64,000 bases of DNA. It comes from Mytilus edulis (Eukaryota). Below, in pieces: positions 1 to 64,000 of the stretch. The position numbers and the translations under genes are program-made. The stretch is taken from contig NC_092347.1 in NCBI RefSeq assembly GCF_963676685.1, forward strand, positions 72,044,001 to 72,108,000, given 5' to 3'. A model generated the notes under the pieces. That model ran no database searches. It worked only from the letters and a program-made list of their open reading frames with translations, and was not told the DNA's origin. Position 1 is the stretch's first letter; each line of letters begins with the position of its first letter.

Positions 1-587
1 TCAGGAACGCTCAAAGCCAAACATTTGAAATCCGAGGATTTATAAGTACCGAAACCGTCAATAATACCTAAAATAAACAGCCAAATTCATCTAAAGTCAA
101 CTTTGCCTGAGGGAGTTGAAACCTTAGTTTCTTAATAATTTTAAAATTTATAAACGGACAATTTTAGAGAAGTATGTTAAATCATGTCAGTACCGAATTA
201 CTGACTACTGAGCTGATGATACCCTCGGGGACTGATAGTCCACCAGCAGAGGTGTCGACCCAGTGATGTATAAAAATGAAAACACGTTTAATTATTCCAT
301 GCGTCCGAAGCGCTTTTCTGGATTTACCTTCATCAGAAACTCTCAAAGCCAAACATTTGAAATCCGAGGATGTATAAGTACCGAAACCGTTGAAGAGCTA
401 TATGTCAAAAATACCTAAAACAAATAGCCAACTTTGCCCGAGGGTATTGAAACCTTAGTTTCTTTATTTCAAAATTTATAAACGGACAATTTTAAATAAG
501 TATGTTAAATCATGTCAGAACCGAAGTACTGACTATTGAGCTGATGATACCCTCGGGGACTGATAGTTCACCAGCAGAGGTATCGAA
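1..587 (-). repeat. Head-to-tail tandem of a ~332-bp retrozyme-like/pLTR repeat (family A), about 1.8 copies, cut by window start
   Basis: tcaggaacgctcaaagccaaacatttgaaatccgagga at 1 recurs at 333; both units run to ...cagcagaggtrtcga; a hammerhead motif lies at the unit junction; a deleted copy sits at 19788-19992. Confidence 0.85.
301..342 (-). ncRNA. Type I hammerhead ribozyme-like motif (minimal palindromic stem III)
   Basis: Minus strand GAGTTT-CTGATGA-AGGTAAATCCA-GAAA-AGCGCT-TC-GGACGC; in the first unit (positions 1-10) the stem I strand is GCGTTC, which pairs with GGACGC; stem II is atypical. Confidence 0.6.
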
Positions 588-599
588 TAAATGAAACGA

Positions 600-2130
600 A
601 TGAGGAAGCAGAGCATACTGAAATTCCACTATCCAATAGTATTTTGATGGAGGCCGGTCAATTGTTAGACAAACTACTGAACAAACAGAAACCAGTAGAA
701 ACCGCAGTGAATCATGACGCTCTAGAAGCAATTGAGAAAGAATTGGAGAGTTGTTTAAAGAAACCAAGGACTTCTATCTTATGGTTGTCATTTTGCGAAA
801 TCGTTGCAATTCTTGAACGATTTCTCTTTGCTGAATGAACTGGTGACTGGGAACTACATTTGACGTCAATTCAGCTACTATACTTAGTTGCTGCTGGCCA
901 TAATCTGTATACAAAATAGGCTCATACATGTATTTATCTCCCACAGATGCTGAAGCTAAAGACAAAACATCCAGATGTATAAACTCGTTTTATGTGTGTA
1001 CATCATGTTATACGTAGGAGTAACCGACTTTGGGCATGATTATCTTTAAATCCGATTACAGAGGAAGTCCTTATGAGAAGCATTAAGGCCACTGGGGGGT
1101 TAACAACAGGGAGAGGAATGGGAGAAGGTCAAAGGACACACTGGTTACTAGGAATGCCAGTATTTGCAGAATATAACAATGCAATTCAACAAGTAACAGG
1201 CGCAAGATATAAATCAAGCGACCAGCATGTTGAGTCAACTAAGACCAGAAAAGAAAAAGATCACAACGACATTGTAACGCTTCATGAAATTTTGAAGGAA
1301 AGAAGTGCGTTTACAGGAGATAAATCACTGCGGAATATAGAGACTGGTATGGTTGCAAAAGAGGGACGAAAGACACTAGAGGGACAGTCATACTCATAAA
1401 TCGAAAATAAACTGACAACGCCATGGCTAAAAATGAAAAAAGACAAACAGACAAACAAAAGTTCACATGACACAACATAGAAAACTAAAGAATAAGCATC
1501 ACGAACCCAACAAAAAAACTGGAGGTGCCCCGGAAGGGTAAACAGATCCTGCTCCACATGTGGCATCCGTCGTGTTACTTATGTGATTATGCAAACGATG
1601 AAGCTTACTCTAATAGTACAAAGAAATTGGTGATAAAATATTAGTATCCATGTCTGATCAACTTGTTACTGAATTTTTATTTAAAAAGAAATGCCATGCC
1701 ATTTCGTTAAACGCAAAAAGACCTACTAAAACCAACATAATACAGACACCGCAAGTAGATCCCCAGATGTTCTAAAGTCTAATAACCGCTGGTCAGGAAT
1801 TTTTGAACAATATGGCAGAGTTATTTAAATTTGAGCTATCAAACTCCCCTTCATCTATGTTTGAATCGAATGTTTTTTTACGACAAGCAATCTGGAATTC
1901 TGGAACTTGTCAGTCTACTGAACTTCCTGAATCAGCTACGTTTGCTCGGGTCATTGATGGTGGATCCATTCTTCAGACTCCCTTGGACTAAAGGCCAAAT
2001 ATTCTCCCAGATATGTTCAAAGTATGTAGACTATGTTGAAATTGTATTAGATCTTCTACAATTGTCCTGGATGGGACCTTTTGACTAAAGATATTACTCA
2101 CATGAGGCGTAGTAAAGGTATTGCGTCTAA
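600..2130 (+). pseudogene. Academ-like DNA transposon ORF relic (transposase region followed by XPG/PIN-like nuclease start)
   Basis: Frameshifted pieces LWLSF..ILERFLFAE*TGDWELHL, AAGHNLYTK, LMRSIKATGGLTTGRG, FELS..PSSMF, VIDGGSI..LPW, TKDITHMRRS; family call from motif recall. Confidence 0.6.
1360..1589 (-). mobile_element. 5'-truncated Penelope-like element 3' end inserted in the Academ-like ORF
   Basis: Matches 2131-2370; flanked by direct repeat TGCAAA (1354-1359 and 1590-1595); removal restores MVANDEA. Confidence 0.85.
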
Positions 2131-3161
2131 AAGAGGGACGAAAGATACCAAAGGGACAGTCAAACTCATAAATCTAAAACAAACTGACAACGCCATGGCT
2201 AAAATTGAAAAAGACAAACAGAAAAACAATAGTACACATGACACAATATAGAAAACTAAAGAATAAACAACACGAACCCCACCAAAAACTAGGGGTGATC
2301 TCAGGTGCTCCGGAAGGGTAAGCAGATCCTGCTCCACATGTGGCACCCGTCGTGTTGCTTATGTGATTACAAATCCGGTAAATAGTCTAATTCGGTAGGT
2401 CACATTCATTAAAGGGAAGGGGATTGTAGTTACGACGTAAGGAACATATCCGATATCATTTGTGAAACTGTTTTTCCGTAACCGTCAACCAACTCGTGAT
2501 GGCGTCCGTAAAATTTACGAAGGGATGATTTCAACTTCACCATTTGGAACTCTTGGTTTAATAGCTTCCTTGTGAGCAGTAACCCTCTATCAAGAAAATC
2601 ATGATAGGAAATGCAAGCACGGGAATATCGTATCAATTGGGAGATATATACCCCGTATGCAGGTGCTGCTGGAATGTTGCTACTTAGAAATGGAAAGTTC
2701 ACAATTGGAAAGCTGAAATCATCTCTTTTGTCGTAAAGTTTTGTTTTCCACCGACCCTCATTGTCAATTTCTAGATGTAAGTCAAGATATGAAGCCGACT
2801 TAACTGTATCTGTAGTATCCTTTATCTCCAATTCGGTGGTATAAATGCGTTCCACATAGTCACCAAATTTTGAATTGTTTAGTGAAAGAACGTCATCTAT
2901 ATAGCGGAAAGAAGAGTTAAAGGATATTGCTAACTTCTTATCTTTCTTCCTAAGAAGTTCCTGCATGAAGTCAGCCTCATAATAATAAAGAAACAAGTCG
3001 GCAAGTAGAGGGGCACAGTTTGTTCCCATTGGGATGCCGACAGTCTGTTAAAAAACACGTCCTCCGAACGTTACAAATATGTTGTCAATCAAGAAATCAA
3101 GCATTTTGATAATATCGGTCTCAGAGAATTTTTTGTTTGAATCAGAGTGATTCTTTACAAA
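2131..3161 (-). mobile_element. Penelope-like retroelement, 5'-truncated (C-terminal RT plus 3' UTR)
   Basis: RT motifs GIPMGTNCAPLLADLFL, FRYIDDVL, YLDL, LYDKRDDF; 3' terminus ...ggtatctttcgtccctctt shared with several short copies. Confidence 0.9.
2430..3029 (-). pseudogene. Reverse transcriptase C-terminal half (Penelope-like), no C-terminal GIY-YIG
   Basis: 199-aa ORF with YIDD catalytic motif, ending ...VSQMISDMFLTS*. Confidence 0.9.
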
Positions 3162-3342
3162 TTATAACTTAACAATTGGTCTGTTAAGTTTAGAGTTAGA
3201 TGTTCGGACCGTCGCAGATCGCACAAGGTTATCGTTTCCATAGGTAAGTTCTTCAATCACACCGAGTATCCATGTCGTACGTGGAGAATTATCATCATAT
3301 ATCTGGACTACATCTCCTAGTTTTACACTTTGATTGTTATTT
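3162..3342 (-). pseudogene. BEL/Pao pol C-terminal (DUF5641-like) fragment, part 2
   Basis: Translates NNNQSVKLGDVVQIYDDNSPRTTWILGVIEELTYGNDNLVRSATVRTSNSKLNRPIVKL*. Confidence 0.85.
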
Positions 3343-4714
3343 GCTGAGTGTGAATTCGCATTACTATAAGACGGGTTACGGTGCTTGTCTATCCCAAATT
3401 CATGTATTTAGTTTAAATGTTTAATGTTATATTTGTAATTCTCATCGGATTTTGTCAAATGTGTTGACGTCTTTTCTATTATATTTATGTGTTATGGAAA
3501 GAAAAATTGATCACCGCCGTCATTTATTAAATTTAATTTTGGTCAACGTAATCTGTACGGTAATTTACATTTGAAGTTGGATTCATAACAAACTGCACAT
3601 ATATATATATTATAGTTAATATGCATTGTGTTTATAAACGCAATATCAGTATTTAGTTCTATTTTAATCTTTAATCACTCCTAATTCTATCTTACTTTTG
3701 AGATGTAGTTTTTCACATGTGACGTCATTTTTCTGCTGTTTCAGAAATTTCATATATTCAAATGTGACGTAATTTTTAATGCCCTTTTCACCATCGTATG
3801 TGACGTCATTTTCATAATTTACTGCGTTGAGGCCTGGACTGAGTCGGGTGTGTCTATTCTGTGTTGGTCTTTCATTATGTATTCGTGTTTGTTTTATGTA
3901 ATGAGTTAATACTTCAGTTTCATTATGTATATCTGTTATATTCATTTGATAAAATTTACTGTTTGCAATAGCATTAATTGTTCTAAATAATAAGGATGTT
4001 CTTATCCCAAGCATAAAAACTTAGCCGTATTTGACACAACCTTTTTCAACTTTTGATCTTCAGTGCTGTACAACTTTGTACTTTTTTTCGCTTTCGATCT
4101 TTTATATCTGGGCGTCACTGGTGAGTCTTGTGTGAACGAGGCGCGTTTTTGGCGTATTAAATTTTAAACCTGATGCTTTTTGTTATTCATTAATCATGTG
4201 TTTCTTTGTCTAATACGTTCTCCTATTTATTTGTATTGTAGTCCTGTAATATTATGTTGTCATTTCAATGTTATATTTAACATTGCCATTGAAGTGCGAG
4301 GTTTTGCATGCCACAAAACCAGGTTCAACCCACCATTTTTTCCTTTAAAAATGTCCTGTACCAAGTCAGGAATATGGCCATTGTTATATTATAGTTCGTT
4401 TCTGTGTGTGTTACAATTTAACGTTGCGTCGTTTGTTTTCTCTTATTTTTGAGTGTAAATTGACATTGCGATAAGACGTGTCACGGTACTTGTCTATCCC
4501 TAATTCATGTATTTGATTTTGATGTTATATTTGTTATTCTCGTGGGATTTTGTCTGATGCTTGGTCCGTTTCTGTGTGTGTTACATTGTAGTGTTGTGTT
4601 GTTGTTCTCCTCTCATATTTAAGCGTTTCCCTCAGTTTTAGCTTGTTATCCCGATTTTGTTTTTTGTCCATGGATTTATGAGTTTGAACAGCGGTATACT
4701 ACTGTTGCCTTTAT
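3343..4714 (+). mobile_element. Non-autonomous hammerhead-bearing repeat (family B), ~1.37 kb, with partial terminal direct repeat
   Basis: Flanked by TTATTT (3337-3342, 4715-4720) inside the BEL fragment; 3345-3460 resembles 4450-4560; inverted copy at 12577-13390. Confidence 0.8.
4112..4155 (+). ncRNA. Variant hammerhead-like motif (non-canonical core)
   Basis: GCGTCA-CTGGTGA-GTCTTGTGTGAAC-GAGG-CGCG-TTTT-TGGCGT; aligns to the canonical copy at 31495-31538; stem I GCGTCA/TGGCGT retained. Confidence 0.6.
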
Positions 4715-4720
4715 TTATTT

Positions 4721-4812
4721 CCAGACACTCGGTAAGGAAGTCAAATATTCGTGTTTCCATCTTGCTAAAAATAGTTCAATAAGACGGAATCTCCTTTTCG
4801 CTTGATCATTTA
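4721..4812 (-). pseudogene. BEL/Pao pol C-terminal fragment, part 1
   Basis: DQAKRRFRLIELFLARWKHEYLTSL; joins 3162-3342 (..RVSG|NNNQ) when the 3343-4714 insert is removed. Confidence 0.8.
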
Positions 4813-5132
4813 TAGTTTCAGGTGAGCCATGCTGTGGGAGGACATCATTTAGTTTTTTGTTAACATCATTGACAGTTCCAGGTGAGCCGTGCTGTGGGGG
4901 GACATCATTTTGTTTTTTGTTAACTTCATCAACAGTTTTAGGTGAGCCATGCTGTGGTAGGACATCATTTTATTTTTTGTTAACTTCATCAACAGTTCCA
5001 GGTGAGCCGTGCTGTGGGAGGACATCATTTAGTTTTTTTGTAAACATCATGGACAGTTCCAGGTGAGCCGTGCTGTGGGAGGACATCATTATGTTTTTGT
5101 TAACTTCATCAACAGTTCCAGGCGAGCCATGC
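4813..5132. repeat. 60-bp minisatellite, ~5.3 copies
   Basis: Unit acagttccaggtgagccrtgctgtgggaggacatcattt(a/t)gttttttgttaacttcatca. Confidence 0.95.
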
Positions 5133-5290
5133 TTCATCAACAGACGTAAGACTTTGTCTATTTGCCTTTAAGATATCGGAGAGGGAGAACTGATTTCATT
5201 TGATTATGGGGACGACTCAAGTCAAATGGAATGGCGATCTATGAAAGAAAACACGGAATCCTCGCATGAAAATGCTGTTCCAGGTGGAAG
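5133..5290 (+). repeat. Duplicated C-terminal SET-domain segment (copy of 5786-5935)
   Basis: ttcatcaacagacgtaagactttgtctatttgcc...gattatggggacgactcaagtcaaatggaatgg present twice, 653 bp apart. Confidence 0.9.
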
Positions 5291-5489
5291 AAACCTTAGA
5301 AGAAGTTACCGCCAAACTTTTCCGCCCTTTTTTGCAAATTTTATAATAGTAATGTTCAAGAATCGGCATTCGTAGAGAAGGAAAGTTTAAGCTTTTGAGA
5401 TGTTTCAGAATAAAAAGAGAATAAGCCCAGAATCTGATGCAAAATTTTGGTGCGAGAATAACCTCGACAAAGATGCATTCTACAAGAAG

Positions 5490-5900
5490 TATATATCCGA
5501 TTAAAAAGGTTTTGGAGTTTTTTCTTCGAGAAATATTAAAAAAGGCGAGTTTTTTGCTTGAGTACGCCGGAGAGAGAATAGAGCCGAAGGCCGCTGCTGA
5601 AAAGGAAAGACAGTACAAAAAGAGCCAAAGAAACGAAAACCCCAGATGTTATATTTATTATTTCAAGTGTTTAATGGCAGCACCAAGTGCATTGATGCCA
5701 CCAACACAGATAGACTTTGTCGATTTGTGAATGACGAATCAAGACTGTCCAAACACTGTAATGCAAAAATGAAAATACACCGCCTTTCATCAACAGACGT
5801 AAGACTTTGTCTATTTGCCATTAAAGATATCGGAGAGGGAGAAGAGATTTCATATGATTATGGGGACGACTCAAGTCAAATGGAATGGTGATCTATGAAA
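5490..5900 (+). pseudogene. Intronless SETD8/PR-Set7(KMT5A)-like SET domain, frameshifted
   Basis: KGFGVFSSRNIKKGEF / LLEYAGERI..AAAEKERQY / CYIYYF / CIDAT...LCRFVNDE...CNAKMK...LCLFAIKDIGEGEEISYDYGD. Confidence 0.8.
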
Positions 5901-6055
5901 GAAAACCTCGCATGAAAATGCTGTTTCAGATGGAACTAAGTCGGTAAAGAACTTTCATTGTAACGTCATTCTTTTGTAGTTGTTACTTTATACCTGAATG
6001 TGGCTAATGAAATACAAATATACAGCTTACAACTTTTGTTTCCTTCACAATATTA

Positions 6056-6068
6056 AGGTGCCGTGACT
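6056..6068 (+). promoter_or_regulatory. Primer-binding site complementary to tRNA-His 3' end (degenerate)
   Basis: AGGTGCCGTGACT just after LTR end ..TTCACA. Confidence 0.7.
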
Positions 6069-6558
6069 GCTTGAAAATGTCAACCATGTTAAAAGGAACA
6101 CGTTCGGGACACAGGAGCGCTTTCACAAGGCTTTTGCGGAGATTTGACGAAGAATTAGACAGAAATGAACTTTCAACCATTTTGGATTTGATCGTTGATA
6201 AGTATTTGTCAGACTTAAACAATCAAATTATTAGTGAATTATCGGAAGAGGAACTTGAAGCGGAGATTTCTGATTCAGATGAGTATTCTATAACTTTAAA
6301 GACAAAAATACGCAAAATGCGTAAATTTTTAGAACCAACCGCCCGTAGCTATTCACTCCCAGTAACAGATAGTTCACTTAACCCCTTAGCTCAGAGTTTT
6401 GATGTCAATAGAAACCAAACAGCATCGTTCAATTCGCAACTCATGTACACTCCTCATAGGTCAAACAGCAACAACCAATTTCACAAGTTACCAAAGTTAG
6501 CACTTTCTAAATTCGACGGCAACATTCTTAATTGGCAAGCATTCTGGGAATCTTACGA

Positions 6559-6713
6559 ATCTTGGGGTTCGTGTTGTTTATTCTTTAGTTTTCTATGTTG
6601 TGTCATGTGTACTATTGTTTTTCTGTTCGTCTTTTTCATTTTTAGCCATGGCGTTGTCAGTTTGTTTTAGATTTAAGAGTTTGACCGTCCCTTTGGTATC
6701 TTTCGTCCCTCTT
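6559..6713 (+). mobile_element. 5'-truncated Penelope-like insertion in BEL gag
   Basis: Same 3' end as the 2131 family; TSD TTACGA at 6553-6558 and 6714-6719; removal restores WESYDTAIH. Confidence 0.88.
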
Positions 6714-9700
6714 TTACGACACAGCAATTCATAGTAATCCCTCATTAACAGACGCCCAGAAATTCAACTATTTGAAAACACTACTTCAAAACGAGACCTT
6801 GACTACAGTTTCGGGTTTTACACTTACAAATTTAAACTACAGTAAAGCAATAGATTTATTTCACCCGCGATTTGGACAGACTCATAAAATCACGCACACG
6901 TACATGCATGCAGACTTTGATAGCTCTACCCGCACCCGATAGTACAGTACAGTCATGTCGCAGATTTTATGACAAGTCAGAAACGCTCATAAGAGGACTA
7001 GAATCACCAGGTCAAAGTCAATAATCATATAGTGCATTACTTATACCTATTATGCTCAACAAGTTACCAAGTAAAGTTAAGGAGCATATTACCCGTGAAC
7101 ATGGTTTAAAACAGTGGTCGCTTGATGAACTCAGACAAAACTTATTAAATGAGATAAGTATATTAGAAGCCGGACAAAGAGTTAATCTAGAATCAGATGA
7201 TACATTGCATAGCACAGTATACCTTGCTAAAACTGACACACACAAAAAACAACAATAACAGAAAGCCACAGAGAAGTGAGGTAGCCGTTCACACGCGGAA
7301 ACCATGTATTTATTGCGGTGAGTCGCATAGCCCTAATACATGTATGAAAATTGTTGACCAAAAAGCTCGTCCAGGAATCCTTAAACAAAAGAAAGCTTGT
7401 TTCAATTGTCTTGGCAACAACCGAGTTACAGATTGTAAGTCTAAAGGAACGTGTAAACAATGTGGACGAAAACATCATACCAGTATTTGTTTAAATAAAG
7501 GTCAGTTTTCGTTTTCTAGCAACAGTAGTCCGAATTATAACAATAAGAATAATCCATCCGCTTCGTCCGATCAGCAAGATATAGCCAAAACCGCATCAGC
7601 AATGTATTGTACTACATATTCACAAGTACTTCTCAAGACCGCGATAGCTACGGTACACTCGAACGCTCAAGTCAGTATGGACGCAAATATACTGTTCGAT
7701 GAAGGGGCTCAGCGCTCGTTTATTACAGATAGTCTAGCGGAGCAACTAGAATTAAAACCAAAAGGAACAGAAGCCGCATACAGCTGAATATACTCATTGT
7801 TCCTGAAATAGCTTCACCAATACGGATACATACTACCGAGACAACTAACTTACCATACTTGCGCGGATAAAAATTGGCACACCCGCTTTCAGGACATGAC
7901 CTTTTCTCCTTAAATTTATTGATAGGCGCTGACCATTATTGGGATTTCATTGAAGATAAGATAATACGAGGCAATGGTCCAACTGCAGTTAAGTCAAGAA
8001 TAGGGTATTTGCTACCCGGCCCGACACAGAAGGAACTACTTCAATGATGAACATTGTAATTGGACACAAAGAAGAGGAATATGATTTAGAAAACTTCTGG
8101 AAAATCGAGTCATTAGGAATAACGCCTCAAAATAAGGAGAAATCAAACGCAGAATATTTGGAAAATCTACAAATATATCGTACGATGCCAATACTTGTAA
8201 ATACACAGCAAAACTTCCTTGGAAAGACGACCATAAGCCACTTCCGTCCAACATCGACATAGCTAGACGAAGAACAGAAAATGTAGTACGAAGACTCAGT
8301 AACGATCCGTTTTTACTTAGAAAATATGGTGAGATTATAAACGACCAGGAAAGAGATGTTTTATTGAACGCATAGACAGCCTTACAACAAGCACAGAACA
8401 TGCGCATTATATCGCTCACCATTCAGTAAAGAAAGATTCAGCGACGACACCCATCCGTATTGTTTATGACTAGCTGTCGTCGATCACAAGACACACCTAG
8501 TCTGAATGATTGTTTGCGCAAAGAACCCCCGATCTTAAATGACACATCAACACTTTTGATGCGATTTAGAGAGAATAGATATGCTGTTGTCACCGATATA
8601 GAGAAGGCGTTTCTTCAAATCACGTTATACGAGAAAGACAGAGATATGACGGGATTTTTCTGGCTATAGGACTCAACAGACCCTACATCAGAGTTGATTA
8701 CTTACCGCTTTAAAGCTATCCTATTCGGCGCAACGTGTTCACCTTTTATATTGAATGCGACCTTATTACAGCATTTACGTGAACAGTCTAGTCATACATC
8801 TGAAACACTCATAGATGGATTATACGTAGACAACATAATTGCAGGCTTCGACAACACAACTGAACTATTGAAGTTTTATAAAGAGTCAAGAGCACTGATG
8901 ACAAAAGGTGGATTCAACTTACGATCATGGGCATCGAATTGTACAGCACTTACCGATTTAGCTACATCTCAAAACGTTAACGATGGAAATAACTGTATTA
9001 AAGTTTTAGGATTACGATGGAACACCAAAGATGACCGTGTTAGTTTTGGATTTAAACCATTGTCTATGCTACCGGATTATCAAATCACGGAACGAGAAAT
9101 ACTAAGAAGATCGTCAAAAATCTACGACCCACTTGGAATTCTAAGCCCAGTTACAGTGCGTAGCAATATACAATTGCAGGATTTATGGACACAGAAACTA
9201 GGGTGGGACGAACAAATACCTGATGAAATTAGACCACAGTGGTATTCTATCGATCAAGACTTGAAAAAATGCACAGAGATTGAATTTTCGAGACGTTACT
9301 TTGAAAATATGGACACTGCCGATGAACCTACCTTACATGTATTCACCGATGCAAGCGCAGTAGCGTACGGCGCTTGTGTGTACTTAGTAAAAGGGAAAGA
9401 ATCCAACTTTGTCACATATAAGGTCAAGTTTACGGAATGTTAAAAAAGTGTGTACTATGAAGCGACAGTCAAATTATTTTACACTGGATATCTTCCAGGA
9501 AGCAACTCAAAACCTTTATAGCAAACAGAGTTATCGAAATCAAAGAGCTCACATGTGAACACAGCTGGAAATATTGCCATACAGAATAAAACCCTGCTGA
9601 TTTATTATCACGTGGCTTATCGTATGAACAATTGAAAAATAACTATGGATGTATGGTCCGGACTTGTTAACAGACGAGAAACAATGACCGAATGAATTTC

Positions 9701-10180
9701 AAATCGACAATAAAGTGATGACCACAACTAGTAGGGACAATGAAAATCAAAAAACGCAAGATGACTCTATACGGACGAAAAACAACGTATTGAACGTACC
9801 GGTAATCAACGTTTATAGATACCATTCATTCAACAAAACTGCGCGTATCTTAGGTTACGTACAGAAATTTCTAGATAACTGCCGTAATACAGTTCTAATA
9901 CTAGGAGACTGGTCACAACATATCTAACACCAAATGATATACATAATGCAACAATGAAGTTAATTGAGCTGTGCAACACCAAAGATACAGTGATGTTTTT
10001 GAAAGCTTATGTTCAAAGTCAACGCATAGTTTGATACGTCAATTACGTTTGTATCTGGTCAAAGACGGATTAATACGATGTGGTGGACGCATAAATAACA
10101 CACCACTTCCAGAGAATGCAAAATTCCCCTATTTAATACCAACAAAGCATAGACTAACAAAATTACTTACAAATCGATCC

Positions 10181-10236
10181 GGTTATAAAGTAACAACTAC
10201 AAAAGAATGACGTTACAATGAAAGTTCCTTACCGAC
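10181..10236 (-). repeat. Inverted copy of BEL-1 LTR 5' half
   Basis: Reverse complement matches 5940-5991 (gtcggtaargaactttcattgtaacgtcattcttttgtagttgttactttata). Confidence 0.85.
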
Positions 10237-11674
10237 GTCCGCAGGACGTCACGCTAAAGTTCGTGGGTTTCTCAACACCAGTCATCTGTGAAAATGGTCT
10301 AAAAATTATGTTTTAACCTGGATTGGGGTTGTTAAAGGTTCCAATTTACCCTGAAAGAGTATGTGGTCCATGCAGAATAAGCACAAAAAATCGCTCACCT
10401 GTATTTCAGAGGAGAAGGTTTTTAAATGTTAGCAAACTTGATGAACAAATTGTGTAAAATTATCTTTAAAGGGCAATTACTCCTTAAGGGGTCAATTGAC
10501 AATTTTGGTCATACACTTTTTTGTAGATCTTACTTTGCTGAACATTTTATATCTATCTATCTATAATAATATTCAAGATAATAACAAAAAACTGCAAAAT
10601 TTTGTTTGACAGCAACCCAACAATAAGATGTTCGATTCGTCTGAAAATTACAGGGCTGATAGAATTTTGACTAATTGAACAATGTTACCCAATATCAGAT
10701 TTGCTCTAAAAGCTTTAGTTTTAGAGATGTAAGACAAAACTGCATGTGACCCCTATGTTCTATTTTAAGCTATGGTGGCCATGTTTGTCGATGGATCGAA
10801 ACTTCGGATACAATTTATAAACTAGATACCCTAAGGAACATTTAGGTAAAGTTTAAAGGTATTTTGCCCAGTAGTTTCAAAAAATAGTTTAGGACGACGG
10901 ACGCAAAGTGATGGCATAAGCTCACATGGGGTCCTTTGGGACCCACTGAGCTAAAACCCAACCACAGCAATTATTCAAATCGACATTCAACAATCTAACA
11001 TATTCTTGATTAAACTGGGTAAACCCTATTCCGGTGGCCAAAATGTTAATCATTATACCAAAGTGCCGGTCCAACTACACATAATATGATACCCATTTGT
11101 CTAGCTTTGTCAGTTTAATAAATGATTCAAAATCGGTGATCACCATCCGTCATTGTTTTTTTTCTTATTAAGCTTTTTCCGGTGAAAAGGTAACCTATAA
11201 CATAGAGGACAACTAGGACCACTAATGTACCTCATTTTGAGCATCAAATAACACTTAATATTCTAGTAAAGAAGTATAGATCAGCTAAAAATTATTTTAT
11301 TTAGAACAAATTCACAAATTTACAAATTATATTTGACAATATGAAAAGTGTTGAATATATGCCAGATTTACTTAAAAGATGTAATAAAACTGTTTTATTT
11401 CATTAAAGGGGCACTAGCTACGAGATATATAAAAAATCTAATGTATTATTTGTTTTGCTCAATCAATAATGAAAGGCAAATAGTGAAATAATAATTCGCT
11501 TTTACCAGCCAGGATGGTTCAATTTTGTCATAATAAGCTACAAAACATTGATTATGAATTATTCACTTGCAAGTGAACAACTCGACCTCATTGAATCCGT
11601 ATTCATGTGAACTTCAACGTAACCCCTTAGCTTGAGAGGGATAACACGTGAATTGTATGTGTAAAGTTATTTTG

Positions 11675-12448
11675 GGTCATATTGCTTTTTCTCCATAGTG
11701 AAGATATCTGTAAAAAAAAAATGAACACTTATAAACATTTAAAAATGATTGGCATTATTTTTAGATACTCGTAACAGAACATTTACTCCTTTAAAAATAC
11801 ATTTTTTACCCAATTATTGATTGTCCTTGTGCTTATTTCGAGATGTCCGTTTTCACAAACTGAATTTTGCATGAATAACGATCTATGCTAAATATCCCCA
11901 GTGGCCGTTTTTATATTCTTATTCTACATACTCCCCTGATTGACCGTTACAAGACGCCTGTAATCAATATGACTGTAAGATTTGAAATATTCAAATTTTA
12001 AATATAAGTTAATTATTTACGCCTTTGACGTGCGCTGCGTCGTCTAGACTTTATTTGATTACATACGGATGCACATTGTTTTTTATTAGACTGATCATAG
12101 TTAGTAAGAAACATTTTATGTATACTATCTTTTTATTACATTAAAACTTATTTCAAGAGAGAAAACATTGTATACTATTTATTAGAAATATGCGTAACTT
12201 TTAATTATTATTTTAAACGTAATTTAACTTATGAGAGAACTTATGATACTTGAATGAAATGGTTTTTATTGTTTGTTTAGTTTAAACACTTAAACATGTA
12301 TCTTATTATAATTTATGTATTTTTACTTATGTGAAATTATTCTTTATTTGTAGAGAATCGATTGTTAGCGACCATATGATATTATATATGAATAAAAGAT
12401 AGATACATGGTGCATTCTCATCTCTTCGCCCTTAAGTAAACCGATGTG
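11675..12448. repeat. Direct duplication, copy 1 (paired with 17609-18461)
   Basis: Near-identical from ggtcatattgctttttctcc to aaccgatgtg. Confidence 0.92.
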
Positions 12449-12576
12449 TACAATTCTCAACTCTGGAGACAATTATCAAATTCTGGAGGAAATTCTAAAA
12501 TTGTGCCGATTTTTGACTATTTTGGTGAAAAATGGCTACCGATAGACGAAATGAAGACTTTCTGGACTTGTGATGT

Positions 12577-13390
12577 AAATAAAGGCAACAGTAGAATACC
12601 GCTGTTCAAAACTCATAAATCCATGGACAAAAAACAAATCTAGGTAACAAACTAAAACTGAGGGAAACGCATTATTTATAAGAGGCGAACAACGACACAA
12701 CATTAAAATGTAACACACACAGAAACGGACTAAGCATTAAACAAAATCCTATGAAAATAACAAATATAACATCAAAACCAAATACATTAATTTGGGATAA
12801 ATAAGTACCGTGACACGTCTTATAGTAATGTGAATTCACACTCAAAAATAAGAGAAAATAAACGACACAAATGAAACACAACGTTAAAATGTAACACACA
12901 CAGAAACCAACTGTAATATGGCCATATTCCTGACTTGGGAAAGGACATGTTTAAAGGTAAAAATGGTGGGTTGAACTTGGTTTTGTGGCATGCCAAACGT
13001 CGCACTTTAATGGCAATGTTAAATATAACATTAAAATGACAACATAATATTACAGGGACTACAATACAAATAAATAAGAGAACGTTTTATGCAAAGAAAC
13101 ACATGAATAATAGATAACAAAAGGCATCAGGTTTAAAATTCAATACGCCAAAAACGCGCCTCGTCCACACAAGACTTACCAGTGACGCCCAGATATAAAA
13201 GTTCCAAAAGTAAAAAAAAGTTCAATGTTGTACAGCACTGAGGATCACAAGTTGAAAAAGGTTGTGCCAAATACGGCTAGGGTTTTCTGCTTGTGATAAG
13301 AACATCCTTATTATTTAGAACAATTTATTCAATTTCAAACAGTAAATTTTACAAATGAATATCAAAGATATACATGATAAAACTAAAGTA
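12577..13390 (-). mobile_element. Family B repeat, inverted copy of ~3910-4716, with variant hammerhead at 13145-13189
   Basis: Reverse complement aligns throughout; minus strand GCGTCA-CTGGTAA-GTCTTGTGTGGAC-GAGG-CGCG-TTTT-TGGCGT. Confidence 0.88.
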
Positions 13391-16300
13391 AAACGGACTC
13401 GTAGTACGAATTTAGCGGAGCTTACTAAATTGTACAAAGAATTAGAGAAGAATTTAATTTCATATGAGAACGTGGAACATGTAAAACAGTTATAATCAAA
13501 GTTATGTGAAAGGTTTGAACAATTTAAGTTACCACACTTAATGTGTTTAGATTTATGTACACAATCAGAAATTTGGAAGTGAACTATGAACGTTGTCATG
13601 AGAACTTTGTAGAATTCCGGGAAAGATTTTCCCAGTATATCGCGAGTGAAAAATCGCATGAAGAGGAAACACCCGAAGAAAGTGATACAGTTTCAATTGA
13701 TAGCCAATTGAGTTCACGATCTTCAGTTTCATTACAATCTAGATTACGCAGTGCCAAAGCTAAGCGGTTCATTGCAGAACTTAAACTCAGGAAATTATCA
13801 GAACACCATGAACAAGAACGTGAACAGCATGAACTAGATCGTGCACAAATAGAAATTAAATTCAGACAACAGGTATTTAATAAACGATCCGAGCTGGAAG
13901 AGGCCAATCTCGACGAATCAGTGTGGCAAGAGGCAGTGGAAGAAGACACATATAATAACAGTGGAATCATGAACATTCGGAACATTTCGCAAACATTACA
14001 GAGCTCTATTCATGAGAGTGAAAAGGAATGTATTAATATGAACTATTTCCCGACAAACTGCAACAACTGATAAATCAACGATGAACATTAATAGCAGTAC
14101 ACAGGGATGCAGTACTCAGTCTGGATTTTCGAATGTAAGTGTTTCTAGCATAGATTCGGCTTTTCAACGCCTAGCACATCTACACTTCACGAAGGGTTTA
14201 ATTTGCCAAAACCAGAATTATTGACGTTTAATGGAACTCCGTTAGACTATAGTAAGTGTATAAGGAACTTTGAGACAAAAATTGAAGGTAGAATAAGTGA
14301 TAATAGTTTGAGTGAGTTATTTTAGTCAGTACTGTAGAAGTGAAGCAAAGTGTTGTATAGAAGATTGTGTATTATTAGATTCTGATGAGGGTTACAAACG
14401 TGCTAGGGCAATATTGTACTCCCGATACGGTAGGCCACATTTAATTGCTAGATCATTTATTGAAAAATTAGTGAACGGCGCTCATATTAAAGCGTCAGCT
14501 ATTGAAGGTTTATCTAAATTGGCATTAGAAATGCAAAAATGTGAAATCACATTCTCTCAGTTAGGCTTTAATTCAGATATTGATAATTCTGAAAATTTAA
14601 GGTGTATTGTTAAACGCCTTCCAATGCATATGAGAACCCCGGTTTTCTGATTTAGTTAAATTTGTAGACAAAAAATCACGCATTGCTAGTTCTATGTATG
14701 GTTACGATCTTTGTAGAGAAAATCAGAACAAGACTGATAATAGGGTTTTTACAAGTAAACATCATAATAATGATACAGTTAAGAGTAAGGTAACTATGTT
14801 AAGTACTCAAAGTTTAAATAATACAGCTAAGTATGAGCCCATATGTAACTGTTGTACAGGTACATGTGTAGATTTGACATCTTGTAGCAAATTCAAGTCA
14901 ATGAGTTTAGATGATAGGTATAAATTAGTACGCATGTTAAAATTGTGTTATAATTGTTTAAAAGGGAAGCATTTTGCGAACAATTGTAGAAAACCAAAAG
15001 CATGCACTGTATCTGACTGTAATGTTAAGCATAATATTTTATTGCATAGTTGGTCTAAGCCCGGTTTTGATCATGCTGCTGCCCAGCCTTCAGTTAATTG
15101 CGCAGCTACTAAAGGTTCTATGACTATGAACTGTTTAGGGATTATTCCTGTCCTCGTTAAGGGTCGGTACGGTAACTCTTGCACAACATATGCCTTGCTA
15201 GATGACGGAGCAGATAAAACTTTATGTGATGAACGGATTACTTCAGAAATTAAATATAGCCAGCAAGCCGGTCACTTTCGAGATGTCTACTGTTAGCTCT
15301 TCTGGTAGTACAATTCACGGTCAAGAAGTTGACTTACATTAAGTGAAAGCTATTGACGGAAATGATAACGTGTCTTTAGAAAATGTCTGGTCAGTAAAGA
15401 AGCTTCCAATTTCAACTCGATCTGCCGCAGAAAATGTAGATATAAGAAAATTGCCGTATTTAGCCGATATACAGATACCCTCTTCTGATTTAACCGAGGT
15501 CATGTTGTTAATTGGTACAGATTCACCTAACGCTCGCATTCCGCTAGAAGAGAGGTCCGGTAACGAAAACCAACCATATGCAATTCGCTCACGCCTCGGA
15601 TGGGCTATTCGTGGTCCTATTGAAGATACGCATGCGTCAAATGATATAAATGTACATTTTGAGGAGGCAAGAGATGTTTTGTTGCAGCGACAATCAGAAT
15701 GGATGTGGACCTCTGATTTTGATGATAGAGCACGAGAAGACAAGAATGGCTTGTCTATAGAGGATAAAAAGGCTATGAAAATGATGGAATCCTCAATAAC
15801 GCAGGAAGATGGTCATTACAAGCTCGGACTACTTGGCGCGATAGAGAGACCACGCTACCAAATAACATGGTTATTGCACATGCCCGTTTACAACAATTGA
15901 AACGCAAATTGTCAAGTAATGAGACGTTACATAAAATGTATACGACAACTGTCAATGATTACATAGAAGAACTAGGGATATCTGAGACTAATACTGAAAT
16001 CAAGAAGGAGATAGCTATACATGCTACAACCAATAATGCCATCGACAATTTGATAGGATACTTCTCCGACTGGATAAAACTCAGACGAGCTATTGCATGG
16101 TTTAGGAGATTTAAGATTTATTGCAGAAATCGTTACCTTGGACATCATTTGCCGTGTAACAGTGTTCATATTAATGTAACAGAACTTCGGGAGGCTACCG
16201 ATGAAATATTAGCACATGTCCAAATGAGCTATTTTTCAGATGAAATAACAAACTTGAAGAAAGCAAAGCCCGTGAAAAAAGAAAGCCGTATTGCTTCTCT

Positions 16301-17345
16301 CAATCCTGTTTTTGGTTAATGAACTTATCCGATCAAAAGGGCGCCTAAATTATGACTTAAGCACTTATCCCGTGAAACTGCCAAACAAACATCACGTGAC
16401 TACGCTTATTATCCGCTATTATCACGAAACCACGGGACACGTGGTGGGAAAACAACAGGTGCTTGCAGCTTCTCGTGAAAAATATTGGATATTGAAAGGA
16501 TCCAGTGCTGTGAAGACAGTTATCGATCGTTGCGTTCCATGCAAACGACAAACAACATGGTCCGTTTTGTAAACAGCAGATGGCACCCCTACTCGAGGAA
16601 CAGATGACTGCAGACAAACCTCCTTTTACCTTTGTCGGAGTTGACTACTTTGGTCCATTAAACGTTAAACTTGGACGGTCAGTTGTTAAGAGATATGGAT
16701 GCCTCTTTACGTGTCTTACAACAAGAGCGGTTCATATAGAAATAGCACACAGTTTAAATACGGATTCTTTTATTTCAGCCTTTCAACGCTTTACAAGTAG
16801 GCGAGGCATTCCCGAAAAGGTCTATAGTGAAAATGGAACAAATTTCGTTGGCGGTGAAATTGAACTTCGAAAAAACATTGAACAATGCCAATGGAATAAA
16901 GCAATTATATCAAATTATATGCTACACAAGGACATTATTTGGATATTTAATCCACCATATGCAAGTCACCGCGGTGGTGCATGGGAACGAATGATTCGTT
17001 CAACAAGGAACATTTTTAAAGCACTGATCAATCAACAACTACTTAGCGATGAACAATTACTGACATGTATGGCCGAAACTGAGCGTATTATAAATGATAG
17101 ACCGATAACAGCAATAAGTGACGATTGTCGTGATTTACCAGTTTTAACGCCAAATATGTTATTGATGAAGAGCAACACGTCAACACCGCAAGATGTGTTT
17201 GACAAAAAGGATATATATGCAAAACGATGGTGGAAACAAATACAACACCCAGCGAATGAATTCTGGAAACGTTGGTTGAGGGAATACTTATCAACCCTAC
17301 AGCAAAGAAGCAAATGGCAGAGGGGACAACGAGATGTTTTGCCCA
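13391..17345 (+). mobile_element. BEL/Pao LTR retrotransposon 2 internal region (different family; RT/RNase H deleted; no LTRs seen)
   Basis: gag CYNCLKGKH..C..C..KHNILLH, protease LLDDGADKTL, integrase GVDYFGP..CLTTRAVHIE..GGAWERMIRS, FWKRWLREYL; jump from pre-RT NDYIEE straight to post-RH sequence near 15970. Confidence 0.92.
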
Positions 17346-17379
17346 TAAACAGGGTTTAATCAGTTGCTAGATAAATTAC

Positions 17380-17642
17380 ATCTTTTCTGGAATAACCATA
17401 ACCAATACTGGCCATATGTGCAATGTGGTCCACCATTTGTTTTCTATACCCTCATCAAACAGGTAAATGATGCATCTCCCATCCACAGAAACCAAACCAA
17501 GTGTCCTACCTCTAAGAATGCTTTCTGGAATACCCCAGTTTTCTTTTGCAGCTTTATAAACAGACATTTCATTTTGGACAGCATCATAGGTATATTTCAA
17601 AGCAGTTTGGTCATATTGCTTTTTCTCCACGGTGAAGATATC
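17380..17642 (-). pseudogene. Pipsqueak-type HTH exon of a pogo/Tigger-like transposase (relic 1)
   Basis: KKQYDQTALKYTYDAVQNEMSVYKAAKENWGIPESILRGRTLG, preceded by polypyrimidine tract and ACAG acceptor. Confidence 0.7.
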
Positions 17643-18461
17643 TGTAAAAAAAATGAACATTTATAAACATTTAAAAATTATCAGTAGAATCGAAAATGAT
17701 GTTTAATACCGTCTCGTTATCCTGATTGGCATTATTTTTAGATACTCGTAACAGAACATTTACTCCTTTAAAAATACATTTTTACCCAATGATTGATTGT
17801 CCTTGTGCTTATTTCGAGATGTCCGTTTTCACAAACTGAATTTTGCATGAATAACGATCTCTGCTAAATATCCCAAGTGGCCGTTTTTATATTCTTATTC
17901 TACATACTCCCAAATTGACCAAACACAGTTTTTACTATTTATTTATAAAACGCTAATGTAAAGTTGCGCTCTTTTAAATAACCAATTTTCCCGTTTCTGT
18001 TATATGACGTTGCGCATTTGACGTGCGCTTCGTCGTCTAGAGTTATTTGATTACATACGGATGCACATTGTTTTTTTATTAGACAGATTATAGTTGGTAA
18101 GATTTTTTTGTATGTATATATACTATCTTTTTATTACATCAAAACTTTTATAAAGAGACAAAACATTGTATATACTATTTATTAGAAGTATGCGTAACTT
18201 TTAATTATTATTTTAAACGTAATTTAACTTATGAGAGAACTTATGATACATGAATGAAATGGTTTTTATTGTTTGTTTAGTTAAATGTGAACACTTAAAT
18301 ATGTATCTTATTATAATTTATGTATTTTTACTTATGTGAAATTATTCTTTATTTGTAGAGAATCTATTGTTAGCAACCATATAATATTATATATGAATAA
18401 AAGATAGATACATGGTGCAAACTCGCATACTCATCTCTTCGCCCTGAAGTTAACCGATGTG
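17609..18461. repeat. Direct duplication, copy 2
   Basis: Matches 11675-12448 with small indels. Confidence 0.92.
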
Positions 18462-18489
18462 ATTTGTACAACGACAACAGACATTCTGC

Positions 18490-19065
18490 AGGTGTATCAG
18501 CATGTTTGGCATATAACAGTAAGAGCCGCTGATGCACATGCTAAAACTGTAATGAGGTCGTAATCCGTCATTTGTTGTCTGTTGAAGCTATAATTTTTTG
18601 TTTGATTTGCTCAGTTCCTTCCCAAAGCCGGCTTTGTCGGCGTTTCAGATTTGGGCAGGTTTGTCTGTAAGGCCGAGTTTTTCAATAGTTGTGTTGTGTT
18701 GAGTAATGTAAAGTCATCATCAATTACTTGTTGTGATGATACAACTACTCTTGATCTTGCGAGAGAAGTTGTGTTTCTGAAAGCTCATCTGAAAGAAAGA
18801 TTGTCTTTTCATAAACCTTTGGCACCATCTCTTTGACGGGGAAGAAATGTACACATGTAATTTGCAAGGGATGCATCCTGTGATTGTGTTAGGTAGGGCC
18901 TTTGTCCACTCTTTTTGCCTCTTGTACTTTCCCCCGAAAGGTAGTCACCTAATGTTTTCCTTGTGATGTCGAATCGTTTTGACGCTCGGGTGTGTAAGGA
19001 TGCCCCTTTTTAATTTGGCCCACAGCTTCGCATAACTGTTCATGTGTGTATTTCTGTCTAGCCAT
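18490..19065 (-). pseudogene. pogo/Tigger-like transposase relic 2 (HTH-psq, CENP-B-like helix, start of DDE)
   Basis: MARQKYTHEQLCEAVGQIKKG..SKRFDITRKTLGDYLSG..RPYLTQSQDASLANYM; PSKRWCQRFMKRQ; KPAQI*NADKAGF; ITVLACASAA. Confidence 0.78.
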
Positions 19066-19300
19066 CTAAAATGAAAAATTGATTTAGTGATCGGGTGTGT
19101 AAGGATGCCCCTTTTTAATTTGGCCCACTGCTTCGCATAACTGTTCATGTGTGTATTTCTGTCTAGCCATCTAAAATGAAAAATTGATTTAGTGATCGGG
19201 TGTGTAAGGATGCCCCTTTTTAATTTGGTCCACTGCTTCGCATAACTGTTCATGTGTGTATTTCTGTCTAGCCATCTAAAATGAAACATTGATTTAGTGA
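18986..19300. repeat. 105-bp tandem repeat x3
   Basis: Units start at 18986, 19091 and 19196 (tcgggtgtgtaaggatgcccc...gatttagtga). Confidence 0.97.
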
Positions 19301-19392
19301 TGACACAATACATAGATTGTATATATATTGTAAAAACATGCTATTTTTAGTAAGACGATGCATACTGGCGATCTCTTATAGCATCTTATAAT

Positions 19393-19630
19393 TGTAATCA
19401 CATAAGCAACACGACGGGTGCCACATGTGGAGCAGGATCTGCTTACCCTTCCGGAGCACCTGAGATCATCCCTAGTTTTTGGTGGGGTTCGTGTTGTTTA
19501 TTTTTTAGTTTTCTATGTTGTGTCATGTGTACTATTGTTTTTCTGTTTGTCTTTTTTATTTTTAGCCATGGCGTTGTCAGTTTGTTTTAGATTTACGAGT
19601 TTGACTGTCCCTTTGGTATCTTCCCTCTTT
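19393..19630 (+). mobile_element. 5'-truncated Penelope-like 3' end
   Basis: Reverse complement of 2131-2372. Confidence 0.9.
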
Positions 19631-19787
19631 TATAAGTATCACATTTAAGACAAAATGTACGATATATGAGGGTATGGAAGGGGGTTTCTTAACTTCTGTA
19701 TTCCTTTTTTTCCCTTTCAATTTCACGTATGTGAAAGGGGCATATCGATTTACCCTCGTCTATCCGTACGTCCCGCTCATGGTTACA

Positions 19788-19992
19788 AAATTGAAAACAA
19801 CGCGTTTAATAATTTTTTGCGTCCGAAGCCCTTTTCTGGAAGAGGTATATGTCAAAAATACCTAAAATAAATAGCCAAATTCACCTAAAGCCAACTTTGC
19901 CTGAGGAAGTTGAAACCTTAGTTTCTTTATAATTTCAAAATTTATAAACGGACATATTTAGTGGAGTTTGTTAAATCATGTCAGTACCGAGG
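19788..19992 (-). repeat. Family A repeat fragment with hammerhead core deleted
   Basis: Matches ~272-530 but lacks the catcag core segment. Confidence 0.8.
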
Positions 19993-21422
19993 TAAGTGTT
20001 GACCCCCGATTAATTGAAAAAATCCCAATCAGACGAATACATGTAGTACACTATTGAATTAGAAAAACAAAATTTGTCAAAGACGGAATACTTTATAGGA
20101 AGAGATAAAATACCACAACAAATGAAGAAACATTACATATCAACCTAGTAGCGAGTAAGTCAGTCCCTCTCCGTTATTGATCTCTTCTTCTTACTTGTTA
20201 ATGAAGCGGATATAATGTATGAATTATTCGGGTTAACCAGTGCAGTTATAATTCAAGTTCAACTGTTGTTGCACAATGAACAACAATGAGGTAAATGTCT
20301 GCCAAACAAAACTAAAGCCTTTTGAATTAAAATAATTGAAATGTTTACGAATCGAACAGACTGAAAACCATATTGGTGATATCCATTACACGTGACTCGG
20401 TATTTAGTTATCCCTCATTGTGTTCTTGTTCTAATATGTTATTGTATTCTTGTCTTTTATTTTAGCTAATATGCCTTTTTGTGTTTCTTTGATATACATA
20501 TGACGTGGTTCTGTACTTATGCATCCCGTCATTGTCCTTTGATCAATTTTGTATTCTTGTCATTCAGTTATGCTTTTATGCTCTGCCTATGTGCCTTTTT
20601 ATATTTCTTTGTAACATCTTTGTTTGTTTTATAGTGATTAGGATTATAACGCAATTTTGACTGCTCTACTTCTTCTTTTGACATTTTTACCTATTATGTC
20701 TGTTTGTCATATTCACAAATCGTTGTCAATATAATGGAGTTTTAGGCGACTGTTACAAGATTGAGAGGTTAAGCTAGCCATAAAACTAGGTGTAATCCAT
20801 CATTTTCGAAACGCTTCTTAGTCAGCAATACGACAGTTGTTATCCATTCGTTTGATGTGTTTGAGCTTTTGACTTTGCCATTTGCGTTTTATAATTATCC
20901 CCGGAGTTCAGTATTTTTGTTATTTTACTTTCTACTCTAGTCAATAAAGTGTCAATATAAAAGATTGAAGGTCAAGGACATAGGACCTAGGGGAAAACAA
21001 ATATCAGGTCCTGGGTAGGAAATTGTGAATGCTGAACCTACGATTCACACCTTTCGTACTCGAGAGTATCACAAGCCGTATAGTCAGTACTTTGTTTTGA
21101 CATATATTAGCATTGATGTTGTTTTACTGTAAATTTACTGTAATATCAAATGGTGTCAAACACTTATTTTGTACCCCGAGCATTGCAGGTTAGCCACATT
21201 TGTCGGTTCGTAACTGTGTACTAGTATTTCATTTGGACTTAAGCCACATTTTGTCGGTAATTAAACTGTATATTATTTGGACTCACAGTTTGAATCGAGT
21301 GTCTGGCATATTAAAATATGCCCCATATTTCAAAGAAGTCTAAAACAACGTTGTTGATTTTTCATGAATGAGTACCCTGCATCTTTCATTCAAATGACAA
21401 AATCTTGAAACATCGCTATTTA

Positions 21423-21589
21423 AGAGATAACTGTATTGTATTTGAAGCTTTAAGGACGTCCATCGGTAGTTTTACTGTCGCAAATTTAGTTTACCTGGCG
21501 ACGCTGAGCGGAGACGGGTAAACGGGTATTTGCGACAGTAAAACTACCGATGGACGTCCGCAAAGCTTCAAATACAATACAGTTATCTC
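21423..21589. repeat. Long inverted repeat (hairpin, ~62-bp near-perfect arms)
   Basis: agagataactgtattgtatttgaagcttt..ggacgtccatcggtagttttactgtcgcaaat and its reverse complement, around a GC-rich centre gtttacc..ggcgacgctgagcggagac..ggtaaac. Confidence 0.95.
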
Positions 21590-21655
21590 TATTTTAATGC
21601 AGATCGAGTTCATAATTGAATTTCAATCATTATTTCAGTCTTAAACGTTCATTAA

Positions 21656-23859
21656 CGAGTTCTGTGCCATAGGGCCGATGATCGGCCCAAAGTCATACTC
21701 CTTTCAGTGCCAAAGGGCCGATTCATCGGCCGATTGAAATGATGTTATGAACTACGTAATGTACTATGACGTCGCCGTTTTTGTGATAAATTTAATTCCT
21801 CCGTCTTGAAACATTCGCGCGTTTTTTTACCAATATTAAAAGATATGAAAGGGGAGCTTTTTTTATGAAATTTATGAAAATAAAATTATGTAAGGATGCG
21901 TTTATAAATATATATAAAATTATATAATATTTAGAACTATAGAGTTTCAAATCCACTCTTTTTTCCCGACGCTATTGCAGTAGGCCTTTTAGTATATTTA
22001 TATATTCTAGGCTTACTTTCCTAAACTGCCTAAAGTTTTTAAGCATTTACTTTCCAAAATTGTAAGACTATAATAAAAATAAAATTTTACATACATAAAA
22101 TAAAGAAGATAGAAGTTATTCAAATACCTTTACAAAGAACGGATTAGAAAAAGCGCAAAAAAAATCAAAAACTTAAAAAGATGAAAAAGTACGTAAAAAG
22201 TGCACTACATGTTAATGACGTAATTAATCTAATGACGTGATTCGTTTATAACGCATCCATCGGATTATTGCTAATCCTTATCCGTGGTTATCCTCCTGAG
22301 TGAGGGATCACACATTATTTAACCAGAATGTAGGTCATATAAAAGAATACTGCAGGGAAATTTCAAAACCATTGCCTATATCGTGCTGATTTTCACAATT
22401 CATTCGACGAAGAAGTTTGTCTTGCTAATATACATTTATGCCCATATTCCATTAAAACGCCACCAGAGAATTTTAATGCACGGAATAAATTTCGTTAATT
22501 TCTTTTTGTTTAGCTGCGTTTAATTTTTCTAGGCTTTTTACGGCATACTTTTATATAAATTTCAAAGGCAAAACAGTTAAACATGAATAATACAAGAGAT
22601 ACAAGGAAAATATTCAATATTGTATTTATCGTGTGAAAATGCAATGTCCTGTATAGCATCGTAAAAAAAGAGTATTGCCGGATTGTGCCGGCCAAATTAA
22701 TATTCCAGGTCAACATGACACTTTTAATTGATACATGTAGCAGGTTTCCTAGTAAACTACATGTTCTTTGATCGGTGCATGTCTGTACTCATTTATTATT
22801 TATCCCTTCTTCCATTTGTCTTCCAAAATAAAAGATAGCAAAACCGCAAACAACATGAAAACTTTGTGAACAATTATACATTCAAAATTACAATCACAGT
22901 AAATTATTATTGTACGGTTGTCAAGAATTAATAAACACATTATTTTTAATATTAAGATACGATAGTAAATTCCTATTAAAAAAACTCTGACAATGTTCGA
23001 TCAGGTCTTTTCTTTTATACAATTAATTGTTTGATGACATTTCCGAAGATCATATAATAAGAACAAAACGACATTTGAGAAAACTGCCGGGTCGAAAATA
23101 AGAGAGTGTTCTGTATGTTCTGTACGAAATGTCCCTGGTTGCAGGAAAGGGCCGAAACATGTATATGCATGTGTGCTCTCTGTCGTAAAATTGTTCATAA
23201 ACCATGCAGTAAATATAAGAAACACGACAGACGATGTAACACCGACGAATAAAATATCTTTCTTGAGAAATGTTAATATGAATCTTGAATTTTGTATCAA
23301 GCTCATATAATGAGGTTGTTCACACGAAATAATCACAAACTTTCTTTAATTTATAAGTAGTGACAAATTAATTTGCATTATCTCTTTTCGTATTACCGAA
23401 CTTTGACTCGGGAGTATATGATTTTTAGACAGGTTACCTTCTCTATAGTAGGGATTTTCTGGTATTAGTTCAAGTGAGAGCAACTAAAAGAAGTAAAGTC
23501 AAACTTAAAATCGGTGCAATTAGTTTGTCATGTTTCATGGAAAACATAAAATAGTGACCCCTCCCTCAAAAAAAATAAATTTACCTTATCTTGTTGCTTT
23601 TACTAGAACCGGGACCAGAATATCTTATAACACGTAACTTGTCTAAATATTATAACTTCGGGGTCAAAAATCGGTATTATATGTAAGAAAATGGACTATT
23701 AGTAAAAAAAGTTTAATTTTCCACCCACTTGCAGTTAACATCTTTTGGCGATATTATACCTTTACTATGACGTCGACGTTTTTGCGGTCTTGTTAAGACA
23801 ATCAAAAAAAGCATTGGCACTGAAGGGGTTTGTTAACAATTTGTTTGGCAGCGAAAGGG
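21656..23859 (+). mobile_element. piggyBac-like deletion derivative
   Basis: TTAA at 21652-21655 and 23860-23863; right end CCCTTTCGCTGCCA (minus); inner inverted pair (C)TTCAGTGCCAA at ~21700-21713 and 23814-23828; Cys-rich relic RECSVCSVRNVPGCRK..C.C.LC....HKPC at ~23100-23210; left TIR is degenerate. Confidence 0.65.
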
Positions 23860-24299
23860 TTAAAGAAAATTCCGCGAAAAGATGTTATCTTCTTTGGTCC
23901 CTATACTAGGTGACGTCATAGGTATGCTTCCGGCGTCAAACATAAACACCGGGCGTTTTCTGGATTCTGTGCCGCTTCAGAATGTAATAAAATTTGATAA
24001 AAAGAAGATTTTTAGGTGCAACATGTGAGTTTTTTGGCTTATTATTGTAGAAACTACATGTCAATACATTCAGCAATTCAAAATGTCGGCCTCCTTAGTT
24101 ACAGACAAGGAGATAGAGAATTTTACCCTTACTGTCATCCAATCAGAACCATGGATACAAAATAATTGCATTAGAATTTCTTATCAGCATCTTTTAAAAG
24201 TATTATTTTTAAATCGGACACATTGAGATATAAAGACGTTTTGTTGGATGTATTCATTCATACGTAGGCACGTCCTTTCGGAAATCGGATGCACACTTA

Positions 24300-24902
24300 G
24301 AGTGGGGTGCTCATTTTCGCCATATCTTTCCATGTTTTCTTCAGTTTATGTTCAGGTCTTTATGTTTTTGAAGTATACTGATATTTCTATATGAAAATAA
24401 CTTCAAATGCAAAATATTCTTAGCTTGAAAACGTGTTTGGTTTGTGTAAAATCATCTGAACAGTTGGATTAAAGGGTGTTTGAAATTTCCTATTTTTTTG
24501 TCAACGGGGGACACATATTCGCCGTCTTTACATATCTATTTAAAACCAAATAACTGCAGCTTTAAACAATATTTATCATATAAATTTCATTATAGACGAA
24601 TAGCAGACATTTGAAGAGTGTAAAAAAAAAGAAATTTAGGGCAATCAGTCAAAGAATTACTAAGAATTGCACCTTGAAATTGTTTTTTTCATTCAGGAAA
24701 TTGGCTGAAAATCGTTGCCCATTTTGTGGTCCTTTGCCATAAGTGCCGAAATTTAGTCTCATTATCAAAAATAATCATATTTGTCATAAAAAATATAATC
24801 TAACGGCATATTTCTTCCATTTTAACCATCCTTTGAAGTTTTTAAACCTCAAAATCATAAAACGGCGAAATCGTGTCCACGGCGAATATGAGCGCCCCAC
24901 TC
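24300..24902. mobile_element. MITE with ~22-bp TIRs flanked by TA
   Basis: GAGTGGGGTGCTCATTTTCGCC ... GGCGAATATGAGCGCCCCACTC. Confidence 0.85.
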
Positions 24903-25044
24903 TAATGCTTATATTCTAACTCGCCAGCTCAAACGAATATAAATTATCTAATAAATAAAACAACATAAATATGATAAGTGTGCATACAGTTGTATGTATC
25001 AGCCTTTTGATAGTTTTTACATTCAATTGTGAATTTTTTTGAAA

Positions 25045-25184
25045 TACTAAGGCTTTTCTACCTCAGGCATAGATTAACTTAGCTGTATTTGGCAAAACTT
25101 TTAGGAATTTTGGTCTTCAATGCTCATCAACTTCGTACTTTATTTGGCCTTTTTAACTTTTTTGGATTCGAGCGTCACTGATGA
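25045..25184 (+). repeat. Hammerhead-bearing repeat fragment truncated in the core
   Basis: Aligns to 31400-31507 and ends gagcgtcaCTGATGA; followed by a fragment with inverted repeats gggctatggattttt / aaaaatccatagccc (25195-25396). Confidence 0.75.
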
Positions 25185-27282
25185 TGGATTTATGGGCTAT
25201 GGATTTTTTTCAAGACAAACTTTTTTTTCGCCTTTGGCGACAAGTCGAAAACATTTTCTTTCTTTCAATTTTAGCATTACATATAGTGGCAGCTGAGGGT
25301 GAAACAAACACATTTTGTTTCTCAGGGTCAAAAACAAATTATTTTTTTCTCCAAAAACTGGAAACAAACTTTTTTTTCAAAAAAAATCCATAGCCCCTCC
25401 CCGCAGAAAATCAAATGGTTGCTGCCTAACACAATCAAAATCTATCTATAAAAGAGGAAAAACTCATATTTATATAATATATTATTTGTATATATCCACA
25501 TTATTAAACAATTACAAATTCAAACAAGGGGTGGGTGGGTGGCTATACATAATAACGAACTGCTGCTACGTAAACTATAGGCATACTTCGAATAACTTTA
25601 TTTTCTCAAACGAACCCCTCAAGTATACTTATGCATGCTTTTCACGAATCCCGTGAGCGCATATACCCGAAAAACCGGCAGTACGGGAATATGCCATCCA
25701 ATCAAATTGAACATAAACACACACATGTTTACAGTAAACTATCACTTGCATGTTACTACGTCATGTGACCTATACATTTAATAAATATATCTCTTGTGAG
25801 GATAGTGCCTTTAAATTTGAGATACTATAAAGTTGAGTATAAGACGACTTCTAAAAATGACCCTTAATTGTTAATGATATTTCAGTTAAATAAAAAGTTT
25901 TAACTAAAACTATACTCAAATTAGGGTTATTACTGTTCAGATAGAAATTATTTAGTTAACAGTTTGATGTACTTTAATTCAAATTTAAATGAATGCGTAA
26001 AAATTTCTTTTAATTTACCTTTTGAAAAATTAAAAGGTTTTGGAAATATATTCAGGAACATGGCAATTGTTATATTATACTTCTTTTCTGTGTGCGTTTC
26101 ATTTTAGTTTTTCTGTTGTTTCGTTGTTCTCCTCTAATATTTGATGTGTTTCCCTCAGTTTTAGTTTGTAATCCGGATTTGTTTTTTTCTCAATCGATTT
26201 ATGAATTTCGAACAGCGGTATACTCCTGTTGCCTTTATCTTACCCTCAGAGTGAAATAAATGTATGTAAACTGGTTACATACCTGCTTTTGGTCTATGTA
26301 CCTGTTGTATATTCCTTAGTAAATACCTTCACCAAATAAAAAAAAAGCCAAGGAATTACAATTTGACTGCATTACGGAAATCAAATGAGCGTCAATAAAA
26401 AAAAGTTCATCGGAAGATATCAAGACCATGTAAACGCTTTCGTATCAATTTCAGAAATAATACACGATGGTCTTGAAGTATAGATTGTAGGTACTGAAGA
26501 TGTAATAGTGTTCCTTTATTTGTCTTTACAAATTATTATATTTGCTGTTTAATTTTTGTCATCTACACATGACGTGGCTCGGTACTTATGCATCCCGCCA
26601 TTGTGTTATTGTGCTATATAAAAAAAATTGTAGTCTGTCTTTCGTTTGTGCTACATTGTAATGAGCTTTGTCTATAAGCCTTTTTGCGTTTTTTTTTTTT
26701 TTGTCATATATATATTTCTTTATTGATTAAGATTATAACACAATGTTGACTGCTGTATCCCTATTTTCGACATTTCTACCATTTGATTCTGTTTGTTTGT
26801 TCACACATCGTTGTAAATATAATGGAATTTTGTGCGACTGCCATACAAGTGAGAGATTTAGCTAGCTATTAAACCAGGTTTAATCCATCATTTCCTACAT
26901 AAGAAAATGCCTATACCAAGTGAATTGTCATTAATTTGTTTGGTGGGCTTGAGGTTTTGATTTTGCTATTTGATAAGGGACTTTCTTTTTCAAATATCCA
27001 AGTCCGGTCATTTTGTTATTTTAATTACTTAATAGCGTAAGTATGTTTTTCTAGCAACACGCTTCCCAACAGATCCCTAAATGAAAAATTCAAACGTCCA
27101 TTAATGTGCAAAGTAAAAACGCAAAATAAACTGAACTCTCAAGAAAAATTCAGAATTTAGTCTTTTCAGAAATGGCAAAATCAGAAGCTTATTCACATTA
27201 AACGAATCGAAAACTACTGTCATGTTCCTGTCTTTGAACAGGCATATCCTTATATAAATAGTGGCAAATAAAAGCTGGTTTT

Positions 27283-27590
27283 AAAGGCAGCAGTAGTACA
27301 CCGCTGTTCGAAACTCAATCGATAGAAAATAACAAATCCGTATTACAAACTAAAACTGAGGGAAACGCATTAAATATAAATGAACGACACAAAATTAAAA
27401 TGTAACACACACAGAAACGAACTAAGCATTAGGCAAAATCCGATGAGAATAGCAAATATAACATCAAAACTAAATTCATGAATTTGGGATAGAAAAGTAC
27501 CGTGACACGTCTTATAGTAATGTGAATTCACACTCAAATATAAGAGCAAACAAACGACACAACGTTAAAATGTAACACACACAGAAACAA
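27283..27590 (-). repeat. Family B repeat 3' fragment
   Basis: Matches 12580-12905. Confidence 0.85.
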
Positions 27591-27884
27591 ACATGTATCA
27601 GTCTCATAAAATTTCACTATATTGACAACAATTTCTAAGCAAAACAAACAGATGTCAAACGTAAAAATGTCAAAATTATGGTACAGTAGGTATCATTGTG
27701 TTATTATTTTAATCATTACGTAACAAACCATGTCAATAAAGAAAAAAACATGGGATGTGGATGCTCTTTTGAAAAAAGAGGAAAATTCTAAAAGGAAAGT
27801 CCCTAGGCAAATGGCAATATCAAAAGCCCAAACACATCAATCGATGGGAAAGTTTATAATCAATAAAGAAAGGCAATAATACAT

Positions 27885-28220
27885 AAGAGGGGCGAAAGAT
27901 ACCAGATGGACATTCAAACTCAAAATAAACTGACAACGCCATGGATAATAGTTATCAAAGGTACCAGGATTATAATTTAGACGCGCGTTTCGTCTACGTA
28001 AGACTCACCAGTGACGCTCATATCAAAATAATTATAAGAAAGTAAAAGACCGACAAATAATAGTTCACAAGACACAACATAGAAAACTAAAGACTAAGTA
28101 ACACGAACCCTACCAAAAAACTGGGGGTAATTTCTGGTCCTCCGGAAGGATAAGAAGATCCTGCTCCACATGTGGCACCCGTCGTGTTGCTGATGTTATT
28201 AAAACCTGTGAATAGTCTTA
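27885..28220 (-). mobile_element. Penelope-like 3' end fragment with a nested hammerhead-repeat piece (~27945-28035)
   Basis: aagaggggcgaaagatacca...gatcctgctccacatgtggcacccgtcg, interrupted by gttatcaaaggtaccaggattataattt.. Confidence 0.8.
27979..28017 (-). ncRNA. Hammerhead-like motif (CUGGUGA core, 3' stem I strand lost)
   Basis: GCGTCA-CTGGTGA-GTCT-TACGT-AGAC-GAAA-CGCGCG-TC. Confidence 0.7.
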
Positions 28221-29304
28221 TACCATAGATTGTCACAACCACGCAATAAGGGCGGGATGAATAAATACCCTGCAACGTCAAAAGAATATTACCATAATGG
28301 ACTAAACGAGAAGGTTAAAATTATACAAATACAGATAACATTAACACTATAACACATAATCTAGTTGAAAAGCATAGTCAGTAGAAGTACTCAAGTAGTA
28401 CAGAGGAGGTTTTAGTAATAGTATGCCCTTTTTCTTATCATATCACAAACTTTAAATTACTCCAACTATTAAATGTTTAAAGATTCTGACAAATTTTAAG
28501 CATTTCACTCCAAAGAATATAAGAACATGCTGATGTAAAGATAAACATTTTATCATTCTAAAAAAACATACAACGATTTTCTATTAAACTGGTTTGATGT
28601 GATCGTAATATAGTCTACATACCCTGTCTATAAACACTGAGTCATTTTTAACACATGTTGTTGATTGTATCTTTTGTAAGTTACGTTTACGAGAAAATTA
28701 GACAATACATCTTTCATTAATGAAGTAACACACTTTAAATATGTAACAAGTCTTTCTTTTGAACTCTTTTTTCAATATGTTTTATACTGTAATGAAAGAC
28801 CAATGGTTAACTCAATAAGATGAAAAGACTGCCTTTATATTATAGTCAAATTATTTACAGTTAACAGTTGAGTGCAATTATAATTTGACAAATATATTCT
28901 CACATTCTCATAAATAATTAAGAAAATGGAAAATAGAAAAATATACCGAAAATGTGAGGAAGGGTCAATTTCTTGGAAATAGATCAGGACAGGGTAGAAA
29001 TAAATGAATTCAAAGAGAAAATAGAATATCTTAACATTAAAATTTTTAAGAGGTTTAAAATGAAACCCTTTTGTTCTTAAAATGTGAAATAAATTCATCT
29101 TGACATCAACAGCTTGAAAACAATATGAAGAATATTCATCACGACATACGGGGACTTTTAAATAGAAGTTTCCGTTTTGCCACAACGAAATCCGTATAAA
29201 ATTTAAAAGGCCTCAAAAACCTAACGTAACAAAAGACTAAGGCCTTCATAGTTTGTCGCTAAACTTGTCATATATGGTTAACTCTAACTCATCGTTAAAT
29301 ACTA

Positions 29305-30200
29305 ATCATATAAAATTGAGAATGGGAATGGGGAATGTGCCAAAGAGACAACAGCAAAAGGTCACCAACAGATCTTCAATGCAGCGAGAAATCCCGCACC
29401 CGGAGGCGTCCTTCAGTTGGCCCCATAACATATATATATACCAGTTCAGTGATAAGGAACGCCATACTAAACTCCAAATTGTACACAAGAAACTAAAATT
29501 AAAAATAAAACAAGACTAACAAAGGCCAGAGACTCCCGACTTTGGACAGGCACAAAAATGCGGCGGGGTTAAATATGTTTATAAGATCTCAACCATCCCC
29601 CTATACATCTAGCCAATGTAGAAAAGTAAACGCATAACATACGAACATTAAAGTTCAGTCCAAGAGAAGTCCGAGTCTGATGTCAGAAGATGTAACTAAA
29701 GAAAATAAACAAAATGACAATAATACATAAATAACAATTGGACAGACAACACGTGTATATATTGACGGAGCGGCGTACTAACTGTTCAATTTATTCTTCA
29801 ATAGCTCGCGTATCACACAATACATGTAACTTATCGTGTACAATTAAATTACATGTTTATCGATTGATTTCAGTTAATTAACAGACTACTGGCAGTAATC
29901 TGACATGCCAGCTCCAGACTTCAATTAAACTGATTGAAAGATTATGTCTTCATCATATGAATATCAGGCACAATCCTTCTTGTTAGGGGATTAGTATCAT
30001 ACCATCATAACATATATGAGAAGAACATAACCCGTGTCATGCCAAAAACTGTTTTTTTAAATAAATGTGTGTAGTTCCGATGCAAAGACCCTATACGTGA
30101 ATCAGTATTAACGCCAAAATATGCAATTTTTAATGACCTGACAACAGTATCGCAACTATGTCCCTTCTTAATAAGTTTATTTAAAGGTTTTGTTAGCTTA
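29305..30200 (-). mobile_element. Interspersed repeat (family C), probably 3' end of another Penelope-like family
   Basis: Inverted copy at ~37775-38455; 30005-30200 encodes KLTKPLNKLIKKG..VVRSLKIAYFG, similar to a PLE RT C-terminus. Confidence 0.65.
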
Positions 30201-31494
30201 TGCCGATATGCCGATACTGAAACTGTTTTGCGCTGCTGAATTAATGTAATTTGATTAATCAATCTTCAACTTTTTTCTATCGTTTGCATCATTGGCAACA
30301 ACGGCAATTACACATCCTCTGAGTAAGTCTTTAATTTCGGTTTCATCCTAAGCCTCAAAATCGGATTCCCTATTAGGCTCATATTCTCTTATCAATGTTA
30401 TTCTATGTTTCATTTCGATGATATGACAATTTGAATAGTGATCAGTAGTTGCCATTTAAACAAGAATCAAATGAATAAGGGGATAAATTTTTTACCGAAA
30501 TAATTCTACTATCAACGCAATGTACACGGTGAATAGACCTATAATAATAATTATCCGTCACCAGTTTCAATCACATCGGTTCGTCACGCTCGATAGTATC
30601 TAATAGTCTTAAAATCCTACGTTTACAGTTTGCAGTTTCATTTGGTATGGTCATTTTTTTAGTAGCGAAATGATACATATCTTCAGCAGTTTTAATTTCA
30701 ACTTTATCTCGAAGAACAGCAGTATTTGCCTGTCGTTTATCAAAACCACTTGCGGTGTTCTGTGGTCGTTTCGTGTGACCTGTTTCAAAGTCGATATTGC
30801 AAAGTATTCTTTAAATCAAAAAACTATCTGTAGAATAACTAAACCCCTTCTAATATTGAGCTTGAAACCCGTAGTCTATGTAAATTCATGAATTGTAGTC
30901 ACGGATGCAGAAATGGACGTTTTTCTAATATGTGATTTTTCATGTTCTATTGTGTGATCGGTACTGACTCATTGATTTACCCTACAGGTCTTTTTGAATG
31001 TACTTTTTGATTTGGCTCTTATAGATTAATGTCGACGTTGACTTGGTAAATTTATGTGACACCTTTGTAATCTCTGTAAATAAAAAAAAATACAATCAAT
31101 ATCTTTTATATGACAAATAAACACCATTTAGCTAAAAAAGTTCACCCTCATTCAAAATAGGCAATACTGAGAGTTACTGGTAATCATAAAACAAATATAT
31201 TTTTACAGAAAATTTGCAATATTTTCTGTTAATTGCATCGTCTTGAACATGTTTTGTGTTTGAGAACATGGGTACAATATATATGGACGCAAGTGGTTAC
31301 GTATTTTTGCGGTGAACGTTTATTTTTTTACGATAACTGGTTACTTTGTATTCTACTTCTGCATTTTAGTTACCAAAAACCGTTGATTGGTTTCTATTTA
31401 CCTAAGCTGTTTGGCAACACTTAAAGGAATTTCTTGTCCTCAATGCTCTTTAACTTCGTACTTTATTTGGCGTTTTTAACATTTTTTTATTCGA

Positions 31495-31538
31495 GTGTCA
31501 CTGATGAGTCTTTTGTGGACGAAACGCGCGTCAGGCTT
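31495..31538 (+). ncRNA. Type I hammerhead ribozyme with canonical catalytic core
   Basis: GTGTCA-CTGATGA-GTC(TTTTGTG)GAC-GAAA-C(GCGC)G-TC-AGGCTT; core and stem II intact, stem I partly decayed. Confidence 0.85.
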
Positions 31539-31599
31539 AAATATGAAATTTAAAAAGTTATATTTTGTATTGCTTGGTTATAATTTGTACAAAGGAGTA

Positions 31600-32345
31600 A
31601 TTTGCATTCCTTATATACACTGGCTAGCTTCTCCGTAAAGTTGCTATTGTAGATAGTTAAACCTTTGCACATCTCTCAACGAAGGATTTCATTGTCATGT
31701 ATGGCAGAATTATAGGAATCCCCAAAGGCTGACCATTCTAGTAAATTTCCGCCAAAAGTGGGCAGGTTGAGTTTTTGCAATTTGTTATAATGACTTGACG
31801 ACATAGAGTTGGGCATGTTTAACTGGCTTACGCTTGTTTGTTCTGAATTGAAAATTATCGGACTTGAATGTTCTTCCACACTGGGGTTAGTCTTACTTAC
31901 TTCTTTGATGAACTTCTCAATTTTCGTTATTCCAACTCGTATCTGTCGATTTCTTCAATTTCTTCGTCGAAGTCTTCTTCTTCTTCATCTTCTTCTTCAA
32001 TAGTTTCCAAAATTTTATCATTAAGGTCGGCCAATGTCTTCTGCTTGGTTTTGATCAGCTCCATTATAGATTTCATCTTGTTGAGGTTCTTCTGTGTGGT
32101 CTCTTTTTTTCAGTAACTTTATTACTGCTCGTCGATGTGCTGCTCGTACTGTTTTTAATTTCGTTTTTTTTGTCGCGGCACCAATATCTTGAGGGTTATT
32201 AACATTGTAATACTTGTGGAAGAAAATAAAGTTTTGCTAGTTGAGATGCTATATAATCGTAAGATAAAGATACGTAGCAATAGCGTTACGTTACATTACA
32301 ATAGTGTGCGTAAAAGTACGGGAAAGAATTACATAACATAACGTT
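31600..32345 (-). mobile_element. BEL/Pao 5' fragment (LTR remnant, PBS, gag start)
   Basis: PBS TGGTGCCGCGACA at 32171-32183; KLKTVRAAHRRAV; KLQKLNLPTFGGNLLEWSAFGDSYNSAIHDN. Confidence 0.85.
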
Positions 32346-32436
32346 CTAAGGTCTCTTGGCCTATATTCATGACACCACACACTCAAACCTCTCATATCTA
32401 TCTTATATCTCCCTTTTCATTTCCCCAAGGATTCTG

Positions 32437-32846
32437 CTAATTCAGAAGCTCTTTTTTACGGGGTTGTTTCCCTTTTCCCTCTTTTTTTGTTTTGTTTTTT
32501 TCCAAACGCAAATCCATGGCGGAAATGGTCTTAGTTGGACGGATGTTGGGGTTGTCCCCGACAGTTCCTTCCATTTCCTCTATGTATTTAAAATTATGGG
32601 TTCCCTCTCCGCTCTTCCTGTTTTTATCTTCCACCTGCTTAAATTTTGTTTCAAGCTTCTGCCACTTGGATTTTAATTGCATCCAAGAGACAGACTGAGC
32701 CTCTTTACTACTAGTTGCGTTAAATATAAGGGCAATAATCTCCCATACTGCCTTTTTTGTTATCCTTCCCTCCTCAAATTTATACGAGTGCTCCTTACGA
32801 TACTCAATCAGCCTTTAAATGCTTGAGTCATCCCAGATGTATTTCT
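32437..32846 (-). pseudogene. Myb/SANT-like (MADF/trihelix-type) DNA-binding exon, typical of PIF/Harbinger accessory ORF
   Basis: KYIWDDSSI*RLIEYRKEHSYKFEEGRITKKAVWEIIA..QLKSKWQKLETKFKQVEDKNRKSGEG..FKYIEEME; TTTCAG acceptor ending at 32847; one in-frame stop. Confidence 0.78.
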
Positions 32847-34199
32847 CTGAAATAATATACAATTTTACTAACTTTTCATGTTAAATTGTATGTATTATTT
32901 CAAATCTAGATTAAGTGGACTGTTATAGTTAAATAAATTTTATTAAATTGTTTGAATACTTTTCATTCACAGTGTTCACCTTTTGACACCAATCATCAGT
33001 TAAGCTGATTGTGGATGAAATAAACAATTACAGTAATGCCTTTTTGTGGTTATCTTATATTTGATACGTTTCCCTCAGTTTTAGTTTGTAACCCGGATTT
33101 GTTTTTTGTCTATCGATTTATGAATTTTGAACAGCGGTATACTACTGTTGCCTTTATTTAATGTTAGCGCAATTCTAAACACTGGTTACAACTGCTTTAT
33201 ATGCGACGTATAAGGGGTCCATGGTGATAGCCACTAGCCAAATCGAGAGCACTTAACCATTGGTTTCTCATTTAGTCCTTTATCACCCTGTATAACCCCG
33301 ATACAAATGAATCCGGACGTTGATGCGTTCGAAGCGATAATCAGGACAACATTTGGTATGACAACAATTTCGAATGCTTCTTTTGAACTTTTTAAAGTAT
33401 ATATAAATATGTCAATGTGCATGTTAGTTTATTTATTCAATTATACAGTTTTGGTAAGTTTTAGATATTGGATTGAACGTTTGATAAAACTGCTAGATGC
33501 AAAACGCATAGACATGGTGCAATTTCATACGTTTTATGGGGTAAAAAATGCTGAATATCTTTTCGTGCATACACCTTTGCATATTAATACCTTACGCAAT
33601 AATAAATAACTACACGTTGAATTACTACGTGTCTTTAAATGTTCCCAAGAACTTAGGGAATCTCATACTAAATAAATTTTCTCTTACTGTATTGTTTGTT
33701 CAATCAAATGTGTCGCGTTCGTTGTGCGTTTTTAAATAATCACTGTACAGTTCGTTGTACACATCTGATAGGAATGCTTCTATTGAAAATTAGGACTTTC
33801 AACGTTATTCCAGATGAAATGAACAGTTAATAAATATATTCCAGTAGAAATAAAGTTTCAAAAAGTATAGTACAGTCAATACTTAAATTACTTACTTTTC
33901 ACAATTTGAGACTCTTCCAAATGCCGATGTTGGTCCAAATTCGCATAGACGAAAGCAGACATAGGAACTCGTTGAACTTAATTTGCCGAATGCCATACTC
34001 GATGGCATTCCAACTGCTTTATTTATTCATTTTTATATATATATAAAGCTTTGTAGATGTGATGTGGTGGCCAGTGAGGCAACTTTCCACCAACGTTTTT
34101 TTTATATTATTAGATATAAGTCACCAATACTCATATATTTTTTTATTAGTTAACTTATTTCGTTATCATAACCCAATAAGTTAACTAATAACATCATAC

Positions 34200-37100
34200 C
34201 TTAGACATATATTCATAGCCTTCATTCTTTTGTAGCACTGCAGATCAAACTCTATATCTTAAACTGGCGGAGCCAGAATAATGTAACTGTTTAGGAGCTT
34301 TGGATGCCACTGTGTTGTTGAAGCTCTCATTAGCTTGTGAGCTGGATAGTTTTGAAAGTTGATTGGCTTTTGAAAGATTGTTTCCAAGTCTTCCAATTGT
34401 TTTGATGTTAAATCTTTTCATATGGAAGGTTTAAGTGTTTGTAGGCATCTCCTTTTGTTAATCCACCACACCAACTCGCATTACAAAATGTAGGGTTACC
34501 AAATATGTGTTCTGTAATTGCTGTAAGTCCATTTTTGATACCGTCTTCTGAACCTTGATTTTTATCAATCATATATGAAAAGTTTTTCTTGATTGAGGCA
34601 ACTACCTTCTGTGTAAACTCTTTGTGCATTTTGAAATTTTTTAATTCATACAATTTACTTTTCCCATTTTTCTTAATATGATTTCTGTCACTAGTTTTTT
34701 CGATTTCTAAATGTGGCATCTGCTTTTTTATTTTTTTCAAAACCTGTGGAGTCGTCGTCTCCTGCAATTTCTGACACATTTATTTTCTCAAACACAACCA
34801 AATCCTCCACCATTTGAGCTATCATATCCGCTTCCATAGCTTTTGCGGAACCCCTCCAATTTTGTTTGCATTCATTCACTCTTGCGAAATCCGCTTTCTT
34901 TTTTAGCTGATTGACATATTAGACAACTGGAAACCTCTGTGCATAGTGAAGATTTTTTTGTGTTTTTACCAATGAGGGTTGCAACACCTTAAGAAAAATG
35001 CAAACATACAAATTTATATATTACAGAAATCCATATTTTCAACGGTTCAGGAGTTATGATCATTGAAAGACTGATGTATTTATCTAGCCTGTAACTTTTG
35101 TCGCAATAAGCTCAATATAGGAGTAGTGATCAGGAGGAGGGGACTATGCAGTAGTGTTAGCAAACTACTAAAAAGCATAATATTTTAGAAGGAGGATGAT
35201 ATAGATAATGTATACTTAGTATAAAGATACCTTATGTTACAAAGTTACTGTCTGTCACATGCCAATTGCCCTTGACCTTGTTTTCATGGTTTAGAGACTA
35301 CTTGAAAAAAGTTAAGAATTTTTGTTATGTTAATATCTCTCTTATTATGAATAAAACTTTCTAACGGCTTAAATGAAAACTTTGCCAATAGGTCAACTAT
35401 ATTTGTTGAATGGGAGGATTATAAGCTGTACAAATCTGCATACCATGGCTCATCTGACCTTGATCTCATTATTGGTCAATGTTTAAAAACAATTGGCAAT
35501 ATATTTGAGTCAACTATATTTAGTATATTGAATAATTGTAAGGTATATAAGTATTTCTCATTGGATTATATGAGCTTCACCTCATTTTTCTGGCATTATG
35601 TTAAGTTTACGTAATAGTTGTAGAAACGCTTTCTTTTTAGGACTATCAACATAATATAAATGGTTAGTATAGAGGTCGATATTTCAGCAATTGCACTGGT
35701 GTTGTACTAACAGATATAAACAAAGATGTTTACTGTCATACTGGCAGAATATGCATTATTTTATTAAACTACTTTTTAGGTTACCAGACCGACTATTGTA
35801 TGATCTCCCAGAGCCTTTCTTCTGCCAACATGTGTCAGTGGAAACACTAATCCCATTACCTAACATATTCTCTTCAAGATCAGAATCTTCTTCATAATAA
35901 AAAGTTGGAAAAAGTTTTACTTGAAGTGCATTTTATAAGTAGAGTCATAATTTTATTGGCATATGTACAATTTGTTTCAACTTAATATACAATGTACATA
36001 TATATACTAGTAAATGAAGTTGTTGAGTCAGCGATTTCTACCAATATTGAAGTCCCGTACTACCAGGCAGTATCTATTTTTTAATAATGACAATAGTGCA
36101 AAAAACTATTATTTTGTGAATTATCTAATTCAAATAACGTGCCTGCAAGCAAAATATCCAACCATATCAAAATTAAAACTTGATAAGTGTAACTTGTCAT
36201 GGTTATACATCAAATATTGTATAAAAAAAAAATAATTATTTACTGGACTGACAGATAGACAAGGAGTGAGAACATAAAGTCTCCTTAAGGTTTTCTGGGT
36301 ATATTTTCATAACCTTTCTGTATTTCAGGATGTATTGGAGATTTTTCAAGTTAAATTTGTTTGGCCTTTTATAGAATGCTGTTCTGTCACAGTGTGAGCC
36401 AAGTTTCCACTTTATAACTTTACTTTGACCTATAATATGATAATGGTTATTTTTTTCAAATTATGACTTGGATGGAGAGTTGTCTCATGGGCATCCATAC
36501 CACATCTTGGATCTATTGATGTTGAACGATTAAAAAACATAGTCACGATAGTAATTGAGTGTAACAATTTGCTTTACAAAAAAAAGTGTAAGTCTTTCAA
36601 CATTTACTCAATCATTATTAGTTGAACAACACCAGAGAAGGCCACAGCACAAATTGGTATTCAATTATGCGCAAGAAACTCCCGTACCTAGAGACGTGCT
36701 TCAATTTGCCCCTATATAAAGATATAAACTAGTGAACAAGTATTAGTTAATCAAACCTGCAGCACTGGGTTCACAAATAACCAATGATCCAATGGCCTCT
36801 TCTGTCAGGAAATTGTTTTCTGATGTATTTGCATTTTTTTTCTATAACATGTCCAATTTCATTTTCCCTTCCTTTTAAGCTTTTGTGGTCAATACAGTGC
36901 AGGTTTATGGTAGACAGCAAGTTATTCAATTGTGTTTCTCAAATTCCTGAATGAATCATCCCTACAGATCAAATGTTTTTTTAACAAAAGGAGAAAGAAC
37001 ATGTAACAGTATAATTATAAACTCATAAAGAGTCATAAAGTAGCTCCTGGAATTTAAAAAAAAGAAAATTACGTATGTCATTCAAAACTGTTCTAATATT

Positions 37101-38760
37101 ATAGATTAACTGAATACATTGTACATGTACTAGTAACAGAATAGTATGATTGTTTAAGTTCCAATAAGTCACAGGCCTGTGGTGAAAATGTTTTACACAT
37201 ATTGTGAATTTGTCAGATCTGTTAAAAATTCATCTTGTAGTACAGAAATGTTCAGTTGCAAAATAACTTTAAAATGATAAAACTTTTGCTCCTTTTTCTA
37301 TTTTTATGACAAGATCTCAACATGAAGTGTGAAGCCTACGCCTGATGCATTATGAATGAACATGTGTACACGTACATGTGTACACGTAAGACACCGACAC
37401 AATTGACAAATACACATATAAGTGTTTGTCAGAATAATATAAAAAATTTAACGCATCTTGATTTTTTATTTTCAAAAGTAAGATAAATGTACATGTATGT
37501 ACAATGTACAAATACAACATTTTTTTTTATCTGAACTGTCTATTAACAATGATTAAGTCACAGGCACAGGAAATTCTGTCAATAAAAATAAAATAAGGGG
37601 AGAAAAAAGAAATGGCCATATATCTGTAAATATGGACACTATTTTCTTCACATTGCCCATATTTTATTGCTACATGTATATTAGCAGAATGTCTAGATGG
37701 TTAGTGCCTGTGATCAAATATGCATAGCGTGTATACATAAATCTTGTTAAAAATACATGTATATTTTTTTATTTCAGTTTAATTGAAGTCTGGAGCTGGC
37801 ATGTCAGTTAACTGCTAGTTGTCTGTTGTTATTTATGTATTATTGTCATTTTGTTTATTTTCTTTTGTTACAATGTACATCTTCTGACATCAGACTCGAG
37901 ACTTTTCTCCAACTGAATTTTAATGTGCATATTGTAATGCGTTTACTTTTCTACATCATGTACATTGGCTAGAGGTATAGGTGGAGGGTTGAGATCTCAT
38001 AAACATATTTAACCCTGCCGCATTTTTGCGCCTGTCCCAAGTCAGGAGCCTCAGCTGGCATTTGTTAGTCTTGTGTAATTTTTAATTTTAGTTTCTTATG
38101 TATAATTTGGAGTTTAGTATGGCGTTGATTATCACTAAACTAGTATATAGATAAAGGAAGATGTGGTGTGAGTGCCAATGAGACAACTCTCCTTTTAAAT
38201 AACAATCTAAATAAAAGTAAAATTAAACCATTATAGACCAATGACCGGCCTTCAACACGGAGCCTTGGCTCACACCGAACAACAAGCTATAGAGAGCCCC
38301 AAAATGTATTTATTTAGGGGCCAGCTAAATGAAGCCGCCGGGTGTGGGAATTTCTCGCTGCATTGAAGAACTATTGGCGACCTTCTGCTGTTGTCTGTTC
38401 TATTGTGGGGTTGTTATCTCTTTGACACATTCCCCATTTCCATTCTCAATTTTTATTTTATGTCTATTTTTTTATGCAAGTATTTTATTCTTACCAGCTG
38501 CAAGTTTCGTGTTGACATTAAATATTCCAACACCAGTTCTTTTACTGTCAGGGGGTCGATGTTTCTTTACAAGTTTCAATTTGTTGATCGTGCCACACTG
38601 CGTACATTCAATGTACATCATTCCAGAAACACCCATTGGTCTCACCCCTAATGCGTTTGACAAGTCCATCTTTTCTAAACATGTTTCACAGTGTTCTAAT
38701 TGTTCTACTAAATAATCTAGTTCAATTATAAAGTACCACAAAGGGAAAGCCTCATGATGA
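34200..38760 (-). pseudogene. Spliced Kolobok/Mutator-like DDE transposase gene (exons ~38760-38495, 36961-36782, ~35893-35785, 34987-34200)
   Basis: CETC..CTQC finger and NVNTKLAAG|G MIHSGI; STDTCWQKKGSGRSYNSRS|G VATLIG; NWRGSAKAME, GDDDS, DRNH, EHIFGN..C..SWC, SSQANESFN; GT-AG sites with matching phase at two junctions. Confidence 0.8.
37775..38455 (+). repeat. Family C repeat, inverted copy of ~29305-29930, in transposase intron 1
   Basis: Reverse-complement match (aattgagaatggaaatggggaatgtg..., gaagtctggagctggcatgtcag). Confidence 0.85.
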
Positions 38761-39019
38761 CTGGGGTTGATGTATGATAACCCGTCGAATTGTTATCAAG
38801 GGTACCAGGATTATAATTTAGTACGCCAGACTCGCGTTTCGTCAACATGCCTTGTAAATATTCGTCAGCTTCCTTTCTTTGAGTTAATTGACACTTTGTT
38901 GCTGTGTTTTTACAAGAGATATCCTGTATTAATTTCATTAAGATTATGTATTCAATGGTGCCTAATGGTGTAACATTATGCCCGGCTGCCATTTTCAAGT
39001 CATGTTCTTATAGTTGTAA

Positions 39020-39530
39020 AAGAAGCGAAAGATACCAGGAACATGGAAACTATAAGTAAAAAAAGAAACGAAGAACACCATGATAAATAATGAAAACCGA
39101 CCAAAAGGCTAATCAACAGTATACAAAACACAACATATAATTTTTTTAAAGCAGCACAATTTCCACCAAATACTTATGATAACCTCAGGCGCTCCCGCCC
39201 CCGAAGCGTAAGCAGGTCTTGTTCTACTTGGGATATATTCGAGGTAGAGAATGGTCCAACAACTCGCGAAAGCGTCCGTAAAATTTACGAAGGGATGATT
39301 TCACCACTTGGAACTCGTGCTTTTATAGCTCCCTTGTGAGCAGCAACCCTCTATCAGAGAAATCTAGGAAACACAAATCCTGCAATATTGTATTAACTGG
39401 GAGATAAGTATTCTATATACAGTAGCTGCTTGAATGTATATACATAGAAATCGAAACATCATAATTGGGAATCTGAAATCATCCTTGCTGTCGTAAAGCT
39501 TTGTTTATAACCGATCACATTGTCAATCAA
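39020..39530 (-). mobile_element. Older diverged Penelope-like copy (RT tail plus 3' end)
   Basis: gcgtccgtaaaatttacgaagggatgatttca, tgtgagcagcaaccctctatca and gtcgtaaag match 2500-2770. Confidence 0.8.
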
Positions 39531-40118
39531 CTTTTGAGTTTTCTGGGGGTTTTTTTATTGGACCAGCAATTTAATTGTCCAACGATTAAAAATGGCCGTA
39601 ATAAACCAAAAATGTTATTTTTGGTGTAGCCAATATTTCCTATGGTATGGTTATTAAAATTGTTACTTGAAGTAGATTCAACATGTTTATGTTGTCAATC
39701 AGCAGAGATGCATTTGGTATTTACCTTCTAAGCATGCCATACTTGGTTGAGTCTTACAATTTGTACTTTTTCAGGATTTTGTACGTTTTGGTTTTTTGAT
39801 TTGATTTTTTTTTATGTACACTATGTTCCGAAAATACAAATGTAGTTGGATATTTGGAATGTTTGGACTATGAGAGGGTTTGTCATTTAGACTGGCATTG
39901 TGGCCAGATGCATAATTATTTATTAGTTGTTATTTGCTTTGAAATAGTTATAATTAACTGTGAGTACTGTCAGATCTGTACATAAACTGTCTTTTTGTTG
40001 TTGGGATGTAAAAGTCCTTCCCACGTCTACTCTTTGTTTTTGTTAGATTTATTTTTATTTGTATCCATCTGATAAGTTAAGCCTTTATTAATTGATTTCC
40101 ACAGTCTGCTTATGATAT

Positions 40119-41556
40119 TGTAACGTTTTCGCTCAGTGTTGCTATAGCGTTTTCGTTACCCTGAAGTGAAACTCTGACCCACTGACAAAACTAGACAATC
40201 CGCCAGACAAACTAATACTCGGCAATAAATACTGTTTCAAATGACTGCTCCCTTGGGTTAACTCAACCCTGTAATCCAATAGGTATATTAAAAGATGCGT
40301 TGTTTTAGAAGACAGGAATAAATAATTCGTTTAAAGTTAATGATTTAATGAAGTGTTACTATGATCAGTTATAGATATGTAATTCAGACAATTTCAATAT
40401 TGTATCTCTTTTTTCCATCAGATCAACACAATAAATAACACTTAAATAGTATGCAAGCTAGTGAGTACTCTGGTCAAGTTCTATATACACATTTATTAAA
40501 TAAAACAATCTTATTAACAAGTAATTATAGAAATCTCTATAATTATATAAGTTATGGCGACTTCTCAAATGTATAAGTTGCGTCTCCGGGTTTTACTGTA
40601 CTTTTTGTGAATATTCGACTTCGTAATATATATGTAAAGAATCGTTAATACATGTAATAACAGTTTCTTTACTATTGGTATATCAAGTAAATAAAACAAG
40701 AATAACTTTAACTTACTTTCTCTGAAGAAAAACTATATTGACGTCTTATTTGAATAGCGACTTTAAGACTCGAGACTGCGTCGGTGAGTTTCTGTATAAA
40801 ATATGGAATATTTTATATTTCTGACTTTTCTGTACTTTTAAGTATATAACTTTTTGTACGTCTAATGATCTCTAATCTTTAGAGTCTCTTATAATATAAA
40901 ATTATAAATCTATGTTTTACATAAAGTAAAACTCTGATAAAATATTTCCTAACCTTTTTAGAAGTGCAAGACTCAAATTGTAAGTTACAGTGAAGAAAGG
41001 ATTTATTATTAGGCTTGTGATTGTAAGCAACCTTTTGCCACGGTAGTCCGATCACGACTTACGCGCTCAATGGTAGTGCAATATATATACAACAAAAAGA
41101 CTTAAAAGACTTCATATTGACGTCAAAGGCGACTCGAAAGACTCTATTTCAACGTAAAATTGCCGTTCATGACAGTGCACTTTGACGGTTTACGGTAAAG
41201 CGACTCCAGTAAACATGGCAGACATTACAAGGAAAAAGAGAGACTCTGAGTCTCTAGAAACTTGACCAGGTTAATTAATTCACTCAATATAATTATATAT
41301 AGAGATTAAAACAACAAAATACAATCATTAACAAATATATAAAGGTAGGTCCAGTATAAGGAAATTCTGTATTTACACTGTACAAAAATAAATAGAAAGG
41401 CGACTCAGTTATCTAAGGTAACTTATTCTAATAAAAAGAAACATATTCAAAAATTTATAAGTATCAAATACGGTTTAAACAGAGATTTAACTTGATAAAA
41501 AGTGAAAAGGGGGAGGGGACACAAACTGTTGAACAACGAGGCCGAAATCCGTTACA
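40119..41556 (-). mobile_element. Gypsy 3' LTR (1438 bp)
   Basis: Bounded by TGTAACG...CGTTACA; polypurine tract AAAGAAGAGGGCAA immediately upstream on minus strand (41570-41557); partner LTR not seen in window. Confidence 0.75.
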
Positions 41557-41756
41557 TTGCCCTCTTCTTTAAAAAATTAAATTGATTTACTCAAATTATT
41601 TTTAGCATTAATGAATATAATACATTTATAATACACATTACTTCAAAATTGATTCAAATAAATACAATAAATAAATGCATTGTATATACAAATATGCATA
41701 CTCTCAACACACAACACTCTAAACTGGAATGAAACATCTAAGTTTCATTAATATTT

Positions 41757-43104
41757 GTAAATTACTTTCTTCAGTGGTAGTGTTTATCCACTTTCGGTAC
41801 AACTGTTTATTAGTACAAAGCGATCCCACTGAGACCAGTATTTCTTAAGTTTTACATTGTGTAAAGCCACATCGGCCCATTCAGGTCTGTTGTTATTATC
41901 AAGTCAAGCCAAGTTAAAGCTCCATGATCTGTTCGTACTTTAAAATGTGTACCATAGAGATAGTGATGAAAATGTTTAATGCTTAATATTACAGCCAAAA
42001 GTTCTCGTCTTTTTACACAGTATTGTCTTTGCGCTTTACTGAGTGATTTACTGTAATATGCTACTACAACCTCTTTGCCTTCGTGAATTTGAGAAAGGAC
42101 TCCACCAATTCCGAAACCACTAGCATCCGTATCTAGTATGTAATGTTTTGTCATATTAGGGTAGCCTAAAATTAGTGCAGACATTAAAGTCATTTGGAGT
42201 TTCTCAAAAGCTTCATTACATTCATTGGTCCAATCAAAAGTACAATTTTTCTCTGTTGATTTATGAAGTGGTCTTGCAATTTCAGCAAATTTTTTTAATA
42301 AATTTGCGGTAATATGAACATGTTTCTAGAAAACTTCGAACATCTGTCATTGATTTTGGAAATGACCATGTTTTAACACAAGCAATTTTATCAGGGTCTG
42401 TTGCTATACCCTCACTTGAGACAATATGTCCAAGGAAATAAACTTGTTTCTGAAACAAACTACATTTTTTAGGTGAGACTTTTAGTCCTTGTAGTGCTAT
42501 TCTATCTAATACATCACTTAGTCTTGATAAATGAGATTCAAATGAATCTGAAAACACTATTATATCATCAATATAAACCAGACATGTCTGCCAATTAAGG
42601 CCAGCCAAAGTATACTCCATTAGGCGTTGAAAAGTGGCAACCCCATTACACAGACCCATAGGGATTACGTTAAAATGAAATAGCCCTTTTGTACTAGTAA
42701 AAGCTGTTTTCTCCTTATCATTTTCGTCCAACTCAACTTGCCAATTTCCACTTGAAAGATCAAGTACACTCAGCCATTTAGAGCATCCAGAGAGTCGTCA
42801 ATGCGGCATAATGAGTATGAGTCTTTAATTGTAAGGCTATTTATGGGTCTAAAATCTATACAAATTCTCGTGTAGCCATCTTTCTTTGTCACAGGCACTA
42901 TACAAGATGCCCAGGGACTTTTTCAAGGCTCAATTAATTTACCTTCCAAAAGACGTTGAATTTCTTTATCGACTTCATCCCTTTTTGTTAGAGGTAAACG
43001 CCTAGGGGGTTGCTTAACTGGTTTGGCATTACCAGTGTCAATTTTATGTTTAATGGCAGTAGCCCTTTCTAAATCATCTTTATTTTTAGAAAATGTTTGA
43101 TTGT
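41757..43104 (-). pseudogene. Gypsy RT-RNase H, duplicate copy A (continues 48745-49388)
   Basis: ORFs 42282-42731 and 41852-42193; near-identical to 54920-56320. Confidence 0.92.
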
Positions 43105-43449
43105 TGTGGAGGTTAAAAGTATGATATTTTCGCTAATATAAACAAACACGTCTGTTCAGCCATAACTTTTAATAACAACTCAAAGAGCCCACGGCGACGT
43201 CACTGATAATGTACAAACTTAGGAACGTCGTAATCCCGCGGTAATGTCGACATACTGGGGGCCGCAAAAAGTGCAAATTATCTTAAATTTCACATTAACT
43301 GTCCATATTTGTAAATAAATCAAATTAAAAAAGTCTCTATCTTCATGAATGAACTAAATTGAATTAACTAAGTTCTTGTTCACATAAATGAAAAATTGAA
43401 TTAACTTTGAAAGCCCTTTTTAAAATTGTTAAAGTTCTAGTCTTCTTCA

Positions 43450-44930
43450 TCATTTTCGTCTACATTGGTTATCCACCAGTGAGGTCAAAACGGTGTTTTT
43501 TGCGCTGTTTAGTTCTGGCCATTTTGTACTATCTGTTAACCAATTTGGTCCTTTCCGCCAAAGTATACTCTGGTCAAATTGTTCAATTGTAAGTCCTCTT
43601 GTAAGAAGATCTGCCGGGTTGTTATCAGTAGGGCAATACCGCCATTTGTATGGATGCGTCAATTCTGTTATTTCCTTCACTCGATTAGCTATAAAACGTT
43701 TCAAAGTCTTCGTAGATGTTAGCCAATGAAGAACAATGCTGCTATCTGACCAAAATACAATTTTTGGATAATTAAGTGTTGAATGAAGATGTGCAGCTAG
43801 TCGTGCGCCGATGATTGCTGCCATAAGTTCAAGTTGTGAGAGGGTTAAACATTTGACTGGTGCTACTCTGGTTTTCGCCATTACTAAAGTTGTTTTGTTT
43901 TCGTTACACAAATAAGTTGCTGCGCCGTACGCCTTTGGACTTGCGTCTGTAAATACATGAAGTACTAATTCTGTTGATGCTGATGGCTTGCTAAAATAAT
44001 ATCGAGGAATAGTGAATTGTATTGCCTTTTCCAAATCTTTGGTCAAATCTATCCACGTAGTCTTTAAATTATCTGGTATAAGTTCGTCCCAATCTAATCC
44101 ACATTTCCATAACTCTTGTATCAGGATTTTCGCTCTAATTGTAACCGGACTAAGTAAGCCGAGTGGATCATAAATCTTTGAAGAATATTTCAAAACTTCT
44201 CGTTTAGTAACATGTTGAAGTAGTTCCGGTGTAGGAATTTCACGCTTAGGGTAAAAAATCGTCGCTTCGACTGTTCCACAACATTCCAAGTATTTTTGTT
44301 TACTTATCCGTATCTAGGACATTTTCCTCTTTAGCTAATTTTAGTAATTTAGCACTGTTTGAACTCCCATGATCTCAAGTTGAATCCAGCTCCAGCCATC
44401 AAGCTCCTTGCTTCTTTGAAATACGTATGTAAATCTTCCTCTTTATTCATACTAGACAATATGTTATCAACGTAAATATCTCTTTCTAGAATTTTAGCTG
44501 TTTCACTGTTTCCGAATTGTTTCAAATGTTTCTGTATTGTGGCGTTGAGTATAAAGGGCGAAGACATCGCTCCAAATAACACTGCTTTGAACCTATAAGT
44601 TTTCAACTGACTTCCTGGGTTTGTAGGGTCACTAAGCCATAAAAATCGGGTAACGTCTCTATCTTCTTCGCTCAATCCAACATGTAAGAAAGCTTTCTCA
44701 ATATCAGTACATGTAGCAAACTGGTTGGCTCTAAACTGTACTAGGAGTTTTGTCAAATCATTTAATTTTAGTGGTGTGTCCATCAGACAATCATTTAGAC
44801 TTGGATGACTTGGTGATTGACGACAATTGCAGTCGTATACTATTCGTATAGGAGTTGTGCTAGATTCCTTGTGTATAGGGTGGTGTGGAATGTAATGAAT
44901 TTTCCCGCCTTTTTGTTCTTTTTCATCTAC
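43450..44930 (-). pseudogene. BEL-3 RT and RNase H (frameshifted)
   Basis: HYIPHH, LNDCL, DIEKAF, YVDN, IYDPLG, LHVFTDAS, NPADLLTRG. Confidence 0.93.
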
Positions 44931-46205
44931 GGATGACAGCGAAAGTGAAGAGGAAATAGACAACTTGGATATGACGCACCAAAATAGTCTAGGCAGTATA
45001 ACAAATATATTGGATATTTCGAACCATGGATCTTACATGAAATTACTACGTATTACCGCCTATGTCATCCGTTTTATCCGCAACTGTAGATGGGATAGGA
45101 TTTCCAGAAAAAGCGGACCACTGGAGGTCAATGAAATTCAAACAGCAGTAAATACTTGGATTCTAGATTGTCAAGAGTCGACGTATACAGATGAAATGTC
45201 ATATTTGAGAGGAGCACAACACAGACACACAAAAGTACCCAGAGTCCGACAATTGGGACTTTTATTAGACGAATCCGGTCTTATCAGATGTAACGGGAGA
45301 ATACACAACGCACCAATACCAGAATCAGCGAAATGTTCGTACCTTATACCGGCAAATCATCCGTTAACTAGACTAATTGTATTGCACGCACACGAAAAAT
45401 TACTTCACAGTGGAATTAATGCTACAGTCACCTATATTAGACAAACGTTTTGGATACCAACTATTCGACAGTATGCAAAGAAATTACTCCGCAAATGCGT
45501 TATTTGCCGCAAAGTGAATGGAAAATCGTGCGTTGCACCAGACCCACCACCTTTACCAAAAATCAGATTACAGGAAGCACCCCCCTTTACAGTCACGGGA
45601 GTGGACTTTACAGGAGCATTACTTGTAAGAGAAGAAAATAGAATTTTAACAAAAGCATATATATGCCTGTTTACCTGCGCTTCTACCAGAGCCGTTCATC
45701 TAGAGGTGGTACCGAACCTAACCGAACATTCGTTTGTTCAAGCTTTTAGGCGTTTCGTAAGCCGCAAATCAATACCTAAGACACTTATATCAGATAATGC
45801 AACTACTTTCATTGCAGGAGCAGAGGAACTAAAACGATTATGTGAATCGGCAACACTAAAAGAAACGTTGTCTATACGAGGAATAGAATGGAAGTTCATA
45901 CCAAAACGCGCACCTTGGTATGGTGGATTCTGGGAGAGACTTATTGCGCTAACCAAAACAAGCTTAAAAAAGACACTTGGACGAACTCAAGTTAGTATGG
46001 AAACTCTACAGACTGTCGTGACAGAAATAGAAAGAATTTTAAATGACAGGCCACTTACATATTTTTCATCAGATATCAGAGATTGCGAGACGTTAACCCC
46101 CGCTCATCTTTTGTATGGTAGAAGAATATCAGCGCTGCCATATACGCAAATAGACATAGAGGAATTCAACGATCCAAACTATATGAATCATAAAGAAATC
46201 AACAA
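44930..46205 (+). pseudogene. BEL-3 integrase block, inverted and displaced
   Basis: 432-aa ORF 44965-46263 with HHCC (H..LLHSG..CVIC), GVDFTG, SDNA, GGFWERLI, LTPAHLLYGR; opposite strand to the rest of the element. Confidence 0.93.
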
Positions 46206-46229
46206 ATCCTCTGCGTTCCTGTTCGGCGA

Positions 46230-48458
46230 TTATATCTCCATCTTTAGTAGTTTAGGATCTTGACTAAGTTTCTTAATAACGTTCTCTGTTCTTCTTCTTG
46301 TGACTGTATAGTTTGATGGTAGTTCGTCATGTTCCTGTTTCCATGGCAATTTTGCAAAGTATTTATTACCTCTGAGTTCAATCGAAGTGTCTTGATATGT
46401 TTCCAAAAAATCCGTATCTTCTTCGTCTGTTTCCTTCGAGTTAATACCAATCGATTCCAATCTCCAAAATGCTTCTATATCATGCTCCTCCGTTTTATGA
46501 GAAACAAGAATATTAAAAATGCTAGTACCCATCAACGAGTTATCCCTCTTGTCGCTTACTGGACCGGAAAGTAAGAAACCTAACTTTGACCTCACGGCGG
46601 TTGGACCATTTTCCCGTATGACTTCATCCTCGACTAAGTCCCAGTAGTAGTCAGCTCCGATCAATAACGATATTTCGAAAGACTCTTCCTGTGTTACCGG
46701 ATGTGCTAACTTAAGTCCCCGTAAATAATTCAGTCCTCTGTTGATGTGGCGAATATTGTTCTGCAAAGGTACGGCAATCATTGGTACAATTAGAACGTGT
46801 ATCGGTATTTTCTGTCCTGCATCTGTTTCTACGAACACTGTCGATTTATCTAAATGTCTTACGTTTTTGTTTCTATCTCCAAATGATGATAACTGTAGAA
46901 TTTCAGTTCCCTCTGAATGTAAATTAAGTTTTCTAGCTAAATCTTCAGTCACAAATGATCTCTGTGCTCCCTCGTCAAAAAGTATATGGGTGTCTCTACA
47001 TGAGTGGTCTGACCATACGGGTGCTACTGCAGTTTTTAAAAGAACATTTGTACGTACCTCGACTGACGATGAGTATAAAATTGACGTGTCCTCTTCCTTC
47101 TGATTCGTGTCATTTACCAAATGTACAGATGTCTGATTAGCTTGTCCATTGTTACCATGAAAATTCATATGCTGTTGGCTGTAATTTGCATTTTGTTCGC
47201 TTTGTCTACTCTTGTCATTATCGTGGTTCTTGTTGTTAAATTGGCGTACAGTACACAGACTTGTGTGGTGTCTTTTGTTGCAATTTCGGCATAAGTGTTT
47301 TGACTTACATTCATGTATACGATGTGTTCCAAGACAGTTGAAACACAATTTCTCGCGTTTTACAATGTTCATGCGTGATGCTGGAACAGATACGTTCTTG
47401 CAATGCGCTGGTGCGTGTACATCGTGGCAAAATACACAAGGTTTAGTGTCTAAATTCTGGCGTATATTTCTTGTATTCAGAGCTTGATTTTGGCGGGGTT
47501 TTGTTGATTTAGTTCCGGTAAAGAAAGATGATGTACTTGGTAAATTGTTAGAAGTTTCAGTGTCTTGTCCCGCATCAATTATGTTTATTTCATTGCAAAT
47601 ACTTTTCTGGAGGTCTCGTAATAACCAGTTTTCTGTTCCATGTTCACGGGCAAGGTTTCTTTTAATTTCTCCCGGTAATTTATTCAAAATAACTGGTACA
47701 AGTAGTGTTCCGTACGAGTCTTGTGATTGGCCTAAAGATTCTAGCCCTCTTACATAAGTTTCCATTTGATCATAGAATTGTCTCAAACTGATAAGATTGT
47801 TTCGTGGTGATGGAATTTCTAATAATGCTTGAATGTATGCTTGCGTGATTTTGTGTGTTTGTCCGAATCTCTCCTTCAATAAAATAATGGCGTCTGCGTA
47901 GTTTGCATTAGTAAGTGCAAAACCAGCTATGGTGCGTAATGCTTCATTCTGTAACTGCGCTTTGAGGTAATTAAATTTCTGGACATCGGTCAATGCAGGG
48001 TTTAAATGTATGGCGCATTCATACGAATCCCAGAAAGTTTGCCAATCTAATATATTCCCTGTGAATATCGGAAGTGAGAGTTTGGGTAAGTTGTGATTCT
48101 GACTGCTTGCGGATGTATACGAATTTATATTAGTACTCACTGTGTTACTAGCTTGAGAGAACGGATTTTGGGACGACTGCGTGCATGAGTTTTCTGTGAG
48201 GTTTGCTGAGACGAACGGATGAGAATCAACATTTAATATTTGCGATGAAGTATCACTCTGACGTGTCTTTGATGTGGTATGAGTATCTTGAATAAAATTT
48301 CTTATGTGTCTTATTTTTGTTTCTAACGTAATACAATACTCATCTGAGTCTAGAATTTCACTTTCAATATCTTCTGCTTCCGCTAGGTTGAGTATCTGCT
48401 CATTCAAATTGTTCAGTATCTTTTGCTTCTGAAGAAGGTTTTCAAATGTTGCGTTCAA
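46230..48458 (-). CDS. BEL-3 gag-protease polyprotein (open 742 aa)
   Basis: LPKLSLPIFTG, three Cys/His knuckles, LFDEGAQRSF, LLIGADYYW. Confidence 0.9.
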   Translation of the reverse strand: MNATFENLLQKQKILNNLNEQILNLAEAEDIESEILDSDEYCITLETKIRHIRNFIQDTHTTSKTRQSDTSSQILNVDSHPFVSANLTENSCTQSSQNPFSQASNTVSTNINSYTSASSQNHNLPKLSLPIFTGNILDWQTFWDSYECAIHLNPALTDVQKFNYLKAQLQNEALRTIAGFALTNANYADAIILLKERFGQTHKITQAYIQALLEIPSPRNNLISLRQFYDQMETYVRGLESLGQSQDSYGTLLVPVILNKLPGEIKRNLAREHGTENWLLRDLQKSICNEINIIDAGQDTETSNNLPSTSSFFTGTKSTKPRQNQALNTRNIRQNLDTKPCVFCHDVHAPAHCKNVSVPASRMNIVKREKLCFNCLGTHRIHECKSKHLCRNCNKRHHTSLCTVRQFNNKNHDNDKSRQSEQNANYSQQHMNFHGNNGQANQTSVHLVNDTNQKEEDTSILYSSSVEVRTNVLLKTAVAPVWSDHSCRDTHILFDEGAQRSFVTEDLARKLNLHSEGTEILQLSSFGDRNKNVRHLDKSTVFVETDAGQKIPIHVLIVPMIAVPLQNNIRHINRGLNYLRGLKLAHPVTQEESFEISLLIGADYYWDLVEDEVIRENGPTAVRSKLGFLLSGPVSDKRDNSLMGTSIFNILVSHKTEEHDIEAFWRLESIGINSKETDEEDTDFLETYQDTSIELRGNKYFAKLPWKQEHDELPSNYTVTRRRTENVIKKLSQDPKLLKMEI

Positions 48459-49566
48459 TTCTTCTGGATCGAAATCTGTATCTTGCTTTGCTGCATCTAT
48501 CTACGAATAAGTTTTGTAACAGCACTTCTGTTCCCTGGTCTTATCGACTTGAGCTTGCTTAAATCCTGGTCACGGCACCATAAATGTGGAGGTTAAAAGT
48601 ATGATATTTTCGCTAATATAAACAAACACGTCTGTTCAAGCATAACTTTTAATAACAACTCAAAGAGCCCACGGCGACGTCGCCAACGTCGCCAATGGTA
48701 ATGTACAAACTTAAGAACGTCGTAATCCCGCGGTAATCTCGACAATTGTGTCTTTTTGTAAAAGAGACTCTAACTGATCAATTTGACCCTCATTCAAAAG
48801 TTCACTGCTCCTTAATTTCAAATCTTGCAAAAGACTAGGTAATTCCTTTACTTCGTCACATGATGATGAACTCAACCGCCTGAGTTTTTCTGACCTTGGT
48901 TCATTGGAGACTGAACCTGTATCAATAAGTTCACATGTGGCAAAATGTGTGAAAGGCTGCATTATTTGTTCATATTTACTTAAATTAACCATTCGTATAG
49001 GTACTTGACCACAACTGGGGTCCACTAGTGCTTTAGCAACTAGTAAAGTCTCCGTATGTTTTGAAGGTATTGGTTCAACAATAGCATTCATTATACTACT
49101 TGAATCACCTTCAACAATTCCTGATATGATATCTTCTGTATTGGGTGGAATAGTAAGTTTGTCACTAAGTTTAATTTTAAAAAGTTGAACTCATTTGACT
49201 CTCTTTTATACAATCTATTTTTGAGATCTTCAATGATAGTACCCCCTTGCCCATGTCTATGGTACAGTTTTTTTTTATGTCAATGAAAAAAAACTTAACA
49301 AATTGCTGCTGGCACATCTATCTCTGCAACAGTAAATTTTTTAATAATGGTATAATTTCCTATTTTGATAGGTAAATCTACATGACCCATTGTATTTACA
49401 AAACTACTAGTTTCATTAATATTTGTTCTAAATAACCAGTCCCTTCCCAAACTATCAAAAACTTTTACCCAACCAAAATTTTTCCTAATTACTCTACCGT
49501 AAATATAAATTTTTACATAATAACTAATTTCTAAAAGCCTATAATTGTCCGAATATAAAAACTGTT

Positions 49567-52500
49567 CTAGTGATAGTCCATGTACTCTTCTTCTATGTCC
49601 AGATCTAATTCTTCTTCTGTTTCTTTTTCCACTACTATTCTGCAATCTTCTGTTTGAACCTCTGTCTCTATCTTGACAACTCTCCTCGTCTGGGTGGCTG
49701 TTGTTGCAAGCACAACCCGCTTATCCTCCGTTTGCGTAGACGATTGTTGAAGTTGAAGCTCTTCTGTCTGTGTGTCCTTTGACTTCAAACTGTGAAAAGA
49801 TGGGTCTGGTATTCATGTAGCAGACAGTTTGTATACTGTTCCATCGGGCAGAATACACTATTTGTCTTTCCTTAACCAACCATATCCTGTTGGCAATACA
49901 CTGCATGTATTGTTGAGAATAGTTCGAAGTTATAACGTTACGTTTCCCGTATTTACGTTCACATGTTTGTGACGTTTCTTACACCTTGTATGGGCTTCGC
50001 CATTGTAAATATTATACGCAAAGTAAACACAACGCAAAGTACATATACGACTTACTTAGTTTATTCCACCCATGTATGGTGCCGTAACCATTGGATAAGA
50101 TAGACAGCAAGCTAAAAGCAGTCAGAGCTGGTCACAAAGGTGCAGTAAAGAGACTTTTACGGAAAACGGAAGACGATTCAAACTTGGACAATGAAGAAAG
50201 TGCTGAACTTTTAGAAACATTAATTCAAAAACAGAAAATTATTAGTGCATTGGACGAAGATATTATGAATTCTTTAAAGGAGGAGGACATCGAGGAAGAA
50301 ATTCTTAATGCAGATGAGTACAAATTCTTTTTGAACACCAAAATACGACATTTACGGAAAACATTCGTAAACAAATCATGTACTGATAATGATATCCCAC
50401 AGCATGATCACGCATTACCTTCTCACACTTTTGAAAACATTAATCAACACAGTTCTGTTCCGTACACAACACAAATGTATCCCGTTCAGCAACCTAGCAA
50501 CCAAAATCACCATTTGCCGAAACTTACACCACCCATGTTTAACGGAGAAATTCTGACTTTTTGGGACTCTTTTGAATCTTCCGTCCATTACAATTTAACA
50601 CTAACAGACGTACAGAAATTTAGTTATTTAAAATCCCAGCTTGTTAATGATGCTGCAAGAACTATTGACGGGTTACCGCTCACAAACTCAAATTACATGG
50701 AAGCTATTAAACTTTTAAAGGAGCGTTTCGGACAATAGCATAAGATTACAAATGCTTATATGCAAGCTTTGCTAGAACTTAGAGCACCACAAAACAACCT
50801 ACTCAGTCTACGTGTTTATTACGACAAGTTAGAGGCATATATAAGAGGTCTTGAATCGTTAGGCCGCTCCGGAGAATCGTATGGTGCATTACTTATTCCG
50901 ATAATACTGAACAAGCTTCCGTCAGAAATACGACATCACTTAGCTCGTGAAAACGGTTCCGATAATTGGGAATTGATTGATTTGAGACGTGGAATTTTGA
51001 AAGAAATCACTATAATTGAAGCTGGACAACGTTCGTCGTCGTTTATGGATTCAATGCAGCCTACCACAATGACCGCGTCGTTTTTGACATGCGCTAATAG
51101 AAAATGTGAACCGAGTAAAGTAGTTACATTCGATAACCGTGAGAGACAAACACAAAATATTCGACAAAAACCTTGCATATTCTGCCAGAATTTACATGAC
51201 CCTGCAAAATGCCCAAATGTTACAGATCACGATACACGCCTATCAATCGTCAAAGAAAAGAAGTTATGTTTTAACTGTTTAGGATCACACCGTTCCGTAG
51301 ATTGTAAATCGAAATTTCGCTGCCGCCAGTGCCATCAAAAGCACCACACAAGTCTTTGCCATAGAAATACCTGTACTAATGATCAGCAGATGTCAGTTAA
51401 TGCCGTAGTTGATGATAGCGAAAATACATTGATCGCCGCAAGTTTTCATTCGTCTGAAGAAAAATCCCGTTCGAACGTGCTTCTAAAAACTGCCGTTGCA
51501 CCAGTTGGGGGAAATCAATATGTTGATACGCACATTTTGTTTGATGAAGGAGCACAGCGCTCTTTTGTTACCGAGGAGTTAGCGTCGAAAATAGATTTAG
51601 AAATACTAGGAACAGAAACCATACATTTATCGGCATTTGAAAGTACCGACAGCAAAGTCCGTCATTTGTCAAGAGCACTTGTATACGTAGAGTCGATAAA
51701 AAGAACGAAAATTCCAGTTGAGGTTCTAGTAGTACCGAACATCGCCAGCCCGTTAAGCAATTACATCGGTAATGGTATACGAGAATTCAAGTACCTGAAA
51801 GGATTACGTTTAGCTTATCCGTTTACAGAAGACAACTCTTCTTTTGAAATCTCCTTGCTCATTGGAGTTGATTTCTATCGGGATTTCGTAGAGGATAGAA
51901 TATTAAGAGGAAATGGTCCAACCGCCGTAAAGTCAAACTTGGTTATTTGTTGTCTGGTCCAATTCCGACGTCTTATCGTCACAGAGTAATGTAGGTATGT
52001 ACAACATATTGACATCGCACAAAGCAGAGGAGTTGAATTTAGAAAGATTTTGGGAATTAGAGTCGTTAGGAGTGGATAGCAATACGACAGATGTTGAAAC
52101 GGTAGACTATATGGAAACAAATCAAAAGTCAGCAATTGAATTCCGAGAAAACAAGTACATAGCAAAGTTGCCATGGAAACCAGATCACGAACCCTTGCCT
52201 ACAAACTTCTTCGTTACGAAACGAAGAACTGAAAACGTCATTCGAAAATTAAGTCAAGATCCCGAAATGCTTAAGGTATATGGACAGATAATCAAGGATC
52301 AAGAACGCCGAGGATTTATTGAGAAGATTAAGGATCCCGATATTAGTAAAGGTATTGTACATTATATCCCGCATCACCCCGTCAAGAAGAAATAAACGAA
52401 GTAACACCATCTGATGAATATGTGGAAGAACCAAACAACGAAGAAATACCGACAAGAACATTGCCCTTGCAGAAGGCATCAATTCTTGCAAAGGAAAGAA

Positions 52501-53508
52501 TAAAATCATGGACTCGTTAAAGTTTAATTCAGATTCCTATTTTTGTGTTTTGAAGAGACAGTAATTCCTGCAAGTGTAAAATTAAATTTCTTTTCTTTAT
52601 TGATGAACATTTAAAGTAATATTTTATTGTTTTGTACATAAATACACTTTGCGGGGCCCAGTATGTTGAGAATAGTTCGAAGTTATAACGTTACGTTTCC
52701 CGTATTTACGTTCACATGTTTGTGACGTTTCTTACACCTTGTATGGGCTTCGCCATTGTAAATATTATACGCAAAGTAAACACAACGCAAAGTACATATA
52801 CGACTTACTTAGTTTATTCCACACATGTATACTTTCCCGTCTTCTTTGCCTTCTCAGCTACTAATAGGCACTTGGAAGCTTCATAGGAACACTGGAAGCG
52901 GGAGGGTGGGGCCTGGAATCTGTCTTCAGGACAGACTTCATCCCCAATAGCAGACAATTCCAAATGCCTAATATCCCTCATAATACTAGTAGCTGTGGAT
53001 GGTTCTGGAGTTGGTTGCTCGGATACCATAATGGGTTCTTCTATGAGCTCTTCCACAGCCTGTCTAGTAGGATAGTCAAATAGATCAACTAGGTTTTTCT
53101 TAACTGGTGACGGGGAGCTATAATCCTCAATTCCAAAAGAAATACTGCAAGGGGATATTTCGGACAGTGGCGAAATAGGTTTTACAGATTTTGTCAGTAT
53201 TGGTGTTGTTGGCGGTGTTCTGGGCCTAGTGATAATGTAGCTTTGTCTTGGATGGGAATAAGATGTTGGCACTGGTTTTCTGGTCGGGGTTTCTGGTGTT
53301 ATGAGTTCTCTGTCTTTAGTTCTGGGGTTCATGATATGTCTGTGAACATTCTTCTCATGTTCCATCAAGCGGAACCTCTTACTTGTAGGTACCAAGTACG
53401 AGCAAAATCTTCCCTGCAGCATCTTCTAAGAATGTTTGTCCCTAACATGTCTGGTCAATTGACTCCTAAGATTATACTGGGCACCACAGTGAAAGCAAAA
53501 AAAGTCAT
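49567..53508 (-). pseudogene. Gypsy accessory ORF (C2H2 zinc fingers + TQT motifs), split by BEL-4: 53508-52826 joined to 49905-49567
   Basis: CFHCGAQYNLRSQLTRHVRDKH, degenerate second finger GRFCSYL...HEKNVH, Pro/Ser/Thr linker; frame continues across the TSD into CSVLPTGYG..LPDGTVYKLSAT*IPDP..KDTQT..SSTQT..TATQT..TEVQT; three in-frame stops. Confidence 0.75.
49911..52825 (+). mobile_element. BEL/Pao element 4, non-autonomous deletion derivative (gag-PR only)
   Basis: 162-bp LTRs 49911-50072 and 52664-52825, one difference by eye; TSD TGTAT; PBS TGGTGCCGTAACCA at 50077; coding ends at HYIPHHPVKKK*, so RT/RH/IN are missing. Confidence 0.96.
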
Positions 53509-53789
53509 CTCAAGTATAAAAATACTGTTTTCAGAATATATTCAATTTTAACACACAGCACAGTTGACCAGTACCCATAATTTTGCTTGCATACTTTGGT
53601 AAGTATTTATACTTAAATTTCTGTTTTTCATTCTATTAAAAAATACTTTTTATTAACACACAGCAATAAACCTCGCTATGATTAATATATATATGAACAC
53701 AGAAAATGCGTTCTTCATTTATTCAAACACATTTACTAACTTTCACATTTCAAATGCTAATTTGAAACACATTTATTTATTTTTCAGAT

Positions 53790-56700
53790 ACCAGCGGCAA
53801 CCACAGTGTTAACAGTTTTGTCAGTTCTTTGGTTTTCTTGTAATGTTCGTTGACCCAGTTTTGAACATCACCAAGAATGGTTTTAGCCTATCATGATGCA
53901 CAATTTGCATTTTAGACGTTGCTGTCTTTTTAATCTTATATATTAAATCCGATATAACTTCTACAACAAAGTATGGTCCATCCCAATTCCTTTGTAACTT
54001 TGGACTCAGTTTTGGCTTTCAATTAAAAGTATAAAGCCATACTACATCGCCTGTCTTGTATGTGTTCTCATGTGCCTTAACATCATACTGACGTTTTTGT
54101 TTGTCACTATTTTTAGAAATATTTTGTCGTGCTTTAGCAGACACTTTCCATATGCCTTCCTGCATATTTTTAACATAATCATTGTGTGATACTGTTTCGT
54201 CGAGATCTTCAATTTCCTGGGGGTGGGGACCATATATCAAGTCAACTGGAAATTGTATTTCTCTGCCTAGCATAAGCATACTAGGACTAAACTTAGTCGT
54301 TTCATGTTCTGATGAGTTGTACGCCATTAAAGCCCAGGGAAGTTGCTCGTCCCAATCCCTTTGATTTTTGCTGACGTATTTACTTATTGTATTTTCAAGA
54401 GTTCTATTATAACGCTCCATTGCTCTGTGGCCTAAATTATGTAGTCCTTGTTTTGTCAATTTTTAACTTAGCACAAAGTTCCTTAAATAAATTGTCTCCC
54501 TTGATCTGAGTGCATTTGACAAGGTATTCCAAATCTACAGAAGAAATGGTTAACTAAATTATCAACTATGGTAGTAGTTTCCATATCTGGCATGGGAAAA
54601 CCTTCTACCCATTTAGTAAAATAATCTGTTACAACCAAAGCATAATTGTTATTTGTATATGAAATCGGTAAGGGTCCTATTATATCCAAGGCAACTCTTT
54701 CTATTGAAGCACCCATATTGTATTGTTTGGGAGGCTGTTTGCGTGAATTGCAAACAATACAGTTTTGCACCCATTTGGTTATTTCATCTTTATGATAAAC
54801 CCAATAAGATCTATGCTGTGCTCTGGCTACAGTTTTGTGTATGCCAAAATGGCCAACTTGTATGTCATCATGTAACATTTTCTTAATATTTTCTTTCCAG
54901 ATTTCAGGGACTATGAATTGTAAATTACTTTCTTCATTGGTAGTGTTCATCCACTTTCGGTACAACACTTTGTTTATTAGTACAATGCGATCCCACTGAG
55001 ACCAGTATTTCTTAAGTTTTACATTGTGTAAAGCCACATCGGCCCATTCAGGTCTGTTGTTATTATCAAGTCAAGCCAAGTTAAAGCTCCATGATCTGTT
55101 CGTACTTTAAAATGTGTACCATAGAGATAGTGATGAAAATGTTTAATGCTTAATATTACAGCCAAAAGTTCTCGTCTTATTACACAGTATTGTCTTTGCG
55201 CTTTACTGAGGGATTTACTGTAATATGCTACTACAACCTCTTTGCCTTCATGAATTTGAGAAAGGACTGCACCAATTCCGAAACCACTAGCATCCGTATC
55301 TAGTATGAATTGTTTTGTCATATTAGGGTAGCCTAAGATTAGTGCAGACATTAAAGTCATTTGGAGTTTCTCAAAAGCTTCATTACATTCATTGGTCCAA
55401 TCAAAAGTACAATTTTTCTCTGTTAATTTATGAAGTGGTCTTGCAATTTCAGCAAAATTTTTAATAAATTTGCGGTAATATGAATATGTTTCTAGAAAAC
55501 TTCGAACATCTATCATTGATTTTGGCAATGGCCATGTTTTACTCAAGCAATTTTATCAGGGTCTGTTGCTATACCCTCACTTGAGACAATATATCCAAGG
55601 AAATAAACTTGTTTCTGAAACAAACTACATTTTTAGGTGAGTCTTTTAGTCCTTGTGGTGCTATTCTATCTAATACATCACTTAGTCTTGATAAATGAGA
55701 TTCAAATGAATCTGAAAACACTATTATATCATCAATATAAACCAGACATGTCTGCCAATTAAGGCCAGCCAAAGTATACTCCATTAGGCGTTGAAAAGTG
55801 GCAACCCAATTACACAGACCCATAGGCATTACGTTAAAATGAAATAGCTCTTTTGTACTAGTAAAAGGAGGGACGGAAGATACCAAAGGGATTGTCAAAC
55901 TCATAAAAAGCTGTTTTCTCCTTATCATTTTCGTCCATCTCAACTTGCCAATATCCACCTGAAAGATCAAGTACACTCAGCCATTTAGAGCCTTTCAGAG
56001 CATCCAGAGAGTCGTCAATGCGGCATAATGGTTATGAGTCCTTAATTGTAAGGCTATTTATGGGTCTAAAATCTACAAATTCTCGTGGAGCCATCTTTCT
56101 TAGTCACAGGCACTATACAAGATGCCCAAGGTCTTTTTGAAGGCTCAATTATTTTACCGTCCAAAAGACGTTGAATTTCTTTATCGACTTCATCCCTTTT
56201 TGTTAGAGGTAAACGCCTAGGGCGTTGCTTAACTGGTTTGGCATTACCAGTGTCAATTTTATGTTTAATGGCAGTAGCCCTTCCTAAATCATCTTTATTT
56301 TAAAAAAATGGTTGATTGTGTCTTTTTTAAAAGAGACTCTAACTGATCAATTTGACCCTCATTCAAAAGTTCACTGCTCCTTAATTTCAAATCTTGCAAA
56401 AGACTAGGTAATTCCTTTACTTCGTCACATGATGATGAACTCAACCGCCTGAGTTTTTCTGACCTTGGTTCATTGAACTCATTTGACTCTTTTTTATACA
56501 ATCTATTTTTGAGTCCTTCAATGATAGTACCCCCTTGCCCATGTCTATGGTACAGTTATTTTTATGTCAATGAAAAAAACGTAACTAATTACTGCTGACA
56601 CATCAATCTCTGCAACAGTATTTTTTTTAATAATGGTATAATTTCCTATTTTGATAGGTAAATCTACATGACCCATTGTATTTACAAAACTACCATCGGC

Positions 56701-57793
56701 CAAACAAAGCCGCTTGCTATTTCTTTGAATTTTCGGTTTAAACTCATTTGGAAGTTTTTCAAACTTTCTAGGGTGTATTACACAAATTGTGGACCCTGTA
56801 TCAATTAAACAATTAACGACAACATCAACAGTAAAACATTTAACAAACAAACTGTCTTGTTTATTTGACTTAATTAAACTAATGGACCTCGAGTCCCTTT
56901 CTTCAACTGCTGGTGAACGGTCCTTATCCCCAGCATTTACCCTGTCTTTGAAAACTGTTATTTGTACTGTTAGATTGTGAATTTTTATTATTAAAATTTG
57001 GAACAAATTTCCGACTTTTGACACAATTGTTTCTTTTGTCCCATTCAAATTTTCTGCATTCTTTCTTAATGTGACCCTTATTCCCACAATAAAAACACGT
57101 CACTCTACTAAAAATTTTACTTTCTTTATTTGTCAATTTCTCTATTTGTTCACTTATCTTCGCAAAGCGAGTAACTACATCATATTCGGCAGAATCATCA
57201 TTTTCGGACAACATGCGTGTTGCCGGTTTGGCATTATTTAATCTCTTTTGATCAACAGTGAAACGCTTCATATTCAAGACCAAACCTTACACAATCATCA
57301 ATTGATTTTGGTTCTCTTCGAGATATTGATAATTGTATTTTTGGATCATTAATTGCACGAACAGAACAGTCTTTGGCTAGTTCATCCCTTATTTTAATAG
57401 GTGCAGTCGGATAAGCTTGTCTAGTTACCCTACGAATTTTTTGTGCCATTTCTGGCAAAGTTTGACCAGGCTTTCTATAAATAGAATTCATTTGTACTTT
57501 GTACTTGATTTGCAGGCTCAAATCGAGATGTCAAAGCAGATACAAAGATAGTCATATTTTAACCTTTTAGCAGGCTCAATATCGGTCACTATTCCTTGTG
57601 CAACTCCACGTAAACTAGCTGCAAGTTCATAAGCTTTCATGCCGTTATCCCACTTATTCACAGTAGATATTAGTTCAAATTGAACTAAAAAGTCTTGCCA
57701 ACTACCTGTTCTGTCAAACGTAATTGTTTTCTTATTTTTGAAATGAACTAAAGGTTCATTTATTTGAGGTACACAACTATTGACTGTTATCAT
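53790..57793 (-). pseudogene. Gypsy gag-pol, copy B (gag, PR, RT, RH, IN with GPY motif)
   Basis: ORFs 57518-57793, 57252-57521, 56924-57283, 56545-57087, 55569-55976, 55019-55546, 54483-55037, 54019-54459; IVHHDRLKPF near 53885. Confidence 0.93.
55868..55903 (-). mobile_element. Ultra-short Penelope-like 3'-end insertion in Gypsy RT
   Basis: gagggacggaagataccaaagggattgtcaaactca between two (T)AAAAG; absent from the paralogous site at ~42700. Confidence 0.88.
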
Positions 57794-60700
57794 TTATATT
57801 AAAAGTTAGATGGGAGTTCTCACTATAAGTTTGACAGTGACGTAGAATGTAGAATTTATCCAACAGTAGTTGCCCATTGTTGAAGGCTGTATATCAACAT
57901 GTAGTTGTTAATTTCTTTGTCACTTGATCTCTTGCAAAGAGTTGTCTTGTTGGCAATCATACCACATCTTCTTTTTTTATATTTCAAAGGAAAAATCTTT
58001 ACTTTATATGATCAGCTTGCTGTAGAGAGTTGATATTATATAGTGTTATTTAGTGTTTTCAGTCATTTTCCCTAATAAGTTCTTTCTGAAGATTAACCCA
58101 GACCTGGTGCTTGATTTGTGACAAGCATTTAAACATGTGGCAGTGTTTAAACATTTTTTAATATATTTACTGTCCCCTTTTTATCTCTGTCAGCTCCATG
58201 AACTAAGTAACAAATAGTACATTATACTCCTAAATAAACATTGTTGAAGGCCAGTTGCCTATAATAAGTTCCATCTAATTCACTTGCACTTTGATGGATA
58301 ATAGTTTCATTGTCAATCATATCACATTTCCTTTTTTATCAATACACAAGTTCTTTAAAAAAATCCAATTATAAGCAATATCATATCATAGAATGTTCCT
58401 GTTTACTGGAAGAAAGATAATTTATGCATGCACAGGCAGCTACTCGATAACAAAAACAAAAGAAGAGTCCAAAATCATCATAGGTCAACTTTGTCAAGAA
58501 AAACTGGCATAAATATTAATACATATAAATGTTTATTTTATTTGTATTTTAATGTTCTTTCATTTCTAAAACATCTACTATCAAGCTAAAAATCGGAACA
58601 ACATTGTATAGACTTAAAAGGAAGCACAAACAACCATAGATTGGTATATTAAAACATCTATTCATTAAAAACCACACAAACATTTTTTTTATCATACATT
58701 CATTTATATCCGAACCAAGAGTTTTATACAATATATATACACTGTAGAATTGTATATGTCTTTAAAACAAAACAAAATGTTTTAAGCTTCTTATTCTTGA
58801 TCATCTATTTCATTTTTCATAAAAACGAACACTGCTCAAATGCATAACTACCAAGACTCCAGGATACTTTCAACTTGTTATTTTATCTGTATATTATAAA
58901 AATATTACATTGGTAAGTAAAAATAGATCATTGACAAAAAATAGCTAAAATGTTTCAAAAAAAATATTCTATCATATCATTAAAGTTTCACATACATATG
59001 AAATAAAAGATTTCTGTTGCAATTAATGATTGAAAAAAATGAATCTAAATAAAAAATTTTCTTCAATCTACTAAACTAATCAATAGTTAAAATTTTTATT
59101 ACACAGCTTTGTTGAAAGAGATGTATCCCAATAAATAAATAAATAAGAAGTTACTTAAAAATCAATACATCTTACTTAGCATTATGCTTAAAAATAATGC
59201 TTAAAAACTGCGACAGCATATCAAATATTGGTTATCTATCATACATTTATATAAATGTAAGTATTAAGATGAAAATACAAGCATTAGTGTACCAAAGTTT
59301 TATACAAAGCACTTCTTTATAAATGAATTAACAGATCTCTATTTAAAAAATGTAAGACCTTAATGAAGTCACTCTCAGGAACAAATGAAAGGAAATGGCC
59401 TTATATTTAAATGTCAATCATTAGTACTATTCTAGAAATTAAAAAAAAAAAATTAACGTCAAAAAATCAATATGCACTTACGATTAAATTTATGCATAGG
59501 ATAAATACAAAAATTAATATTTTTTTACAAAATTGTCTATATAAAAATGTTAAGACTAGAAAACTTAATTTTATCCACTTTTACTTCTTCTTACAGATCG
59601 TAATTGAGTTATTAAAACCAGCTATATGTAGGTGCATGATTGATAAACAGGCCAATTCCCAAAAGGGAATTTAACAGAATTACTGATATAGAAAAATATT
59701 AAAATACTATCTAATATATTTTTCGTTCTTGTAAAATCATTATTGTAACTATTTTTGAACTATGATCACCTAATGGTTTGTAAGATCACAAAAACAGATA
59801 AATTAATAATAATACAGAGAAAATTCATGAAAGATAGATTATGAACTGAACTATTCTTATAACATTTAGTTTTATTCAAGCCATTGGGAAGGTCTTAAAA
59901 CATGATTTCACTGTTATGCATTTACTGGTATAATTTTTGAAGTTTTGGCTATTTTAAAATAAACCTATTAAATAATTACAATACTAAACAAATACATGCA
60001 CTAAGACATGGCTTTTAAAAAGCAATGAGACAAAATATGGAATGAACTAATTACTAATGAGGTAAGAGATTCAGATGGATGTAAGTGATAAATCAGAAGT
60101 AACAATTGATTAACCAAATCGTCAAATGAACTTCTTTGACAAATTCTTGAAAAAAAATGATACTTTGAAAAATGGGAATAAATCAAGCGCCTGTTCAATT
60201 AATACATATATTGGATCAATTGCACATTGAATTCTCTACCATAAGTTGGTGTCAAGTACAATGAAAATCAATAGATCAACGAAAGGGTTATTGCAAGGGT
60301 TCTTTAACATTCTGATAGCATGGCTAATTAAATAGAAAAGAAATAATCAAAATAATACTATATAATTAAAAAAAATTTACCTATAATTTACATGTAGTTA
60401 TGGATTAAAATATCCCACGAGAGATACAACTGTATGAATAAAAAAAGATACCAATATTTGTCAGTTAAAATTACTTTTGTCAGTTATAAACATTTATATA
60501 AGTGACATTTGTCAGTTAACTTAGATTGACTAGGATGATGACTAGCATTATAACCAAAAGTAAATATGTTCTTGTTCAATTTTGATAAAAAAAATATCAT
60601 GTAACAAAATTGAATTGCTCTTGTGAAGATTATGTTATGTTATATATTATATATATACTGTAAAATATGAAATATTTCCATGCATTTATCATATTTTATT

Positions 60701-63602
60701 GCGATTGTTGAACAATGAACAATAATGTGAGATTAATTACTTAGCAAATGCCGAGTACAAATAATGCTAGCATATTTTACGTACGGTGAAAACTATTTCT
60801 CTTTCACAATCCCCCCCCAAAAAAACAACAGATTTAACAGTTATTAGTACAATAATTATTGAACTGCATGGTTGCATGAAAATGATTTAACATCTATAAG
60901 AGTAAATATAAAAGTATAAATGTTTCCAAATAGCTATTGTGAGTTTTTGGGTTTTCAGATGATACCTAAAAAGTATGATAAAGCTTTCAAATTTTTTCTC
61001 TGTCTCAATGAGAGGTTGAACAAATATGTTTAGATTTCCTCAATTTCATTTATATGCTTTAACTTGGATTTTCTAAAAAATTTCAAAAATCTTATCAATT
61101 TACAAATCTAAAATGTAAACCCAATCTTTACAAAAAGATAACTATTAAAGATAATTCTAACTAATAAGAAATATTTAACTGAGGTATTTGTTAATGCTGA
61201 TGAAAAATTTAGGCATGCAACATGTGTAACATAAAGCATAATTATGGGCTTGGGTTTACATTTGACCAAAGTATGTTCTATACATAAAAATAAATTCTGC
61301 TCAAGAAAATATGGTAATAAATTCTTCAAAAGTAGTTATATTTTTTAAATCCTTTATATATTTCAATATAAACTTGAGAAAATTTAAAATTATAACTTAT
61401 TATTAGCATTTTAATTTAATAAATTTTGTGAATAAAGTTGGATGTCTGTCATCACTGTTACAAGTTCTAAAACAAATTATTAGTGACCACTTAAGCTTAT
61501 CACCTTTTAGATACAGCATGAGTCTCACTTTAATTATTTGTAAAACTAGATTTGTCCATATTACACAAATGGTATCAGGGCTCTAAAATTCGGTGAAGAG
61601 AAGGCCCACAAAAAGGAAATGATTTGTAACTTACTAATTAATATCTGTAAACCAAATATAAGCTTATTATCAGGTATAACAATGAACAAAGTCTGGATTA
61701 CTGATTAGTTGTTACTGGATAAAAGAATTACAGAACAAATATGATGGAAAAGGATAACACTATATTCTCCCCTCAACTGGCATGAAAATGGTCAGTTATA
61801 CTCAACCTACTAGAATAAAAAAACAATGCAGATTTCTCGTCACTGGTGACTGGTTTAGCCCCAAGTCATTCTTGATTACCCCATCAATATAAATAGCTGT
61901 TAATAATTGTGTGTAAAAAAAGAGTGTTAAATATATTGCTTAAAATATGTATGTAAATAGTTAAAATTGATCACTACAAATACTGTGAAAAAAAATGTTA
62001 TGGCATCTGAAGTTCTTTTGTAGAAAGTTGAATAAAATTTATTTGTAGCTAAAAACATACAACATGTAGAGTAGGACCAGATCATTAGTAGAACAAATTG
62101 TGTTAGTAATATTCACAAAGAAAGTTTTAAAACAAAAAAATCATGGGTCCACCACCAAATTATCTCAAAACTAGATTAAAGGTAATACCAAGCAAAAAAA
62201 ATTATGTTTTGTAGAAATCTATTCTACAACATATAAGCAATAACAACCTAATTCCTTGCATTTCATTCTCTAAATATTGTATTGAACAACTATAATTTAG
62301 TTTTTATTACAATCAGTATAAACATAGCACTGAAAGAGCAAGTATGATCAAAACTTGAATGCAAAATGTTCAGTTGAGCAAAGAAAATTATGAAATGAAA
62401 GTTTTGTATAAGAAGACTTGTCATCATTAATTGGGGATTTAAGAGTTGCAAAAGCAGTTTAACTTGTCATTCAGTAAAATGATATATGATAAACATTGTT
62501 GCTACATTTATGCTGATTGTAATTATGATAAGATGTACTATTCTAAAACTAAGAATGAACTGTAAAAAAATCATTTGAACAAATTCACTGCTTGATTATA
62601 AGATAAACATACAAGAAAAGACCATACAATATAAGAACCAGTTTAACAACTTTTATTATGGCATGTGTATCAGTTCCATTCACTGGAGCTCAGAATATTG
62701 CTGTTAATTCCAATATAGTGAGAATGAAAAACAAAGAATTACATTGTTAAGTCTAAAAATAATACTCTAGAAAGCTTATCACAGCATTTACATCTAATGC
62801 ACAATCCCTTCAACTAAAATTACTCTTTCATTTACAATATTGTTATTCTGAAAATAAAAATTGCACTCACACAAATGGCATAAAATTGTTATTTTGATAA
62901 ATAAAAAATGCATAAATCAATAAAAACAAAACAAAAACAACTGACTATTCTCATAAACAAATATTGAACACAATGATTTAAATATATGATGTCATAAAAT
63001 TTGTAGTTAAAAATAAAACTGAACTTGACACATTTATATACATTTTTAGACACTTGTAAGAATTGTTTAAAATTACACATGTTTAATATACTAACAGTCT
63101 CATTAACTATTCATAATTCATGATTTAACAATAAAACGGTGGTTTATATTACAAGATCACTTTGATTTTTACATGAAACTCAGAAAGAATATGAAATTAT
63201 ATCAAATAGGATTTTACTTTCACATCAGATAAGATTTGAATTTCTCATTAAAAAGGTTTTTAACTTCATATTAAATAGTATATAACCTTTACATCAGGCA
63301 GAATTGACCTTCAAATCAGATAAGATAAGACCTATAGACAACTTCAACTGCTTTCTATTCGACAAACTATAAATTTGAAAATTTGTATGGCAATTCATGA
63401 ATATTTTTTGTTTAATAAACAGCAAGAATTTCAGGTCCATATGACATTATTAGTGTAAAAAAATAGGGACCTTTGATATGGAGAGTACAGGTCATAATAT
63501 TCTGCTTCTTTAAAAAAAAAAAATTTCAACAACAAATAATGAAGAAATTGTAAACTGAAATAATAAATTTTTCACAATAAAAACTTCAAAATGTAAGTTT
63601 AA

Positions 63603-63876
63603 GGTGGTACCTAACACCTGAACTAAAATTAATTTGGCTCGTTTAATTTTCTTAAAATTTTGACAAATTATTTACTTTGACCCTTTAACAAAAATATGAA
63701 AAAAATCAAAAAGATGGAACCAACCGTTTAATCAGAAAAATTACACTGGTTATATAGCAATTTGACAAACACTTATTTTGATCATTGAGAAGCTTAATAT
63801 TCCCTTGAGAACACAACGTCATTAAAACGTTCTGCTTATTTTACAGAGTTATCTCCCTGTAGTGTCAGGTACCACC
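63603..63876. mobile_element. MITE with TTAA TSD (Kolobok-type ends)
   Basis: TTAA-GGTGGTACCTAACAC ... GTGTCAGGTACCACC-TTAA. Confidence 0.88.
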
Positions 63877-64000
63877 TTAATCTGATGTGGTTAGTTACAA
63901 ATCATGTTTTAGTCATATTCATTCCACATTTTTCCCTTTGTTTCATTTTTTCAAGATCCGCCTCTGTCAAATTCACAAAGTTATTCTTCCATATAAATAA

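Follow-up and report, generated by a model that had tools for sequence, protein, structure and literature searches.

A conserved third gene encoding zinc fingers and predicted LC8-binding motifs in a Gypsy retrotransposon lineage of molluscs

A broken ORF3 in a Mytilus edulis Gypsy element

The window, a stretch of 64,000 nucleotides of Mytilus edulis DNA, carries on its minus strand the remains of a Gypsy element with the Pfam domains zf-CCHC, Asp_protease_2, RVT_1, RT_RNaseH, Integrase_H2C2 and rve (Table 1). Its displaced 3' LTR is 91% identical to the LTR of an intact copy, and no 5' LTR was found between 57001 and 64000 or in the next 10 kb. An earlier note on this DNA had proposed an additional ORF, which we call ORF3, between the end of integrase and the 3' UTR, and the sequence bears this out, with integrase ending at ~53784 and remains of the ORF on the minus strand. 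The ORF is interrupted within a conserved core domain by a truncated BEL/Pao element with TGTAT on both sides, and joining the two flanks in frame, as the note suggested, gives the same register as that of unbroken natural copies, where the anticipated product of ~340 aa is encoded by one ORF of 344-345 aa. The three TQT motifs and one VQT motif are likewise present as quoted. The hidden open frame claimed for this copy did not hold up: there are three in-frame stops, of which the note hinted at the last only, and the start codon at 53508 lies in a different frame from finger 1. With the BEL insertion, the stops, the out-of-frame start and one substituted zinc ligand in finger 2, we reject the window copy as a functional gene; it is a dead pseudogene, with a 5' piece that retains 82-90% nucleotide identity to other copies.

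Table 1. Features of the Gypsy element and its ORF3 in the window
Feature	Position	Strand	Basis or remark
Gypsy 3' LTR, moved by internal duplication and a second BEL-like insert	40119..41556	-	Mapping of intact element
ORF3 acidic/aromatic C-terminal tail and stop	49567..49650	-	Sequence
ORF3 four LC8-type anchors	49651..49773	-	TQT 49765-49773, 49729-49737, 49687-49695; VQT 49651-49659
ORF3 conserved core domain, second part	49801..49905	-	Sequence; stops at 49858-49860, 49813-49815
BEL target site duplication (TSD), TGTAT	49906-49910 and 52826-52830		Both flanks of insert
Truncated BEL/Pao element inside core	49911..52825	+	Pfam DUF1759, DUF1758
BEL LTRs	49911-50072 and 52664-52825		1 of 167 nt differs between them
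ORF3 conserved core domain, first part	52826..52978	-	Core profile
ORF3 5' piece	52826..53508	-	Translation; start out of frame, stop at 53426-53428
ORF3 Pro/Ser/Thr linker, disordered, S/T-P sites	52979..53341	-	Sequence and model
ORF3 C2H2 finger 2, spacing atypical, a zinc ligand replaced	53342..53413	-	Sequence
ORF3 C2H2 finger 1, CX2CX12HX4H	53432..53497	-	Pfam zf-C2H2, E 6.6e-4
Pyrimidine-rich tract ending in AG, abutting ORF3 ATG; predicted splice acceptor	53509..53530	-	Sequence
Gypsy gag (5'-truncated) and pol (PR-RT-RH-IN), fragmented	53784..57831	-	Pfam and mapping of intact element

Intact copies in nine Gypsy families

A DNA search of the genome with the ORF3 3' piece recovered 21 loci, and because 6 of these hold a single unbroken frame of 344-345 aa, the ORF is more than a chance occurrence. 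We fetched 29 regions around matches, a choice biased to long open frames, and found the layout LTR-gag-pol-ORF3-LTR in 19 (6/9, 9/10 and 4/10 in three batches); of the other ten, five carry pol upstream but lack an LTR pair, one has been rearranged and four have neither gag nor pol nearby. Nine divergent Gypsy families share this layout in the Mytilus genome searched. Their LTRs measure 1.1-1.6 kb, and the two LTRs of one copy show 97-100% identity, indicating that these families were recently active. LTRs of the TG..CA form, a PBS and a PPT are all present in intact copies, and five copies of families A-C have a 4-bp TSD. A gag gene with a CCHC knuckle precedes a pol ordered PR-RT-RH-IN, which places the elements in Ty3/Gypsy (Metaviridae), and a GGGAAAC sequence at the gag-pol overlap of 7/7 copies examined is likely a -1 frameshift site.

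Among eight rows compared, RNase H identity ranged from 65 to 98%, and identity of the ORF3 core tracked it (rho 0.66 over 28 non-independent pairs). Two small trees concur on the groups B+C and E+F and do not resolve the other branching. In this mollusc Gypsy lineage, ORF3 forms a conserved third gene that sits between integrase and the 3' LTR. The lineage-encoded accessory gene at the env position that the earlier note had predicted is thus found in 19 of the 29 regions, and other members of the group do carry the ORF, in nine families, between pol and the 3' LTR.

Purifying selection and distribution among molluscs

We computed dN/dS on ORF-intact copies only, which form a selected set, and obtained values for ORF3 of 0.18-0.36 in 14 of 15 family A pairs (0.58 in the remaining one) and 0.07-0.24 in four pairs of other families, compared with 0.12-0.17 for pol and mostly 0.15-0.5 for gag. 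Pooled over three pairs, pN/pS was 0.10 in the fingers, 0.08 in the core, 0.14 in the tail and 0.34 in the linker. ORF3 is under purifying selection, with a dN/dS of about 0.2 across copies, as the earlier reading implied.

A protein search over 1.84 billion representatives returned 122 proteins, and a profile of the core matches 99 of 138 fetched proteins. Close relatives, sharing 90-97% identity, carry Mytilus annotations, and the named carriers (Mytilus, Potamilus, Argopecten, Mizuhopecten and Haliotis) cover mussels, scallops, a unionid and abalone. Linkage to Gypsy is established in this Mytilus genome, and relatives elsewhere are protein matches alone. A viral scan returned no relatives, a metagenome scan returned one locus that matches through generic zinc fingers only, and a search for fused forms of 1020-2910 aa found none, which is weak evidence.

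Domain architecture of the ORF3 protein

AlphaFold2 models consist of two confident C2H2 fingers, a disordered linker, the core and a disordered tail. The C2H2 fingers proposed earlier stand in part: finger 1 has a zf-C2H2 match in the window copy that is weak and under the curated cut-off, and is modelled at pLDDT ~96 in a natural copy, while finger 2 is degenerate in the window copy only and reads CX2CX13-14HX3-5H in intact relatives. The modelled pair adopts a tandem C2H2 fold with best matches among DNA-binding C2H2 pairs (YY1, Z 5.7, rmsd 1.9, 52 residues aligned), and Z 5-6 is the generic level for any C2H2 pair. Since the finger linkers are non-canonical, the second finger is atypical and the recognition positions are variable, RNA or protein is as possible a target as DNA. 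S/T-P-x-K/R sites occur in ORF3 of 10/10 families.

The core spans ~85 aa and is modelled as one helix with a β-sheet of two to three strands. No Pfam family was found for it among the matches listed (25 of 36 families), nor was there a match in PDB sequences or the Atlas, and fold searches gave nothing clear (Foldseek best E 0.097 against PDB and 0.004 against viral models; VIA best Z 4.2). The absence of a clear fold match is no proof of a new fold. This domain, like the splice acceptor, the Gag TQT motif and the PxDLS-bearing lineages described below, adds to what the earlier note contained.

We considered and rejected an env identity for ORF3, because it has no transmembrane segment: the maximum 19-residue hydropathy is at most 1.11 in nine of ten families and 1.87 in the tenth, there within a low-complexity repeat, and the model consists of fingers and disorder.

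Short linear motifs in ORF3 and Gag

Motif statistics were drawn from 36 non-redundant relatives with a tail of at least 22 residues, out of 81 that reach the end of the core. A strict TQT lies 8 to 21 residues after the core tryptophan (W+8..21) in 17 of the 36, compared with a shuffled mean of 1.0 and a maximum of 6 in 2000 shuffles, and the Q of an xQT falls exactly at W+15 in 20 of them; windows upstream contain none (0/332). TQT-bearing members have one to four strict sites per ORF3, the additional copies in the tail stand at variable spacing, and known anchor variants occupy the same position. In family D, one of the nine, the +15 site is missing, though sites occur farther downstream. 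The conservation expected of these motifs is therefore real and not universal: two intact families (I/K and J/M) end just past the core without any TQT, from which it follows that LC8 is not essential to the gene. Sites 2-4 have pLDDT under 50 and are modelled as disordered, site 1 is borderline, and the block around the first site reaches pLDDT 82 in one model; the invariant W+15 position may have a structural role.

LC8 forms homodimers that bind two disordered, TQT-anchored chains in parallel, often close to another dimerising element (PMC5963919, PMC7919418), and needs motifs in disordered regions (PMC12057147), as the available parts of these papers describe. By its motifs, TQT-type anchors in a region modelled as disordered, ORF3 is a predicted LC8 client. 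The host genome encodes at least seven canonical LC8 genes. A predicted complex of two ORF3 core-tail chains with two host LC8 chains scored 0.37 versus 0.38 for the control and carries no weight here. The suggestion that ORF3 might be a transport adaptor is weakened by the account in the sections of PMC7919418 available, where the two LC8 grooves dimerise clients and LC8 did not link SFiNX to other complexes.

Five of the six families scored have a Gag protein with GTQT at its end (shuffled mean 0.31, maximum 3 in 5000), after the zinc knuckle and before the frameshift site, and the codons for it vary synonymously. Gag lacks GTQT in the window's own family, in H (where gag is broken), in I/K and in J/M. 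The window's family combines four sites in ORF3 with none in Gag, and both families without ORF3 TQT are also without Gag TQT. The linkers of these TQT-less families contain PxDL[ST] (by a strict count, three in I/K and one in J/M); PxDLS is a CtBP-binding motif. Over 37 non-redundant proteins we count 6 PxDL[ST] motifs, in 4 proteins, versus 0.6 in shuffles (maximum 4), and three of the four lack LC8-type sites by a loose LC8 pattern with an uncomputed chance level. The PxDLS cases are few and related, amounting to two changes on the tree.

A predicted splice acceptor at the ORF3 start codon

YAG stands directly before the ORF3 ATG in seven of nine families, and the other two have AG within 3 nt; in the same regions, 87 of 2297 ATGs are preceded by YAG. 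We compared four sequencing runs with one copy of the ORF3 element. One X1 contig starts to match at precisely the acceptor and has 67 unmatched bases before that point, and depth in X1, which is only guessed to be RNA, is ~20 on ORF3 versus 0-3 on gag-pol; an X7 contig starts at the ORF3 ATG. No splice junction was called in 4/4 runs, and scans of the LTR and leader returned no donor in common with family A. The raw reads aligned, 260 and 40, gave no ORF3 peak. Raw reads of X21 are sparse and mostly antisense if the library is of the usual stranded type. Given the conserved YAG|ATG acceptor and the contig break at that point, ORF3 mRNA is likely spliced at the predicted acceptor.

A model for ORF3 function and its alternatives

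Two zinc fingers by themselves read few bases, and LC8-assisted dimerisation next to the core would therefore be a sensible route to a nucleic-acid binder. The position, conservation, purifying selection, domain layout and motif enrichment of ORF3 are established here, and we propose, with a probability of roughly one half, that it acts in the nucleus as a transcription-factor-like regulator of its own element and is dimerised by LC8. A splice into the acceptor that abuts the start codon would yield a separate ORF3 mRNA, and host LC8 dimers on the TQT sites of the tail would hold two chains in parallel beside the core, so that the paired two-finger units could bind nucleic acid with useful affinity. 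The most likely ligand would be the long LTR of the element, which is the simplest target under selection at the level of the element. The acidic/aromatic tail of some families and the PxDLS motifs of others point to transcription control: in TQT lineages the tail may activate transcription, and PxDLS lineages may recruit CtBP. S/T-P sites potentially place the protein under cell-cycle control, and Gag GTQT would represent a second, separate use of LC8.

The precedent of CERV, an accessory protein of the Cer1 element, makes RNA export the main rival, one that we consider doubtful. Here the spliced product would oligomerise through the core and LC8, and its fingers would bind unspliced genomic RNA and license nuclear export, which would address the retention problem that a strong acceptor creates within genomic RNA. 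Cer1 CERV is itself spliced, sits at the env position and requires S-P phosphorylation (in the portion of PMC10309623 available), and S/T-P-x-K/R sites are found throughout the ORF3 families; however, no homology to CERV was seen, and PxDLS and the acidic/aromatic tail suit transcription control better. The fixed spacing of TQT to the core, the ordered prediction for the first-site block and the intactness of families without a tail would fit a regulator independent of LC8, in which TQT is part of the core oligomer, as a structural strand, or a set of phospho-sites. We regard this as improbable in view of the extra copies at variable spacing in the disordered tail, the anchor variants and the independent GTQT of Gag. 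That same Gag motif, with its synonymously varied codons and its absence where ORF3 also lacks TQT, would suit an LC8 bridge from ORF3 to the Gag tail or dynein, making ORF3 a particle component or transport adaptor. The window's family, with its four ORF3 sites and none in Gag, speaks against such a bridge, as does the tendency of LC8 to homodimerise its clients, with SFiNX not connected to other complexes in the available sections of PMC7919418, and we find it an unlikely arrangement.

Fly piRNA-guided silencing needs LC8, which dimerises Panoramix via TQT (described in the accessible parts of PMC7919418 and PMC7861614), and a multivalent ORF3 with one to four strict sites might weaken transposon silencing by soaking up LC8 or CtBP or by competing at chromatin. 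This counter-defence is more improbable still: a sponge would have no need of conserved fingers or a core, host LC8 genes are many while ORF3 RNA looks low, and Panoramix orthologues are not known outside insects as far as the available part of PMC7861614 states. A single capture of a host zinc-finger gene, followed by neutral decay, might account for the broken state of the window copy and many others, and for the 4 of 29 regions without gag or pol nearby. We reject such neutral capture on dN/dS and pooled pN/pS; the presence of ORF3 in nine families and several mollusc orders and the absence of an intron-containing host version from the 29 regions, the single captured gene that could have undone the earlier reading, leave it largely refuted and very improbable.

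Building on the LC8-dimerised regulator, a broader picture is tentative and, in our estimate, rather unlikely in full: a "complex" mollusc Gypsy clade with its own spliced transcription factor containing a new domain, in which LC8 is used twice, in the regulator and in the Gag tail, free LC8 couples transcription to capsid assembly, and a sister branch has swapped LC8 for CtBP.

Relation to known systems and significance

Complex retroviruses encode the transactivators and exporters Tat, Rev, Tax and Tas, and ORF3 resembles these as a small, probably spliced and probably regulatory gene 3' of pol with short motifs that may mimic those of the host. It differs in residing in a member of the Metaviridae without env, and no sequence relation was seen. 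CERV, from the C. elegans Gypsy element Cer1, is closer: it too is an accessory gene other than env that occupies the env position, with an S/T-P site and a possible zinc finger, and it has the spliced mRNA and nuclear localization that are predicted for ORF3 (PMC10309623, in the portion available). CERV has exons in common with gag, contains a C4-type loop and has no homologues outside nematodes according to that portion, whereas ORF3 is encoded separately and has C2H2 fingers, either TQT or PxDLS motifs, and a different core. Plant LTR retrotransposons also have conserved additional ORFs between pol and the 3' LTR, but these are env-like or antisense, and none in the available text of PMC7264820 has the layout of ORF3.

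ASCIZ/ATMIN, to which ORF3 had been compared at the outset, likewise joins zinc fingers to a C-terminal region that is multivalent for TQT (PMC5963919, available in part). The likeness holds for this layout and not beyond it: ASCIZ is a host gene that regulates LC8 transcription, with 11 sites in human according to that source, whereas ORF3 has two fingers and one to four strict sites by a folded core, lies within a retrotransposon and has members without sites. Thus ORF3 has neither the very many sites of ASCIZ/ATMIN nor its direct succession of fingers and sites without an intervening core, and no ASCIZ-named Pfam model was among the matches listed (25 of 36 families) for ORF3 relatives. Panoramix, with LC8/Cut up, resembles ORF3 in having tandem TQT/V sites by a second dimerising element, and acts on transposon chromatin as an insect host silencing factor (available parts of PMC7919418 and PMC7861614); in ORF3 the motifs are on the side of the transposon.

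We found no description of ORF3 in the open literature, with term look-ups in the accessible text of four surveys (PMC13524379, PMC6238403, PMC8556966 and PMC12440569) returning none; Repbase, subscription journals or the supplements of PMC6238403 may annotate it. Its known kind is a Gypsy element with a non-env accessory gene, of which ORF3 is an apparently undescribed variant.

Few accessory genes other than env have been characterised in animal Gypsy elements, CERV being the worked example that we found, and ORF3 adds one with an unclassified domain that is present across nine young families in one genome as well as in bivalves and a gastropod. It identifies as retrotransposon genes a set of gene models that mollusc annotations list as "uncharacterised C2H2 protein", and its predicted short host-binding motifs lend themselves to direct bench tests. 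If our reading is true, it would extend retrovirus-like regulatory complexity to a large, poorly studied lineage and add transposon-encoded members to the clients of LC8, and if the broader "complex" Gypsy picture were also true, these elements would provide a transposon-side mirror of ASCIZ and Panoramix.

Variation in ORF3 and its genomic surroundings

The ORF3 families lacking a TQT tail (see table) carry PxDL[ST] motifs in the linker in its place. The linker of families A to D holds a short conserved block in which S/T-P sites are followed by a basic-hydrophobic stretch, a layout that resembles CDK sites accompanied by a cyclin-docking motif.

Some ORF3 loci of this genome are rearranged or degenerate. 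A family-G element has been duplicated, inverted, and rearranged at L081-L082 (contig C1, 115.19-115.21 Mb), with the two ORF3 copies pointing away from each other. At L110 (C6, 4.91 Mb) an inserted LINE-like reverse transcriptase ORF lies in frame with a degenerate ORF3 core. Within the window, the second BEL-like element, the longer one, sits inside the duplicated Gypsy pol region, and this arrangement is one of nested insertions. The tandem repeats of the window have no relation to the ORF3 finding.

Features of the window and of TQT-less ORF3 families (C, contig with position in Mb; L, locus)
Feature	Position	Loci
ORF3 families without TQT tail	C10:69.34M, C10:62.43M, C8:33.77M, C7:57.42M	L098-L103, L106-L107
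Gypsy pol internal duplication and inserted second BEL-like element	window 41755-49407 and 43450-48500	
Tandem repeats, 60-nt and 105-nt periods	window 4794-5133 and 18972-19301	

LTRs, host LC8 genes, and Gag

The CRE-like 9-mers TGACGTCA are common to the LTRs of families B, C, E, and G (4 of the 7 LTRs compared, as a raw count). The host genome encodes at least seven canonical LC8 genes, each with a single exon, that form two tandem clusters (L085-L091; C6, 62.5 and 87.5 Mb), besides which there are eight divergent matches. A GTQT motif of LC8 type is conserved at the Gag C terminus in families B, C, D, E/F, and G (e.g., L095 and L094), with synonymous codon variation across it. The motif lies after the CCHC knuckle but ahead of the frameshift site, and its retention in Gag-Pol would be expected.
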